Positions 1-64,000 of a DNA stretch of 64,000 bases are shown here, piece after piece. The position numbers were made by a program, and so were the translations under genes. Under the pieces are notes generated by a model. It searched no databases. It saw only the letters and a list, made by a program, of their open reading frames with translations, and was not told where the DNA came from. The stretch's first letter is position 1, and each line of letters opens with the position of its first letter. This DNA is from Octopus vulgaris (lineage: Eukaryota), in contig OX597814.1 of the NCBI GenBank assembly GCA_951406725.2, positions 131,006,001 to 131,070,000 on the forward strand, in the 5' to 3' direction.

Positions 1-31
<31 letters not shown>

Positions 32-200
32 TGTGTCTGTGTCTGTGTGTGTACATACATATATATATGTCTCGTTCCCTATCGCCTTTCTCTCTATGTT
101 TATATATATATATATATATATAAACACAGAGAGAAAGGCGATAGGGAGTGAGACATAGATAGATAGACAGATAGATAGATAGACAGATAGATAGATAGAC

Positions 201-255
<55 letters not shown>

Positions 256-256
256 C

Positions 257-324
<68 letters not shown>

Positions 325-351
325 CTGCACATGTTTTTGTGTAGAATCTAC

Positions 352-429
<78 letters not shown>

Positions 430-900
430 GTCTACTTGCATATGTATGTATATATGTATGTACGTATGTATGCCTGAATGGTATGAACGTATGTATGTAT
501 GTATGTTCGTATGTACGTATGTATGCATGTATGTATATATGTGTGTGTGTGTGCGTGTGTGTATGTATGTATGTATGCATGTATGTATGTATGTATGTAT
601 GTATGTATGTATGTATGTATGTATGCATGTATGTATGTATGTTTGAATGAATGCATGTATGTGTTATTTAGTTTCATTTCCAATGAAGGAAGAGTCGGTA
701 TCTAGTTTAGATTCAACGTTTCTGCACCAGAATTTTAAAATCAACAAGGTAGTTCAGCATGTATGTATATGTGCTGTGTACTGATATATATATTAGCAGG
801 CTTTGACACGTGCATAAGTATATATATGCATGTATGTATGAATGTATGTATGAATGTATGTATGAATGTATGTATGGAAGGGTGGTTGGACGGATGGATC
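1..900. repeat. Compound microsatellite block (GT)n/(TA)n/(GATA)n/(TATC)n/(TATG)n
   Basis: Direct reading; explains the YLSI/YIHT/MYVC pseudo-ORFs. Confidence 0.97.
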
Positions 901-1239
901 TCAAAGCGACGAAAATGTTTTGGCAAATTAAATTTAAATGTAAATGTTGAAGTGAATCTAACGGTTTTTTTGTGCTTTTTAAATGGCTTATAAACACCTT
1001 CCACGCTGCAACTGTTTTCGTTCCAGCACACGATCTCTGATCAGGTCACTTGCTATGCATGTACATCTCTGTAAAAAAAATTACTGATGATAGTAATTTA
1101 GTACCTGCCACTGTTGTCGGTGCTATTCTTCAACTTTATTTTTCAAATAGTCTGTGGCTACAAATTTTCGTCTCTTTTAAACATTAGTTATTTCAGCGAA
1201 AGTCGACTACAACTTCCTGGTTGTAAATACGCGGATTCA

Positions 1240-1730
1240 AAAAGAAACTGGAATCAATCACAGCCGAATTATACTGCAGCCAACTAGACCTAATGATGTA
1301 GAAACTTACAAAAAACAGCCCAGATTAATCAACAGATCCACTCCTATTTAATTACAAGAGAACGCCAGACCACGCATCGCAAATATGACATTGGTGAAAC
1401 TACAGGATTTGGAGTTGGATGTTCTCCATCATCCACCATACTCACCTGATCTTGTCCCCACTAACTACCACTTCTTCCAGAATTTGGATAACATTTTGAT
1501 AAGAAACAATATAATTCCGACGATGCTGTAAAACAGGCCTTCCACGATTTTATTGACTCTAGATTGCGAAGCTTTTACAGTTCCGGGCTGGACAAGCTGA
1601 AACGGGAAAAGTGTATTGACAATATGGGTGCACACTTTGATGAATAAAACTATTCCATGTATTCATAAAACATTAGCAAACTTTTTTTCATCTACAAATT
1701 TCAAACACACTTCATGCTTGACAACCTAGT
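1240..1730 (+). mobile_element. Mariner transposase C-terminal remnant with right end
   Basis: Manual translation ITAELYCSQLD..QPRLINRSTP..LQENARP..LHHPPYSPDLVPTNYHFFQNLDN..EKCIDNMGAHFDE*, with stops/frameshifts; ends in ...GACAACCTAGTA (mariner TIR-like plus TA). Confidence 0.9.
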
Positions 1731-2550
1731 ATTCGCGATTCGAACTCTTTCTGTCATTACCCAACATGCATGACCATGAGCGTCCAGGATCTTTTAGCAA
1801 CAGCATAGCATCATTTTTCTTATCCCGAAAAGATGTAATCCCGAAAAGATAAAGTTGAGTTCGGCGGCATTTGAACTCAGAGGGATGAGAGTAAAATGAA
1901 ATCCCAAGAACGAAGTACGTCAACATCTCAACGCCGAAAAACACTTCTTAAATAGTTTTTTTAAACATTCTGTTTTTTTTTTTACTTACCGAGTCTTGAA
2001 CAATCTTCCAGGTACAACAAACAATATTACAATATAAAGTATTTGCGCGAATATGCTTTTTTTCCCCTTATTTTTGTGCTTCTCTTTTTCTTGCGTTCAG
2101 TTTTTACTATTTTTAATACATTTTTTATATTATATTTATGATGAATAAAGATATATATGAACATATATATATACACACACACACACAAACACACACATAT
2201 ATTGCACACGTATGCACTCGTACATGAATATACACTTATACACATATATATGAACATATATATATACCCACACACACATGCATACACACACGCACATATG
2301 TGTGTGCTTGCGTGTGTGTGTATATATATGTATGTATGTTTGTATGTATATATATATTTACATATACATACGTACATTGCCTACATATACACTCGTGCTT
2401 ACATATACACTCACACACACGTATGTACGCACGTACGTATGTATGTATACACGCACGTTTGTATAAATATATGGATGGATGGATGGATGGATATCTGCAT
2501 GCACATATGTATGTACGTATGTACGAACGTGTGTGTGCGTGTGCGTGTGT

Positions 2551-2616
<66 letters not shown>

Positions 2617-2905
2617 GCATGTGCGCGTATAGTACACGGTAATATTGATTTTCAAACTTCACTTGTGCATATATAGTTTGTACTTGCTGGAATAATTTGC
2701 TTTGTATAATCATCCTTCCGTGTGCGTAATTGCTATGGTGGGGTGGAGGAGGGAGAGATGAAGCAGATGCTGCTCTCACAAACATACAATGATACATCCA
2801 AAATCGGTGCGTCGTTCAACTGACCCGTAAACCAATATATATATATATATATAACGATCTATCTGTCGTTATCTATCTACATTATTATCAATATTTATAT
2901 ATCTC

Positions 2906-3337
2906 AAGGCGGCGAGCTGGCAGAAACGTTAGCACACCGGGTGAAAAATGCTTAGCAGTATTTCGTCTGCCGTTAAATTCTGAGTTCAAATTCCGCCGAG
3001 GTCGACTTTGCCTTTCATCTTTCCGGGGTCGATAAATAAAGTACCAGTTATGCACTGGGGTCGATGTAATCGACTCAATCACTTTGTCTGTCCTTGTTTG
3101 TCCCCTCTGTGTTTAGCCCCTTGTGGGCAATAAAGAAATAAGAAACGTTAGCACGCCAGGCGAAATGCTTAGCAGTATTTCGTCTGTCTTTATGATCTGA
3201 GTTCAAATTCCGCCCAGGTCGACTTTACCTTTCATTCTTTCGGGGTTGATGAATTAAGTACCAGTTACGTACTGGGGTCGATCTAATCGACTGGCCCCAT
3301 CCCACAAAATTTCGGGCCGATGCCTAGAGTAAAAAAG
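2906..3337 (+). mobile_element. tRNA-headed SINE family A, head-to-tail dimer with 16-bp TSD
   Basis: A-box-like GAGCTGGCAGAAACGTTAG, B box GAGTTCAAATTCC, central GCCTTTCATC..GGGGTCGATAAA..GTACCAG domain; TSD AATATTTATATATCTC at 2890-2905 and 3338-3353. Confidence 0.9.
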
Positions 3338-3517
3338 AATATTTATATATCTCTTTCTCCTTTCTCACTGTCTATCAGTCTCTCTCTCTCTCTTTTTCTT
3401 TCTTTCTCTCGCATACACGCGCGCGCACCCCACCCCCACACACGCATACACAGTCTCTTCTCCCTTCCTCTATCTGACTCTTCTCCACAACTAAAATATA
3501 TCCACTTATTCTCTTCT

Positions 3518-3750
3518 TATGTCTTTACTGCCCACAAGGGGCTACACACAGAGGGGACAAACAAGGACAGACAAACGGATTAAGTATATTATATCGACCC
3601 CAGTGCGTAACTGGCACTTACTTAATCGACCCCGAAAGGATGAAAGGTAAAGTCGACCGTGGCGGAATTTGAACTCAGAACGTAGCGGCAGACGAAATAC
3701 CGCTAAGCATTTCGCCCGGCGTGCTAACGTTTCTGCCAGATCGCCGCCTT
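3518..3750 (-). mobile_element. SINE family A with TSD ATTCTCTTCT
   Basis: Reverse complement of the family A consensus; TSD at 3508-3517 and 3751-3760. Confidence 0.9.
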
Positions 3751-4249
3751 ATTCTCTTCTGTTAACCTAACTAGCACCCTACCCAAAACTACCTTGGTTA
3801 ACTCCACCTGCCTATTGTTCATAGTGTGTTACACTAAAATTCTTAAGCTACATGAACATGTAATAGTTAAAGCCGGATCGATTTCGTCAGTCTGTGAGAG
3901 TCAGGAAAAGTAAGGCTATGTATAGTCATTGTACTCCTAGAACTGAAATACAAAGAAAAACATTGTTTTACCTTAAATTCTGATGGTCTAGGTAAAACCA
4001 TGAATTTAGTTTGTAAATAGAAGGCATAAACGGCCGAGATGTATGAAGTGGTTAAACGAAGAGCAATTCAACGATGGAACTTATACATGAACATTTAACC
4101 GACGAAAAGCAGCTAAAACTCTCTCAGTTGCAGTTTTTAAAAGAGAAATATCAAAAGAGAATAATGTTACGACTGGGGTGTCTTTGCGAAAAGATCTGCT
4201 TGGTCAGGGCCAAAGTAAGTCTAAACAAGAACAGAAAAATTAACACCAA

Positions 4250-4850
4250 CAAAAATAGGTAATGTATCCAGGAAGAGAGAGAAGTGAAATAACTAAATTC
4301 GTTACCATCGGTTCGGTCATCCTACACACCTTTTGCTGTGATCTTGAATCTTGAGAAGGAATCGAAAAGAATTCGATCGCAAATAAAAGCAGACGAAATA
4401 GGGTTCTTTAGAAGAATTGCTGGCGTAAAGTTACACGTCAGGGAGTGTAGCTCGGAAATCAAGATGTCGCTCCACGTCGATTCACTACCTTTACGCATTG
4501 AGAGGTGACAGTTCCTGCACTATTGGCATGTGGTTAGTATTGTCAGAAGGAAAAAATCATTAGACCGTCGTTACGTGCTAAGCCAAACGGTAAGAAGACC
4601 TTGGGCTAGATCCGTGTGCGAGATGGTTGGATTCTAGCTATAGCTTTGGTCAAATCTGCTTTGGAATTCATCTGGAACACTTTGCTGATTCTTGCATCTG
4701 TGAAGACTCTCTGGAGGAGATGTCTGAGGAATCTTCTCCACGACTCCTGCAGCAATAGTGAGCTATGAATAGGTGGATCAAGGGATGGCCTGATGGATGC
4801 ACGGACAAACGGACGGACAGACAAACAGACGGACGGCTGGATGGATGGAC
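4250..4850 (+). mobile_element. RTE-clade LINE 3' fragment with (GGAT/GGAC)n tail
   Basis: Decayed translation IRSQIKADEIGFFRRIAGV..SSEI..SLHVDSL.LRIER.Q..Y.HVV..KPNGKK..G..RWLD, typical of the RTE C-terminus. Confidence 0.75.
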
Positions 4851-5852
4851 AAGTACAGTATTAGGCTAAAATTCTTAAGTTGTAATAGTTCTTCTCTCTC
4901 ATAGAACACATTATATTCGTAGGGGGGCTGGTATGTTTGATTATCGGAAGTTTTTGGAAAGTTTGGATACTGAGCACAATATCCCAAAACACAAAATTTT
5001 AAAAACATCTATTTATTTTAGGAGGTAGGTAAAGAAAGAGAGAAAGAAAAAGAAAGAAAGAAAGAAAGAAAGAAAAAGAAAGAAAGAAAGAAAGAAAGAA
5101 AGGAAGAAAGAGGGGAATGAATGAATGAATGAATGAATGAAGGAAGGAAGGAAGGAAGAAAGGAAGGAAAGAAGGAAAAGGGAAAAGGAAAATAAGAAAG
5201 AGTGAAGAAGTTCTAAGAAATAGAATGTTTTGCTGAGCAGGCTGGAGATTCAATTAGTTTTATGGAAAGATTTTGTGTTCATTAGACAGGTGTGTGAAAG
5301 CTAATAAGAAAATATATGGTTGTTATTGTTGTGAATACAGAATTGTGAAAGCATAGAAAACATGAAGTGAGAAGTAGGAATGAATAATTGCAAGAGAGGA
5401 GCGTGAAGACTAGAAAGAAGAAAGTATATTTAATAGATGGGAGTATAAAGTCGAATAAGTAAGATTTATGACATCGTAACTGACAGTCTAGAGAAAGGGG
5501 AAAAAAAGTGAAAAAGAGAAGTGATTGTATTCAAGTATATAGAGTGCCGAATAATAACGGAAGGGAGAAATAGAAATATATATGGAGCTTACAGCAATAT
5601 AAAGATGTGAAAGGTACGAGAAAATGCGAAGTGGAGAGAGACATTTTGGAGTACAGAGAAAGCAGCTGATCATTGATTAAATAAAAAAAAAAAACATAAT
5701 ATAGTGAAAATAAAGTTAAAAGGTATACAAGCTTCAATGGCCAAATAGAAGAACTTGAATTTGCCTATTAAATCTCATATGTTAAACTATTTTTATCGTA
5801 CTGTATGTCATACTATATTCAGGCAATGATCAACTGTTTCCTCTCAACTGCC

Positions 5853-5891
<39 letters not shown>

Positions 5892-5934
5892 ACACATATA
5901 TATATATATACACAAACATACATACATACATACA

Positions 5935-5969
<35 letters not shown>

Positions 5970-6241
5970 TTATATATTATATTAAATTAGAGACATATAT
6001 ATATTTATATATATATTTATATATATATATATGTACGTATGTATACATGTATGCATGTATGTATGTGTGCATATATATTTATGTGCATGTATATATATAT
6101 TCTTGTTAATCCGTCTTTCTATTTTCCCTTTCTTTTATTCTAGAACACTCCGTAAAGTTAAATATTTTCACCCGTCCATCTCTCCTTCTTTGTATCTATC
6201 TCTCTCTCTCTCTCTCTCTCTCTCCTTCTTTTCTTCTTTTT

Positions 6242-6284
<43 letters not shown>

Positions 6285-6429
6285 GTTGGCTACTTCATCA
6301 AAAACCTTGCGCATTCTTTTTCGTCTTCTCACTCTTTTCTAATATATATATATATAATCTTTCCTAGTCTCGCGCTCTTCTCCCGAACAAATACACCTAC
6401 TTCTTTCTTTTCCATTACACTAATTTTAC

Positions 6430-6472
<43 letters not shown>

Positions 6473-7049
6473 TCACTCTCTTTCTCTCTCCAACTCTTCT
6501 CTGCATTTAGTCCAATTTCTTACATAATACCAACACTACCACTTCCAATTTCCTTTCACATTCCCCATTAATAAATGCAACTGATAAAGCCATATTGTAT
6601 CCACCGGCATCGTGTGAAATATCTACATCCTATTACTTATTCTGTCATATCTTTCCTTTATCCTCTCTTTTTTTCTTTCTTTCTTGCTTACTTTCCTTCT
6701 CTATCCACTTTTCATATTTCTTTATAGTCCCTATTCATTCTATTCTGTAAGTATCTCTTCCTGCTCTTTCTCTCCGTGTGCTCCCGCTTTCTCTTTGCCT
6801 CCTTTCGTAGTTTTCCTCGCTCTATCTGTAGCCTTTATATCTAAACACTTTATCAAACGTAACATATTTTAAGTATTATACATTTTTAACAGTCTGAATA
6901 TTAGTACACACTCATAAGCCAAATGCTTATCATCTATATAAGCATGATTTAAAGCATAGCCTGCAATAGAAGTGAAAAGCGTTAACGGAAAACTAGGAGT
7001 AAAGATGGTGCACAATCTTAGCTTTAATTACTATAGTTGTTGTAGTTGA

Positions 7050-7530
7050 CTTCTTCTTCTTCTTTTTCTTCTTCTTCTTCTTCTTCTTCTTCTTCTTCTT
7101 CTTCTTCTTCTTCTTCTTCTTCTTCTTCTTCTTCTTCCAATCAGGCTTTGCTACAAAGAACAATCTCTAATTCGAGCCTACTCTAAGCTACAAAGAATGC
7201 GTGCGGCAACTTGAAGATCCACCCACCACACGCAATAGAGTGGTGGTTTCACGGGCGCAAAATCTACGCTGTTATCCTCATTCCGTAAACGGGTGGAGAA
7301 CTGAACCATACTGGGGTACAGAGGATTCGCAATCTAGACTAGGGTCTGAAAGTTTACCACGCCATAATGGGTTACACCATGGTTCCTCTGCTTTGTGGCA
7401 GAAGTAGGAAGAAAGAGTGAAAGAAAGTTGTGGTGAAAGAGTACAGCGGGGTTCAACACTGTTGTTGTTGTTGTTGTTGTTGTTCTGCTTCTTCTTCTTC
7501 TTCTTGTTCTTCTTCTTCTTCTTCTTCTTC

Positions 7531-7620
<90 letters not shown>
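7050..7620. repeat. (TTC)n/(TTG)n/(TTA)n arrays enclosing a SINE family D-related fragment (about 7140-7460)
   Basis: Direct reading; GAAAGTTGTGGTGAAAGAGTACAGC is shared with 32160-32190 and, reverse-complemented, with 18740-18775. Confidence 0.7.
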
Positions 7621-8038
<418 letters not shown>

Positions 8039-8060
8039 AAGAAAGATAGATAGATAGATA

Positions 8061-8520
8061 AGTTTCTTTATTGGCCACACAGGGCTGCACACAGATGGGA
8101 CAAGTTACAAGGTAGAGCTTTTCTTTTGGGGGGATGAAAAAAAGGGGGTGGCGTAGGTTTTCGATCAAGAGGGATCGTAAAAGGGAAGAAAAGAACAAAA
8201 AAAAAATGAAAAAAAAATAGAATAAAAAATAAAAAGAATAAAAGAAAAGAAAAAAAAAGAAAGGGAAAAGGAACAAAAGAAAAAAGAAATGAAAAAAGAA
8301 GAAAAAGGGGGGAAAAAGGGGAAGAGGAAAAAAAAAGGAACGATCAATAGGGATCGTGTATCACAGTGTTATGATATATGGTGTAAAGGGGAAAGCAAAT
8401 AAGGTTTATCCGTGGGAAGAAAAGCCTACGAAAAAGACCACGGTAACCTTGGTCAATATTGTTATATGTTACCACATTTGTTTGCAAGTGGGTAACCCTC
8501 TGTTTTCAATTTCTGGGTTC
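8061..8520 (-). mobile_element. Tx1/L1-like LINE 3' UTR fragment embedded in (GATA)n
   Basis: Homologous to 9639-9990; AATAAA then directly (TATC)n on the minus strand; GATA arrays at 7916-8060 and 8521-8616. Confidence 0.8.
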
Positions 8521-8616
<96 letters not shown>

Positions 8617-8854
8617 CATTAGATTAGATTAAATAGATAGACATGTATGCTTACTAAAGTTTACAATTCTAAAAATTGGTGTTGTTGTTCATGTTGTGTC
8701 ATTTTATATCCCCTAATTTGGCATTTCAACAAGTAGATATCGATAAAATAAATAACAAACTGAAAGGCGTGGATGTGATCGATTAAACCAGTTCTTATAA
8801 CAGAAACTAGAAAAAATAAAAGAATATTGATTTTTTTGTTTTTTTGTTAATCTA

Positions 8855-9225
8855 TATGGTTAGAAAGCTCACTTTTGCAGCCATATAATTTTGTATTTAG
8901 TCCCACAGCGCAAGTGTCTTCTATTACAGCCCTGGGCCGACTAATGCGTAGTTAGTGAATGTAGTTTTCAGAGACTGTGTGGAATCCCATGGTATATATG
9001 CGTATGTTTTTGTGCTGGTATTTGTACCCCCCCTCCACCACTTGATGATTACTGTTGGTTTCTTTATGTGCTCGTAACTTAGCGATTCGACAAAATATTC
9101 CGATAGAATAAGCGTCCGACTTTAAAATAAGCACTGGAATCAACAAGCTTCGTAAAACCTTTTTATGGTAATACTCCAGTATGGCCGCAACCCAATGACT
9201 GAGACAAGTAAAAGATAAAAGATAA
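8855..9225 (+). mobile_element. SINE family B, degenerate
   Basis: CAAGTGTCTTCTATTACAGCC..GTAACTTAGCGATTCG..CCAGTATGGCCGCA..(GTAAAA/GATAAAA) tail. Confidence 0.8.
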
Positions 9226-9227
9226 AC

Positions 9228-9473
9228 AGGCGCAGGCTTGGCTGTGTGGTAAGAAGCTTGCTTCTCAACCACATAGTTCTGGGTTCAGTTCCACTGCTTG
9301 ACACCTTGGGCAAGTGTCTTCTACTATAGCCTTGGGCTGACCGAAGCCTTGTAAATGGAAACTGAAAGAAGCCTGTCGTGGGTGGGTGTGTATAGATAGA
9401 TAGATAGATAGATAGATATATAGATAGATAGATAGATAGATAGACAGACAGATAGACAGACAGTCAGACAGAC

Positions 9474-9508
<35 letters not shown>

Positions 9509-9565
9509 CAGACAGAAAGACAGACAGACAGACAGACAGTCAGACAGACAGTCAGACAGACAGTC

Positions 9566-9616
<51 letters not shown>

Positions 9617-10405
9617 TAGATAGATAGATAGATAGATATGTTTCTTTATTAGCCACACAGGGCTGCACACAGATCGAACAAATTACAAGGTAGAGCTTTT
9701 CTTTTGAAGGTTTAAAAAAATAAAAAAAAAATAATAATAATAATAAAATAAATAATAAAATAAAATAAAAAAGGGGGGTCGATCAAAAGGGATCGTAAAA
9801 GGAGAGAAAGAGGACAAAAAAAGGGGGGGTTAAAAAAAAAAAAGGGGGAGGAAAAAAAATTGATCAATAGGGATCGTTATCACAGAAATGTCAATATGAA
9901 GTGTAAAGGGGAGGACAGGTGAAGTTTACCCGTGGAAAGAAAAGCCTACGGAAAAGACCACGGTAACCTCGGTCAATGAAGTCACATGTTATATTTCTTT
10001 TTTTTTTTTTTTTTTGCAAATAAGCAACTCTCTGTATTAATTTTTACGTTTCATAGAATCATAGTCAAGGTGGCTTCGTCATTCATACGTGCCATCCTTG
10101 CTACATTCACCCATCTTTTTTTAAAACATTCACTAGACAAAACTTGCCTCTCTACTCTCACTTTTTTCTTCAAGTGATACTTGAAGAAGTTGATGAGAGA
10201 TTGACCAGAGAGGAAAGTGTTTGTCTCTAATCCTTTCAGACGCGTCCACCAGATACATTCTTTCGCCATAGCCACAAGTATGATAAAAATAGCTCTTCCT
10301 TCCCGTTTGAAGGAAGGAGGCGTGACGATATTAACGATAGACTCGGCGGATAAACCGACACGTCCCACACGTGACAGCAGTCGTTCGACATAAGCCCACA
10401 GGTGG

Positions 10406-10437
<32 letters not shown>

Positions 10438-10755
10438 CAAACATACATGTACACACACACACATATATGTATGTATATATTTAATTGTGTGTGTGTGTTT
10501 GCCCACCACCACCACCACCACCACCACCATCACTTGACGCCCGATGTTGGTGCGCTTACGTCCCAGTAACTTAACGTTTCAGCAAATGAGACCGATACAG
10601 TAAGTACTAGGCTTACAACGAATAAGTCCTGGGTTCAATTTTGTCCGACTACCCCCCCCCTCCGCCTTAAGGTGGTGCTCCAGCATGGCCGTAGCCAAAT
10701 GACTGAAACAAGTAAAAGAATAAACGAATAAAAGAATAGAAGAATAGAAGAATAA
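9228..10755 (+). mobile_element. SINE family B (tRNA head, CORE-like domain) split by a Tx1-like insertion in its internal microsatellite
   Basis: 5' half 9228-9390 (GGCTGTGTGGTAAG, GGGTTCAGTTCC, CACCTTGGGCAAGTGTCTT); 3' half about 10490-10755. Confidence 0.85.
9639..10409 (-). mobile_element. Tx1/L1-clade LINE, 5'-truncated (ORF2 C-terminus plus 3' UTR), in a (GATA/GACA)n array
   Basis: ORF 10051-10533 core HLWAYVERLL..ILVAMAKECIWWTR..FKKRWV resembles the Tx1/L1 ORF2 region after the CCHC motif; AATAAA at the 3' end; GATA repeats on both sides. Confidence 0.82.
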
Positions 10756-11904
10756 TCAAATCTGCTTCATCGGTTGCACCGTACAAAAACTGGTTTTACT
10801 TCCCCTCTCGGTCAGGTACAGAGAGAGTAAATGTCCAAAGGAAATTGTTCCCCGTATCTGCTTAATGTCTCAAAAATAACGTTCATTATCGACCAATGGT
10901 TTCCATGTGAAAGGGGTGAGTGTGTAGATTAACCTTGGTTTTAACTGAGGAGCGTTCGTTCCTCAGGGGAAAATGTACGTTTCATCTGTTTAACGCCTCA
11001 GTAACTGGATTTTAAGTTCCGACAGTGAGAGTCATCAGATCTGTGGTGTTTTCGCATAAAGAATTCTGATCCCAATATTGTTTTTAAGTTGAAAATGAAC
11101 AGGGTGTAAAAGGATGCAGGGGGGGGGGCAGAGGGGTTTGACGCTAAGAATAAAACAAAAACAACGCCTATATTAACAAAGTGGTTTATAGAAGTACTTA
11201 AATTTAATGGACCGTGTGTGCACTGTTTTAGATAAAGAAGGATACAGATGGCGATTGTAGTTCAGTGGTTAGATATACATTACATATTTAGGGCAACAGA
11301 GAAATTCTCTAGAGGAAAGATGAAAGCTTCGCAAAGGACATTTTCGCTCATATTTCTTGATAAATGGTAATAAATAACCATTACATCCATCGGCATCTAA
11401 CACATCTAGTCCTCACTTACCCTACTTCTCTCTCTCTCTCCTTCCCTCTCTCTCTCTTTCTCCCTCTCCCTCTCTCCCTCTTTCTCCCTCTCTCTCTCTT
11501 TCTCGCTCTCGCTTTCTTTCTTTGTGTCACCCGAACTCTGTGCATACCAGAGTCTTCTCTCTCTCTCTCTCTCTCTCTCTTTAAAACATCATTAGCTGTG
11601 ACCCCTTCCCACGCTCTCAAACATTTCTCTTCGTCATCTTCAATTAAATAATAGGATTTTACAAAAATACATAAAATACACTCACCATAATAATCTGAAA
11701 AACAGAAGATAGGAGAAAATCGAGAACAGGTCTGCGGGCCACAATTGTGGCAGTCGCGAGCAACCCCATCCTATCCTATCAGTATTTAACACTACGTCAT
11801 TGTATGTGTCCTTAAAAACCATCAGTAGGATGGGACTTGAAAAGGAATTAGCTGCTCTTTCTTTCAAGTCAGTTGATTACATGAAAATTCCTTTTACATT
11901 TTAC

Positions 11905-12075
11905 TTATAATATTTTTCAGTCGTAAACTGCGGCCATGTTGGGGCAGCGCCTTAAAATATTTTTAGAATGAATATTTTTTTTAAAGCCTTGTACTTATTC
12001 TATCGATCCCTAACCGCTAGGTTACTGGAACGTAAAAAACACAACGCCGTTTGTCAAGCGATTGTGGGAGACATA

Positions 12076-12120
<45 letters not shown>

Positions 12121-12145
12121 ACACACACAAACACACATACATACA
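11905..12145 (-). mobile_element. SINE family B 3' half
   Basis: CTGCGGCCATG..TACTTATTCTATCG..ACCGCTAGGTTAC similarity. Confidence 0.7.
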
Positions 12146-12369
12146 TTCTGCGGTCAAATCTTACCATTGCTGATAAAATAAACTATTGGTAATAGAGCAA
12201 AGTCAGATTTAGTTAACTTTAATCGTCCCTCTGACAATCGAGCAATGTTAAACATCTGCGCAACTACGTATGTGATGTAACGGTAAAGTTCAGTAGAACT
12301 GAAGAATAGAATTCCTGGTGGGATCTAGTAGTGTACCTCACGTTCTGAATTCAAATAATAACGAAGGCG

Positions 12370-12783
12370 CAGGGCCAGCAAATTTAGGGTAGGGGGCAAA
12401 TCGATTGTATCGACCCCTAGTGTTCAACTGGTACGTACTGTATTAACTTCGAATGGGTGAAAGACAAGGCTGTCCTCGAAAGAATTTGAATTTCGAACGT
12501 AGAGACGGTCGAAGTGTTCTAAGCATTTACCTCAGTGGGCTATCGACTCTGCCAATTCGCTGATTAAATGTTGATTTAAAATTTTGGCACAAAGCCAGCA
12601 AAGTTCTGGAGTTGGGTAAGCCGAATACGTCCATCTCAGCGCTCAGCTGGTATTTAATCGACCTTGAAAGGATGGTAAGCAAAGTCAGCCTCGGAAGAAT
12701 TTGAATTCAGAACGTAAAGACGGACGACACGCCACTAAGCATCTTGCTCGGAGAGCTTACGATTCTGCCAGTTCGCCGCCTTA
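12370..12783 (-). mobile_element. Two adjacent degenerate SINE family A copies
   Basis: GAATTTGAATTCAGAACG and CTGCCAGTTCGCCGCCTT motifs. Confidence 0.75.
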
Positions 12784-12875
12784 TACTAGTTAGATATTGA
12801 GATTGATTTCACATTAATCAACTCCACACTCAGTTATCCAACAAGTATCTATATCATATTTAATTTTTAAAAAAA

Positions 12876-13202
12876 AGGAGCACTCCGTCGATTGCGACGA
12901 CGAGGGTCCCAGCTAATACGATCAACGGAACAGCCTGCTCGTGAAATTAACGTAGATGTGGCTGAGCACGCCACAGACACGTGTGCCCTTAATGTAGTTC
13001 TCAGGGAGATTCAGCGTGACACAGAATGTGACAAGGCTGGCCCTTTGAAATACAGGTACTACTCATTTTTGCCACCTGAGTGGACTGGAGCAACATGAAA
13101 TAAAGTGTCTTGCTCAAGGACACAACGCGTCGCCGGGAATTGAACTCACGACCTTACGATCGTGAGCCGAACGCCCTAACCACTAAGCCACGCGCCTTCA
13201 CA
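12876..13202 (-). mobile_element. tRNA-headed CORE-type SINE family C
   Basis: Minus strand GGCGCGTGGCTTAGTGGTTAGG (A box), GAGTTCAATTCC (B box), GTGTCCTTGAGCAAGACACTT (CORE-like); second copy at 18018-18345. Confidence 0.88.
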
Positions 13203-13672
13203 CATAATTAATATTATGGAAGTGTTTAAAAGTATTTCAAAGCTTTTCGACTCCAGCAAGTAGAAGACATAGAAAAGGCGTACAGAAAAAAAGTTACACA
13301 AAAAAGATATGAATGCATAAAAGAAGTCCACCTCTGCTTCCCCACCCCCACCACCACGCACATTCTCCCGCTCTCTCTCTCCTTCTTTCTTCCTTTCTTT
13401 CTTTCTTTCTTTCTACCTTTCCCTCTAAATCCATTACGTATTGAGAAAGGGCATAGGCAACGACTTAGAGTAGTACTTACTCCAGAAGTAAAAAGTACAG
13501 GGCAAGGGTCTTCCAACTTTTCCTCGTTGAAAGACTCCTATCTTCCTGATATGCTCCAAAGTCTCCCCAATGTGCAAAACATCATAGGACGACCTAATGG
13601 GACCATCTCGAGCGTCAAACTGCTTGTTGTTTATACATCTGTCTTCGTCTTTTGTTTTTCTGTAAATTTCAG

Positions 13673-13707
<35 letters not shown>

Positions 13708-13898
13708 GAGAGAGAGTTGTATTAAGGACCTATAAACCTTTAAGGGATGCTAGCATCCTAGTTCTTCAGTTTATACCAGCGTTCATATGACATGCAGACA
13801 TCACCTTATTTAAAGACATTCAAAAATGGATTTGAATATCTTTGAATAAGATGATGTCTGCATGTCAATTTCTCCATTTTATTCCATTTGTCATTCAT

Positions 13899-13963
<65 letters not shown>

Positions 13964-14189
13964 TGTATGTATGTATATGCATAAATGTATTATGTATTTA
14001 CGTATGTATATATGTGAGTGTGTGTGTGTTTATGTATATAGATATTACATATGAATACACACACCCAGCGCACACATGCCCTACATACATATATATATAT
14101 ATACATATAATTATATATATAATAATAATAATATAAATAATATATATGCATATATACGTACGTATATGTACTTGCGTATATACATATGC

Positions 14190-14490
14190 ATATATAGACA
14201 CAGGACGTAAACAACATAAAAGAAAAACGAAAACATGAGATACGAAATACGAATACATGGATATGAACTTTTTTTTTTTTTTTGGCAACAGCGAACGAAG
14301 CAAATGGAAAGCGAGACAAGTTACATGACAAACGACTCTTCATCAATTGTCAGCTGTCCATCTACTCCTCATTTCGAGCATTGAACAACAATATGAGTCT
14401 TCGAAGGGCAGTTGCTCCCTCAAACGAAAATAAAATTTGGGATTTCGGAGGTTCAAGGTAAGTAACAAAAATATTTTGTGACGTCCTGTA
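14190..14490 (-). mobile_element. Short (TA)n-flanked non-autonomous repeat, related to 32420-32790 and probably 22505-22820
   Basis: Shared TCGAAA...GGAGTAGATG...GACAA.(T/A)GA(T/A)GAAG motif and TTTTCGTTT/GTCCTGT ends. Confidence 0.55.
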
Positions 14491-14584
14491 TCCATATATG
14501 CATATATGTGTGTGTGTGTGTGTGTGTGTGTACATATACATATTTCTATGCATATATATATATATATATATACATATTTATGTA

Positions 14585-14651
<67 letters not shown>

Positions 14652-14658
14652 GTATATA

Positions 14659-14743
<85 letters not shown>

Positions 14744-14870
14744 CTCTCTTCTTTGGACTTTTTCTATATTCCTCTTTTCTTTCCTTTTCTGAGCGTCCAA
14801 TAACACTGTACTTATTTCACGTCCTCACATTGTTGCTTTTTCTTGCTTGTTCATGTCTAGATTAACTATA

Positions 14871-14947
<77 letters not shown>

Positions 14948-14956
14948 CTCTCTCTA

Positions 14957-15009
<53 letters not shown>

Positions 15010-15482
15010 CCTTCAAGAAATTATGTAAGGTGACCTACTACAATGGTGCCTATCCGCGGTAGTGAGGTGGAGAGTGTTCACGCGAATTCCAAACAGCTGA
15101 GAGTTATTTATTTATTTAATTATTTATTTATTCATTTCGGCTACTGGAGGTATAGCTCCACAGCTGTCGAGTTGATGGCGCTTATTTCGGCAGAAACTCG
15201 TGTGTCCACGGATGTTCTCTCTCTCCAAATAATCAGCATCTTTTAATTGCAGATCAATTTTGAAGAATATACTTGATTCGTAAGATTATCACTTTCTCGT
15301 AAGTAGTCGGGTTTAATTGGCCATTTGGTATTTTTAAAACTTGATCTATATGGCATGTGATAAACCTGCCTTTGTGTGTGTATGTACATACATACATGCA
15401 TACATTCATACACACATACACGCACACAGAATATATATCTAAACATAGATACCCTCATATATACGTGTGCATATATATATTT

Positions 15483-15515
<33 letters not shown>

Positions 15516-15537
15516 CTTACATATACACATACAAATA

Positions 15538-15618
<81 letters not shown>

Positions 15619-15631
15619 CATATACACATAC

Positions 15632-15661
<30 letters not shown>

Positions 15662-15666
<5 letters not shown>

Positions 15667-16035
15667 CACTGGGTAAGTACCTTGCTTGCCAACCACATGG
15701 TTCTGAGTTCAGTCCCACTGCGTGACACTTTGGCAAGTAGCTTCTACAAAGCCTTGTGAGTGGATTTGGTAGACGGAAACTGAAACATGCCCGTCATACA
15801 TGTATGTGTGTGCGTGCGTGTATGTGTGTGTGTGTGTATGTTTGGTGCGTGTATGTGCTGGTCTCCCCAACATCGCTTGACAACCGATGCTAGTGTGTTT
15901 AAGTCCCCGTAACTTGGCGGTTCGGCATAACAGATCGATAGAATATGTGGTAAGCTTACAAAGAATAAGTCCTGTGGTCGATTTGCTCCAGATTGGCCAC
16001 CGTCAAATGACTGAAACAAATAAAAGAATAAAAAA
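15662..16035 (+). mobile_element. SINE family B
   Basis: AACCACATGGTTCTGAGTTCAGTCCCACTGCG..CATCGCTTGACAACCGATG..AAATGACTGAAACAA. Confidence 0.88.
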
Positions 16036-16465
16036 GAACACATGCACAATTCACACGTAAAAACATATGTCAATGTTATCTAGCCTGACTTCTCCAACGT
16101 CAGTGGTTATTTCTTTGCATGTGTGTGAGTCTAATGATTGTGTGTGAGTGTATTTCTACGAGGACTTGTGCACGTACATGAGAAACAAGCAGATAGAAAG
16201 AGAGAAAGGGAGACAGAGAGAAAGGCAAAGAAATTCTGAGTGAGAGAGAGAGGAATGAGAGAGAGGGCGATAGCGAGAGCGAGAGTGAGAGAGAGAATGT
16301 GTGTGTGTGTGTAAGTATATCTTAGTCTGTGCGTGCGAACGCGCGTTCTGAAGCACAAACATTAATTTCCTTTGACGCGAAACTAACTCACTTTACTTCG
16401 CTAGCAATGAAGAGTAATTAGTAACATACTGGCTGACATTGGTGACTCCCTTCACACCCTGGCTG

Positions 16466-16479
16466 GTTGCCATAGAAAC
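16466..16479. promoter_or_regulatory. Candidate RFX X-box
   Basis: GTTGCCATAGAAAC matches the X-box consensus GTTNCC-AT-RGNAAC and lies in non-repetitive sequence. Confidence 0.35.
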
Positions 16480-17631
16480 TAAATGTTATATAAGATAAGC
16501 AAAGAAAAAAAGAGCGCTGACTTTTATCTTTGTTAGTATGGAAGAAATAGAATGAGTTTTCGTGTTCTTACTTTTTCATCACCTTCTTCTACCTCTCTGC
16601 TTTCAGGAGTCTATCTCTCATCTTTATTGTTATTATTTTTCGCAGAATCAGCAGTGTCATTTGTAATATTACTCACATGATCTATATGTAGCTCTTGAAT
16701 TCTTTGCAAGAATTCGAGCCAAGCTTCCAAACTCAGAATAATATCCTTCTTTCTTCTCCCCAGTCACGGAGGCCGTTGAAGTATCATGGCGACTGCCCAT
16801 CGTCTCTGACAAAGTTATTAAAAACTAAGACCGTTGAGTTACTCTGTAGCCACATGGTGTCAGATCTGATCGAGCAAAGAGCTACGAGTAATCAATGGTC
16901 AACATACGTAGCTATGGTCGGTCCACATTTTTCTTCTCTGGGCATACCACACTTCCGCCTGCAAGAGAAGCATAATTCACACTCCAGTGTGAAACTGTCA
17001 CTCGACTTGCTAAAAAATAACCACCTAAATCAAAGTTCACCTTACTGTCTTAAAAACAAATATTGACAGAAATGCTGAACTCATCTTTCATCCTTAAACA
17101 TTTAAGAGCAAACGTCTTATTGCCATTAGCATTTTCGACTGGTTTTAATACAGTTCCTTTTTTTATAAGAGACGACTAACAAGAAGGTACATGCATGTTT
17201 CATCTACCTGACATCATTAGTTTTAGTTTTAGTTTTAAAATTGGATGCTCTTGTCTCAGTATCAGGAGTCGATCCAGGTGTGACGTACCTATACCATATT
17301 AGCATTGAACCGATCTATTGTACCCCTCATTTCCAGAACCTGGCTCTTCCTCCTCATTTTTTTCCTCACTTTAGTGAAAGAGATATGCTCCTGACTATTC
17401 AAGAGTACTACCAAATTTTGATTCCCATTTAAACCTCCTTCACTCTTATTTACTCTGAAAATATCCGTAGGAAAGACATACAGATATATAACATATCTTA
17501 TCCCGGCTTAAAAACAAAATGCTGCTTATATCTAAACAAAAGAATTTGGGGGCTGGCTCTCCCTTGGTTACAACAACGAGTGCTCCTGTTGATCCGATCA
17601 ACGGAACAGCTTGCTCGTGGAAGTGGCTGAG

Positions 17632-17704
<73 letters not shown>

Positions 17705-17707
<3 letters not shown>

Positions 17708-17850
17708 GACGGGCATCTTTCAGTTTCTGTCTACCAAATTAACTCACAAGGCTTGGGTCAGCCTGTAGAAAACACTTGCCCAAGGTGCCACGCAGTGGGA
17801 CTGAACTCAGAACCATATGGTTGGCAAGCAAACTACTTACCCTGTGCCTA
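17705..17850 (-). mobile_element. SINE family B 5' half
   Basis: Reverse complement of the family B head. Confidence 0.8.
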
Positions 17851-18017
17851 TATATATATATATATATGTATGTAGGTAGGTAGGTAGGTAGGTAGGTAGG
17901 TAGGTAGGTAGGCAGGAAGGCAGGCAGGTAGGTAGGTAGGTAGGTAGGTAGGTAGGTAGGTAGGTAGGTAGGTAGGTAGGTAGGTAGGTAGGTAAGTAGG
18001 TAGCTAGGTAGGTATAC

Positions 18018-18345
18018 AAGGAGCACTCCGTCGGTTGCGACGACGAAGGTCCCAGCTGATACGATCAACGGAATAGCTTGCTCGTGAAATTAACGTGCAA
18101 GTGGCTGAGCACTCCACAAACACGTGTATGCCTGACGTTGTTCTCAGGGAGATTCAGCGTAACAAAAAATGTGACAAGGTTGGCCCTTTGAATTACAGGT
18201 ACAACGCATTTTTGCCAGTTAAGTGGACTGGAGCAACATGAAATAGAGTCTTCCTGAAGGACACAACACGCCGCCGGAAATCGAACTCATGACCTTAAGA
18301 TCTCGAACCAAATACACTATTCATTAAGCCACACGCTTTCTCACC
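18018..18345 (-). mobile_element. SINE family C
   Basis: Colinear with 12876-13202. Confidence 0.85.
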
Positions 18346-18594
18346 TAATCATGTAGGAAGGCTTCATGTCCATTTATTACCTGAACATTATTTCGGTTGA
18401 TTACAATGGAAAGTTGCATCTACTGCGAGAGTTTCTTTTTGCAATTTAGTGAAAAGAGACAGCCACAAAAATTAAACAGCTCTCACGACTGTTAGCGACG
18501 GGAAGCGAACTACTAAGCTTTGTGTTGAGGTCAATTCTTTGGCAGAGATTTACATACATAAACACCTACTTATTAATAAAATCTTACATATACT

Positions 18595-18890
18595 GAATGG
18601 AAGCACATGGCCTAGTGGTTAGAGCAGCGGACTCGCGGTCGGGGGATCGCGGGTTCGACTCGCAGACCGGGCGATGTGTGTGTTTATGAGCGAAACGCCT
18701 AATCTCCACGCGGATCCGGCAAAAGATAACGTCGAACTTCTGCTGACTCTTTCACCACAACTTTCTCTCACTCTTTCCTCCTGCATCTTGCGGCGTCCCG
18801 TCCAGGTGGGGGACCTATACGCCAAGGAAACCGGGAAACCTGCCCTTATGAGCCAGGCGTGGCTCGAGAAGGAACAAACAAAACAAAACA
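18595..18890 (+). mobile_element. tRNA-headed SINE family D with (CAAAA)n tail
   Basis: TGGCCTAGTGGTTAGAGC A box, GGGTTCGACTC B box; related copy at 32025-32322 (minus). Confidence 0.85.
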
Positions 18891-18924
18891 TATACTTTTT
18901 ATCTTTCGTGTATTCAAACACTCA

Positions 18925-20400
18925 TCTATACTGATGCAAAAATAATTGCGAGCTTTAACAATCCAATTAAATCAAACATCTCAGCTTAACATAAATTGTA
19001 TAAATTGAGACGATTCTAGATAGTTTTGCTACAATAAACACATTTATTTATTCCAGAAGCTTAGTATACTGGATTCTTGGAACCAGTGAATTCTACGAAG
19101 GTGTTATATGCTGCTAATTTCACAGGAATTTATCGAGATGCTTGAAAAATTATTTGTCAGTCGGAGAGAGGTGTGGAGAGGAAACTTGGAGAGATAGAAT
19201 TTCACAGCCCACCTATTTCAGTCGGTTTCTTTCTAGACATTTTCCAGACACGTTATCTGGTGTTGTCAAAAAGGAGAGTTGGTTCTCTTTCATTTACATG
19301 TGCTCGATGCAAATGCTACAGTTCTTGGAGGCATTTTGTTGATTCCCTGGCTTCAAGAAATGGTAGTGGTTGTTGCCTATAATTGACCAGAAAACAATAG
19401 ACATAACCTTCCTTTGTTTAAATCTCGGTTTGGAACATCATCAGTCGTTTTATAGAATCAGTATTTGGTCACATGTTATACAATGATCAAGAAATACACA
19501 ATTTCCTTGCGCAAAAGGCGTTCAGCTCGAGTGATATCCAAGTGTCAAGGGTTTGCCCCATCCCACTTTCTGTGTGATGTAAATGTGTCCAACAATGATA
19601 GAATCATCACGTATAGTTCTGAAGCCTCCTGGGTTATTTTGCATACTTCAATCTCTCTATATATAAAGCTGAAGTTGTCTGTGTATGGCAGGTTTGGTAG
19701 CCTTCAACTAACACTATCTCCTCCGAGACCCTGCGGCGCAAGTTGACCAAAATTGAGTGTATGATAGAAGAAGGCTTGCTCTTCATTCCATAGAAGAAAA
19801 AATTCAAATCGGACCATGTTAACACCAAAAATTATTTACATCAAAAAGATGCTTTTTTTCTATGAAAATCCCTATTTTTTACGATTTTTTTACTGTTGTG
19901 TCGCCATTTTTCGCTGTATATCACCCAGAAAAATGTTCACTTAAAGAGAATAACAATCTACATAATGCAAAATTTTTACTTTTCAAAATTCCAATTCTAA
20001 AGGGTTGAAACGCCGGGCGATACTGCTAGTAATTAATAACTTAGAAAAAGCCGTCAATAATGGGCTTCAATAATGCAGTCCGCTTCAATAATGGATTTGT
20101 TGTTATTAGGAGTAGAAGGTTCGTGGTTTCACTATAAAATGTTTGCAACCAATAATGTACAATACCGTCTCTTAGACAAACTGCATGGTTGATATAGCGA
20201 GCGATTCCGATAAGCTCTGTTATATTTTGAACTCATACAATAGAAATCACACGAATTTACGTTTTACCATCAAGCTTAAAACGAACGAGAATAGAATAAA
20301 CATTGTAAAAAAACCATTACCATAAATCAACAGACTGGAATCTGCACTTCAAAACGATGTATTACATGAAGAGGATGAAATTAAAGTTTATTTCAGGATA
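18925..20400 (-). mobile_element. Decayed near-full-length mariner, interrupted by a Helitron-like element
   Basis: Frame-broken translation: FLLYEFK..IARYINHA..VHYWLQTF (N-terminus, 20110-20270); FLDHCITCDQILIL; KVMSIVFWSIIG..HYHFLKPG; LLFDNTR; SPHLSPTD..FFKHLDKFL; TIR-like TGATGCAAAAATAATTGCG at about 18932. Confidence 0.8.
19652..20029 (+). mobile_element. Non-autonomous Helitron-like element
   Basis: Starts TC(TCTCTATATATAAAG), ends CGCCGGGCG..CTAG, inserted between A and T with no TSD. Confidence 0.78.
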
Positions 20401-20449
20401 TACACTGAAGTTTCAAATAACAAAAAGTCACACACACACACACACACAT

Positions 20450-20515
<66 letters not shown>

Positions 20516-20532
20516 ATTATACAAATATATAT

Positions 20533-20902
20533 ATTCTTTTATTCTTTTACTTGTTTCAGTCATTTGACTGCGGCCATGCTGGAGCATCGCCTTTAGTCGA
20601 ACAAATCAACCCCAGGACTTATTCTTTGTAAGCCTAGTATTTATTCTATCGGCCTTATTTGCCGAACCGCTAATGTTATAGGAATGTAAACACATCAATA
20701 TCGGTTGTCAAACGATGGTGGAGGGACAAACACACACACACACACACATATACATATGTATGTATGTATGTATGTATGTATGAATACGACGGACTTCTTT
20801 CAGTTTCCGTCTACCAAATCCACTCAAAGGCTTTGGTCGGCTCGAGGCTATAGTAGAAGACACCTGTCCAAGGTGTCACGCGGTGGGGCTGAACCTGGAG
20901 CC
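20533..20902 (-). mobile_element. SINE family B
   Basis: Reverse complement of consensus, with internal CA/TATG microsatellite. Confidence 0.88.
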
Positions 20903-22433
20903 ATATATATATATATATATGTATAGTTCTTTGGGGGAATATTTCGAAGGGCATGCATAAAACTATAAATAGTAGTATGTAAATATAGAATTAAAAAATC
21001 TTTGGAATACAAAATGTCGATGTCTGCTCTTGGGACACGATGCCACATCTCCTGTAGACACACACACATACGCGAGCGCGCGTGTGTATGTAATTAAATG
21101 TATTGATTCTGAACAGCCATATGTATTTAAGTAAGGCGTTTGTAAAAACAATAAATATACGTTTAAAGTCTAGGTCGGAGAGAAAGAGGAAAACGAACTG
21201 GAATATATATAAGTATAAAGGCAAGGCAAGAGTTGAAACTAAATCTTCTTATTAACGCTTTGTTGTAATCACTACTTAACTACATATCTTTAACAGTGTC
21301 CATCTGTTACTAAAGACTTTTTAAATCTACACAACACATTTTTAAGTGATCGTATTAATTCCTAGCACGTGCCGTCCATGAATATGTTGCTTGTGATTTT
21401 TTTGTTTCAGCTCTCTTTGATCGCAGAGCATTGGAAATATAAAAGAATCTATTTGCCAATCCAACATCACAGACGAATCATCAAATTCAGTATGCGATGA
21501 GAAAACTGCCTATAATAATAATTGCAAACTTCTTATTAAAGTAGTTCAAGAAGTACTATTTTCTTGCTATGATATAAAATATCATAAAAACCAATAATAT
21601 CATTTTCTGGTCATCCTTTTACAGTGTCTTAAGAACAAAGAGAATATCAGTTTATAGTCTGTGAACTTTCTCATCATCGATCACTTGTTGAAAAAGAATT
21701 GACGTTAAATGTCTCCTGAGAACTGGTGTTTTGCATCAGGTTCTTGGTGTGGAGCCGTTAAGATATAAAACTATTCCTTGTTATAAAGCAAATTAATCCC
21801 ACGCGATTCGGTGCCTGTTTTTCAAACTGTATAGTAAGCTGAGATGAAGAGGAATAGATAGTTTCTATCAGAAATTCAACTAAATGCTGGCAATAGATTT
21901 GAACTGAAGCCTTGACCAGTAACTTTTCCAAAATCTTATCCACTCGATCATTTTATTTTTGCAGATGATTCTAGTATGGTGGAAAGTAAATTGTACAAAT
22001 CAGCCAAATGCCCTCATTTTCAATGAAATGAAGTCAGACATGCTACACTGACCAACATACAGTAAACGAAAATCATGTCCAACAGCAAATAGATTGACAG
22101 AAAGAAGTGATATATATTCGCATCAATATGCAATAAGGTAATAATAAGAAGATACCCAAATATTGTAGACTGAACACTGACGGATATGATTTTCTTTTTT
22201 TTCACTTCACAGGCCCACTTGACCGCTGTGATAGATACCATTCATGATCCTCTTGAATTTTTTAAGTGAGTAGCTGCGGGTAAAACGAGCAGAATGAGAA
22301 TTCAGCTGGAAGGAGGTTTTCTTATTGGTCACACAGCTACTGATGATCTTTAGTATACGTACTTGAAACCATGGTACAGATTTAACTAAACAGTTACAAA
22401 CATACACACTTTGTATGTATGTATGTATGTATG

Positions 22434-22467
<34 letters not shown>

Positions 22468-22477
22468 TGTATGTATG

Positions 22478-22509
<32 letters not shown>

Positions 22510-22946
22510 AATGGAACAAAAACGCAATAGAGGACAATAATACATTCGGACAGATAGAGGATACAAAGGTGGACAGAATAAGCAACAATTAGGACAGGCA
22601 AAAAAAGACGGGTCATTCGTGGCCTTCTTTCTTCAGTTAAGTTACTAGAAGTCCTTACTGTTTCGGGCAGTTACATTTGAGACACTTCGATCTGGTTGCC
22701 TCCAAACAATCTAAGCTAAGAGCATTAGATTTTTTTTGTAAGATTTTTTATAGCGAATGTGTACGGCAACAAAGACAAAAAACGGAGAACATGGTGCACA
22801 ATTACAAATACAAACAACAAGAATAGTATATATGCATGTGTGTATGTGTATATGTATGTATACCTATAATAAATACATATATACATATACATATAATATA
22901 TATATAGAGAGAGAAAGAGAGAGCGAGATAGCTAGCTAGCTAGCTG

Positions 22947-22978
<32 letters not shown>

Positions 22979-24424
22979 CATACATACATACATACATACA
23001 TACAAACATACATACATACATACATAGATACGTAGGTAGGTAGGTAGATATGTATGTATGTATGTAGGTAGGTAGGTAGGTAGGTAGGTAGGTAGGTAGG
23101 CAATTACATATAATTTTGATTTCGTGATTTCGTGAATGCCATAGAAATTCAAAATGTAATTGGATAATCGAGATTAGACCAAGCAACCAATTTGAATTAC
23201 GAGGAAACAGCCATTTGAAAACAAAAGTTCAAGCGTTCGTAATTCAATTTAAGAAAATATTGCACATATGTCTGTGTATTTCAAATAATCTTTGTCAGTA
23301 AAAATATATGCCGCAAGGGAACTGTAATACCAAATGGGGGATAACTGTTTCAAGCATCTTCTTAGACTAAGTAAATGATATCGATTTTTAATATAGGTAC
23401 AAGGCCACAGGATTTGGAGGGAGAAAAGTAAGCGATTATTAAATCAACTGCAGTACTCAGTTGGTATTTAATTTATCCATCCCGGTAAACTGAAATGCAA
23501 AGTCGACCTCGATAGGAAATTGAGTCCAGAAGGTAGAGGCGGGTAAATTACTTACCGCATGGTGTTTAGTTTGTTTCTAGCATATTAACCGCATCGTTTA
23601 AAAGAAAAAAAATCAAAACAAAAACATGGTGTGAAGGAGGAGAGAGATAAGAGAGAAGAAGAAGAAGTGGAGAGAGAATAGAAGAGAGAGAAAATAAGAG
23701 AAAGAGAGGAATATTAATACATGATGATATTTTTATCAAAGCTATATAAAGAAAGTCCGTTGAAAACACATATATTGTACCGACCCACAAAAACGGCCAG
23801 TTAGTGTAGCCGAGTTAAACTAAACATTTTCTTCTTGACTTTATGGATAAGATAAATATTATTCGTTATAACTTGCACCTTATGGCAGTCTGTGTATAAA
23901 ATAAGATTCCAAGCATTCACTAGTCATACCATTTGTTTTTTAAAAATATAATCTTAAAACGTCATAATGAATTCCAATCTCCACTCCCAGCGATCTATTT
24001 ATCTGCACGAACGTACACAAATACAACATAAAAACACATACGTAAACACACATGCATACATATTTGTGTGGATGTGCGTGTGTGTGTGTGTGTGCATTTA
24101 TTGATACAGACAACTACTTGTCTTCTAGGAATCTTTAAGTTTACCATGTGTGTATGTGTGTACATGCATATGTATTAGTGTGTGTGTATCTGTAACCTTT
24201 TTTTACCATTATTCTGTCAGTATGCTTATCAATCTATTGAGTACTAATACTATCAATCTGCAGATATTTATACATGTATGTATGTATGTATGTATGTATG
24301 TATGTATGTATGTATGTATGTATGTATGTATGTATGTATGTATGTATGTTTGTATTATGTATATGTGGCTGGCATTCCTTCTGCCAGTTGTATATAAACT
24401 TACTTAAATGATAAAAGTAAATAA

Positions 24425-24470
<46 letters not shown>

Positions 24471-24528
24471 CGTTTTTGTATTTGGTTTGCAAGAGTCTTT
24501 ATGTGAGTTCGTGTGTTGAAGTATATTC

Positions 24529-24694
24529 TGTTGTGTCTGGGGCGAGTCATTCTCTTTTAGTGCCTTATAATTTAACACACTCACCGGTAAAATTTCCACT
24601 TTATTTTAGAAAAAAAAAAACAAGTGGAAATATTACCGGTGAGTGTGTTAAATTATAAGGCACTAAAAGAGAATGATTCTCCCCAGACACAACA
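24529..24694. repeat. About 73-bp-arm inverted repeat at the end of a (TA)n-inserted element
   Basis: TGTTGTGTCTGGGG..ACACACTCACCGGTAAAATTTCCACTT / AAGTGGAAATATTACCGGTGAGTGTGT..CCCCAGACACAACA. Confidence 0.9.
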
Positions 24695-24870
24695 CTATAT
24701 ATATAAATTACATAATAGATATATAGAAAATATATATATATTACAGAAATAAATATATAATATATAATATACTTACATATGACATATATATATATATATA
24801 TGGTATGACTAGTGAATGCTTGGAATCTTATTTTATACACAGACTGCCATAAGGTGCAATATCATCATAT

Positions 24871-24918
<48 letters not shown>

Positions 24919-24968
24919 CAAAAGATTGTACAGCAGCTAACCTGGCTCCATCAAACTCAAACTCGCAG

Positions 24969-26000
24969 ATGGAACTATCCACAATACACAAGACCGCCAC
25001 AGCAAATAGACCCAAGGTGGACACCGCCGGCAACAGCATACACCTCACCTCGATACTCCTACTGAACATCAGAGGACTGCTAACACTCAGTAATAGGACA
25101 AAAATCCCGTTCTTGAGAGACTTTGTTTCATGCAATCAAGCCTTATGCATAGCACTTACGGAAACACACCTGAAACCGGACATAGCAGATGTGGAATTAC
25201 ACATACCACAGTATGTTGTACTACGGACAGACAGAAAAGAAAAGAGTCATGGAGGAGTTGCTATGTACATCCGTGAGGACCTCACACCCCAGGTCCTTTT
25301 GTCATACTCAAACTCGGTGTGTGACACACTAATTGTACATGTAAGGCAACTTGGTGTAGTTGTGTGTGCTACATATCGCCCTCCAGATGCCCCAAGCCAT
25401 GTAGGCAAGTTTGAAGACTGCCTTATAAAAATAGAAGTTTTAGTCACATTAGAACAACACATAAGTGTACTTCTTATGGGAGACTTCAATCTACCCAATG
25501 TCAGATGGCCCGAGGGCCTTTCTCTCCCAGGAATGACTCGATGTGAACGAGGACAGGCGAGGTCCTTCCTGAACCTCATCAACACCCTGTACATGAAGCA
25601 AGTAATACTCCAACCAACCAGGACAGGTAACATACTGGATCTCTGCTTCACAAATAATATGGATCTCATCCATAATGTGAAAGTGACACCGACACTAATC
25701 TCGGATCACAACATGGTAGAGCTGACCATGTACGAGCCAAAGAAAAGCATGGACATGCAGCCTACAAGAAACTCTCAGAATCTTTCCAGCTTGAACTTCC
25801 ATAAGGCAAACTGGAAACAAATTGAGAAAGAGATCCTCAAACAAAACTGGCCTGAATGTCTCTCCTCGCCAGACATCGACATGAAACTTCAACAATTCAT
25901 GTCTGTAATGCAAGCAATATGCTACAAATGTGTCCCGGAGAGAAAGGCCACTGTACACAAGAACAAAATCCCCAGAGAGAGGAAAATTCTAATGAGATAG
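24969..26000 (+). pseudogene. LINE ORF2 APE endonuclease portion (premature stop at 26000)
   Basis: 343-aa ORF with the full APE motif set. Confidence 0.9.
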
Positions 26001-26059
26001 CGTACAAAAGTTTCAAATCGCCTAAACAAACAAATTGAAAGCAGTGAAAGAGCTTCCTT

Positions 26060-27534
26060 GCAACTGGCAAACTTCCAAGAAAACTGAAGGAAGGTAAAAT
26101 ATGCCCTATTCATAAAGGAGGTAGCAGAGCGGAGGCCAAGAACTACAGACCTATCTCTCTGACCTCACACATCAGCAAGGTCATGGAACGAATAGTCAGA
26201 AGGAAACTAATCACCTTCCTTGAAGAAAATGACTTGCTGCCTGACACCCAACATGGTTTCCGACCAGGAAGAAGCTGCTTAATTCTCAGCTCCTACAACA
26301 CTATGACTGGGTGCTGAAACGACTGCTCAACCACTCAAATGTGGAAGTGATATATATATCTCGACTTTGCAAAGGCCTTTGATAAAGTCGATCATGGAAT
26401 GATATGCCACAAACTGCGTGATCTTGGCATAGTTGGAAAATTGGGAGAATGGCTTCATGACTTTCTGAAGGATAGAAGTCAGGTGGTAGTAGCCAATGGG
26501 TCCACTTCCATTAACGCGCAAATAGTGCGCGGTGTTCCGCAGGGCACTGTTTTGGGACCACTACTGTTCATAATGGCCCTCTCAGACATGCCCTCAACCA
26601 CGCAGAGAGCCACGATCACAAGTTATGCAGATGATACAAAAGTTTCACAGGTAATACAGAACCCTGAAGACATTAAGCACCTGCAATGTGAGCTGGACAA
26701 AATATACAAGTGGGCTGAAAAGAATAGCATGCAGTTCAATGCTGAAAAGTTTCAAGCTTTATGCTATCAGCATGCAAAACTAAATGCAATACCCAATGAA
26801 TACACTGGACCTGGAGGGATTGCAATCCCAGAGGCACAATCAGTGCGTGACCTGGGTATTTACATGAGTGATGACGCAACCTTTCATGTACATGTTGCTA
26901 AATTGGCAATGAAATGTAGGTGGCTGGCCGGATGGATTCTTAAAACCTTTAGAACAAGAGACTAAGAAACCATGATGGTCCTCTGGAGGCACTTGTCCTA
27001 AGCCACTTTGACTATTGCTCTCAGCTATGGTCACCATCCAGTGTTAAGTTGATCACAGAACTTAAGGCGATCCAACGAAGCTACACGAAGAAGATAGCCT
27101 CTGTGCAGCATATAAGCTACTGAGAAAGACTCAAGAGATTAAGACTCTATTCCTTAGAGCGTAGGCGAGAAAGATTTGCCATAATATACATCTGGAAGAT
27201 CCTAGAAGGACTTGTCCCAAACTTTGGCATCGAGAGTTACACAAATGCCAGAACTGGGCGCCACTGCGTGGTGCCAAGGACTCCAAATTTGCCATCAAGA
27301 TGTAGGACAAGATACTGTGATAGCCTGGGCTTCAGAGGCCCACAGCTCTTCAATATCCTCCCGAAGAACCTGAGGGACCTGCATGGGGTGGATGCAGATG
27401 TCTTTAAAGTAGGACTGGATCTCTTCCTGTCAGGTGTCCCAGATGAACCAACTTCACGGCAGGAGGTGCAGATGAGGGCAGCTGCATCGAACTCTCTCGT
27501 GCACCAAATGGCAGTTGCTAAAATGCATTCGTGA
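26060..27534 (+). pseudogene. LINE ORF2 reverse transcriptase and C-terminus, frameshifted
   Basis: ORFs 26399-26965 and 27268-27534 plus intervening broken frames. Confidence 0.9.
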
Positions 27535-27902
27535 AGTAATATCATGTAGCAACACCAAATGGCGGTGCCCCAGCATGGCCACAGCTCGTGAGCTGAAACT
27601 AGATAAAATAAAAATTAAAAAAAAAATATATATATATATATATATACGTGTGTGCGCGAGTGTGTGTGTGTGTATGAATATACCTATATATGAAAGGCAT
27701 CTTTATATCCAATTTAACGTTAGAGCGCTGAAAACGGCATTATTTACCTTAAAACGACCGCTCATAATGACCGCACAAAGGCACACGATATGTGTGCTTT
27801 TATGCACACTACATCCACATGATACATCCTTTAGAGGTAAATAACTCTATTTGGCTTTCTAACAAAATATCCACGTTAAGTTGGATATAAAGATTACCGT
27901 TT

Positions 27903-28053
27903 GGTACATTATTTACATTATTTACATTTGACGGATATTTGTCCTCCTCTTGTTCGTTATTAACGCAACATTTCGGCTGATGTACCGTCCAGCCCTTATC
28001 TGGCGTCTTGGGGAAATTTCGAACCTGGGTTCTCCTTTATAAGGTATTTTCGA

Positions 28054-28120
<67 letters not shown>

Positions 28121-28125
28121 TGTTA

Positions 28126-28207
<82 letters not shown>

Positions 28208-28230
28208 CATTGTTATTATTATCATTATCA
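27903..28230 (-). mobile_element. Second copy (head missing) of the hammerhead-bearing element at 53207-53523
   Basis: Colinear CATCGAAAATACCTT..TTTCCCCAAGACGCC..GGCTG..CAGCCGAAATGTT..GGACAAATATCCGTCAAATGTAAATAATGT, preceded by (TAA)n. Confidence 0.85.
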
Positions 28231-28486
28231 TAGCCTTTGCACAGCTTCTAACGCTAGAGATGTACTACGGTGTCAGCCTTGCTATATTGTCGTGGCATCT
28301 CTTATATTCCTTTTGGGCTAGTGGCGTACATTGGCTGGTAATATGACAAACGGTTTCAATATTTTGTTCACAGATTCTACACTTATCACTTTCTGATGTG
28401 TTGTCTATTCTATATTTTATATAGTTTGTTCTTAGTGCTTGCTCTTGGGCAGCACAGATTAGAGCCTCCGTTTCCAGTTTTAAATT
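28231..28486 (-). mobile_element. R4/Dong-like fragment: CCHC region joined directly to the 3' UTR
   Basis: LKLETEALICAAQEQALRTNYIKYRID..DKCRICEQNIETVCHITSQCTPLAQKEY..HDNIAR; 3' UTR GCCTTTGCACAGCTTCTAACGCT shared with 7620; abuts (TAA)n. Confidence 0.88.
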
Positions 28487-28794
28487 ACAAACAACATGCT
28501 GCCTTCGCTTCAGATTAGAAGCTACTAAGGTGCCAGGAAGAAAGACTTGTTACAGATTTTGCTTATCACTGTTTTATGGGGTCAGTTTTAATTGATTTCT
28601 GTCAACTCCCTCAGCCCTACCCCAACAGACACTGCTCCTTGTTCTCTCGGCCTTAGATATACAAAGATTTGATAAAACTAGTCTATAAATTAAAACTAAC
28701 CCCATAAAGCAGTGATAAGCAAACTCTATAACAAGTCTTTCTTCCTAATACCTTAGTAGCTTCTAAGCTGAAGCGAAGCCAGCATGTTCTTTGT
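28487..28794. mobile_element. MITE/foldback element with about 110-bp imperfect TIRs
   Basis: ACAAACAACATGCTG..TTAGAAGCTACTAAGGT / ACCTTAGTAGCTTCTAA..CAGCATGTTCTTTGT. Confidence 0.85.
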
Positions 28795-29075
28795 CTATCT
28801 CCTTAACTTCTTGGAGATTTTAAGTAAACTTATACTAATGTGTCCATCTGTTTTAATTTAATTAAATTCTATGTCTTTGTGCAGCTGAGGATTGCTTTGC
28901 ATTTAAATTGATGTAATGGTTGCATTGTTCAATTAAATGGAGTTGCGTGAAACGATCGTACTGCATTACCTCTGGATATCCTTGTTGCTTATTTTGGTTT
29001 TCATCACCTTATTTTGAAATTGTATGGATAATACCGTATTGGTGCCTCAACTTAAGTACCATATTCATCTGAATC

Positions 29076-29152
<77 letters not shown>

Positions 29153-29192
29153 ACGTGTGTGTGTGTGTCTGTCTGTCTGTGTGTGAGTGTGT

Positions 29193-29249
<57 letters not shown>

Positions 29250-29642
29250 AACTTGCCCTAATGTTACTGATTGTGAGCCCGTATATTTGAGATAGTCGAT
29301 CAACGTCCCACGCCTTGCAATCGGTGTTCGCTATATTCAGTTCATAACAACAAGATTCATCTATCCACAAAATGGCAGACTCTCATCTGGAATAATAGGC
29401 CTAATGCACCTACAGTTTTAACACCACCACCTGGTTCTCTCCTGCAAGCAATCAGATCAAACCCGCAGTTCTTTCTTACCCACATTTCTTTCTTGCACCT
29501 GATGACCTGTAAATATTCATTTTTGGACATCGGCCGAATCAGTTTTAGTTGTTCGTAATTGCTTTCAGAGATCATACACACCACTATCTTTCTTCTAATC
29601 AATGTGTGCGTGTGTGAGTGTATGTGTGTATAACTATATACG

Positions 29643-29674
<32 letters not shown>

Positions 29675-29675
29675 C

Positions 29676-29746
<71 letters not shown>

Positions 29747-29779
29747 TATATACTTAATATATATTGTGTGTATATATAT

Positions 29780-29817
<38 letters not shown>

Positions 29818-30368
29818 TGTTTTTAAAGCTGTCGATAAGCACTGCAGGATAGGAAAAACTTTCCACTGTGAGTGGCATCAGTGCTACTACGACTGTAAAT
29901 GCGAAATCTAATTAGGCATCACAGCATGGTCTCCGCTCATCTCACTTTCCCAAGAAAGCCTACACGGAGACAAAGTCGTCCTTTGTGTTCTTCAAACCAC
30001 ATTGCAATATGGTGCTCACTAATATGGATAAATATATATTCCTCCGTAGAAATAATATACGTTCTTGGCGGATGTTTGAAACGGTTGACACCTCTTAAAA
30101 AGTTTTCCTTCGTATTCTTGCTTAACAAAATAAACGTTGTTTTTATTGCTACGAAACCTAACTACAATTAAAGACAGTCTGAGTCATAGGGCGGTTTTAG
30201 CAGATTTTATTGCCAGGAATGTGAAGGCACCAGTGAATCCAAAGAACCAGTCTTCGGATATGTTGTAATGCTAATAAGGATTTTTTTTTTGATTGAAACA
30301 TTTAATTGAAACGCACTTGAGGTTTAATGCACACTCTATTACTGGTACTTATTTCAACGACTCTAGAG

Positions 30369-30533
30369 CAGTGCTCCGTAACCGTTATGTCGCGGCACAT
30401 TGGCGTATGCCGCCGTGACATTTAAATATAATTTTTTTCCTATACTTTCAGTTATATTTTTAGTTCAGGTGTTCTACCGAATTTCGAAAAATATGTATGT
30501 GTGCCGCAAGTGAAAAAAGGTTGCAGAGCACTT
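30369..30533. mobile_element. hAT (Charlie-type) MITE
   Basis: TIRs CAGTGCTCCGTAACC / GGTTGCAGAGCACTT; 8-bp TSD CTCTAGAG / TTCTAGAG. Confidence 0.85.
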
Positions 30534-30714
30534 TTCTAGAGCGAGGAAATTCAGACTCGATCGAACTAAAGAAAATAAGGAACTGTTGTCTACTATATTC
30601 ACCCCTTTTCTTGTAAAAAGGAGGTGCTGAGGATGGGGTTTTCTTGGTAAATTTAGTCCCGTTTCTCTTTCATTGAATTCTCTGTCCTCTATAATTTAGT
30701 TTGATGCTTGTCAT

Positions 30715-31450
30715 ATTCTTTTCTACTCTAGGCACAAGGTCCGAAATTTTGGGTGGGGGAACCAGTTGACCTCAGTGCACAACAGGTATTTCATTTATCG
30801 ACCGCGAAAGGATGAAAGGCAATGTCGACCTCGGTGGAATTTGAACTCAGAACATAAAGACAGACGAAATACCTATTTCTTTACTACCCACAGAGAGGAC
30901 AAACAAGGACAGACAAACGGATTAAGTCGATTATATCGACCCCAGTGCGTAACTGCTACTTATTTAATCGGCCCCGAAAGGATGAAAGGCAAAGTCGACC
31001 TCGACGGAATTTGAACTCAGAACGTAGCGGCAGACGAAATACCTATTTCTTTACTACCCACAAGGGGCTAAACACAGAGGGGACAAACAAGAACAGACAT
31101 AGGTATTAAGTCGATTACATCGAACCCAGTGCTTAACTGGTACTTAATTTATCGACCCCGAAAGGATGAAAGGCAATGTCGACCTCGGCGGAATTTGAAC
31201 TCAGAACATAAAGACAGACGAAATACCTATTTCTTTACTACCCACAAGGAGCTAAACACAGAGAGGACAAACAAGGACAGACAAACGGATTAAGTCGATT
31301 ATATCGACCCCAGTGCGTAACTGGTACTTATTTAATCGGCCCCGAAAGGATGAAAGGCAAAGTCGACCTCGGCGGAATTTGAACTCAGAACGTAGCGGCA
31401 GACGAAATACCGCTAAGCATTTCGCCCGGCGCGCTAACGATTCTGCCTTA
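30715..31450 (-). mobile_element. Tandem head-to-tail array of four SINE family A units
   Basis: About 170-185 bp unit; TTGAACTCAGAAC recurs at about 30841, 31011, 31195 and 31379. Confidence 0.92.
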
Positions 31451-31954
31451 ATGTTTGTCCTGTTAAGTCAGAGACCTGCATTGTTTAGCTCGGTGTCTAT
31501 CATATTTGGTCTGGTAGTGCTATATTTAGCTCGATGTCTATCATATTCAACCTGATATCTAATATATTTGGTTCAGTACTTATCACATTTAGTGTGATAT
31601 CTCTTTATCTAATGAGGACGGAAACAAACCAGCACTGGATGTCAAGCGGTGAGGGAACCAAATCACAAAGACACTCGCACATAATATACATAAAAACATA
31701 AATATGCACTTGCTCGCGCACATACGCACACACGCGCGCGCACATACATGCACGCACATACACATGTACACGACTAGAAGCACTTGATGTGCGACAATTA
31801 TACCGTTCAAATTTCACCCTTAATGTTAATCTCTTCAAACACCCGTCGAGTGTGCATACATACGCACACTATGCAGTCGTGGGTGGGCTATGGCGTAACA
31901 CAAAGAGCACAGTAATAATAGGAGACAGGATCAATGCCCGTGTTCCTTTTACCT

Positions 31955-31998
<44 letters not shown>

Positions 31999-32024
31999 CG
32001 AAAAAAAAATATATATATATATAT

Positions 32025-32322
32025 ATCACCGTGATTACCGTGACCGACTGGGATATCAGATGTTGCTACACATCGCTGGTCACAATGCGCTTTGCATTGT
32101 TTTAGCCTTCAAATGACGCCACCCCGCAGGCTAAGCGAGCAGGCCAACAGAAGAAAGAGTGAGAGAAAGTTGTGGCGAAAGAGTACAGCAGAGGTCGCCA
32201 CCAACCCTGCCGTGGCCTCATGGAGCCTTAGGCGTTTTCGCTCAATAAACACTCACAACGCCCGGTCTGGGGATCGAAACCGCGAGTCCGCTGCCCTAAT
32301 CACTGGGCCATTGCGCCTCCAC
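32025..32322 (-). mobile_element. SINE family D-related
   Basis: Minus strand GGAGGCGCAATGGCCCAGTGATTAGGGCAGCGGACTCGCGG head. Confidence 0.8.
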
Positions 32323-32344
32323 GTATATATATATATATATATAT

Positions 32345-32412
<68 letters not shown>

Positions 32413-32936
32413 TCTCATAAGCTCGTCTTCCAAGCGTTCATAATAATTTTTCTATTGTCTTTGCTTAACAGCCTTCACCGTTTGTTTTTACTGTTTTGTT
32501 CTCACTGTCCTGTTCTTGTTACCACTTTCACCCTCCGCAAAAAATGCCATAGTTTATTTGATTTGCTTTGCGGGAAGGACTGTTTCAACGATGTCGCGTA
32601 TTATCCTTACCTTCGAAACGCGGAGTAGATGAAACAGGGACAACAGAAGAAGGGCAATATTCTTTTTGTTGCATGTCTCGTTTCTCTCTTTTTTTCGCTG
32701 TTCCAAAAAAAGTTCGTTTCTATGTTTTTGTTTTTATGTTTTCGTTTCGCATTGTGTTCAACGTTTATTTGATGTCCTGTACCCATATATGCATGTATAT
32801 ATACATATATATGTAGGTATGTACATATATGTATGTATATATGCATATATTTATATATTATTCATATTATATATATGTGTGTGTATGTATGTTTGTATGT
32901 ATGTAGGTGTATGTATATATGTATATATATACATAC

Positions 32937-32996
<60 letters not shown>

Positions 32997-33001
32997 GCAT
33001 G

Positions 33002-33044
<43 letters not shown>

Positions 33045-33093
33045 GCATGTATGTATGAATGAATGTATGTATATGTATGTATGAATGTATGTA

Positions 33094-33152
<59 letters not shown>

Positions 33153-33210
33153 GCCATGATACATCGGTAGCCACTACACACATTTTTTCTCTCCTTGTTT
33201 TTCTGTGTCC

Positions 33211-33246
33211 CTTTCTGTGGAAGAGCGTAGGATCGAAATGTAAAAG
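33211..33246 (+). ncRNA. Degenerate minimal hammerhead-like motif (same family as 45948)
   Basis: cttt CTGTGGA A gagc gtag gatc GAAAT GTA aaag. Confidence 0.5.
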
Positions 33247-33294
33247 ACTTTTTCAATTCCGCTATGGTCTTACCACTAAGAAACTTTCTTGAGA

Positions 33295-33378
<84 letters not shown>

Positions 33379-33836
33379 CCCTCATCATCCCATTCCTACT
33401 ATCAAATTATCTTGATTGACCACTAACTGGTACACCTTCCTTATTATCTCTCGCCTTGTTTTTCTTTTTTCTTTTTCGTTTCTTTTCTTTATTCTTCTCT
33501 TCCTGTTTTTTCTCCTCTTTTTTCTTGTCTTTTTTCTCTTTTCTTTATTCTTCTCTTCCTGTTTTCGATTTGACCTACAAATACATACCCATTTTTTAGG
33601 TCACCTTAAATAAAACCCTTGATTCAATAACACTATATACTTGGAATGACCAATTTTAGATATTATTGGATTTTACTCACAAGGTATTGGAATTTTTATG
33701 TATACCATTCTGCCTAAATAATGGATCTACAAATGCAATATTCTTGCATATCTCACATCTATTCCATTCCTTCACTTCACTCTCTATTTCGTATCTTATC
33801 TAAATTAAATATTGCCTAAACATATTCTCTCACACC

Positions 33837-33884
33837 ATCTCCGATGAAGGGATATAATAAATATCCTGGAAACAGCTCTAAGTC
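33837..33884 (+). ncRNA. Degenerate type-I hammerhead motif in a non-coding element ending in (TA)n
   Basis: CCGATGA A gggatat aataa atatcct G GAAAC AGCT CTA; stem II pairs, core mutated. Confidence 0.6.
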
Positions 33885-33974
33885 ATTCTATTTATAAATG
33901 TTCTAAAAATCTTCACAGCCTTGATTTTTTATCCCATTCTGAAAAAAAATTTATATATATATATACATATATAT

Positions 33975-34142
33975 AGGCGCAGGAGGGGCTGTGTTGTAAA
34001 TAGCTTGCTTACCAACCACATGGATCCGGGTTCAGTCCCACTGCGTGGCATCTCGGGCAAGTGTCTTCTACTATAGCCTCGGGCCGACCAAAGCCTTGTG
34101 AGTGGATTTGGTAGACGGAAACTGAAAGAAGCACGTCGTATT

Positions 34143-34183
<41 letters not shown>

Positions 34184-34402
34184 GTGTGTATGTTTGTGTG
34201 TCTGTGTTTGTTCCCCTAGCATTGCTTGACAACCGATGCTGGTGTGTTTACGTCGCCGTCTTTTAGTGGTTCGGCAAAAGCAACCGATAAAATAAGTACT
34301 GGGCTTACAAGGAATAAGTCCTGGGATCGATTTGCGCGACTAAAGGCGCTGCTCCAGCATGGCCGCAGTCAAATGACTGAAACAAGTAAAAGAGTAAAAG
34401 AG
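33975..34402 (+). mobile_element. SINE family B, full length
   Basis: Complete head, CORE-like domain, (TA)n, body and (GTAAAA)n tail. Confidence 0.92.
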
Positions 34403-34475
34403 TATATATTTATTCACACACACACACACACACATACACACACACACACATACACACACACTCACACACACATAC

Positions 34476-34517
<42 letters not shown>

Positions 34518-34764
34518 ACACAACACAGGCTTACACAGTTTTTGTCAACCAAATTCATTCATAAGGTCGGGGTCTCTAGTAGAACAGACTTGCTCAAGGC
34601 GCTGCACTAGGACTGAACCTGAAACCACAAGCATCGTAGCCACACAGCCATGCGTACTGCTATCCTTGCCATATTTAGACTGTTATCTGCCATGTTTGGC
34701 TTTGGTGTCTTTCATTTTCAATCTGATACTCTAACGACTCTGCCATGTCGCCAGTTTTGAAGGA

Positions 34765-34969
34765 TTCTTTTACTCTTCTACTTGTTTGAGTCATTTGGCT
34801 GCGGCCATGCTGGAGCACCGCCTTTAGTCGAACAAATCGACCCCAGAACTTATTCTTTGTAAGCCTAGTACTTATTCTATCGGTCTCTTTTGCCGAACCG
34901 CTATGTTACGGGGAGGTAAACACATCGGTTGTTAAGCGATGTTGGGGTGACAAACACAGACACACAAAC

Positions 34970-35000
<31 letters not shown>

Positions 35001-35165
35001 TACAATGGGATTCTGTCAATTTCCGCCTCCCAAATCCACTCACAAGGTTTTGGTCAGCCCGAGGCTATAGTAGAAGATACTTTGCCCAAGGTGCCACGCA
35101 GTGGGATTGAACCCGGAACCATGTGGTCGGTAAGCAAGCTACTTACCACACAGCCACTCCTGCGC
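34765..35165 (-). mobile_element. SINE family B, full length (a further 5' fragment lies at about 34525-34655)
   Basis: Reverse complement of consensus. Confidence 0.9.
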
Positions 35166-35419
35166 CGATTGTAGAATGGACTCTGTGAAAACACTAAAGG
35201 ATAAAGTGATAGTGTTAAATCAAGTGACCTGTTAGATCGCGCACGTAGGGTCCACGTAGTGGTTTGGTGCAGATGGTAGAATACCGGGTTAAATTGCTTG
35301 TCTGTATGTAATTGCGCTGCTTTTATGTTTTGAGATCAAATTCGTTCACAAGTACCACCATCACCACTAACCCTAAGCTGGATTTTATTATACCTTTCCA
35401 GTATCGAAAATGATTATCG

Positions 35420-36350
35420 TCATCGTTCTCCTCCTCCTCCATATCATCAACACCGATCTTCAAGCGCCATTCACAATGAACCTCCACCTATTCTTGTCAT
35501 CTGTTGCTGTGAGTACAAACTCAATTATCCCATTCCAACACCTCAGCGCACACTGTTGGGGGTCTTCCTTATTTTCTCTATCTTTATTTTGATTTCCATT
35601 ATAACACTTATTGAATTAATTCATCTTTTCTTTTCTAGAAGCACCCACAGATCTTTAGCCTGTGTTTAATTAGAATTGCAGTTATTTCGAGAATGTTATC
35701 ATACACTCGTTTGTAAGTCAAGAGTACTTTCTATGAAGAGTTTATTGCTGTTCCGAGCAACCAAGTGGATACTCCCTGTAAATGTCTAGAGGTGTCGTAA
35801 TAAGAGTTCAGTACTGCTCTCCATAGAAAATATTTTCTACAGCTGCTCTAACGAATTTAACTTATGTATATTTTGGCTGGTCATTTTCCACTGAGTCTAT
35901 TTCGCCCAGTATGGGCCAAACCACTCCAATTTAAGTTTTCTTATTAGTATCTATCTCTTTACTACCCACAAGGGGCTAAACACAGAGAGGACAAACAAGG
36001 ACAGACAAACGGATTAAGTCGATTATATCAACCTCAATGCGTAACTGGTACTTATTTAATCGACCCCGAAAGGATGAAAGGCAAAGTCAACCTCGGCAAA
36101 ATTTGAACTCAGAACGTAACGGCAGACGAAATACTGCTAAGTATTTCGCCAGGCGCGCTAACGTTTCTGCCAGCTCGCCACCTTCTTTTCTTATTAGTAT
36201 CTGCCAAGAAAGAGCTTAAGTATCGGTTGTTTACTTGTTTAAAATTTCTGCCGTTCGATGTCTTTATTTTTGTTTCTATGTTGCAAAGCATGAATTCAGT
36301 TTCTCTATCATCGATGTTCAATTGATATTAGTAACACATTAATCTAAATT
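35420..36350 (-). mobile_element. Old RTE-like LINE fragment interrupted by a SINE
   Basis: LNIDDRETEFMLCN..IKTSNGRNFKQV..YLSS..ADT; KFVRAAVENIFYG..TL; DKNRWRFIVNGA. Confidence 0.7.
35953..36185 (-). mobile_element. SINE family A with 17-bp TSD
   Basis: TSD TTTTCTTATTAGTATCT at 35936-35952 and 36186-36202. Confidence 0.93.
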
Positions 36351-36821
36351 CTCTACAAATATTTAATCTTGAAACAACACGAAAAATAATTTCAGATACA
36401 AAACATCATCGGTCACTTACAACCACTAGGTATCAGGCCGATCGCTAATGATTTTTAGGTGCACATAATGGTAACTACAATATTGGGACTAATTTTAATT
36501 TTGTCATATATTCAATTCATTTAATTTTTGACTGATTTTAATTTTTGTTTTATTCATTTAAACTAATTTTAATTCAGTGTTCCACTTCCGCTAGGTCGAT
36601 ATATTTGCCAACATTGTCAAAAATTCGCTGCTGATATCATTAAAAATATTTTCTATAATATTTATTTTTACAATAATTTTTATTTTTACACTTGTTTTTC
36701 AACATTATTTTTATAACTCAATTTCAATTTATTATTATCAATAGAAATCGTTAATAAAAGAAATCATCATCATCAGCAGCAGCAGCAGCAGTAGCGACAG
36801 CATTATTATTATTATTATTAT

Positions 36822-36865
<44 letters not shown>

Positions 36866-37045
36866 TTCTATGTTTGACTTTTGCTTTACATTTGCACAAG
36901 TTGGCTCCAAGTCTCACCCAGAGACCTCAAGAGACAAGTTGGAAGTTCCTGTTGGTGTTATGCCTAGGGTGCCATATATTTGGTTTTGTACTTAGTGTTG
37001 TACTAGTGAATGTCTAAAAACCCATAAGAAAATTATGTTTGTTTG

Positions 37046-37447
<402 letters not shown>

Positions 37448-37450
<3 letters not shown>

Positions 37451-37860
37451 TAGCTTTAGTTTTATAACGTGCTTTCACTGCACAACCGAGCTCAGCTCTG
37501 TGTGCCTTGGATATGTGCTGTGGTTTGTTGTGATGCTCTTATTTTCACTGTATTGAAAGTGTTTTACGTAATATGTGGCGCGGTGCTTAGTAGTGCTATT
37601 TTCCGTATGTTATATATACTTGTAAGTCCTGGTGTTTTTGTTATGTAGATGTCTGAATCGTTTTTATCATTCCTAATACGCCTACTATTATAGGAATTGT
37701 TTCTGTTTTTAGGCTCTACTTGACTTATCTCTATTTCCAGATCTTTGTTTTAAAAGCTTCTCCATTTCTTTTACAGAAATGTTGTCATTTGTTGGTATTG
37801 ATACATCGCCTAGAAAGCATTTTTTTTCTTGGTGATCTCTGATAACTATATCCGGTCTAT
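37448..37860 (-). mobile_element. R4/Dong-like RLE domain plus 3' UTR inside (TAA)n
   Basis: RPDIVIRDHQEKKCFLGDVSIP.D..KE.EK; IPIIVG.LG; KIALL..HILRKTLSIQ*; TAA repeats on both sides. Confidence 0.9.
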
Positions 37861-38159
37861 TATTATTATTATTTTCATAATCATCTTCTCTCAGTTCTGT
37901 TTCCATTTCGTGCCGAGTGCTTCCTGACACCTAGGGCAAGGAAACACTGTATACATTGGTAGGCCATTAAAATAAACACACAAGATTGTTCATTTACAAA
38001 GTCATGTGATAGAGAAAAGGGGAAAGAAAGACAGAGAGAAAAACAATAAAAAGAATAAAAAATAAAAAAGTAAACAAAGAAAATAAAGAGAGAAAAGGAA
38101 AGAAAATTTCCTGCGTGTTATTATTATTATCATCATCATCATTATCATCATTTGGACAG

Positions 38160-38580
38160 GATCATTAAAGCATCAGAATAACATGATATGTGGTATTACT
38201 TCTCGTTCTTTAGTTTCGTGGCTCAAATCCGCCGACGTTAACGTTGCTGCTCATTCTTTCAGGGTCGATGAAATAAGTATCAGTTTAGGGCTGGTGTCGG
38301 CTACCCACTCCGCTAAATGTCATGCCTTTTAACAACATTAAAAAGAATTATGTTTTTCTTTTAAGCTATAAGGCGGCGAGCTGGCAGAATCGTTAGCACA
38401 CCGGATGAAATGCTTAGCAGCATTTCGTCCGTCTTTACGTTCTGAGTTCAAATTCCGCCGAGGTCGACTTTGCATTTCACCCTTTCAGGATATATGAACC
38501 AGCTGAACACTGGGGTCGATTTAATCGACCCATCCCCTGCCCCCAAATTGCTGCCCTCGTGGAAAAATTTGAAACCATTA
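38160..38580 (+). mobile_element. Two SINE family A copies
   Basis: AAGGCGGCGAGCTGGCAGAATCGTTAG at 38371 and a degenerate copy upstream. Confidence 0.82.
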
Positions 38581-38619
38581 TTTTTAAGCTATTATAGGCT
38601 AATTTAGTTTGTAGAAGTG

Positions 38620-39565
38620 TTATCTTGAGGTGTATTAACAGCAAATCTCAAGAATGTTTCTTGGGAATCTTATATAATACAGGATGGTACTTTTCTGCAG
38701 GTCAACAACGCGAGCCTCAAATATCTTTTAGTCTCTTCTTTTGGATGTTGTGCCAAGGGCACGAGTTTCCACAGAAATGATTGTTGCTTTAGTTTTCCGC
38801 AGTTTCTTCAACTTTCTAGCTGATTGCTGATATTTCTCAATTTTTTCAACTTTTTCGGTATCAGTTCTGTTATCATAGGGAATTGCAAAGTCTATGTTCT
38901 CACAATGTCTGTTTATTTTGTCCTCTGTAATAATATCTGGTCTTCTTACTTCAACAGTATGGTCAGTCATTGTGTGGGATCCCATAAGATTCTATAATTC
39001 TTACTTTCAGTCACAGCTTCTGGTTCGTGTTTATACCATTGTCCTGTTATTTCGAAGCCTAACACCTGGTTAACATTTCATTACACTCTTTTAACTATAC
39101 AGTTATGCCTGTGCTTATACTCATTTTCTGTTCGCTTACTGCTTTCACTCAAGATGTAATACTTTCGTTTACTTTCCTGTAGATTCTGCGTTTGCTCTCT
39201 GACTGAGTTTTGTCTGCGTTTGCCTTTATCAGATTCGCCCTAATGGCTTGTTCTTGAGCGGCTATAATTAGCGTTTTGGTCTCTCAATATCCTCAATTTT
39301 TTTTGCATGAATTGGCCATGTAATTCTATTTCTTTCCATTTACTTATTCTATTCTTCATTAGTTCTTGAATTTCTCTTATTGATTCAGCTACTTTTGGAG
39401 CATATCTAGAGGCCGGTTTTATTCTTGCTTCACTTCCTAATACCAACACACTAATATCGCAGTATCAACGGCGTTCAGCAATCTTCTGCCTTCTTTCTTT
39501 CTATGTAGGTACAGTTTGTTGGTATTACTTACAGGGTAATATACGTTGGGGTTTTTTTGTATTAG
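38620..39565 (-). mobile_element. R4-like non-LTR fragment (RT thumb, CCHC, RLE)
   Basis: LYLHRKKEGRRL; WKEIELHGQF; RRPDII.EDK....IDFAIPYD...EK.EKIEKYQ...ALGT. Confidence 0.85.
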
Positions 39566-39586
39566 TATTATTGTTTTATTGTATAA

Positions 39587-39765
39587 TAGGCGTAGAAGTA
39601 GCTGTGTGGTTAGTAGCTTGCTTACCAACCACATGGTTCTGGGTTCAGTCCCATGGCGTGGCACCTCGGGCTAGTGTCTCTTACTATAGCCTCGGGCCGA
39701 CCAAAGCCTTGTGAATAGATTTGGTAGACGGAAACTGAATAGAATAAAAGTCGTATATATGAAAC

Positions 39766-39796
<31 letters not shown>

Positions 39797-40235
39797 TTGT
39801 ATGTTTGAGTGTCTGTGTTTGTCCCACAACATCGCTTGATAACCGACGCTGGTGTGTTTACGTCCCCGTAATTTAGCGGTTCGGCAAAAGAGACCGATAG
39901 AATAAGTACTAGGCTTCCAAAGAATAAGTCCTAGGGTCGATTTGCTCGACTAAAGGCGGTGCTCCAGCATGGCCACAGTCAAATGATTGAAACAAGTAAA
40001 AGAGAGTATTATTATTATTATTATCAAAGCGGCGAGCTAGCAGAATCGTTAGCACCTTGGACGAAATTCTTAGCAGTATTTCGCCCGTCGCTACGTTCTG
40101 AGTTCAAATTTCGCCGAGGTCGACTTTGATTTTCATTCTTCGGAATCGATAAAATAAGTACCAGTTGACCACTGGGGTCGACATAATCAACTCCCTAAAT
40201 ATTTCAGGCCTTGTGGCTATAATAGTAAGAATTGT
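39587..40235 (+). mobile_element. SINE family B (39587-40007) followed by SINE family A (40026-40235)
   Basis: Match to both consensus sequences. Confidence 0.9.
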
Positions 40236-40314
40236 TATTATTATTTTTTCAATTTGTTGTTTCAATTGTAAGTTTTCTGTTTTCAATCATCAGCTCTGGA
40301 CAAAAAGTAAATGT

Positions 40315-40374
<60 letters not shown>

Positions 40375-42136
40375 AGTGTTTTTGTTGTTGTTGCTGTTTT
40401 CGTTTGTTTACCCAAAATTATGTGTGTATGAGATGTACATGTATTTGTGCATGTAGATATGGTTATGTAAATATATATATATGTAAATGTGTACGTGTTT
40501 TTACTGGAGTATGACGGTGATATATGTAAAGATAGAAAACGAAAAAACGGATGCCTTCGAAAAAAAAAAAGCTGTGTGATATTTGTTCCACCAATTTGCA
40601 CAAACAATTCTTTGTCGCTTTCGCCGTTCCGAATGCAATGAACCATTAATTGTTTCGTTGGAAACCTGTATCCCGCGACGCTAATGTTCACCAGATGTGA
40701 TATGAAATAAAACAAAGATAAATAAATCCTCAATATGAAATGTAGCATGTATTTTCCCTGAAACATAGTAAATATGTTTAAGAATCTGCTGAATAGTTTT
40801 GTAAGTCCTGCAACCATATCATAGAACACTTTGCTAATTATAATATCGGAACTTGAATCGGAAGACATAAATGATATTTGCAGAAGTCAAATGAGTCAAT
40901 ATTTACGTAAATATACATTGTAGTTTTGCCTCCACGCAGTTTTTCTTACTTTTATTTCTAAATATTCTTTAAAATGAACTTAACCAGAAAGCTACAGGTG
41001 CTATTTCAAAGTTTCCTTCCATGCAATAGAATATTTCTAAAGATTCTGAAAAGGATGTCCCCTTTCAGAATCTAGCTGATAGAAAACAGAGATTTCCCCA
41101 AATAAAATGACAGTCGGTTGTTTTCAGTTCACCATGTTTCATTGTTAATAGTTTCAAATAGAACACGACCGTTCCAAGAAGAAAAGTCAGAAAATGAAAC
41201 TATTGTTGAGACCTGATTCTGTAAGAATACGTTATGCTCGCCTTAGAAATTTTGTAGGATAACTTATTTGGTTGTATATAGAGGATGTAGAAAAACAGAG
41301 TGAAGGAGAGAGAGGAGATGAATGAATAAATACGATTGTACTCTGCCATAGTTGATTTTTAAGTTAATAGCAGTTGGGTCCTTTGTTCCAGATTGTTCAT
41401 GCTGACAAGATTAGTTGTCGAATAACAATATATATTGAAGTCTAAACTTAACGCACGACTGCGGCCATCCACTGTTCTCCTCTGTCTGACCCAACTCTTT
41501 CTGCCACTCTATTTGTTCTTTTTATAAACTGTGATTATCTTGATCAAATTTTGACTGACTTTCAATCAATAACTTTGTTTCATTAGAATTCTTACTGAGG
41601 TCAACCAATGAATATGATGCATGACTGTTGAGAGTCAGATATTTTCTTTTCTTTTTTTTTTTTTTTTTTTGCTCAATTTGAAAGATCCAGTTTTTGGTTT
41701 TACGAAAAGCTAATCGAAAAACAAATAATCCAGGTTCAAATTGAGGCAGACACCTACTACAATTTTATTCGTTAATCAAGTCATGAAGGAAATTATCAGA
41801 GATGGAGACACCGGTTCATCACTTACCTCGGAATTCCGGATTATCCGTTTATAGGCGTTAGACGATCAGGTCCCGCATATTTCTATACACTACAGATCAA
41901 TAGGCGTGGTTGGCTGCCCGATAGCTATACTGTATATTTCTGTTAAAAACGTATAATTCGATCCCATTAATTTAACTAAAATCTTACTTACATTCACAAA
42001 AATGGAGAAGTAATTCTAATGTACTTCCGTTGTTTACATGAAGTTGTGTATTTCATTTCCACCAAATTCTTGTCTTCATTTTCAGTATACTGATTGTTAC
42101 GCAACTTCGCATTTAATATAATTTACATACATATAT

Positions 42137-43255
42137 TGGTTTCAAATTTTCGCACAAGGCCAGCAATTTCGGGAGTGAGAGATAAGACGAGTACATCGAC
42201 TTCATTGCTTAAATGGTACTTACTTTATCGACTACGAAAAAAATGAATGGTAAAATTTGAACTCAGAACATAAAGACGGACAAAATGCCACTAAGCATTT
42301 TCCCTAGCGTGCTAACAACTCTGCCAGGTCGTCGCCTTATGACTTACATATACATATTGACATATAATAAATATATCTTCCCCTTCATAAAGATTATAAA
42401 TGTCGACTTCTCTCTCATGGTGAGCTGGCAGAAGGATGGCAGATAATATGCTCAGCAGTATTTCTTTCGACTCTTTACGTTCTGACTTCAAATCCCGCCG
42501 AGGTCAGCTTTGCCTTCCATCCCTTGGGAGTCGGTGAAATAAAGTAACAATCAAGTACTAGAGCGGATGCAACTGATTTTCCACTTCCCTCAAAATTAAA
42601 CCTGAAGTCTGCAACAGACCGGCATCCCGTTCAGGGTGAATGTTGTGATCTCGATCTGTTATAGGCCACGAAATTCAGGTAACCGGCCTCATGAATGTAA
42701 GATGAATACGTCTGCACAAGCCTGAGTCGCGATTCAAGGATCATATAATAAGCTGAAGAGCAAATTCCTAACCACAAGGTTTCCGGGTTCAGTTCCAATG
42801 CGTGGCACCTTGGGTTAGTATCTTCTGCTATAGCCTCGGTGCGACCACCACTGTTTGACAACCGGTGTTGGTATGCTTATATCACCGTAACATAGCGATT
42901 CGGCAAAATGGACCAATAGAATAAGCACAGGGGTCAGTTTGTTCGACTAAAATTCTTCAAGCTGGTGTCCAAGCATGGCCGCAGTCTAATGACTGAAACA
43001 AGTAAAAGATAAAAGAAAAATAACAGATAGTAATTAGCAGGGGAGAGTGAAGGCAGCGATTGAAGGGAGAATCGTTAAGGCGTCGGCCATAAGGCTTAGC
43101 GGCATTTCGTCCATCTTTACGTTCTGAGTTCGAATTCCACCGAGGTCGACTTCAATATTCATCCTTTTGGGATCGATAAAATAACTGGGATCGAAGTAAT
43201 TGACTTTTCCTCCCCCTCAAAATCAATGGCCTTGTGCCAAAATTTGAAGTCAATT
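42137..43255. mobile_element. Cluster of degenerate SINEs (A minus 42137-42340; A plus 42418-42600; B plus 42770-43020; A plus 43050-43255)
   Basis: Family motifs. Confidence 0.78.
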
Positions 43256-43945
43256 TACAGACGAGATTAACATTAACACCTTGAAATTTTTCTCGTATCG
43301 GAACTTCTTCAAATAACTGACATCTAAAATATCAGAGTCCAGAATATTTTGCTTGAATCTTTTTGTATAATGATAGAACTAACATCGAAACAAAATTGCA
43401 ATTCTAACGTCCAAAGAAAAAATTCGAATAATAGGCAGTATAACATTGTTTACCTTCTTGTAAGTTGGTCGCGTAATATATTTGTCTGCACGTCCGTGTA
43501 GCTATATAGTATGACGCATGTTCAGTCATTCATTTCCTTTCTCCCTTTCTTTCTTTCTTTCTTTGTTTTTTTTTGTTTGTTTCTTTCTTTCGTTCGTTCG
43601 TTCATTCCTTCTTTCTTTCTTTCTTTCTCCATTCTCTCCCACTTCTTTCTTACGCCACCTCTCTCAGTCCAGATATCACTTAACCTCTCCCTCAACTCTG
43701 TCTTCTACCAATTACTCTTCCTCAGTTTCTCAAGTAACACATATACAAACCTGGCTTACACGGCTATTGCTATTTTTGTTATTTCAAATGATTTAATGCA
43801 TTCAACACACACATACGCATACGCACATGCTTGCACGCACACGCACGCACACACACACACACACACACATCTTAATATGTGGGTTAGATGTGAACGTCAT
43901 GGGCAAAATTCGACTTCCATCCAAAAGGGGTTTTTAACACAATAT

Positions 43946-44731
43946 TTGGATATTTTCGGTTTGAACAGCAGTTTTTAACATAATTTCTAGGTAACTAAAA
44001 AATTTTAAACTTCGTATACTGGTAGAATGTGTTTATAAAACATCTTTTTCTCTTGGCTTTCTTGAGAAAATTCTGTAGTTTGTAACATATTTGTTGTTTA
44101 ATTTCTTGCATTTCGGCAATTTCAACCAATCACTTTTAACTATTGAGTTAAAAAGCATTCTGTGCCGTATGAATATGTCCCTCGTTTAAGAAACACATTG
44201 GGTTTATTTACATTTGTGAAGAAAAAAAGATGCCCTTCCCCCACCCCTAACCCTAACTAACTCTAAATCTAAAATAGACACCGCTAAAAAAACTGCCGTT
44301 TTTTCTAGCGGTGTCATATGAAATTGTCACCCATAATTATGACCCTAGAATCGATCTATTGCATTTCAATCTATTTTCGATTTAGGGTTAGTTAGGGTTA
44401 GGGTTAGGGTTAGGATTAGAGTTAGGGTTAGGGGTGGGGGAAGGGTATCTTTTTTCTTCACAAATGTAAATAAACCCAATGTGTTTCTTAAACGAGGGAC
44501 ATATTCATACGGCACAGAATGTTTTCACCTCAATAGACGGTCATTGATTGGTTGAAATTGCCGAAATGCAAGAAATTAAAGACCAAATATGTTACAAACT
44601 ATAGAATTTTCTCAATAAAGCCAAAAGAAAATGATGTTTTATAAACACATTCTACCAGTATACGAAGTCTAAACTTTTTTAGTTACCTAGAAATTATGTT
44701 AAAAACTGCCGTTCAAACCGAAAAGGTCCCC
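43946..44731. mobile_element. Foldback/MITE-like element with about 330-bp inverted arms ending internally in telomeric repeats
   Basis: TTTTCGGTTTGAACAGCAGTTTTTAACATAATTTCTAGG.. / ..CCTAGAAATTATGTTAAAAACTGCCGTTCAAACCGAAAA; CCCTAA repeats at about 44245-44270, TTAGGG repeats at about 44382-44432. Confidence 0.92.
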
Positions 44732-44819
44732 ATATTTATATGCTATTATTTATAGCATGAAATGTACTTCGAGAACCAATATTGCAATAAAGAGTTATAT
44801 ATATATATATATATATGTA

Positions 44820-45045
44820 TATGTTTGCATGTCTGTGTTTCTCCCCTCACCCTACCATCGCTTGACAACCGATGTTGGTGTGTTTGCCTCCCCGTAACTT
44901 AGCAGTTCGGAAAAAAGACAGATAGAATAAGTACTAGGCTTACAAAGAATAATTCCTGGGGTCGATTTGTTCGACTAAAGGCGGTGCTCCAGCATGGCCG
45001 CAGTGAAATGACTGGAACAAATAAAAAAAATAAATAAAAGAATAA
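44820..45045 (+). mobile_element. SINE family B 3' half
   Basis: Consensus match. Confidence 0.85.
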
Positions 45046-45587
45046 GTGGGGTTACAATCAGACAATCATGAGGGTAGATAGAAGAATGAGTGAAAAGGCA
45101 TATCTATTCTAATGATGTCATTAAACATATCGACATCACTCACAAATGCTGGTACTGCCAAAACAGACTTGTATAGCTTCAGATAGCAGGCAACAAGCAT
45201 GATATTTGATCCTAACAAACCCTATTGAAAATCGTTGTCGATGTAGTTCTAAAAAAAGACATTTATTGTATTATATTGTTTGGTACATTAAAAGAGTGAC
45301 ATGGTTAATAAATTTGAACGTCACTTATGCATTTACTTAATTTCTCTTGATTGAAGTACTCCGATGAATAATTAATGCAGAACTAATAGAGTATTAGTTT
45401 TAATTAAGGGAGATCCAGTTAATTTACTATTCAGGGGGAAAACGCCGAGAATAGCGAAGGTCTCAGCTAATTTCAGAGAAGAGGGAGAGAGAAAAAATAG
45501 GAGGGAGACGAAAAAGAAGAAAAGAAAATAATTATACAGAAAGCGATTTGAAATAGAACGACCTCCTATTTTATCAAGGCCTACAAT

Positions 45588-45687
<100 letters not shown>

Positions 45688-45947
45688 GCATAAAAATTAA
45701 AGTAAAAACAAAAGCAACAGAAATCGAAAAGACGTACACAATAAATGTGTTGGATTGGCGCTCGGTTTTAGATGGAAAAAAAGAGGTGGATGTAATTTTT
45801 CGAGTATAGCTCTACGTCAGAATAAGGAGAGCGAAGGGGAAAAAAGTAAAAAAAAAACACATGTGCGGTTACATGGCTGAAGCGATATATTTTTTTTCTC
45901 TCCTTTTTTTTTCTTTCCTTGTTTCTCTCCTTGTTTTTTCTGTGTCC

Positions 45948-45983
45948 CTTTCTGTAGAAGAGCGTAGGCTCGAAACGTAAAAG
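45948..45983 (+). ncRNA. Minimal type-I hammerhead-like motif (A6U variant)
   Basis: cttt CTGTAGA A gagc gtag gctc GAAAC GTA aaag: stem I cttt/aaag, stem II gagc/gctc, GUA triplet. Confidence 0.65.
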
Positions 45984-46352
45984 ACTTTTTTCTATTCCTG
46001 AGCGTTATACTAATACATCTGTTTGTTTTGTACACCACCTGTCTTCGTCTTTTGTCTTTTTCGTAAACTCTCCCTATATATTTATACATATATATATATA
46101 TATATATAATTAATTAAGGGTAGAAATTGATATTTATCAATTAAGACCAGTGGTCTAGCATATTAAAAAAGAATCCGAAGATTAAAATATTTATATATAC
46201 CAATTAAGGACTGAACACGAAAAGTGGACAGTCAACATGCTAGATATAGACGTCAAATCGTCATTCACCACAAAAGATTATGTTCTCAGATCAAACTCAA
46301 CACAAAACCATAGCAATAAACAAGTGAAAAATATACGAAATAAAATAATTAC

Positions 46353-46417
46353 CCATGTACTAACTTAGTTTCAGCTGTTATTTTCCGCAAGGAAAACTGC
46401 AGCCATCATCAGCATGG
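46353..46417 (-). ncRNA. Type-I hammerhead ribozyme, intact core
   Basis: Minus strand ccatg CTGATGA T ggctg cag ttttcc ttgc ggaaaa taa cagct GAAAC taagtta GTA catgg: stem I ccatg/catgg, stem II ggctg/cagct extended by ttttcc/ggaaaa, stem III ACTAA/TTAGT. Confidence 0.85.
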
Positions 46418-46889
46418 TCCGTTATAAATGTAATTTGCTGGACTAGATGCAAACACGATACCGAAATATCGCGTGCATGGAGTTCAGCCTATTACATTTG
46501 AATATATCTTTCAAATGCCTTTACTTTGGCGCGTTGAAACCCGAGAAAACTAGCCTGCAGCTAATAATTAGCAGCAGTTAATTTATCGGTTAGAGAACAT
46601 ATTTATTTATATAAAATTAATTAAGGGTAGAAATTGAGTCTATATCTAGCATGTTGACTGTCCACTTTTATATATATATATATATATATACAAAATAAGA
46701 AAATGGAGAAACACATCTTAATCAATGATCAACTACCAGATAATACCCAATCACATAATTTATGAAACTACTACATATGAACATTAAAGTCAAACATTAT
46801 ATTATATATTATATATTATGGGTATGTACCCACTATTGTATGGATGTACCCCCTCTGATTTTCATATTTAATTTAGTTTGTTCTTCATA

Positions 46890-47016
46890 ATCTCTGAAGA
46901 GGCCTTGAGATATTTTTGTTAGTGTCTCATTTATAACTACATATTAACCTATCACACATGACTAATATGAGCATAATGAGGCACCCATATCTGCATGGCT
47001 GAAACAGCTGTAAGAT
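46890..47016 (+). ncRNA. Type-I hammerhead ribozyme, intact core, long stem-II insertion
   Basis: atct CTGAAGA ggcc [about 90 nt including hairpin tgagatat/gtgtctca] ggct GAAAC AGCT GTA agat; palindromic stem III ACAGCTGT. Confidence 0.78.
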
Positions 47017-47396
47017 GTAGTTTATATTTATATTTGTATTTATTATATTCACTTATACATACTGTACTTATTGTATCATATTACTCTTTCATGTACATTA
47101 TTTTGTTCTATATTATTATGTTTGACCTTAATGTTCATATGTAGTGGTTTAATAGATTATGTGATTGGGTATTATCTGGTAGTTGATCATTGATTAAGAT
47201 GTGTTTCTCCATTTTCTTATTTTGTATTATTAATTTGTGGTAAAACATTTTACCTTTGCCCATATAATACAGTAAATGAATTAACTGTATCGCAGTTCTT
47301 AACATTTATGTATTAACTTTGTTGGGTGCTTCACTAGCAGTATATTATATATGTGTTATCCCATGGAGGGTTGCACTTACAACCCCTATCTCAATT

Positions 47397-47493
<97 letters not shown>

Positions 47494-47510
47494 GTATATA
47501 TATGTATATA

Positions 47511-47627
47511 TAAATGCATCAGTAACACCCCCACCACACCGCCCTGACCCTAGCCACATTCAGATGGCTGATCCCTCTTATGTTATAGAACAGTTACTGT
47601 TTATATCTCGCCCAGAAATTTATTATT

Positions 47628-47679
<52 letters not shown>

Positions 47680-47947
47680 AATAATAAATTTCTGGGCAGA
47701 TATAAACAGTAACTGCTTATAACATAAGAGGATCAGCCATCTGAATGTGGCTAGGTCAGGGCGGTGGTGGTGTTACTGATGCATTAGCCCCAGGCGAACA
47801 TCGACGTCACCAGAAGAGCTGAAGGACACCGAGATGGTGTCAGCTCTTCTGGTGACGTCGATGTTCGCCTGTAAATGCATCAGTAACACCCCCACCACCC
47901 CGCCCTGACCCTAGCCACATTCAGATGGCTGATCCCTCTTATGTTAT
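47511..47947. repeat. Nested direct/inverted repeat complex around (TA)n
   Basis: Unit forward 47511-47630, inverted 47676-47786, palindrome 47791-47870, forward again 47872-47947. Confidence 0.92.
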
Positions 47948-47969
47948 ATATATATATATATATATATAT

Positions 47970-48185
47970 TCTTTTAATTACACTTTTGCTTGTTTCAGTC
48001 ATTTGACTGCGGCCATGATGGACCACCACCTTTAGTCGAGCAAATATCAATCTTAGAGCTTATTCTTTGTAAGCTTAGTACTTATTCTATTGGTCTCTAT
48101 TGCCGAACCGCTAAGTTACGGGGATGTAAACACACCAGCATCGGTTGTCAAGCGATGTTGGGGGGACAAACACAGACACAAGCAT

Positions 48186-48230
<45 letters not shown>

Positions 48231-48400
48231 CATATATATATTCTTTCTTTTCTTTCTTTTACTTGTTTCAGTCATTTGACTGCGGCTATGCTGGAGCACC
48301 ACCAGCATAGTCAAACAAATCGACCCCAGAGCTTACTCTTTATAACCGCTAAGTTACGGGGACGTAAACACATCAACATCGGTTGTCAAACGATGTTGTA
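47970..48400 (-). mobile_element. Two SINE family B 3' halves
   Basis: TTGTTTCAGTCATTTGACTGCGGC at 47990 and 48263. Confidence 0.82.
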
Positions 48401-48404
48401 TATA

Positions 48405-48435
<31 letters not shown>

Positions 48436-48464
48436 CAAAAGAAAAACAGGATGCAAAGGATTTT

Positions 48465-48551
48465 GCGGTGCATATGTTTCTGGCTTTATTGAACAATTTA
48501 TATCAATGCATAATTGATATAACATGTATGTCAACAGCCTTCTTCAGCCGC
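48465..48551 (-). ncRNA. Type-I hammerhead motif with mutated cleavage triplet (GCA)
   Basis: Minus strand gcgg CTGAAGA A ggct gttga..ttatatcaat tatgc attgatataa..tcaat aa agcc A GAAAC ATAT GCA ccgc. Confidence 0.72.
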
Positions 48552-48886
48552 GTAGAATTACCACACCAAAGACATGTATTACATTATAGTTGGTTTGAGA
48601 AAATGCTTGGGAATAAAACGAGTTTCATTGGGAAGGTAAATCCTCATAGTCATATATGGCATAGCGAGACACCAAAACAAAACGTCCATACCGTTTTTTC
48701 ACTCGATAAAGAATGAGGGGGTTAGATGTTGAGAGAAAGAGGGAAGGAGTGGAAGGGGGTGAATTTTTAATGAAGTTGAGATCACAAAGAGGAAAAAGTA
48801 TATGTATAAATTTAAACATGATTATACAGGATAATAGTAAGTGCAAAATGCAATAAAAGAGTAAAGATGTAAATAAATAAGAATAT

Positions 48887-48949
<63 letters not shown>

Positions 48950-49106
48950 CGACGGGCTTCTTCCAGTTTCCGTCAACCAAATCCTCTCACAAGGATTTGG
49001 TCGGCTCGAGGCTATAGCAAAAGACACTTGCCCAAGATGCCACGCAGTGTGACTGAACCCGGGACCATGTGGTTGGTATTTGACTGAGGCCATGCTGCAG
49101 TACCAC

Positions 49107-49142
<36 letters not shown>

Positions 49143-49162
49143 CCTGTCTATCTATCTATCTA

Positions 49163-49219
<57 letters not shown>

Positions 49220-49439
49220 GTCTGTCTGTCTATCTATCTTATCTATCTATCAGTTTGCTTGTCTGTAGACAGAGGGAGAAGAGAGGAAGAGGATGTTAAG
49301 AAAAGTTATAGAGTAGACCAGCAGAATAGCATCAATGAACAAGACAAACGATGTGAGTTAAATACCTAGTTCATCATAATATTCTTACTAAAATATTACT
49401 ATAACGCTCATATAATTGTAACCGTAGAATTTAAATGGT

Positions 49440-50129
49440 TCTCGTGATACTTCCCGATAATTTTCCCTACACATTACGTTATGAGTTCAAATCCCACTGG
49501 AGTCAACTTTGTTGGATTTTTTTTTTTTTTTTGTCCTTTCTGGGGTAGATAAAATAAAGTAGCACTCGAATACTATGGTATCGATTAAACCCCTCCATTC
49601 AAAATTGTTGATCTTGTGCCTAATTAATAAAGACGACGAACTAGCGGAAACTTCACTGTGTCGGACTAAATGCTTAGCGGTATTTCGTCTGCCGCTACGT
49701 TCTGAGTTCAAATTCCGCCGAGGTTGACTTTGCCTTTCATAAGTACCAGTTACGCACTGGGGTCGATATAATCGACTTAATCCGTTTGTCTCTTCTTGTG
49801 TGTCCTCTCTGTGTTTAGTCCCTTGTGGGTAGTAAAGAAATAGGTATTTCATCCAACTTTGCGTTCTGAGTGCAACTTTGCTTTTCATCGATAAAATAAA
49901 ATAGGAGTCAAATACCGAAATTGTGGGCATCGACTCACCCCGTCCCTTTGAGATGACTGGCCTTGTGACTGAAGCAGAAACCGTTATAATTCCGGCTCTT
50001 TACGTTCTGAGTTCAAATTCCGCCGAGGTTGACTTTGCCTTTCATCTTTTCAAGAAATAAGAACAAATTAGGCACCGAGGTCGATGTAATTAACATACCG
50101 CTTCCCCCTAATATTACTGGATTTGTGCC

Positions 50130-50130
<1 letters not shown>
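49440..50130 (+). mobile_element. Cluster/tandem of SINE family A copies
   Basis: Repeated TTCTGAGTTCAAATTCCGCCGAGG; tail-head junction GTAAAGAAATAGGTATTTC at about 49832-49850. Confidence 0.82.
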
Positions 50131-50163
<33 letters not shown>

Positions 50164-50402
50164 TAGCATCATCATTATCATCGTCATCATCATCATTATC
50201 ATTATCATCATTATATTATCTAAGAATGCCGCAATTTAAAAATAGCATGACCTATCTAAATGTGGTATTTGCCGTATGAAATACCAATGAGTGCAAATGG
50301 CAAAGTACTATGTAAATCATTGATAGATACATACATATGTGCGTATGTGTGCGTGTGTGTGTGTGTATGTGTATGTGTGTGCAGGTGTGCGTGAGTGTGT
50401 AT

Positions 50403-50479
<77 letters not shown>

Positions 50480-50658
50480 TGTGTCTGTGTGTGTATTTCC
50501 TCTGCAACGGCAGTAAATCAAGAGATAAGAACGCCAATATCCTCTTAATGCCATTGAGAAGAAAATATCCTCAATGCCAGCTCCTTTTATAAGAAGAAAA
50601 ATACTCATGTTCCGAAACAGATACACACATACATACACACACACGCGCGCACACACAG

Positions 50659-50689
<31 letters not shown>

Positions 50690-50913
50690 TACACATATAC
50701 ATACTGACGCAAGTGTGCGAGATACGAACACTGACATGCACACAGAAAATGCAATATAGCCTCATACACGTAATCATAAAAAGCACCGCTTACCACCCAC
50801 GCTTCACACAGTATTATACATACGTTCACGCGCACACATACATCCGGCACACACATACACACATCAGACCATGAAGATTTTCCTACGTGTACACACGTAT
50901 AAACACTTGCAAC

Positions 50914-50959
<46 letters not shown>

Positions 50960-50965
<6 letters not shown>

Positions 50966-51194
50966 GTATGTATATGTTTCTATGTCTATGTTTGTTCCAT
51001 CAACATCGCTTGACAACCGATGCTGGTGTGTTCATGGCCCCGTAACTTAGTGTTTCGGCAAATGTGACCGATAGAATAAGTACTAAGCTTACAAAGAATA
51101 AGTACTGGGCTCGATTTGCTCTACTAAAGACGGTGGTCTAGTATGGCCGCAGTCAAATGACTGGAAAAAAAATGAAAGATTAAAGAAATAAAGA

Positions 51195-51195
<1 letters not shown>
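50960..51195 (+). mobile_element. SINE family B 3' half
   Basis: Consensus match. Confidence 0.85.
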
Positions 51196-51228
<33 letters not shown>

Positions 51229-51483
51229 CGGTTTTGTTAAATGGAATCATTGGTTACCAATTGTAACGGTTGTTGTTAAGGTGTTGGTTGCCAGTACGCA
51301 AGCTGGAAGAAGAGCAGTGATCGAAGTTGTAAAGAAATATTTATTTACCGTTACTTTAATATATACCATACCACGACGGGTAAGCTACTGTAAGCACAGT
51401 TCGTAAAGCATGCAAGGTAAAGAAAGTTAATTTCAGCCTGTATATCTGTGTACACGATCTCATAGTATATATATAGAGATAGA

Positions 51484-51936
51484 TGTGGTAATGTTGCAGA
51501 GAAAAGAAATTGAGTTAGTGAAAGTGAGAGTGGTGGGATGAAACAACTGCTTCGTTGGTGAATTACCATAGTTGTCCCTTTGTACCTTTTCCTTCAGAGA
51601 CGGCATTTTGTTCAGCCGGTCAAACAGACTCAGTTCTCCCTAACTGATTTTGGCATACGGAGTTCTTGTTTTTATAACTATCCAAAAGCAGCCAGAAGGA
51701 CAGGCATATTGTTGACGACAACAGATTTCGTTGGTGGTCTGTTATCTCTGTTCTAGCTTTTGGTGGCCTAGAAGAGGTTAGAAGTGTCAAGTGGCAAACA
51801 CATAAATTCTACTTGGCGAAGGCATCTGGCAAATGTAACTGCTGTCATTCACAGTGAGGGAAGTGCTGTTGAACTGTTAAGTGACATCTGACTATCGAGG
51901 ATCGAATCCACGCTATGCCTGCATGAAACCACTACA
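51484..51936 (-). mobile_element. Probable 3' LTR of the Gypsy remnant
   Basis: Minus strand polypurine tract GGAGAGGGAG immediately before TGTAGT; ends ..ACCACA (TG..CA, imperfect terminal inverted repeat). Confidence 0.6.
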
Positions 51937-52299
51937 TCACTCCCTCTCCAGAGTGGTTCCGAGAAAAGGAAACGAACGATTGAGGAAGAGAAATGCATGG
52001 CTGAGGAAAAATCTTGCATATCAGGAGAGAGAGGATCATTGAAATGTATACGGGACAGATATTTATTCAAATGAGTTTGAATAGTGGTGTCGCTTTGTGT
52101 GCCAGAATGTGTGGTCAGCGACTGAGCAGTACGGAAAAGAAGTTTGCGCGTGCGTGCACGTGATGGCGGAAATACGAGTGCAGGTGCACGTATGAAAATT
52201 CACTGTAAAATAAGTTGAGCGAGTGAGTGTATTCTCAATCCATGGTATCGAAGATCTTCCTGCAGGATTGCAGTGTGTGAAATGCCTTGAAGGTTTTTC

Positions 52300-53200
52300 A
52301 GAAGTGAAATGTGTCTGGCGCTGTTGTCGTGGGTAATTGTCGTGGGTTAGCAAAAACGACAGTGTAGCATGCTGGAGTGATGCGCGATAGTACTACATTT
52401 CTTTTAACAAGCGACGCAACCCCTTAACCCAAGCACGGATGCCCTTGTTAATGTTTGTCCACAGAAAACGAGTTGATATCATCTTTTGTGTGGGACGAAT
52501 GCCAGGGTGTCACAGGCAGTGAAGGACAGTGAAAATACGTCGTCGGTATTGTTCAGGGACATAAGGGCGTTCGTGACCAGTGGAGGTATCGCACCATATC
52601 TGACAGGTAGAAGATAATGGGAACAGATGAAACTTGAGGGACGACGAATTCCGGTAATTATTAAGCTCTTCGTCGTTTTTCTGATCTGCCGTGATCAGGT
52701 AAAGATTGATAGTCTATGGAGTGTGTAAGGCGCTAAGATGGACGCGTGAAAGCGCGTCTGCTGCTGTGTTGTCTGAGCCTTTGATATGCCGAATATCTGT
52801 GGAATATTGGGCGATGAAGTCGAGGTGACGGACTTCTCTGGGAGAATAGCAGTCAGATCTTTTTCTAGCGGTTTATAGTCCGTGTAGATGCTGAAAACGG
52901 ACCCATCTAACATATGGCGGAAGTGCTTAACGGACAGATACGCAACCAGTAGCTCACGTCCAAAAGTACTGTATTTAGCCTCCGCAGGCTGAAGACGTTT
53001 GGTAAAAAAAGGATAATGGTTGCCAAACGCCAGCCACCAACTGCTGAAGGACACTACCAACTCCAGACATGGACGCATCAACCAGTGAAGTGAGGTAAAC
53101 CAGCGCCATGGCCCTAACTAGCATATCCTTTAGTTTATTGAAGGAGACCAGCTCTGCGTCACCTAAAGTTGTAACCTGTCTCTTCGTTTTGTTGCGCAGA
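52300..53200 (-). mobile_element. Ty3/Gypsy pol remnant (RNase H, integrase Zn-binding region; integrase core apparently deleted)
   Basis: VDAS..GVGSVLQQ..WQPLSFF; KRLQPAEAKYSTFGRELL.AYLSVKHFRHML.G..F.IYTD.KPL; RHLDFIAQYSTDIRHIKGSDNTAADALSR; LH.L.HPGIRPT. Confidence 0.93.
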
Positions 53201-53206
53201 ACATCT

Positions 53207-53288
53207 GGACATATGGTGTAATGGTTAAGAGCGCGGGCTACTAACCCCAAGATTCCGAGTTCGATTCCAGGCAGTGACCTGAATAATG

Positions 53289-53322
<34 letters not shown>

Positions 53323-53523
53323 TGATAATGATAATAATAACATCGAAAAATACCTTAGGAATGAGAACCCAGATTCAAAATTTCCCCATGACACTTGATG
53401 AAGGCTGGAGGGTGTATCAGCTGAAACGTTATGTTAACAACAAACAAGATGAGGACAAATATCCGTCAAATGTAAATAATGTAAATAATGTACATAATTC
53501 CTCATCTCATAAATATAGAACTG
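53207..53523 (+). mobile_element. tRNA-headed SINE-like element with internal (TAA)n and a minimal hammerhead motif (53391-53434)
   Basis: TGGTGTAATGGTTAAG A box, GAGTTCGATTCC B box; acac TTGATGA A ggctg gagggtgtat cagct GAAAC GTT atgt. Confidence 0.75.
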
Positions 53524-53880
53524 CATCTATGCTGCTTTCATAGCTATACTGCGCTCGAAATTTACTTCCTTATCTATAAAATACCAATACATTCGGCACT
53601 TCCAAAGTTTGTTTATCCTGTGTGCGTGTGTGTGTGTGTGTTGTGTGTGTGTGTGTGTGTGTGCGCGCGCGCGTGTGTGTATGTGTGTGTGAAGTTATAG
53701 TTAATGCGCTCGAAGAATAAATTCATTAGACTGTTAGTGACGTCATTTGGCCGACTCTTTTCATAACGAAAGGTCTTCTTCCCACGCCAGATTGTAATCA
53801 AACATACTAATTATGACTTCACAACAATATTTCATTCAACGCAGTTTCGTGCGACTTTAGTCAATTAATTCGAGTTTGAA

Positions 53881-54300
53881 TGGCGCAGGAATTGCTGTGT
53901 GGTAAGTAGCTTGCTTACCAACCACATGGTCCCGGGTTCAGTCCTACTGCGTGGCACCTTGGACAAGTGTCTTCTACTATAGCCTCGGGTCGGCCAAAAT
54001 CTTGTGAGTGGATTTGGTAGACGGAAACTGAAAGAAGCCCGTCATATATATGCATATGTATATATGTGTGTATATGTTTGTGTGTCTGTGTTTGTCCCCC
54101 CCAACATCGCTTGACAACCGATGCTGGTGTGTTTACGTCCCCGTAACTTAGCGGTTCGGCAAAAGAGACCGATAGAATAAGTACTAGGCTTACAAAGAAT
54201 AAGTCTTGGGGTCGATTTGCTCGACTAAAGGCGGTGCTCCAGCATGGCCTCAGTCAAATGACTGAAACAAGCAAACGAGTAAAGAATAAAGAGTAAAGAG
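53881..54300 (+). mobile_element. SINE family B, full length
   Basis: Complete consensus match. Confidence 0.93.
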
Positions 54301-54636
54301 TTTGAGTAAATGCTATGCACAATAGCGAATGTAGAAACTGCTGTTGTAATATAAGAATGAATCGTTATTTTGGGTATAAGAATGGCAGATTGGGTATTCA
54401 TAGCTGATGATGTGTAACAAGGCAGAAACATATGCGTCCTATGATCCAATGACGTCATTCACAGCCCAATATGTTTTCATGCATGTTATCGAGGAGAAGT
54501 TTCTTTCGAGACTATATTCGCAGCGGAGAATACTCGTTGTGTTAAATATGACTACACAGAAGTATTTCAATCAATGCTCCTAAGCACATACACGCACACA
54601 TACCCACACACATACGACACGAGCGCGCATATCTGC

Positions 54637-54686
<50 letters not shown>

Positions 54687-54719
54687 GAGAGTGAGTGAGA
54701 GCTACAGACAGACAGACAA

Positions 54720-54774
<55 letters not shown>

Positions 54775-54793
54775 TAGACAGATAGATATATAA

Positions 54794-54826
<33 letters not shown>

Positions 54827-54921
54827 TATTTGGATAGACACACAGACAAATGTATAAATAGACAGTGAGACAGAAATAGAGACACAGACAGATATATTGA
54901 CAGACAGTCAGACAAACAAAC

Positions 54922-55009
<88 letters not shown>

Positions 55010-55454
55010 GTAAAAATAGCCAGACAGATACATAGGCAGATTTAATGACACAGAGACACATATATAGACAAATAGATACTTAGGCAGACACACATACACA
55101 CACAAAAACACACACGTGCACGCACACGCACACACACATGCACGCGCACGCACACACACACACATATGCACGCGCACGCACACACGCACACACATAGACA
55201 GACAGATATATAAATAGACGGACTGACAGACAGATATATAAACAAGCAGATATACAGATATACAAATAGACAGACACGTATACGTAGACAGAGAGATGGT
55301 GTAAACAATAACAAAAATACAAAAAAATTCCTTAAACAAGGCCATTCCCTGTAGTTGACCTAATTGTTTATTCATGCATAAACGGTTTAAATCAGTAGAA
55401 AGTGCCAAGGGTCTTTATGAGCATCGACTACTTTAGTATCTAAGAACCACATAC

Positions 55455-56150
55455 ACCTTGGGTAAGTGTCTTCTACTATAGCCTCGGGCCGACCAAAGCC
55501 TTGTGAGTGGATTTGGTAGACGGAAACTGAAAGAAGTCCGTCGTATATAAGTATATGTATATGTGTGCGTATATGTTTGTGTGTCTGCATTTGTCTCCAA
55601 CATCACTTGACAACCGATGCTGGTGTGTTTACGTCCCCGTAACTTAGCGGTTCGTGTTGTTTTGCATTCATAATAGAATAAATATATGCAAGTTATAAAA
55701 ATAATAAAAATATACAGTACTGTTTCTACTTCGCGGATTTTCATCTATCGCAGCGGGGTTTTTTTTTTTGTTTATACATTCAGCAGCAACAAGTGAGATT
55801 ACACGGATATCTTTCATTCTGAAAGACATGCTTCATCTGCAAGTAGATTGAAATGCGAAGACGCCAACTGTTTGGAGTAATAAGTAAATTTATTGCAGAG
55901 AATAGAGCAATAATGTTGATGGTGACCACGCTGGACAAAATTCTTAGCTGCACTTTTCATCTGACTTTATGTTCTGAGTTCAAATTCCACCGAGGTAACC
56001 ATTGCCTTTCATCCTTTCAGAGTCGATGAAATAAGTACCAGTTGAGCATCGGGGTCGGTTTAATCGACTAATCTCTCCTACCAAAATTTTAGGTCTTATG
56101 CCTATAATGGAAAGAATAATATTTTCTACTCTAGGCACAAGGCCCCAATT
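55455..56150 (+). mobile_element. SINE B fragment (55455-55655) and degenerate SINE A (55890-56150)
   Basis: Family motifs. Confidence 0.75.
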
Positions 56151-56178
56151 TTTTTTTGGAGGGGGGGGGAATCTTGTA

Positions 56179-56242
<64 letters not shown>

Positions 56243-56243
<1 letters not shown>

Positions 56244-56328
56244 GAGTGAGAGAGCAGTGCATGCCATCAAAGTGACACTGGGGTAAAATATACGAACCCA
56301 GTACACCCTATGATTATTATTATTATTT

Positions 56329-56395
<67 letters not shown>

Positions 56396-56875
56396 CATGA
56401 CTACATGTATGAAAAGGGTACACTAGGCACATGCATCACAGCCATATCTGCGCGACATGGTGATCTTGTATCAAGATAAACAGCACATGACCTTGCAGGT
56501 GGGGACCAGTTAGAATTTTCTTCTGGTCGAGTAACCCATTCCGCTCAAAAGGTCCCTGAATGATGGTTGTTTAAGGATGTTGAACGAAACATCCATGTTT
56601 CCAGAGATGAATTATTCAAACCCCAAAGATTCCATCTCAACACATGGCTATGATGCTCCCCTACTACTTCTGCTCGTGTTCAGTGATGCACATTTAGTCA
56701 GCCACTAAGGGACATGGTCAACTGGTTATGGTCAAACAACTGACAAGCAAATCTGTGGTATTGAGCAGAATATTTGCTGTAGCCCTTCTTTTATACCAAG
56801 ACAAAACAATGTATATGATAACACTTCCAATCAGTTAAGATCAGAAGCAACTAGAGCCACTACATCAGGGCAATT
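56243..56875. mobile_element. Unclassified element embedded in (TAA)n arrays, with an internal TAA run
   Basis: High-complexity segment bounded by and containing TTA arrays; no ORF. Confidence 0.45.
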
Positions 56876-56952
56876 ATCATCATTGTTATTATTATTATTG
56901 TTATCATCATCATCATCATTATCATCATCATCATCATTATTATTATTATTAC

Positions 56953-57018
<66 letters not shown>

Positions 57019-57042
57019 CATTATTATTTTTATTATTATTCA

Positions 57043-57220
57043 GTAGTTTTATTTTTTATAGCGTGCTTTCACTTCACTACCGAGCGCAGCTCTGTGTGCC
57101 TTGGGTATGTGCTGTGATTTGTTGTGACGCTCTGATGGTTATTGCATGGAAAGTGTTCCGCGTAGGATGTGTGCAGTGCCTAGTAGTGCAATTTTCTGTA
57201 TGTTATATGTGTTTGTAATA
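57043..57220 (-). mobile_element. R4/Dong-like extreme 3' end between (TAA)n arrays
   Basis: YNIQKIALLGTAHILRGTLSMQ*; 3' UTR homologous to 37450-37560. Confidence 0.85.
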
Positions 57221-57298
57221 TGTTGTTGTTGTTATTATTATTATTATTATTATTACTATTATTATTATTATTTTTATTATTATTATCATTATTATTAT

Positions 57299-57487
57299 AG
57301 GCGTAGGAGTGGCTGTGTGGTAAGTAGCTTGCTTTCCAACCACATGGTTCCGGGTTCAGTCCCGCTGCGTGGCACCTTGGGCAAGCGTCTTCTAATATAG
57401 CCTCGGGCCGACCAAAACCTTGTGAGTGGATTTGGTACGCGGAAACTGAAAGAAGCCTGTCGTATATATGTATATTTATGTGTGTGC

Positions 57488-57562
<75 letters not shown>

Positions 57563-57745
57563 TGCATGTCAGTGTTTGTTCCTCCCAGCATTGCTTGACA
57601 ACCGATGCTGGTGTGTTTACGCCCCCGCAACTTAGCGGTTCGGCTAAATTGACCGATAGAATAAGTACTAGGCTTACGAAGAATAAGTCCTGGGGTCGAT
57701 TTGCTCGACTGAAAGGCGATGCTCCAGCAAGTAAAAGAGTAAATG
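57299..57745 (+). mobile_element. SINE family B, full length
   Basis: Consensus match with internal (GT)n. Confidence 0.92.
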
Positions 57746-57749
57746 TGTA

Positions 57750-57775
57750 AAGATTATTATTATTATTATTATTAT

Positions 57776-57874
<99 letters not shown>

Positions 57875-58878
57875 CGGTTGCGGCGGCGGCTACTTGCGGT
57901 AAGGGTGTAGAGAGCAAATAGCATTTGGAAAGAAATGAGTGGAGGAAGTAGCAGCGATGAGAGTAGATGGTTCCGGTGGCTGTATGTCGGTAATAACGAT
58001 GATTTGGGTGCTAATGTTGATGGTTATTATCAGGGCACAATCAAGAGTGTGAGGGAGGAGCGTGGGGGCGACAGCAGCGTTGGTGATGGTGATGACAAGC
58101 AATGGGGAGAGAAGGAGGAAGAGTAACTGTCCTTGCGGTGGTATTGGTGGAGGTGGTAGGGGTGATGCTGGGGGTAGTCTTGATAATGATGATAGTGGTA
58201 GTTGTGGTGGTGGTGATTGTAGTATTGGTAGCGGTAGTGGTAGTGGTGGTAGGGGTGGTAGTAATTGTGGTGGTGTTGGGGAGGGTGATAGTGGTAGTTG
58301 TGGTGGTGGTGGTGGTGGTGGTTGTAGTATTGGTAGCGGTAGTGGTAGTAGTGGTGGTAGTGTTGTGGTGGTGGTGATAGTAATTGTGGTGGTGTTGGGA
58401 AGGGTGCTAGTGGTAGTTGTGGTGGTTGTGGTTGTGGTAGTTGCGATGGTGGTGGTAGTTGTGGTAGTGGTAGGTTGTGGTAGTGGTAGTGGTGGTGGTG
58501 ATGGTGGTGGTAGTTGTTGTGGAGTGGTGGTAGAGGTGGTTGTGGTGGTGGTGGTGATAGTTGTGGTGGTAGTTGTAGTTGTGGTGGAGTGGTGGTGGTG
58601 GTTGTGGTTGTGGTTGTGGCAACGGATGCAGTGGTGACAGCGATGGCGATTTATTTATTTATTTCTCTCCTTATGTGTTTATTTGACTAAAATGTCAGGA
58701 AGTAATTGCGGGTTGTGATGTCGAGGGTGATGGATAAATATCAAAGAAGGGAATTAAGGAATAACAGAAAGAATGAAATGGAAGACAGAAGACGTGGGGA
58801 ATAAGATGAATGAGAGCGTGTGAAAAAGAAGGAAAGAAAGAAAGAAGGAAGGAAAGAAAGAAGGAAGAAAAGAAAGAT

Positions 58879-58913
<35 letters not shown>

Positions 58914-59031
58914 AGGAAAGAAAGAAGAAAAGAAGGAAAGAAAGAGAGAAGGTGAGAAAGGAAGAAATAAGGAAAGAGGGGAAGAAGGAAAGAAATAAGG
59001 AAGAGAGGAAGAAGGAAAGAAGAAAGAAGGA

Positions 59032-59067
<36 letters not shown>

Positions 59068-60190
59068 AGGAAGGAAAGAAAGAAAGAAGAAAAGAAGGAA
59101 AGAAAGAGAGAGGGTGAGAAAGGAAGAAATAAGGAAAGAGGGGAAGAAGGAAAGAAATAAGGAAGAAAGAGAGGAAGAAGGAAAGAAGAAAGAAGGAAAG
59201 AAAGAAAGAAAGAAAGAAAGAGTGAAGGAAAGAAAGAAAATGAACGAGAGAAAGAAGGATGGAAAAAAGAAAGAAGGGATAGAAAGAAGGAAAGAAAGAA
59301 AGCAAGACAGAAGGAAAGAAAGAAAAGAACGAAAAAAACGAAAGAAAATTAAAACTAGGAAGAAAGGAAGAAAGAAAGAAAGAATAAATGAATGAAAGAA
59401 AGAAGGAAAAGAAAGGAAGAGAGAAAGAAAGATAAAAAGAACGAACGAAAGGAAGAAATGATGTTTTAACGTTTTGGGCTCAGGAGCAAAGTAGGAAGAA
59501 AGTGGCCGAAGGAAGAGGAAGAGATCGAGAAACCCTTGAAGGCGATGCCCCTGCATGGCCGCTGTCCAATGATTGAAACGAGTAAAAAGAAAGAAAAATA
59601 TTTGAGAAGTGAATAAAAATGGACGCTGGCGAAATAGAACGGAGAAAAAGGCGGAGGAAGTAGCATTAAAGGGCAAGAAGTGAAACTGGGTGGGAGATGG
59701 AAGAGTTGGGAAGGCGAAGGAGGAAGAGGAAGAGGAACGAAAAAGACGGAAATAGGGAGAAAGAGAAGAAAGTAGAATGGAGAGATGAAAAGGAAAAGGT
59801 AAAGGAGACGAAAGAAATGAAGGTGGGGGGTGGAAAGTGGCACGGGGGTGGGGATATAGTGTTGAAAAAAAGAGCAAAATGGAAGGAGATAGGCTGAGAG
59901 TGAGAGGTGGAGAGAGTGGCAGAGAGAGTGGCAGAGAGGGAGTGGCAGAGAGGGAAGAGAAGAAAGGAAAGAAGGAAGTATGACAGATCTTTGAAGATGA
60001 AAATAAGAAAAAAGTTAAAAGTGGCAATGAATGGAGAAGATTTTAGTTTTAAATAATATAAAAGAAAAAAAAAAACAAACGCACAAGAGAGAACGTGAAA
60101 TGGTGAGATGTATGAGGGAGTGAAAGAAGAAAGGAACGAGTGGTGAGGAATAAAAGACGAGATGATGAAAGAGGAAGAACTATAGAATGA
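57750..60190. repeat. Low-complexity (GTA/GGT)n then purine-rich (GAAA/GGAA)n tract with an internal about 140-bp duplication
   Basis: GTGAGAAAGGAAGAAATAAGGAAAGAGGGGAAGAAGG at about 58952 and about 59114. Confidence 0.9.
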
Positions 60191-60450
60191 ACAGAGGAAG
60201 ACTTGCTTGTCTAAAGGAAATGGAGGTTTTATCACAGCCTGTGAGTGTACACATCCTCTTTTAATTATGAGAAATGCTTGTATCACAGGAATGGGTTTGA
60301 ACAAGCGATTCAACACAATTATGAGTTTAACAGCCCGGTTCTACTTATGTATATCAGCTCTCATTACGTTCGGAAACACCACTTCTTGTTTCTTTGAAAC
60401 ATGGATGCATGGTTCTTTGTATAATATCTGCGTGCGTATGTGTGTGTGTG

Positions 60451-60538
<88 letters not shown>

Positions 60539-61479
60539 GACAGACAGTTGAGAGAAAAGGAATATGTTTGTGTGCCGTAAAGATAAGAGAATATCTCAGG
60601 CAACAATCTTATATGCATTTAATTAAGTGGGTACTAACATACTTAACGTGGAGAGCTGTGTGAAAAAAAAAAGCGTAATTAATTAAAAATCCACCCGAAG
60701 TGGGGAGAAAAATATCATTAGCTGAATGATATTTACTCTTGTCAATAAAAAACAGTGGGAGACGTCTCTGAAATTTAAATTAATTTTTTTAAAAAATAAA
60801 ACTTAAGCATTCACTCTTCCGGGAGTCTGAACTCAGGCAAACACGGTGACACCGCTGAACAAGAGTAGTGTCCCCCTCCTTTCTTGATAAGAATTTATCA
60901 TTAAGTTAATGCTTTTGCTTTATTTGTTTTTGTCTTTTGCTTTTGCACTGAATGCAATCTTAATTAATTAACATTTGCTGATTCATTACATTAAGTGTAT
61001 GTTAACTTCTGCTTAATTATTTATTTCTCATACAGAAGGTACCCGTGGGCAATCGCTAAGCCATTCTTATTATATACAGTGAAGTTAGAGGATGTAGGTA
61101 AGTTTTTATCTCGCGCGCAGATGAAAAAGCTATCGTTTCTAGACATTTACTTTTCGTCTGGGAGGGAAAAATCTTTCATATACAGCTAACTTAGTGATAA
61201 ATCATCGTAGAAGTCTTTCGTAGTTGCACGATCTGCTGGAATTAACAGCTACATCTCTCTCAAATCCAATCCTGCTTTCTTAAACAGAGGAGGACATACT
61301 GGTTTCTGTAGCATTAACTTATCAATATATCAACATAGAAGTTTCCACTTGTTTGACACCAAATAATAAACGTTTTAATAAAGATAGTTCTTGTGTGTTT
61401 TGAATGGCTAATATGTCTTTTCCACACTGCAATCGTTTTTGTTTTAACTCATGGTCTCAGATCTTTCAATTGGTAGGCT

Positions 61480-61785
61480 TGTAAAACTTGGTTGTCAAGC
61501 GATGTTGGGGGAACAAACACAGACACACAAACATATACATGCACGCACACACACACACACGCACGCACGCACACACACAGACACACACACGCATATATAT
61601 ATATACATATATATATACATATATATACATATATACGACAGGCTTCTTTCAGTTTCCGTCTACCAAATCCACTCACAAGGCTTTGGTCGGCCCGAGGCTA
61701 TAGTAGAAGACACTTGCCCAAGGTGCCACGCAGTGGGACTGAACCCGTAACCATCTGGTAGGTAAGCAGGCCACTCCTACGCCTA
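61480..61785 (-). mobile_element. SINE family B 5' two-thirds
   Basis: Reverse complement of consensus. Confidence 0.88.
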
Positions 61786-61799
61786 GCGGTACTCAGATT

Positions 61800-63700
61800 T
61801 AAAATATCTACGGCATTCTAATTTATTTTACCATCTACGAATTATCTCGCCTGAATCGTTCGTAGTACGAAAGCCGTTAAAATTCTTCACAATTGCTCAC
61901 CTCTTAGAATATTCTCACTATCGGCAAAATGTCTGTTGTTGAGACAGACACTGCCATATCTTCCCATTCATCATTATTGCTGTCTTTTTATCTCTTAAAC
62001 ATGCATCATCATTCGGGTCGACCGATTCCGCCGCTTGTTGGAATGTCGTCAACTCCGGATCATCAGTTTCGGTTACGTTAAATCTAAACTGTTTTTCTCT
62101 CACCATGTCATGGATGGATCACCAAATCTGTTACTGTTGTAAAGCCTTCCTGAAGTAATTGAGGATCGTGAAAGTTGTAAGTTTGCTGCGCGTGTTTGTG
62201 ACAAGATGGATAACACTCAGGACACCTTCTCCTCGATTTACGATCGAGTTCCATTCCGACTGACAGGTCGTAAGTCAATCTGGTCGTATGTCGGATTTAT
62301 ATTTTTCAACATTATTTTCATTCATGCAACTGATGCTTGAAAGCGACTGAGTGAGAGACAGTGGCAGGCAGTGGATGCCTGAGTCTGAGGGAGGCTTACG
62401 TTGCTAGATGCTGCCATATTTATCGTACACGCAGATTCCCATTAGTAAATGAAACACGTGTGGTGGAGAATAAATAATTCAAAAAACTTTCCATTTTACT
62501 ATTTTATTATATATATATATAGCCCAAGAATCAACTGATCAAGGTATGACAGAAGCATAATTTCAGTACTTTTATAATTCCTTTGTTACACCATTAAATT
62601 ACTGGTGTTAGATTTGATGGGAGAGAGTTTATCTAAGGTTTGCAATTGCTATTATTATATTATCTCTGTTATTTCTCGATCAAATTCTATTAGACAAATG
62701 GTAAAATAGCACTCCTATCATCCAACTGTTCTTTCTATTTTGCAGGTAATCGTGGGGTCTTCACACAGAAAAATTGGAGGATGGTGTGGAGATCTTTATT
62801 TTCCCCAATTGCTAGTAATTTTCTTTCGTCATTTCCTAGTGTGTTCTCTCTCTTGAAGCGGAAGATATTATCTGGAATACCTCTATAGCCCAATTTAATC
62901 TTGTCTATATCATACATGTCGTCAAATCCGAGGTCTGTATTTTCCTCATCTACATAAAACTTCTGATTCAAATTTGTCTTATTTTCTATCGAAGCAAACT
63001 AACAACTCGTAGGGTTGGACTATATCCTATTCGAAGTTCAGTGAAGTATTTGGCTTTCTCTGACAGCATTGCTCCAGATTAAAAGTACGTCTCTGGAGCT
63101 GCCATCGGTAAACCATTGGGATAATTTTCCATCTGCATTAGCATTTTTGCCAGTTTCTTGTTTATTTGTTTCTATTTTGCTTTGTTTTATTTATTTTTAC
63201 ATGTATTAGACTGAAAGGTTGCTCTCATTTCTTCGTTTTTCAAGGTCAATATTGATAAGTGGGATTCGAAACAAAGAATTTCTTCGCCAACTCTTTCAGG
63301 TCTTGAAGAGTAACTTCTTCCTACTGATCAACAGTTGAAACTGGCTTCATTTTCTCTTAACTGCCATTCTTCTTCAATCTTCTTTCTATAAATATGATTT
63401 GAATATTGATCTGTTCGCTTTTATTTAAAGAGCCAAGCTCAATCATATCGATGTCAGTACTCTATAAAGCAATATCATTTGATACTCTTCAATTACCCAA
63501 GTTTAACTAGATTTGTATATTCTAACAATCACTTCCATACTCTTTCAGTTATTCAATAATAACAAATACGATCGGGTCGATTGGGAAAATATTAATTGGA
63601 TCAATCAAAAGTTCTTGTATTCGATTGTGAAAATAATAAAATAGCAACCATTCACCGCTTAATTTCAAACTAACTTTTACGAAATGTCTATCTACAATGA
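61800..63700 (-). pseudogene. Unidentified decayed coding-like sequence
   Basis: Microsatellite-free, protein-like broken frames (ORFs 61918-62106 and 62735-62971; EEVTLQDLKELAKKFF; QWFTDGSS). Confidence 0.3.
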
Positions 63701-63893
63701 AGATTTAATTTACTAAAGGATACTATATTACACTATTGAATGTGAGATACAAGTACGCAGAAATTGGGACAAATAGATTGGGTAACATGGGACGGAGTTT
63801 TCTATACTAACAAGAAACCTAACATTTTTCTTGATCATACATACATACATACATACATACATACATACATACATACATACATACATACATACA

Positions 63894-63925
<32 letters not shown>

Positions 63926-64000
63926 CACGTACATGCAAAAATACGAGGTTGATGTTGTTGAAATTCAAATGAAGGGGCCTTGGATCTAGGGATAGAAACC

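Follow-up and report, generated by a model that had tools for sequence, protein, structure and literature searches.

Solo hammerhead-ribozyme repeats stacked in (TA)n at an Octopus vulgaris locus, most likely ends or short derivatives of Penelope-like elements

How does a stretch of 3 kb in an octopus genome come to hold several hammerhead ribozymes (HHRs) on alternating strands? The stretch in question (45700-48710) belongs to a 64,000-nucleotide piece of Octopus vulgaris contig OX597814.1, hereafter the window, to which all positions refer. A sequence-only reading had proposed five type-I HHRs in short non-coding elements, most of them bounded by (TA)n, and had ascribed them to a Penelope- or retrozyme-like system. 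Our analysis suggests, with a probability of about 0.8, that the cluster arose by separate insertion events involving at least four HHR repeats; these most likely come from Penelope-like elements (PLEs), as pseudo-LTR (pLTR) ends or as short non-autonomous derivatives, and full-length PLEs elsewhere in the genome probably supplied the RT/GIY-YIG proteins that copied them into (TA)n.

Type-I hammerhead topologies in the cluster

We scanned 45700-48710 for type-I HHRs with a relaxed descriptor that tolerates a single additional base next to stem II and a single G-U pair, tolerances chosen post hoc, after the motifs were known. With at most one core mismatch, four topologies were found, at 45948-45983 (+), 46353-46417 (-), 46890-47016 (+) and 48465-48551 (-), in elements that we call A2, B, C and E, respectively. 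Dinucleotide shuffles of the same stretch (n=300) gave a mean of 0.013 matches, and no shuffle reached two. The five motif positions and the stem I pairings given earlier were correct, and the motif scan that had been suggested as a check recovers four of the five. The fifth motif, at 45790-45822 in element A1, is a decayed relative: A6 is retained, A9 is replaced, stem II has 3 bp, stem III is lacking and stem I is absent, with at most one pair. A strict scanner restricted to Watson-Crick pairs and allowing no extra base returned no HHR match. The Rfam search that had likewise been suggested gave no hammerhead at the gathering score, and at E<=10 over 44500-50000 it gave hairpin and microsatellite matches and no hammerhead.

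Across the whole window the exact HHR core was matched four times, in B, in C, at 28880-28965 (+) and at 54398-54444 (+). Permuted decoy cores gave no match in 178 of 179 cases and one match in the remaining case, so the HHR signal is not produced by repeats or hairpins. We also compared 45690-47398, a stretch that ends before E, at 80% likeness with the assembled contigs of 4 of 24 public sequencing runs. One contig of run X2 matches 45690-45930, across the junction of A1 and A2, with zero differences, which means that this stretch is no product of misassembly. A fortuitous origin of the motifs in AT-rich DNA, or an error of assembly, would be in keeping with the post hoc tolerances, the lack of an Rfam match and the scattered single-base deletions in one arm of a neighbouring fold-back element. 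Against this explanation stand the shuffle and decoy controls and the contigs from other runs, which agree with the window at the A1-A2 junction and in the HHR of B to within 0-1 differences, and we regard it as the least credible of the alternatives considered here. A2, B, C and E are genuine type-I HHR topologies.

The core CUGANGA...GAAA...UH is intact in B and C, the only two of the cluster in which it is; A2 carries A6U, E carries U16.1C and in A1 A9 is changed. Stems I and II pair in A2, B, C and E. Stem III had been described as palindromic or minimal in the four clearest motifs, and this holds: it is a perfect palindrome in A2 and C, a near-palindrome with a 1-nt loop in B and palindromic inside only in E, whereas A1 has none. 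The stem III segments are predicted to form self-duplexes of -8.6 kcal/mol in B and -11.1 kcal/mol in C while the monomer hairpin is not formed, and such self-pairing of the 15.1-16.1 segments is what would be expected of dimer-type HHRs. The monomer minimum-free-energy fold of C fails to yield an HHR. The stem II insertions of B (22 nt), C (92 nt), E (50 nt) and the motif at 28880 (49 nt) fold well, with z values of -2.6 to -4.8 relative to mononucleotide shuffles, and the 10.1-11.1 pair is G-U in both B and C.

Repeat families and insertion architecture of the locus

The cluster opens with A1 (45690-45835, minus strand), which alignment identifies as a decayed sister of A2 and whose 3' end lies at (GA)n/(GATA)n. 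A2 (45905-46074, plus strand) is an element of about 170 nt with its 3' end at a TA-rich run. Its minimal HHR has 4 bp in each of stems I and II, an extra base 9.1 and a palindromic 15.1-16.1 segment; core position 6 is a T (45955), and the predicted cut falls after 45979. A second copy at 33170-33262 (+) also has T at core position 6, with stems II and III damaged and the 3' part lost, and a 3'-only piece at 13610-13675 (+) ends at (TA)n. Upstream of A2 a pyrimidine tract (45890-45957, plus strand) runs into the HHR core, where it terminates in TAG, and resembles a splice acceptor; this likeness is probably due to chance because the second A2 copy has no AG. A (TA)n-type spacer (46075-46108) separates A2 from B, which are arranged tail to tail.

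B (46109-46668, minus strand) comprises a 507-nt ORF-less unit (46109-46615), a 22-nt direct copy and a 36-nt inverted copy. The 22 nt that precede the unit (46616-46637) repeat B's own 3' end (46109-46130), and the inverted copy at 46634-46668 corresponds to an internal stretch (46221-46256) that falls 111 nt short of the 3' end. The B HHR has 5 bp in stem I, 5 bp in stem II together with an inner hairpin, and a predicted cut between 46358 and 46357. Other B copies show a longer partial tandem (joint 46637->46167, run X2) as well as indels in loop 3, one of which renders the palindrome perfect. Beyond a (TA)n spacer (46669-46690) B meets C head to head.

C (46688-47398, plus strand) begins with an inverted 5' copy of 119 nt (46688-46806 = 47109-47227, 95%). 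Its HHR pairs 4 bp in stem I and 4 bp in stem II around the structured 92-nt insertion, and the predicted cut falls after 47012; two listed substitutions, at 46920 and 46922, would extend the inner hairpin as judged by eye. The element ends at 47398 in the window and at 47227 in other copies, 171 nt apart, and since 14 records of run X2 run on into (TA)n behind 47227, this position is a real second 3' end of C. A (TA)57 array follows at 47399-47512.

Inverted repeats of 36 and 119 nt with TA flanks would also suit MITE-like DNA transposons that have terminal inverted repeats, target TA and carry the HHR as cargo. In both elements, however, the right-hand repeat is internal, lying 111 or 171 nt from the end, B in addition repeats its 3' end in direct orientation, and A2 and E have no inverted repeat at all, so that a MITE origin of B and C is very unlikely.

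The array is followed by D (47510-47948), a fold-back element in which one end is present in three copies, with (TA)n within it and on both sides. D has two 3' ends 43 nt apart and no complete HHR. At its centre CTGAAG precedes a 6-bp hairpin and no GAAA follows, its tail length of 43 nt is a textbook PLE value, and the single-base deletions scattered through one arm are possibly long-read errors. Two copies of a repeat that we take to be SINE-like (47970-48398, plus strand), with (CA)n(TA)n between them and many matches across the window, are separate from the HHR elements. E (48436-48720, minus strand; 5' boundary approximate) has an HHR with 4 bp in stem I and 4 bp in stem II around the structured 50-nt insertion, and its 3' end lies 29 nt past stem I, adjoining (TA)n. 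The earlier statement that most elements are bounded by (TA)n is thus accurate for the 3' ends of A2, B, C and E and does not extend to A1.

Outside the cluster, an element at 28487-29077 (+) combines a 308-nt palindrome (28487-28794) with the intact-core HHR at 28880-28965, whose stem III is palindromic, and ends at (TA)n. It adjoins a non-LTR retrotransposon fragment (28268-28486, minus strand; weak zf-RVT match, E 0.021), presumably R4/Dong-like, beside (TTA)n. The intact-core motif at 54398-54444 has a 6-bp stem I, a weak stem II and a stem III that begins like E's. The window also contains a broken LINE (24873-27534, plus strand) with RT and APE endonuclease domains, its RT having an Octopus protein of 64% identity as best named relative (the one row of 120 that carried an organism name), an RNase H fragment of an LTR retrotransposon (52698-53117, minus strand; Pfam RT_RNaseH, E 1e-9), a short interstitial (TTAGGG)9 array (44382-44433) and 2.8 tandem copies of a SINE-like 184-nt unit (30889-31411).

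Contigs matching 45690-47398 numbered 28,694, 25,863, 10,105 and 1,728 in the four runs. Summed depth reached 4-5.7 million for A2 (X4/X2) and about 100-200 thousand for B right to its 5' end, and was merely 200-300 for A1 (X4, X2). Relative to the depth of a locus-specific contig (38, X2) these sums correspond to ~144,000 for A2, 5,200 for B, 2,900 for C and 8 for A1, values that are inflated by overlapping contigs and represent orders of magnitude rather than copy numbers. Apart from the A1/A2 pair, the elements have no sequence in common. A2, B and C are separate multi-copy repeat families, matched by thousands of contigs, and the proposal of distinct families is borne out.

A single system is not what we find: the insertions piled up in the cluster are independent and differ in strand, depth and sequence. 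Four of the six motifs lie within 2.6 kb, which is improbable under uniform placement (p ~0.004, calculated post hoc), and single contigs link A2-B and C-B sequence at other junctions, as might be expected if the cluster were a single Terminon-like composite with several ribozymes that is moved or transcribed whole. Such a unit is nonetheless highly improbable: the orientations alternate (-,+,-,+,-), neighbouring depths are four orders of magnitude apart, the parts have no common sequence, D and E are separated by SINE copies, and at 33170 A2 stands by itself.

Probable affiliation with Penelope-like elements

PLE insertions are marked by an inverted 5' copy, a partial tandem and an optional 3' tail of 30-40 bp (PMC8557442). 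An inverted, 5'-truncated copy of this type is present in B (36 nt), in C (119 nt) and at 28487-28794, and the pLTR-forming partial tandem is present in B and not in A2, C or E at this locus. Paired 3' ends are separated by 111 nt in B, 171 nt in C and 43 nt in D, so the tails of B and C exceed the published length. (TA)n adjoins the 3' ends of the 28880 element as well as those of A2, B, C and E. The expectation of a Penelope-like insertion style with a preference for (TA)n agrees with the inverted 5' copies, the two 3' ends, the partial tandem and the TA flanks.

The ribozymes themselves resemble the minimal HHRs of PLE pLTRs described by Cervera and de la Pena (2014, PMC4209133) in the extra base after A9, the short stem I and the palindromic stem III. 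Those HHRs occur as dispersed solo copies and as opposite-strand pairs 100-700 bp apart, and have low activity, dimers included (PMC4209133); solo dispersed copies, opposite-strand pairs (here A1/A2) and many families per genome recur in our data. The assignment to minimal type-I HHRs of the PLE kind is likewise consistent with PMC4209133 in the extra base after A9, the 4-5 bp of stem I and the palindromic 15.2-16.2. The octopus elements differ in their long structured stem II insertions (22, 92 and 50 nt, and 49 nt at 28880), in the G-U pair of B and C where PLE minimal HHRs usually have G10.1-C11.1, and in the A6U of A2, a core variant named in PMC4209133 being U3-A8.

Among PLEs, the Hydra clade, which is defined by RT/EN phylogeny and the motifs RWK and DKT, is close in form. 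Of the 27 rows for this clade in the PMC8557442 supplement, 26 give (TA)n as the target, and the HHRs of its members have a single-nucleotide loop III; one member, Hydra-1_Obim of Octopus bimaculoides, combines an HHR, a (TA)n preference and a 1-nt loop III (Craig et al. 2021, PMC8557442). The (TA)n target, an HHR near the 3' end and, in B, a stem III of 4-5 bp with a 1-nt loop are shared with this clade, and the inverted 5' copy with its member Penelope-13_HM (PMC8557442), whereas loops II of 3-10 nt in Hydra-clade PLEs contrast with the 22-92 nt insertions here. Hydra-1_Obim shows no sequence match by eye to our elements, which in addition lack an ORF. For PAc, a Poseidon element of Anolis, cutting of AT-rich DNA has been described, along with a tail as long as the two RT start sites are apart (PMC11167929). 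Two 3' ends and an AT-rich target are common to PAc and the octopus elements, and PAc has its HHR in the pLTR; it differs in being autonomous, with an ORF starting in stem II, and the tails here measure 111 and 171 nt (43 nt in D).

In this architecture the elements behave like PLE pLTR ends, and their proposed membership of the PLEs is founded on it. No convincing PLE RT or GIY-YIG motif was found in six frames of the window. The frames upstream of B and E were considered as relics of a GIY-YIG C-terminus and abandoned: Pfam gave no match for either, phmmer returned two unrelated tandem-repeat proteins and nothing else, and a word search for E's frame found no match. A loose GIY-YIG motif, composed after B had been seen, matched B alone in six frames. 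Nor were the anticipated shared termini with PLEs found: by eye, no element resembles the 3' ends of Hydra-1_Obim, Naiad_Obim or Naiad_Ovul, and three exact element motifs are absent from the octopus PLE 3' ends in the PMC8557442 supplement. In that supplement the Naiad_Obim and Naiad_Ovul 3' ends carry a core-like CTGTTGA motif with U at position 6, a 6-bp stem lettered like D's hairpin and then GAAAC, with no stems I or III by eye. Searches with A2 patterns in viral, metagenome and prokaryote genome collections gave 0 matches. A pattern from C hit five metagenome loci, which were set aside as chance, with no CUGANGA within 140 nt upstream and no match longer than 23 nt.

Solo monomers of non-LTR retrozymes, in which the HHRs of short tandem units release linear and circular RNAs that are then reverse-transcribed, offer another account. 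Since retrozymes presumably descend from PLE pLTRs, the two readings overlap, and active processing into circles is what the retrozyme reading adds. The ORF-less 507-nt unit of B follows a copy of its own 3' end, the depth of B stays at ~100-200 thousand to the 5' end, and X2 contains the back-joint 46637->46167. Animal retrozymes are similarly short, non-coding, PLE-related and equipped with type-I HHRs (PMC7229834; bioRxiv 10.64898/2026.07.22.740005), and the monomer fractions of their families span 0 to 1 (bioRxiv 10.64898/2026.07.22.740005). However, an active retrozyme requires a tandem pair of same-family HHRs (bioRxiv 10.64898/2026.07.22.740005), of which the window has none; B exceeds the 150-450 bp units of PMC7229834, and the HHRs are minimal rather than canonical with a 6-bp helix I. 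The retrozyme label of the original proposal does not apply in the tandem sense within the window, where every HHR is a solo copy, and we consider a retrozyme origin unlikely, though the most serious of the alternatives.

Under the PLE reading, the stack could have formed as follows, in a scheme drawn from PMC8557442 and PMC11167929. A PLE RT/GIY-YIG protein acting in trans would bind the RNA and nick AT-rich DNA, and reverse transcription would start at either of two internal RNA sites, which would explain the two 3' ends. Template switching would give the inverted and partial-tandem 5' parts, and as every insertion would leave TA flanks that serve as the target for the next, the elements would stack. 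PLEs tend to insert into or beside earlier copies (PMC6765202). Nine of the 60 TA runs of the window fall in the cluster, which covers 5% of it, a concentration in which cause and effect are inseparable. For the intact HHRs of B and C, cleavage would be expected chiefly in dimeric form, in tandem copies at other loci, and we give an even chance that either cleaves as a dimer in vitro. At the locus itself cleavage is doubtful because each HHR is solo and the stem III sequences of its neighbours differ, and the B and C ribozymes here are probably inactive passengers.

The A6U core and a possible role of the hammerhead fold

The kind of element described here has already been published, octopus included (Hydra-1_Obim). 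For these particular families we found no earlier description in the open literature, while repeat databases and closed papers may list such variants. PLEs make up 6.83% of the O. vulgaris genome in 190 families (PMC13282606 supplement), and the words "hammerhead" and "ribozyme" are absent from the text of PMC13282606.

A2 has by far the greatest depth of the compared families and an alteration at a normally fixed catalytic base. T occupies core position 6 in both A2 copies of the window that include it (2/2), and the 40 substitutions listed, out of 157, all lie outside the cores and stems I-III of A2, B and C. These listed substitutions are apparently ranked by share (the lowest being 0.625 in 15 that were computed, the others judged by eye), so that at 45955 probably no single other letter exceeds ~62%, and a large minority of A is possible. 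The A6U reading of the family is based on the two window copies and on the lack of a majority change among the listed substitutions. We tentatively suggest, as a reading that is rather less likely than its converse, that A2 is a very high-copy PLE mini-element (order 10^4-10^5) that has spread with a crippled A6U core while keeping the HHR fold, the A6-bearing A1 being rare.

Cleavage by a natural A6C variant is slow (PMC3088659), PAc remains able to insert in vitro when its HHR is mutated (PMC11167929), and the function of HHRs in endonuclease-bearing PLEs is unclear (PMC8557442). The slow A6C variant and the inserting PAc mutants point to a possible function of the fold as a signal recognised by proteins. 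With long stem II insertions such as those in C, E and the element at 28880, PLE hammerheads would be undercounted by descriptors that assume short loops, and the undescribed HHR-bearing families would add to a known class in a lineage with a PLE genome share of ~7%. An A6U core in the family of greatest depth would suggest that the fold weighs more than cleavage. If A6U proves family-wide, A2 would be a catalytically impaired and yet very successful family, and the question would be testable in one genome. Should our reading of A2 be true, the PLE hammerhead would mainly provide a structure by which the RT-endonuclease recognises or packages the RNA, while cleavage could be dispensed with or would even act as a brake, and the octopus would represent a natural experiment on the role of PLE hammerheads.

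Follow-up and report, generated by a model that had tools for sequence, protein, structure and literature searches.

A 507-nucleotide retrozyme-like unit with a Penelope-type hammerhead and an apparent Penelope-type insertion footprint in Octopus vulgaris DNA

A 64,000-nt stretch of Octopus vulgaris DNA (the window, which is the whole stretch analysed) contains, on its minus strand, a complete type I hammerhead motif within a short non-coding element. This element is probably a young, dispersed monomer of an abundant 507-nt non-autonomous non-LTR retrozyme with a hammerhead of the Penelope type, inserted in trans by a PLE reverse transcriptase/endonuclease. The family to which it belongs is organised head-to-tail, and its unit is multi-copy under four organism labels and without detectable coding capacity. 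By features of its sequence, the element joins a known class, the animal non-LTR retrozymes, and is not an autonomous PLE. Coordinates are collected in Table 1.

Table 1. Features of the element and its flanks (window coordinates)
Feature	Position	Strand	Basis
One full 507-nt non-coding unit of the head-to-tail/circular repeat family	46108..46614	-	Junction contigs in X2, X11, X15; fold; Pfam
Hammerhead of Penelope-type architecture, cut between 46358 and 46357	46353..46417	-	Descriptor search and published PLE consensus
23-bp wrap-around: final 23 nt of the unit before it, where the direct copy is truncated at its 5' end	46615..46637	-	Identical to 46108-46130; junction contigs
3' end of the direct copy (first direct repeat of the sequence-only reading)	46108..46130	-	Sequence comparison
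32-bp inverted copy of 46220-46251, 3' end outward into (TA)n	46638..46669	+	Exact extent; depth collapse past 46637
33-nt stretch between the stub end (46220) and the family terminus 46187; candidate Penelope 'tail'	46187..46219	-	(AT)n loose ends; inference
Left (TA)n-rich flank, target microsatellite	46075..46107	.	Sequence
Right (TA)n flank, followed directly by a second Penelope-type insert	46670..46690	.	Sequence

The motif comprises CUGAUGA, GAAA, UH and three helices, and ends in helix I. Read 5' to 3' on the minus strand, helix I (5 bp, 46417-46413 paired with 46357-46353) leads into the CUGAUGA core (46412-46406) and an additional U at 46405. The base of helix II is a further 5 bp (46404-46400 with 46377-46373), the first of which is a G.U pair; its outer part consists of a 2x2 internal loop capped by a 7-bp hairpin whose own loop has 4 nt. 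GAAA occupies 46372-46369 and a near-palindrome of 11 nt occupies 46369-46359, with A (46358) as H17 immediately before the predicted cleavage site. An earlier sequence-only reading of this DNA had described an intact core with a 5-bp stem I and an extended stem II, cut on the minus strand at precisely this place, and all of this is confirmed. A strict descriptor (stems of at least 5/5/5) has a single match in the window and none in any of 150 block-wise dinucleotide shuffles, so that the hammerhead is beyond chance; a middle descriptor matches twice, with one match in 1 of the 150 shuffles, and a loose one three times against a shuffle mean of 0.31. The motif is genuine and correctly located. 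Rfam hammerhead models give no match at the gathering threshold in the whole window, and the four Rfam matches obtained at E up to 10 for 45900-47400 include no hammerhead. The locus motif agrees with the consensus of metazoan PLE hammerheads (supplement of Cervera and de la Pena 2014, PMC4209133) save for U at position 11.1, which makes a G.U pair of the consensus G10.1-C11.1. The same reading had also proposed an ACUAA/UUAGU stem III. The palindrome is there, but it does not close within one molecule: five pairs are impossible (the loop would be 1 nt), and the monomer is left with a stem III of at most 4 bp and a 3-nt loop, with predicted pair probabilities of 0.01-0.02.

The 507-nt unit has a GC content of 33%. 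A direct repeat of exactly 23 bp (46108-46130 and 46615-46637) recurs at an offset of 507, and the locus holds 1.05 units (one unit and 23 nt). The direct repeat had been noted before and stands; the inverted copy, given earlier as 31 bp, is exactly 32 bp (46220-46251 against 46638-46669). The true 3' end of the direct copy may lie as far out as ~46078, within TA-rich sequence. No ORF of at least 100 codons is present in the element, Pfam places 0 of the 6 sense-strand frame fragments of the unit above its cut-off, and neither the ORF list nor Pfam reveals in the element the reverse transcriptase and GIY-YIG endonuclease ORF of an autonomous PLE. (A GIY-YIG remnant 5' of the hammerhead, suspected by eye, is unsupported; Pfam gave only DUF5438 at E 0.026, below the cut-off.) A tRNA scan yielded 0 genes. 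Inspection by eye also picks out a splice-donor-like site directly 3' of helix I and an acceptor-like site ~140 nt downstream (46352 to ~46212, minus strand); introns are possible in Penelope pLTRs.

Evidence for the 507-nt period comes from public sequencing runs. The stretch is present in 20 of 24 listed runs, from 8 studies and 4 organism labels, and contigs were fitted to the element in four of those 20: X1 (1685 contigs), X2 (11), X11 (879) and X15 (32). (X1 may be the window's own source; X2 is guessed to be RNA, and none of the 20 is recorded as RNA.) A junction of the end of the unit with its start, at a period of ~507 bp, is seen in three of these four runs, X2, X11 and X15; X1 has none among the rows listed. 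In X2 it takes the form of a 415-nt contig (record 25) that matches the locus with 0 differences from 46175 to 46122 and onward from 46628 to 46268, in exact 507-bp register, and reaches more than 31 letters beyond the 23-bp repeat on either side. Two joints in X11 lead from 46636/46637 to 46146/46167 through linker letters that have diverged, and in X15 four contigs have a loose end past 46637 that resembles 46131 onward. A false join from this locus is unlikely, since the index uses words of 31 letters, longer than the shared 23-bp repeat. These contigs imply a 507-nt unit, head-to-tail or circular, whose overlap is what appears here as the direct repeat. The Penelope insertion signature of the sequence-only reading survives in its stub and partial tandem, but not as a plain Penelope end.

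Summed contig depth, which is not copy number, is similar on the two sides of the junction in X1 (174,822 and 179,195), X11 (79,202 and 86,586) and X15 (207 and 181), and differs about twofold in X2 (23 and 45). Fitted contigs that continue into unlike sequence make up a share of 0 in X1 and X11, 0.05 in X2 and 0.08 in X15, as judged among the loose ends listed, with 195 more beyond these; rarer continuations into an ORF could exist. Depth is greatest near the 3' termini (46195-46299). Past 46637 it drops to 7,653 in X1, 4,054 in X11, 20 in X15 and 0 in X2 (4-10% in three runs), and the inverted stub is therefore not a family feature. A true dimer array would follow from the junction alone: no contig in the four runs spans two whole hammerheads, two complete consecutive hammerhead units are absent at the locus, and contigs elsewhere are too short to display them. 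The family is in part homogeneous, with 761 of the 1685 X1 contigs at least 99% alike. Some contigs of X1 and X11 carry a local duplication over the 5' half of the hammerhead (46390-46424, with joints from 46423/46424 to 46390). Two other accounts of the repeats were rejected, a target-site duplication as the source of the 23-bp repeat (which other copies read straight through) and fixed terminal inverted repeats (on the evidence of the family contigs). Searches with two DNA patterns in metagenome, viral and prokaryote collections returned 0 matches in five of five scans, as expected for an animal repeat.

The ends of the copies resemble those left by Penelope insertion. Other members of the family have (AT)n loose ends before 46187 (10 contigs in X11 and 1 each in X2 and X15), and others again stop against (AT)n at 46599 (2 contigs in X15, 1 in X2), which is the tandem equivalent of the left end of the locus copy. 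The stub end at 46220, found in the locus copy only, lies 33 bp from 46187; that interval is a candidate Penelope 'tail', defined by one stub and the family terminus. The locus copy has (TA)n on both flanks, and at the stub junction there is a near-homology of 4 nt that includes a slip of one base. One 8-nt AT-rich motif begins at both family termini, 46187 and 46599, and also at 46130 and 46078, which would make priming by pairing with TA ends possible. The inverted stub is probably a product of the insertion event. PLE insertions are described with an inverted 5' copy, a tail of 30-40 bp and microsatellite targets (Craig et al. 2021, PMC8557442; Arkhipova et al. 2013, PMC3846280), and the anole PLE protein in vitro cuts and extends both strands; its two internal start sites delimit the tail (PMC11167929). 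A stub that is variable and rare in the family, (TA)n targets and a tail of ~33 bp together have the appearance, in sequence terms, of a Penelope-type insertion footprint on a retrozyme.

The hammerhead is carried by minus-strand RNA only, and folding calculations suggest that a single copy is mostly inactive. In the best predicted fold of the monomer the core is paired with the 3' half of helix III (-21.0 kcal/mol, against -19.0 for the active fold); a gap of 2 kcal/mol is smaller than the method can resolve, and the model takes no account of tertiary contacts or Mg2+. The predicted probability of the active fold is 0.002-0.011 in all five sequence contexts and 0.002-0.11 over five allele sets; the common central allele brings both folds to -19.0 kcal/mol, with 11% predicted to be active. 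The sequence-only reading had envisaged a live ribozyme cutting any transcript that runs through it. This is overstated, given the restriction to minus-strand RNA and an active form predicted at ~1%; the more stable alternative fold that the same reading had named as a ground for giving up its proposal is found, in silico, for the monomer. Judged from these models, a single copy is probably a weak cutter of read-through RNA. No host gene has been identified over the locus. The dimer is the predicted active form: two motifs cofold as a double hammerhead with two active cores, at a gain of 5.4-8.3 kcal/mol over two monomers in five of five allele sets. (In a two-unit tandem the double hammerhead, at -298.0 kcal/mol, is no better than two blocked monomers, at -300.0.) These energy differences, too, do not exceed the uncertainty of the calculation, which leaves out tertiary contacts. 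Published hammerheads span a comparable range. Those of Penelope type did not cleave as single motifs and cleaved weakly as dimers (PMC4209133); that of the anole PLE depended on a protein of the element, and RNA ends at its predicted point of cleavage were not detected (PMC11167929); 1 of 9 frog retrozyme dimers cleaved (Li, Clavereau, Pollet 2026, bioRxiv 10.64898/2026.07.22.740005); and coral and mussel retrozyme monomers cleave efficiently (Cervera and de la Pena 2020, PMC7229834).

As a circle, the 507-nt unit is predicted to fold at -140.7 kcal/mol with 66% of its bases paired (z -7.3; 0 of 60 shuffles as stable), and predicted long-range pairs join the two flanks of the hammerhead. The opposite strand has an equal z. 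Control tiles (60 low-repeat tiles outside the unit, from 126 window tiles) have a median z of -0.8, and three of the 60, namely two DNA foldbacks and one TA-rich tract, fall below -7.3, so that fold strength by itself is no proof of selection on RNA.

Forty listed variant rows were compared by hand with the pair list and 5 were set aside (4 at weak pairs, 1 at the palindrome centre). Twelve of the remaining 35 are at unpaired sites, which is no enrichment over the 34% of sites that are unpaired; the other 23 affect bases paired in helices, and pairing is preserved in 13 of these and lost in 10, assuming an unaltered partner (whose own change may lie beyond the rows listed). Transitions at Watson-Crick pairs lead to G.U on the hammerhead strand in 9 of 10 cases, where a DNA hairpin would be expected to give half (one-sided p ~0.01), and this bias hints at selection on RNA. 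All 9 transversions at pairs break pairing. At A-U pairs, A-to-G changes on the RNA strand number 7 and U-to-C changes 1. Among the variant rows listed, none hits an invariant core base of the hammerhead; its variation sits at the centre of the helix III palindrome (changed or deleted) and at 11.1 (to C). The G10.1-C11.1 pair that the locus copy lacks is restored by a variant at 46373 that accounts for 28% of depth in X1, 21% in X11 and 26% in X15 (0 in X2). In one diverged X2 contig (depth 4.7; X11 has similar ones) both of the two altered inner pairs of helix II are compensated, and the core is altered solely at the free position 7, as read by eye from a 30-letter loose end.

These properties can be accommodated in a scheme in which tandem copies elsewhere would be transcribed on the hammerhead strand, two hammerheads would pair through their palindromic helices III, and each would cut, freeing a 507-nt monomer that ligation might then close into a circle. 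Where a monomer or circle is alone, pairing with the 3' half of helix III would keep the catalytic core mostly off. By analogy with the in-vitro work on the anole element PAc, a PLE protein would cut both strands of a (TA)n target and use AU-rich sites inside the RNA to prime reverse transcription. One cDNA of 530 nt would run around a multimer or circle; another, of 32 nt, would begin 33 nt upstream of the common start, and head-to-head joining of the two would give the direct-plus-inverted structure. With its single hammerhead, the locus copy could not release a unit alone. A search for an autonomous partner element gave none.

A more ambitious combination of these elements is, in its entirety, doubtful: an octopod-wide, viroid-sized (507-nt), rod-like circular RNA that is copied in trans by a Penelope protein, unlocked by dimerisation, primed at (TA)n and edited from A to I. 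The hammerhead would then be locked by design, the helix III palindrome mimicking and pairing with the catalytic core; reverse transcription would begin at repeated AU-rich sites that pair with (TA)n target ends; and the excess of A-to-G changes would be the genomic trace of A-to-I edits made in the RNA intermediate. If this were true, the genomic copies would be proof, at the level of the footprint, of PLE-mobilised animal retrozymes, and the unit would be a compact substrate for assays of PLE retrotransposition.

How the family arose can be read in other ways. The element might be what an autonomous PLE leaves behind, either a truncated pLTR stump or a rare by-product of internal deletion, with a 507-bp junction that is minor and a unit that does not propagate itself. 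It is consistent with this that the hammerhead fits the PLE consensus and not the canonical retrozyme type, and that depth peaks near the 3' termini as it does for 5'-truncated PLEs; one frame 5' of the hammerhead also weakly resembles, by eye, the C-terminus of a GIY-YIG domain. What makes a stump unlikely is that the junction occurs under three organism labels and in diverged forms as well, that its depth is matched in three of four runs while nearly no contigs leave into unlike sequence, that Pfam has no family above its cut-off in six of six frame fragments, and that predicted long-range pairs bind the two sides of the hammerhead together. The head-to-tail order and the homogeneity of the family (the 415-nt identity in X2; close agreement among X1 contigs) would also be those of a DNA-level satellite that arose once out of a PLE pLTR and now multiplies through unequal crossover or rolling-circle DNA, with the RNA intermediate abandoned and the hammerhead a passenger. 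The birth of satellites out of pLTRs has been discussed (bioRxiv 10.64898/2026.07.22.740005), but for this family it is very unlikely: the locus copy is dispersed and ends in (TA)n, transitions at Watson-Crick pairs favour G.U on the hammerhead strand, and the compensated changes in helix II suggest selection at the level of RNA. The agreement of the stub with its template at 32 of 32 positions, in a dispersed copy within (TA)n, indicates recent insertion by a reverse transcriptase. Least credible is a DNA transposon derivative with fixed sub-terminal inverted repeats and an incidental hammerhead (MITE, Helentron/DINE-type, or DIRS-type split repeats). Short direct and inverted repeats and small hairpins near one end, traits of such families, would suit it. 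It is largely refuted by the near-absence of the inverted piece from other copies, by the direct repeat being a wrap-around and by a hammerhead beyond chance.

A separate question, whatever the origin of the element, is whether the locus copy, as a monomer, could be an efficient ribozyme and cut read-through transcripts of the host in vivo. The core is intact, the active fold is just 2 kcal/mol (within error) above the blocked one and ties with it when the common central allele is present, and coral and mussel retrozyme monomers cleave well (PMC7229834). Efficient cleavage is nevertheless doubtful, with an active fold of ~1% in five of five contexts (0.2-1.1%) and a G.U pair at 10.1-11.1; PLE-type single motifs are inactive (PMC4209133) or protein-assisted (PMC11167929), and no host gene was found over the locus. 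It is unlikely that the single copy regulates host transcripts to any important degree.

The surroundings of the element are rich in microsatellites and other repeats (GC of the window is 28-43% in 2-kb bins). A second, unrelated insert of Penelope type (46688-47399, plus strand) adjoins the 507-nt element, to which it bears no likeness; it has an intact hammerhead core (46890-47016) with a 100-nt helix II and loop and a palindromic helix III. An inverted copy of 119 bp (95% alike) stands at the 5' end of this insert, whose best predicted fold is also inactive. Two copies of a U-rich, Penelope-like end (45919-45998 and 33183-33260, plus strand; 91% alike over 80 bp) contain a decayed minimal hammerhead, as read by eye. 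At 47511-47948 lies the fourth insert of this cluster, with 77-bp direct copies 361 bp apart, inverted copies, a perfect 32-bp hairpin (47791-47871) and a palindrome around (TA)n; this insert resembles a palindromic Penelope-type stub. The four Penelope-type inserts, within ~2 kb and with (TA)n between them, form an insertion hot spot; clustering of PLE-type inserts has been described (PMC6765202). Two further segments are hammerhead-like: 54398-54445 (plus strand), with an intact core, a 6-bp helix I and a weak helix II, belongs to the loose class of which 0.31 are expected by chance per window, and ~48551-48465 (minus strand), noted by eye, has a long loop II and an altered cleavage triplet. 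The window also contains a long foldback at ~44000-44680 with TTAGGG-like repeats inside both arms (133 and 95 bp, 89-94% complementary), a MITE-like foldback at 28487-28794 (110-bp arms, 90% complementary), the RNase H remnant of an LTR element at 52695-53433 (minus strand; PF17917) and a broken LINE at 24873-27534 (plus strand; PF14529, PF03372, PF00078), whose protein has 4 matches at E <=1e-50, the sole named one being from Octopus sinensis at 59% identity. The host is probably an octopod, with which SINE-like repeats of the window agree.

Animal non-LTR retrozymes (PMC7229834; bioRxiv 10.64898/2026.07.22.740005) share with the octopus element a small non-coding head-to-tail unit with GC below 45% and a type I hammerhead, a predicted self-paired circle, many monomeric offspring and a proposed dependence on PLEs. 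At 507 nt the octopus unit exceeds the invertebrate retrozyme circles of 170-400 nt but is within the 51-972 bp range of families given by Li et al. Its hammerhead is of PLE type, whereas those of animal retrozymes are canonical, and its core is predicted to be self-blocking, a property reported to be absent from most animal circles (PMC7229834). It has an inverted stub and a candidate tail, neither of which was found mentioned for animal retrozymes in the available parts of these two sources; no report of either footprint in retrozymes was found in the literature searched. For cephalopod hammerheads or retrozymes no paper was found in a search mostly outside the subscription literature (Repbase/Dfam or supplements may contain the family), and the main text of a paper on O. 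vulgaris repeats (PMC13282606) has 0 mentions of hammerhead or ribozyme.

The pLTR hammerheads of endonuclease-bearing PLEs (PMC4209133; PAc, PMC11167929) have the same CUGANGA with an extra nucleotide and a helix I of 4-5 bp, and they also share a long helix II starting with G, a palindromic helix III, an AU-rich 3' flank and a dimer-type design (PMC4209133). The octopus unit differs in having no ORF behind the hammerhead, an 11-nt palindrome that is longer than in minimal variants, and, in the locus copy, U in place of the consensus C at 11.1 (PMC4209133). PLE insertions with an inverted pLTR and tail (PMC3846280; PMC8557442) likewise show a partial tandem, a 5'-truncated copy in inverted orientation at the 5' end, termini offset by ~30-40 bp, targets in microsatellites and head-to-tail non-autonomous units; such head-to-tail non-autonomous PLEs are already known from MRC1, a non-autonomous element of the Chlamys group (PMC8557442). 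Naiad and most Chlamys elements are without hammerheads (PMC3846280; PMC8557442), unlike the octopus unit, whose partial tandem is of merely 23 bp and which, again unlike PLE insertions, has a further terminus ~80-95 bp beyond the tail.

Animal retrozymes are derived from PLE pLTRs according to Li, Clavereau and Pollet (bioRxiv 10.64898/2026.07.22.740005), and the enzymes that move them have been argued for from co-occurrence and pLTR likeness (PMC7229834 and the same preprint). A retrozyme-like unit with a footprint peculiar to Penelope is more direct evidence on the mobilising enzymes. The predicted block of the hammerhead would also be, for the 507-nt family, a simple answer to the problem of circle self-opening left by PMC7229834.
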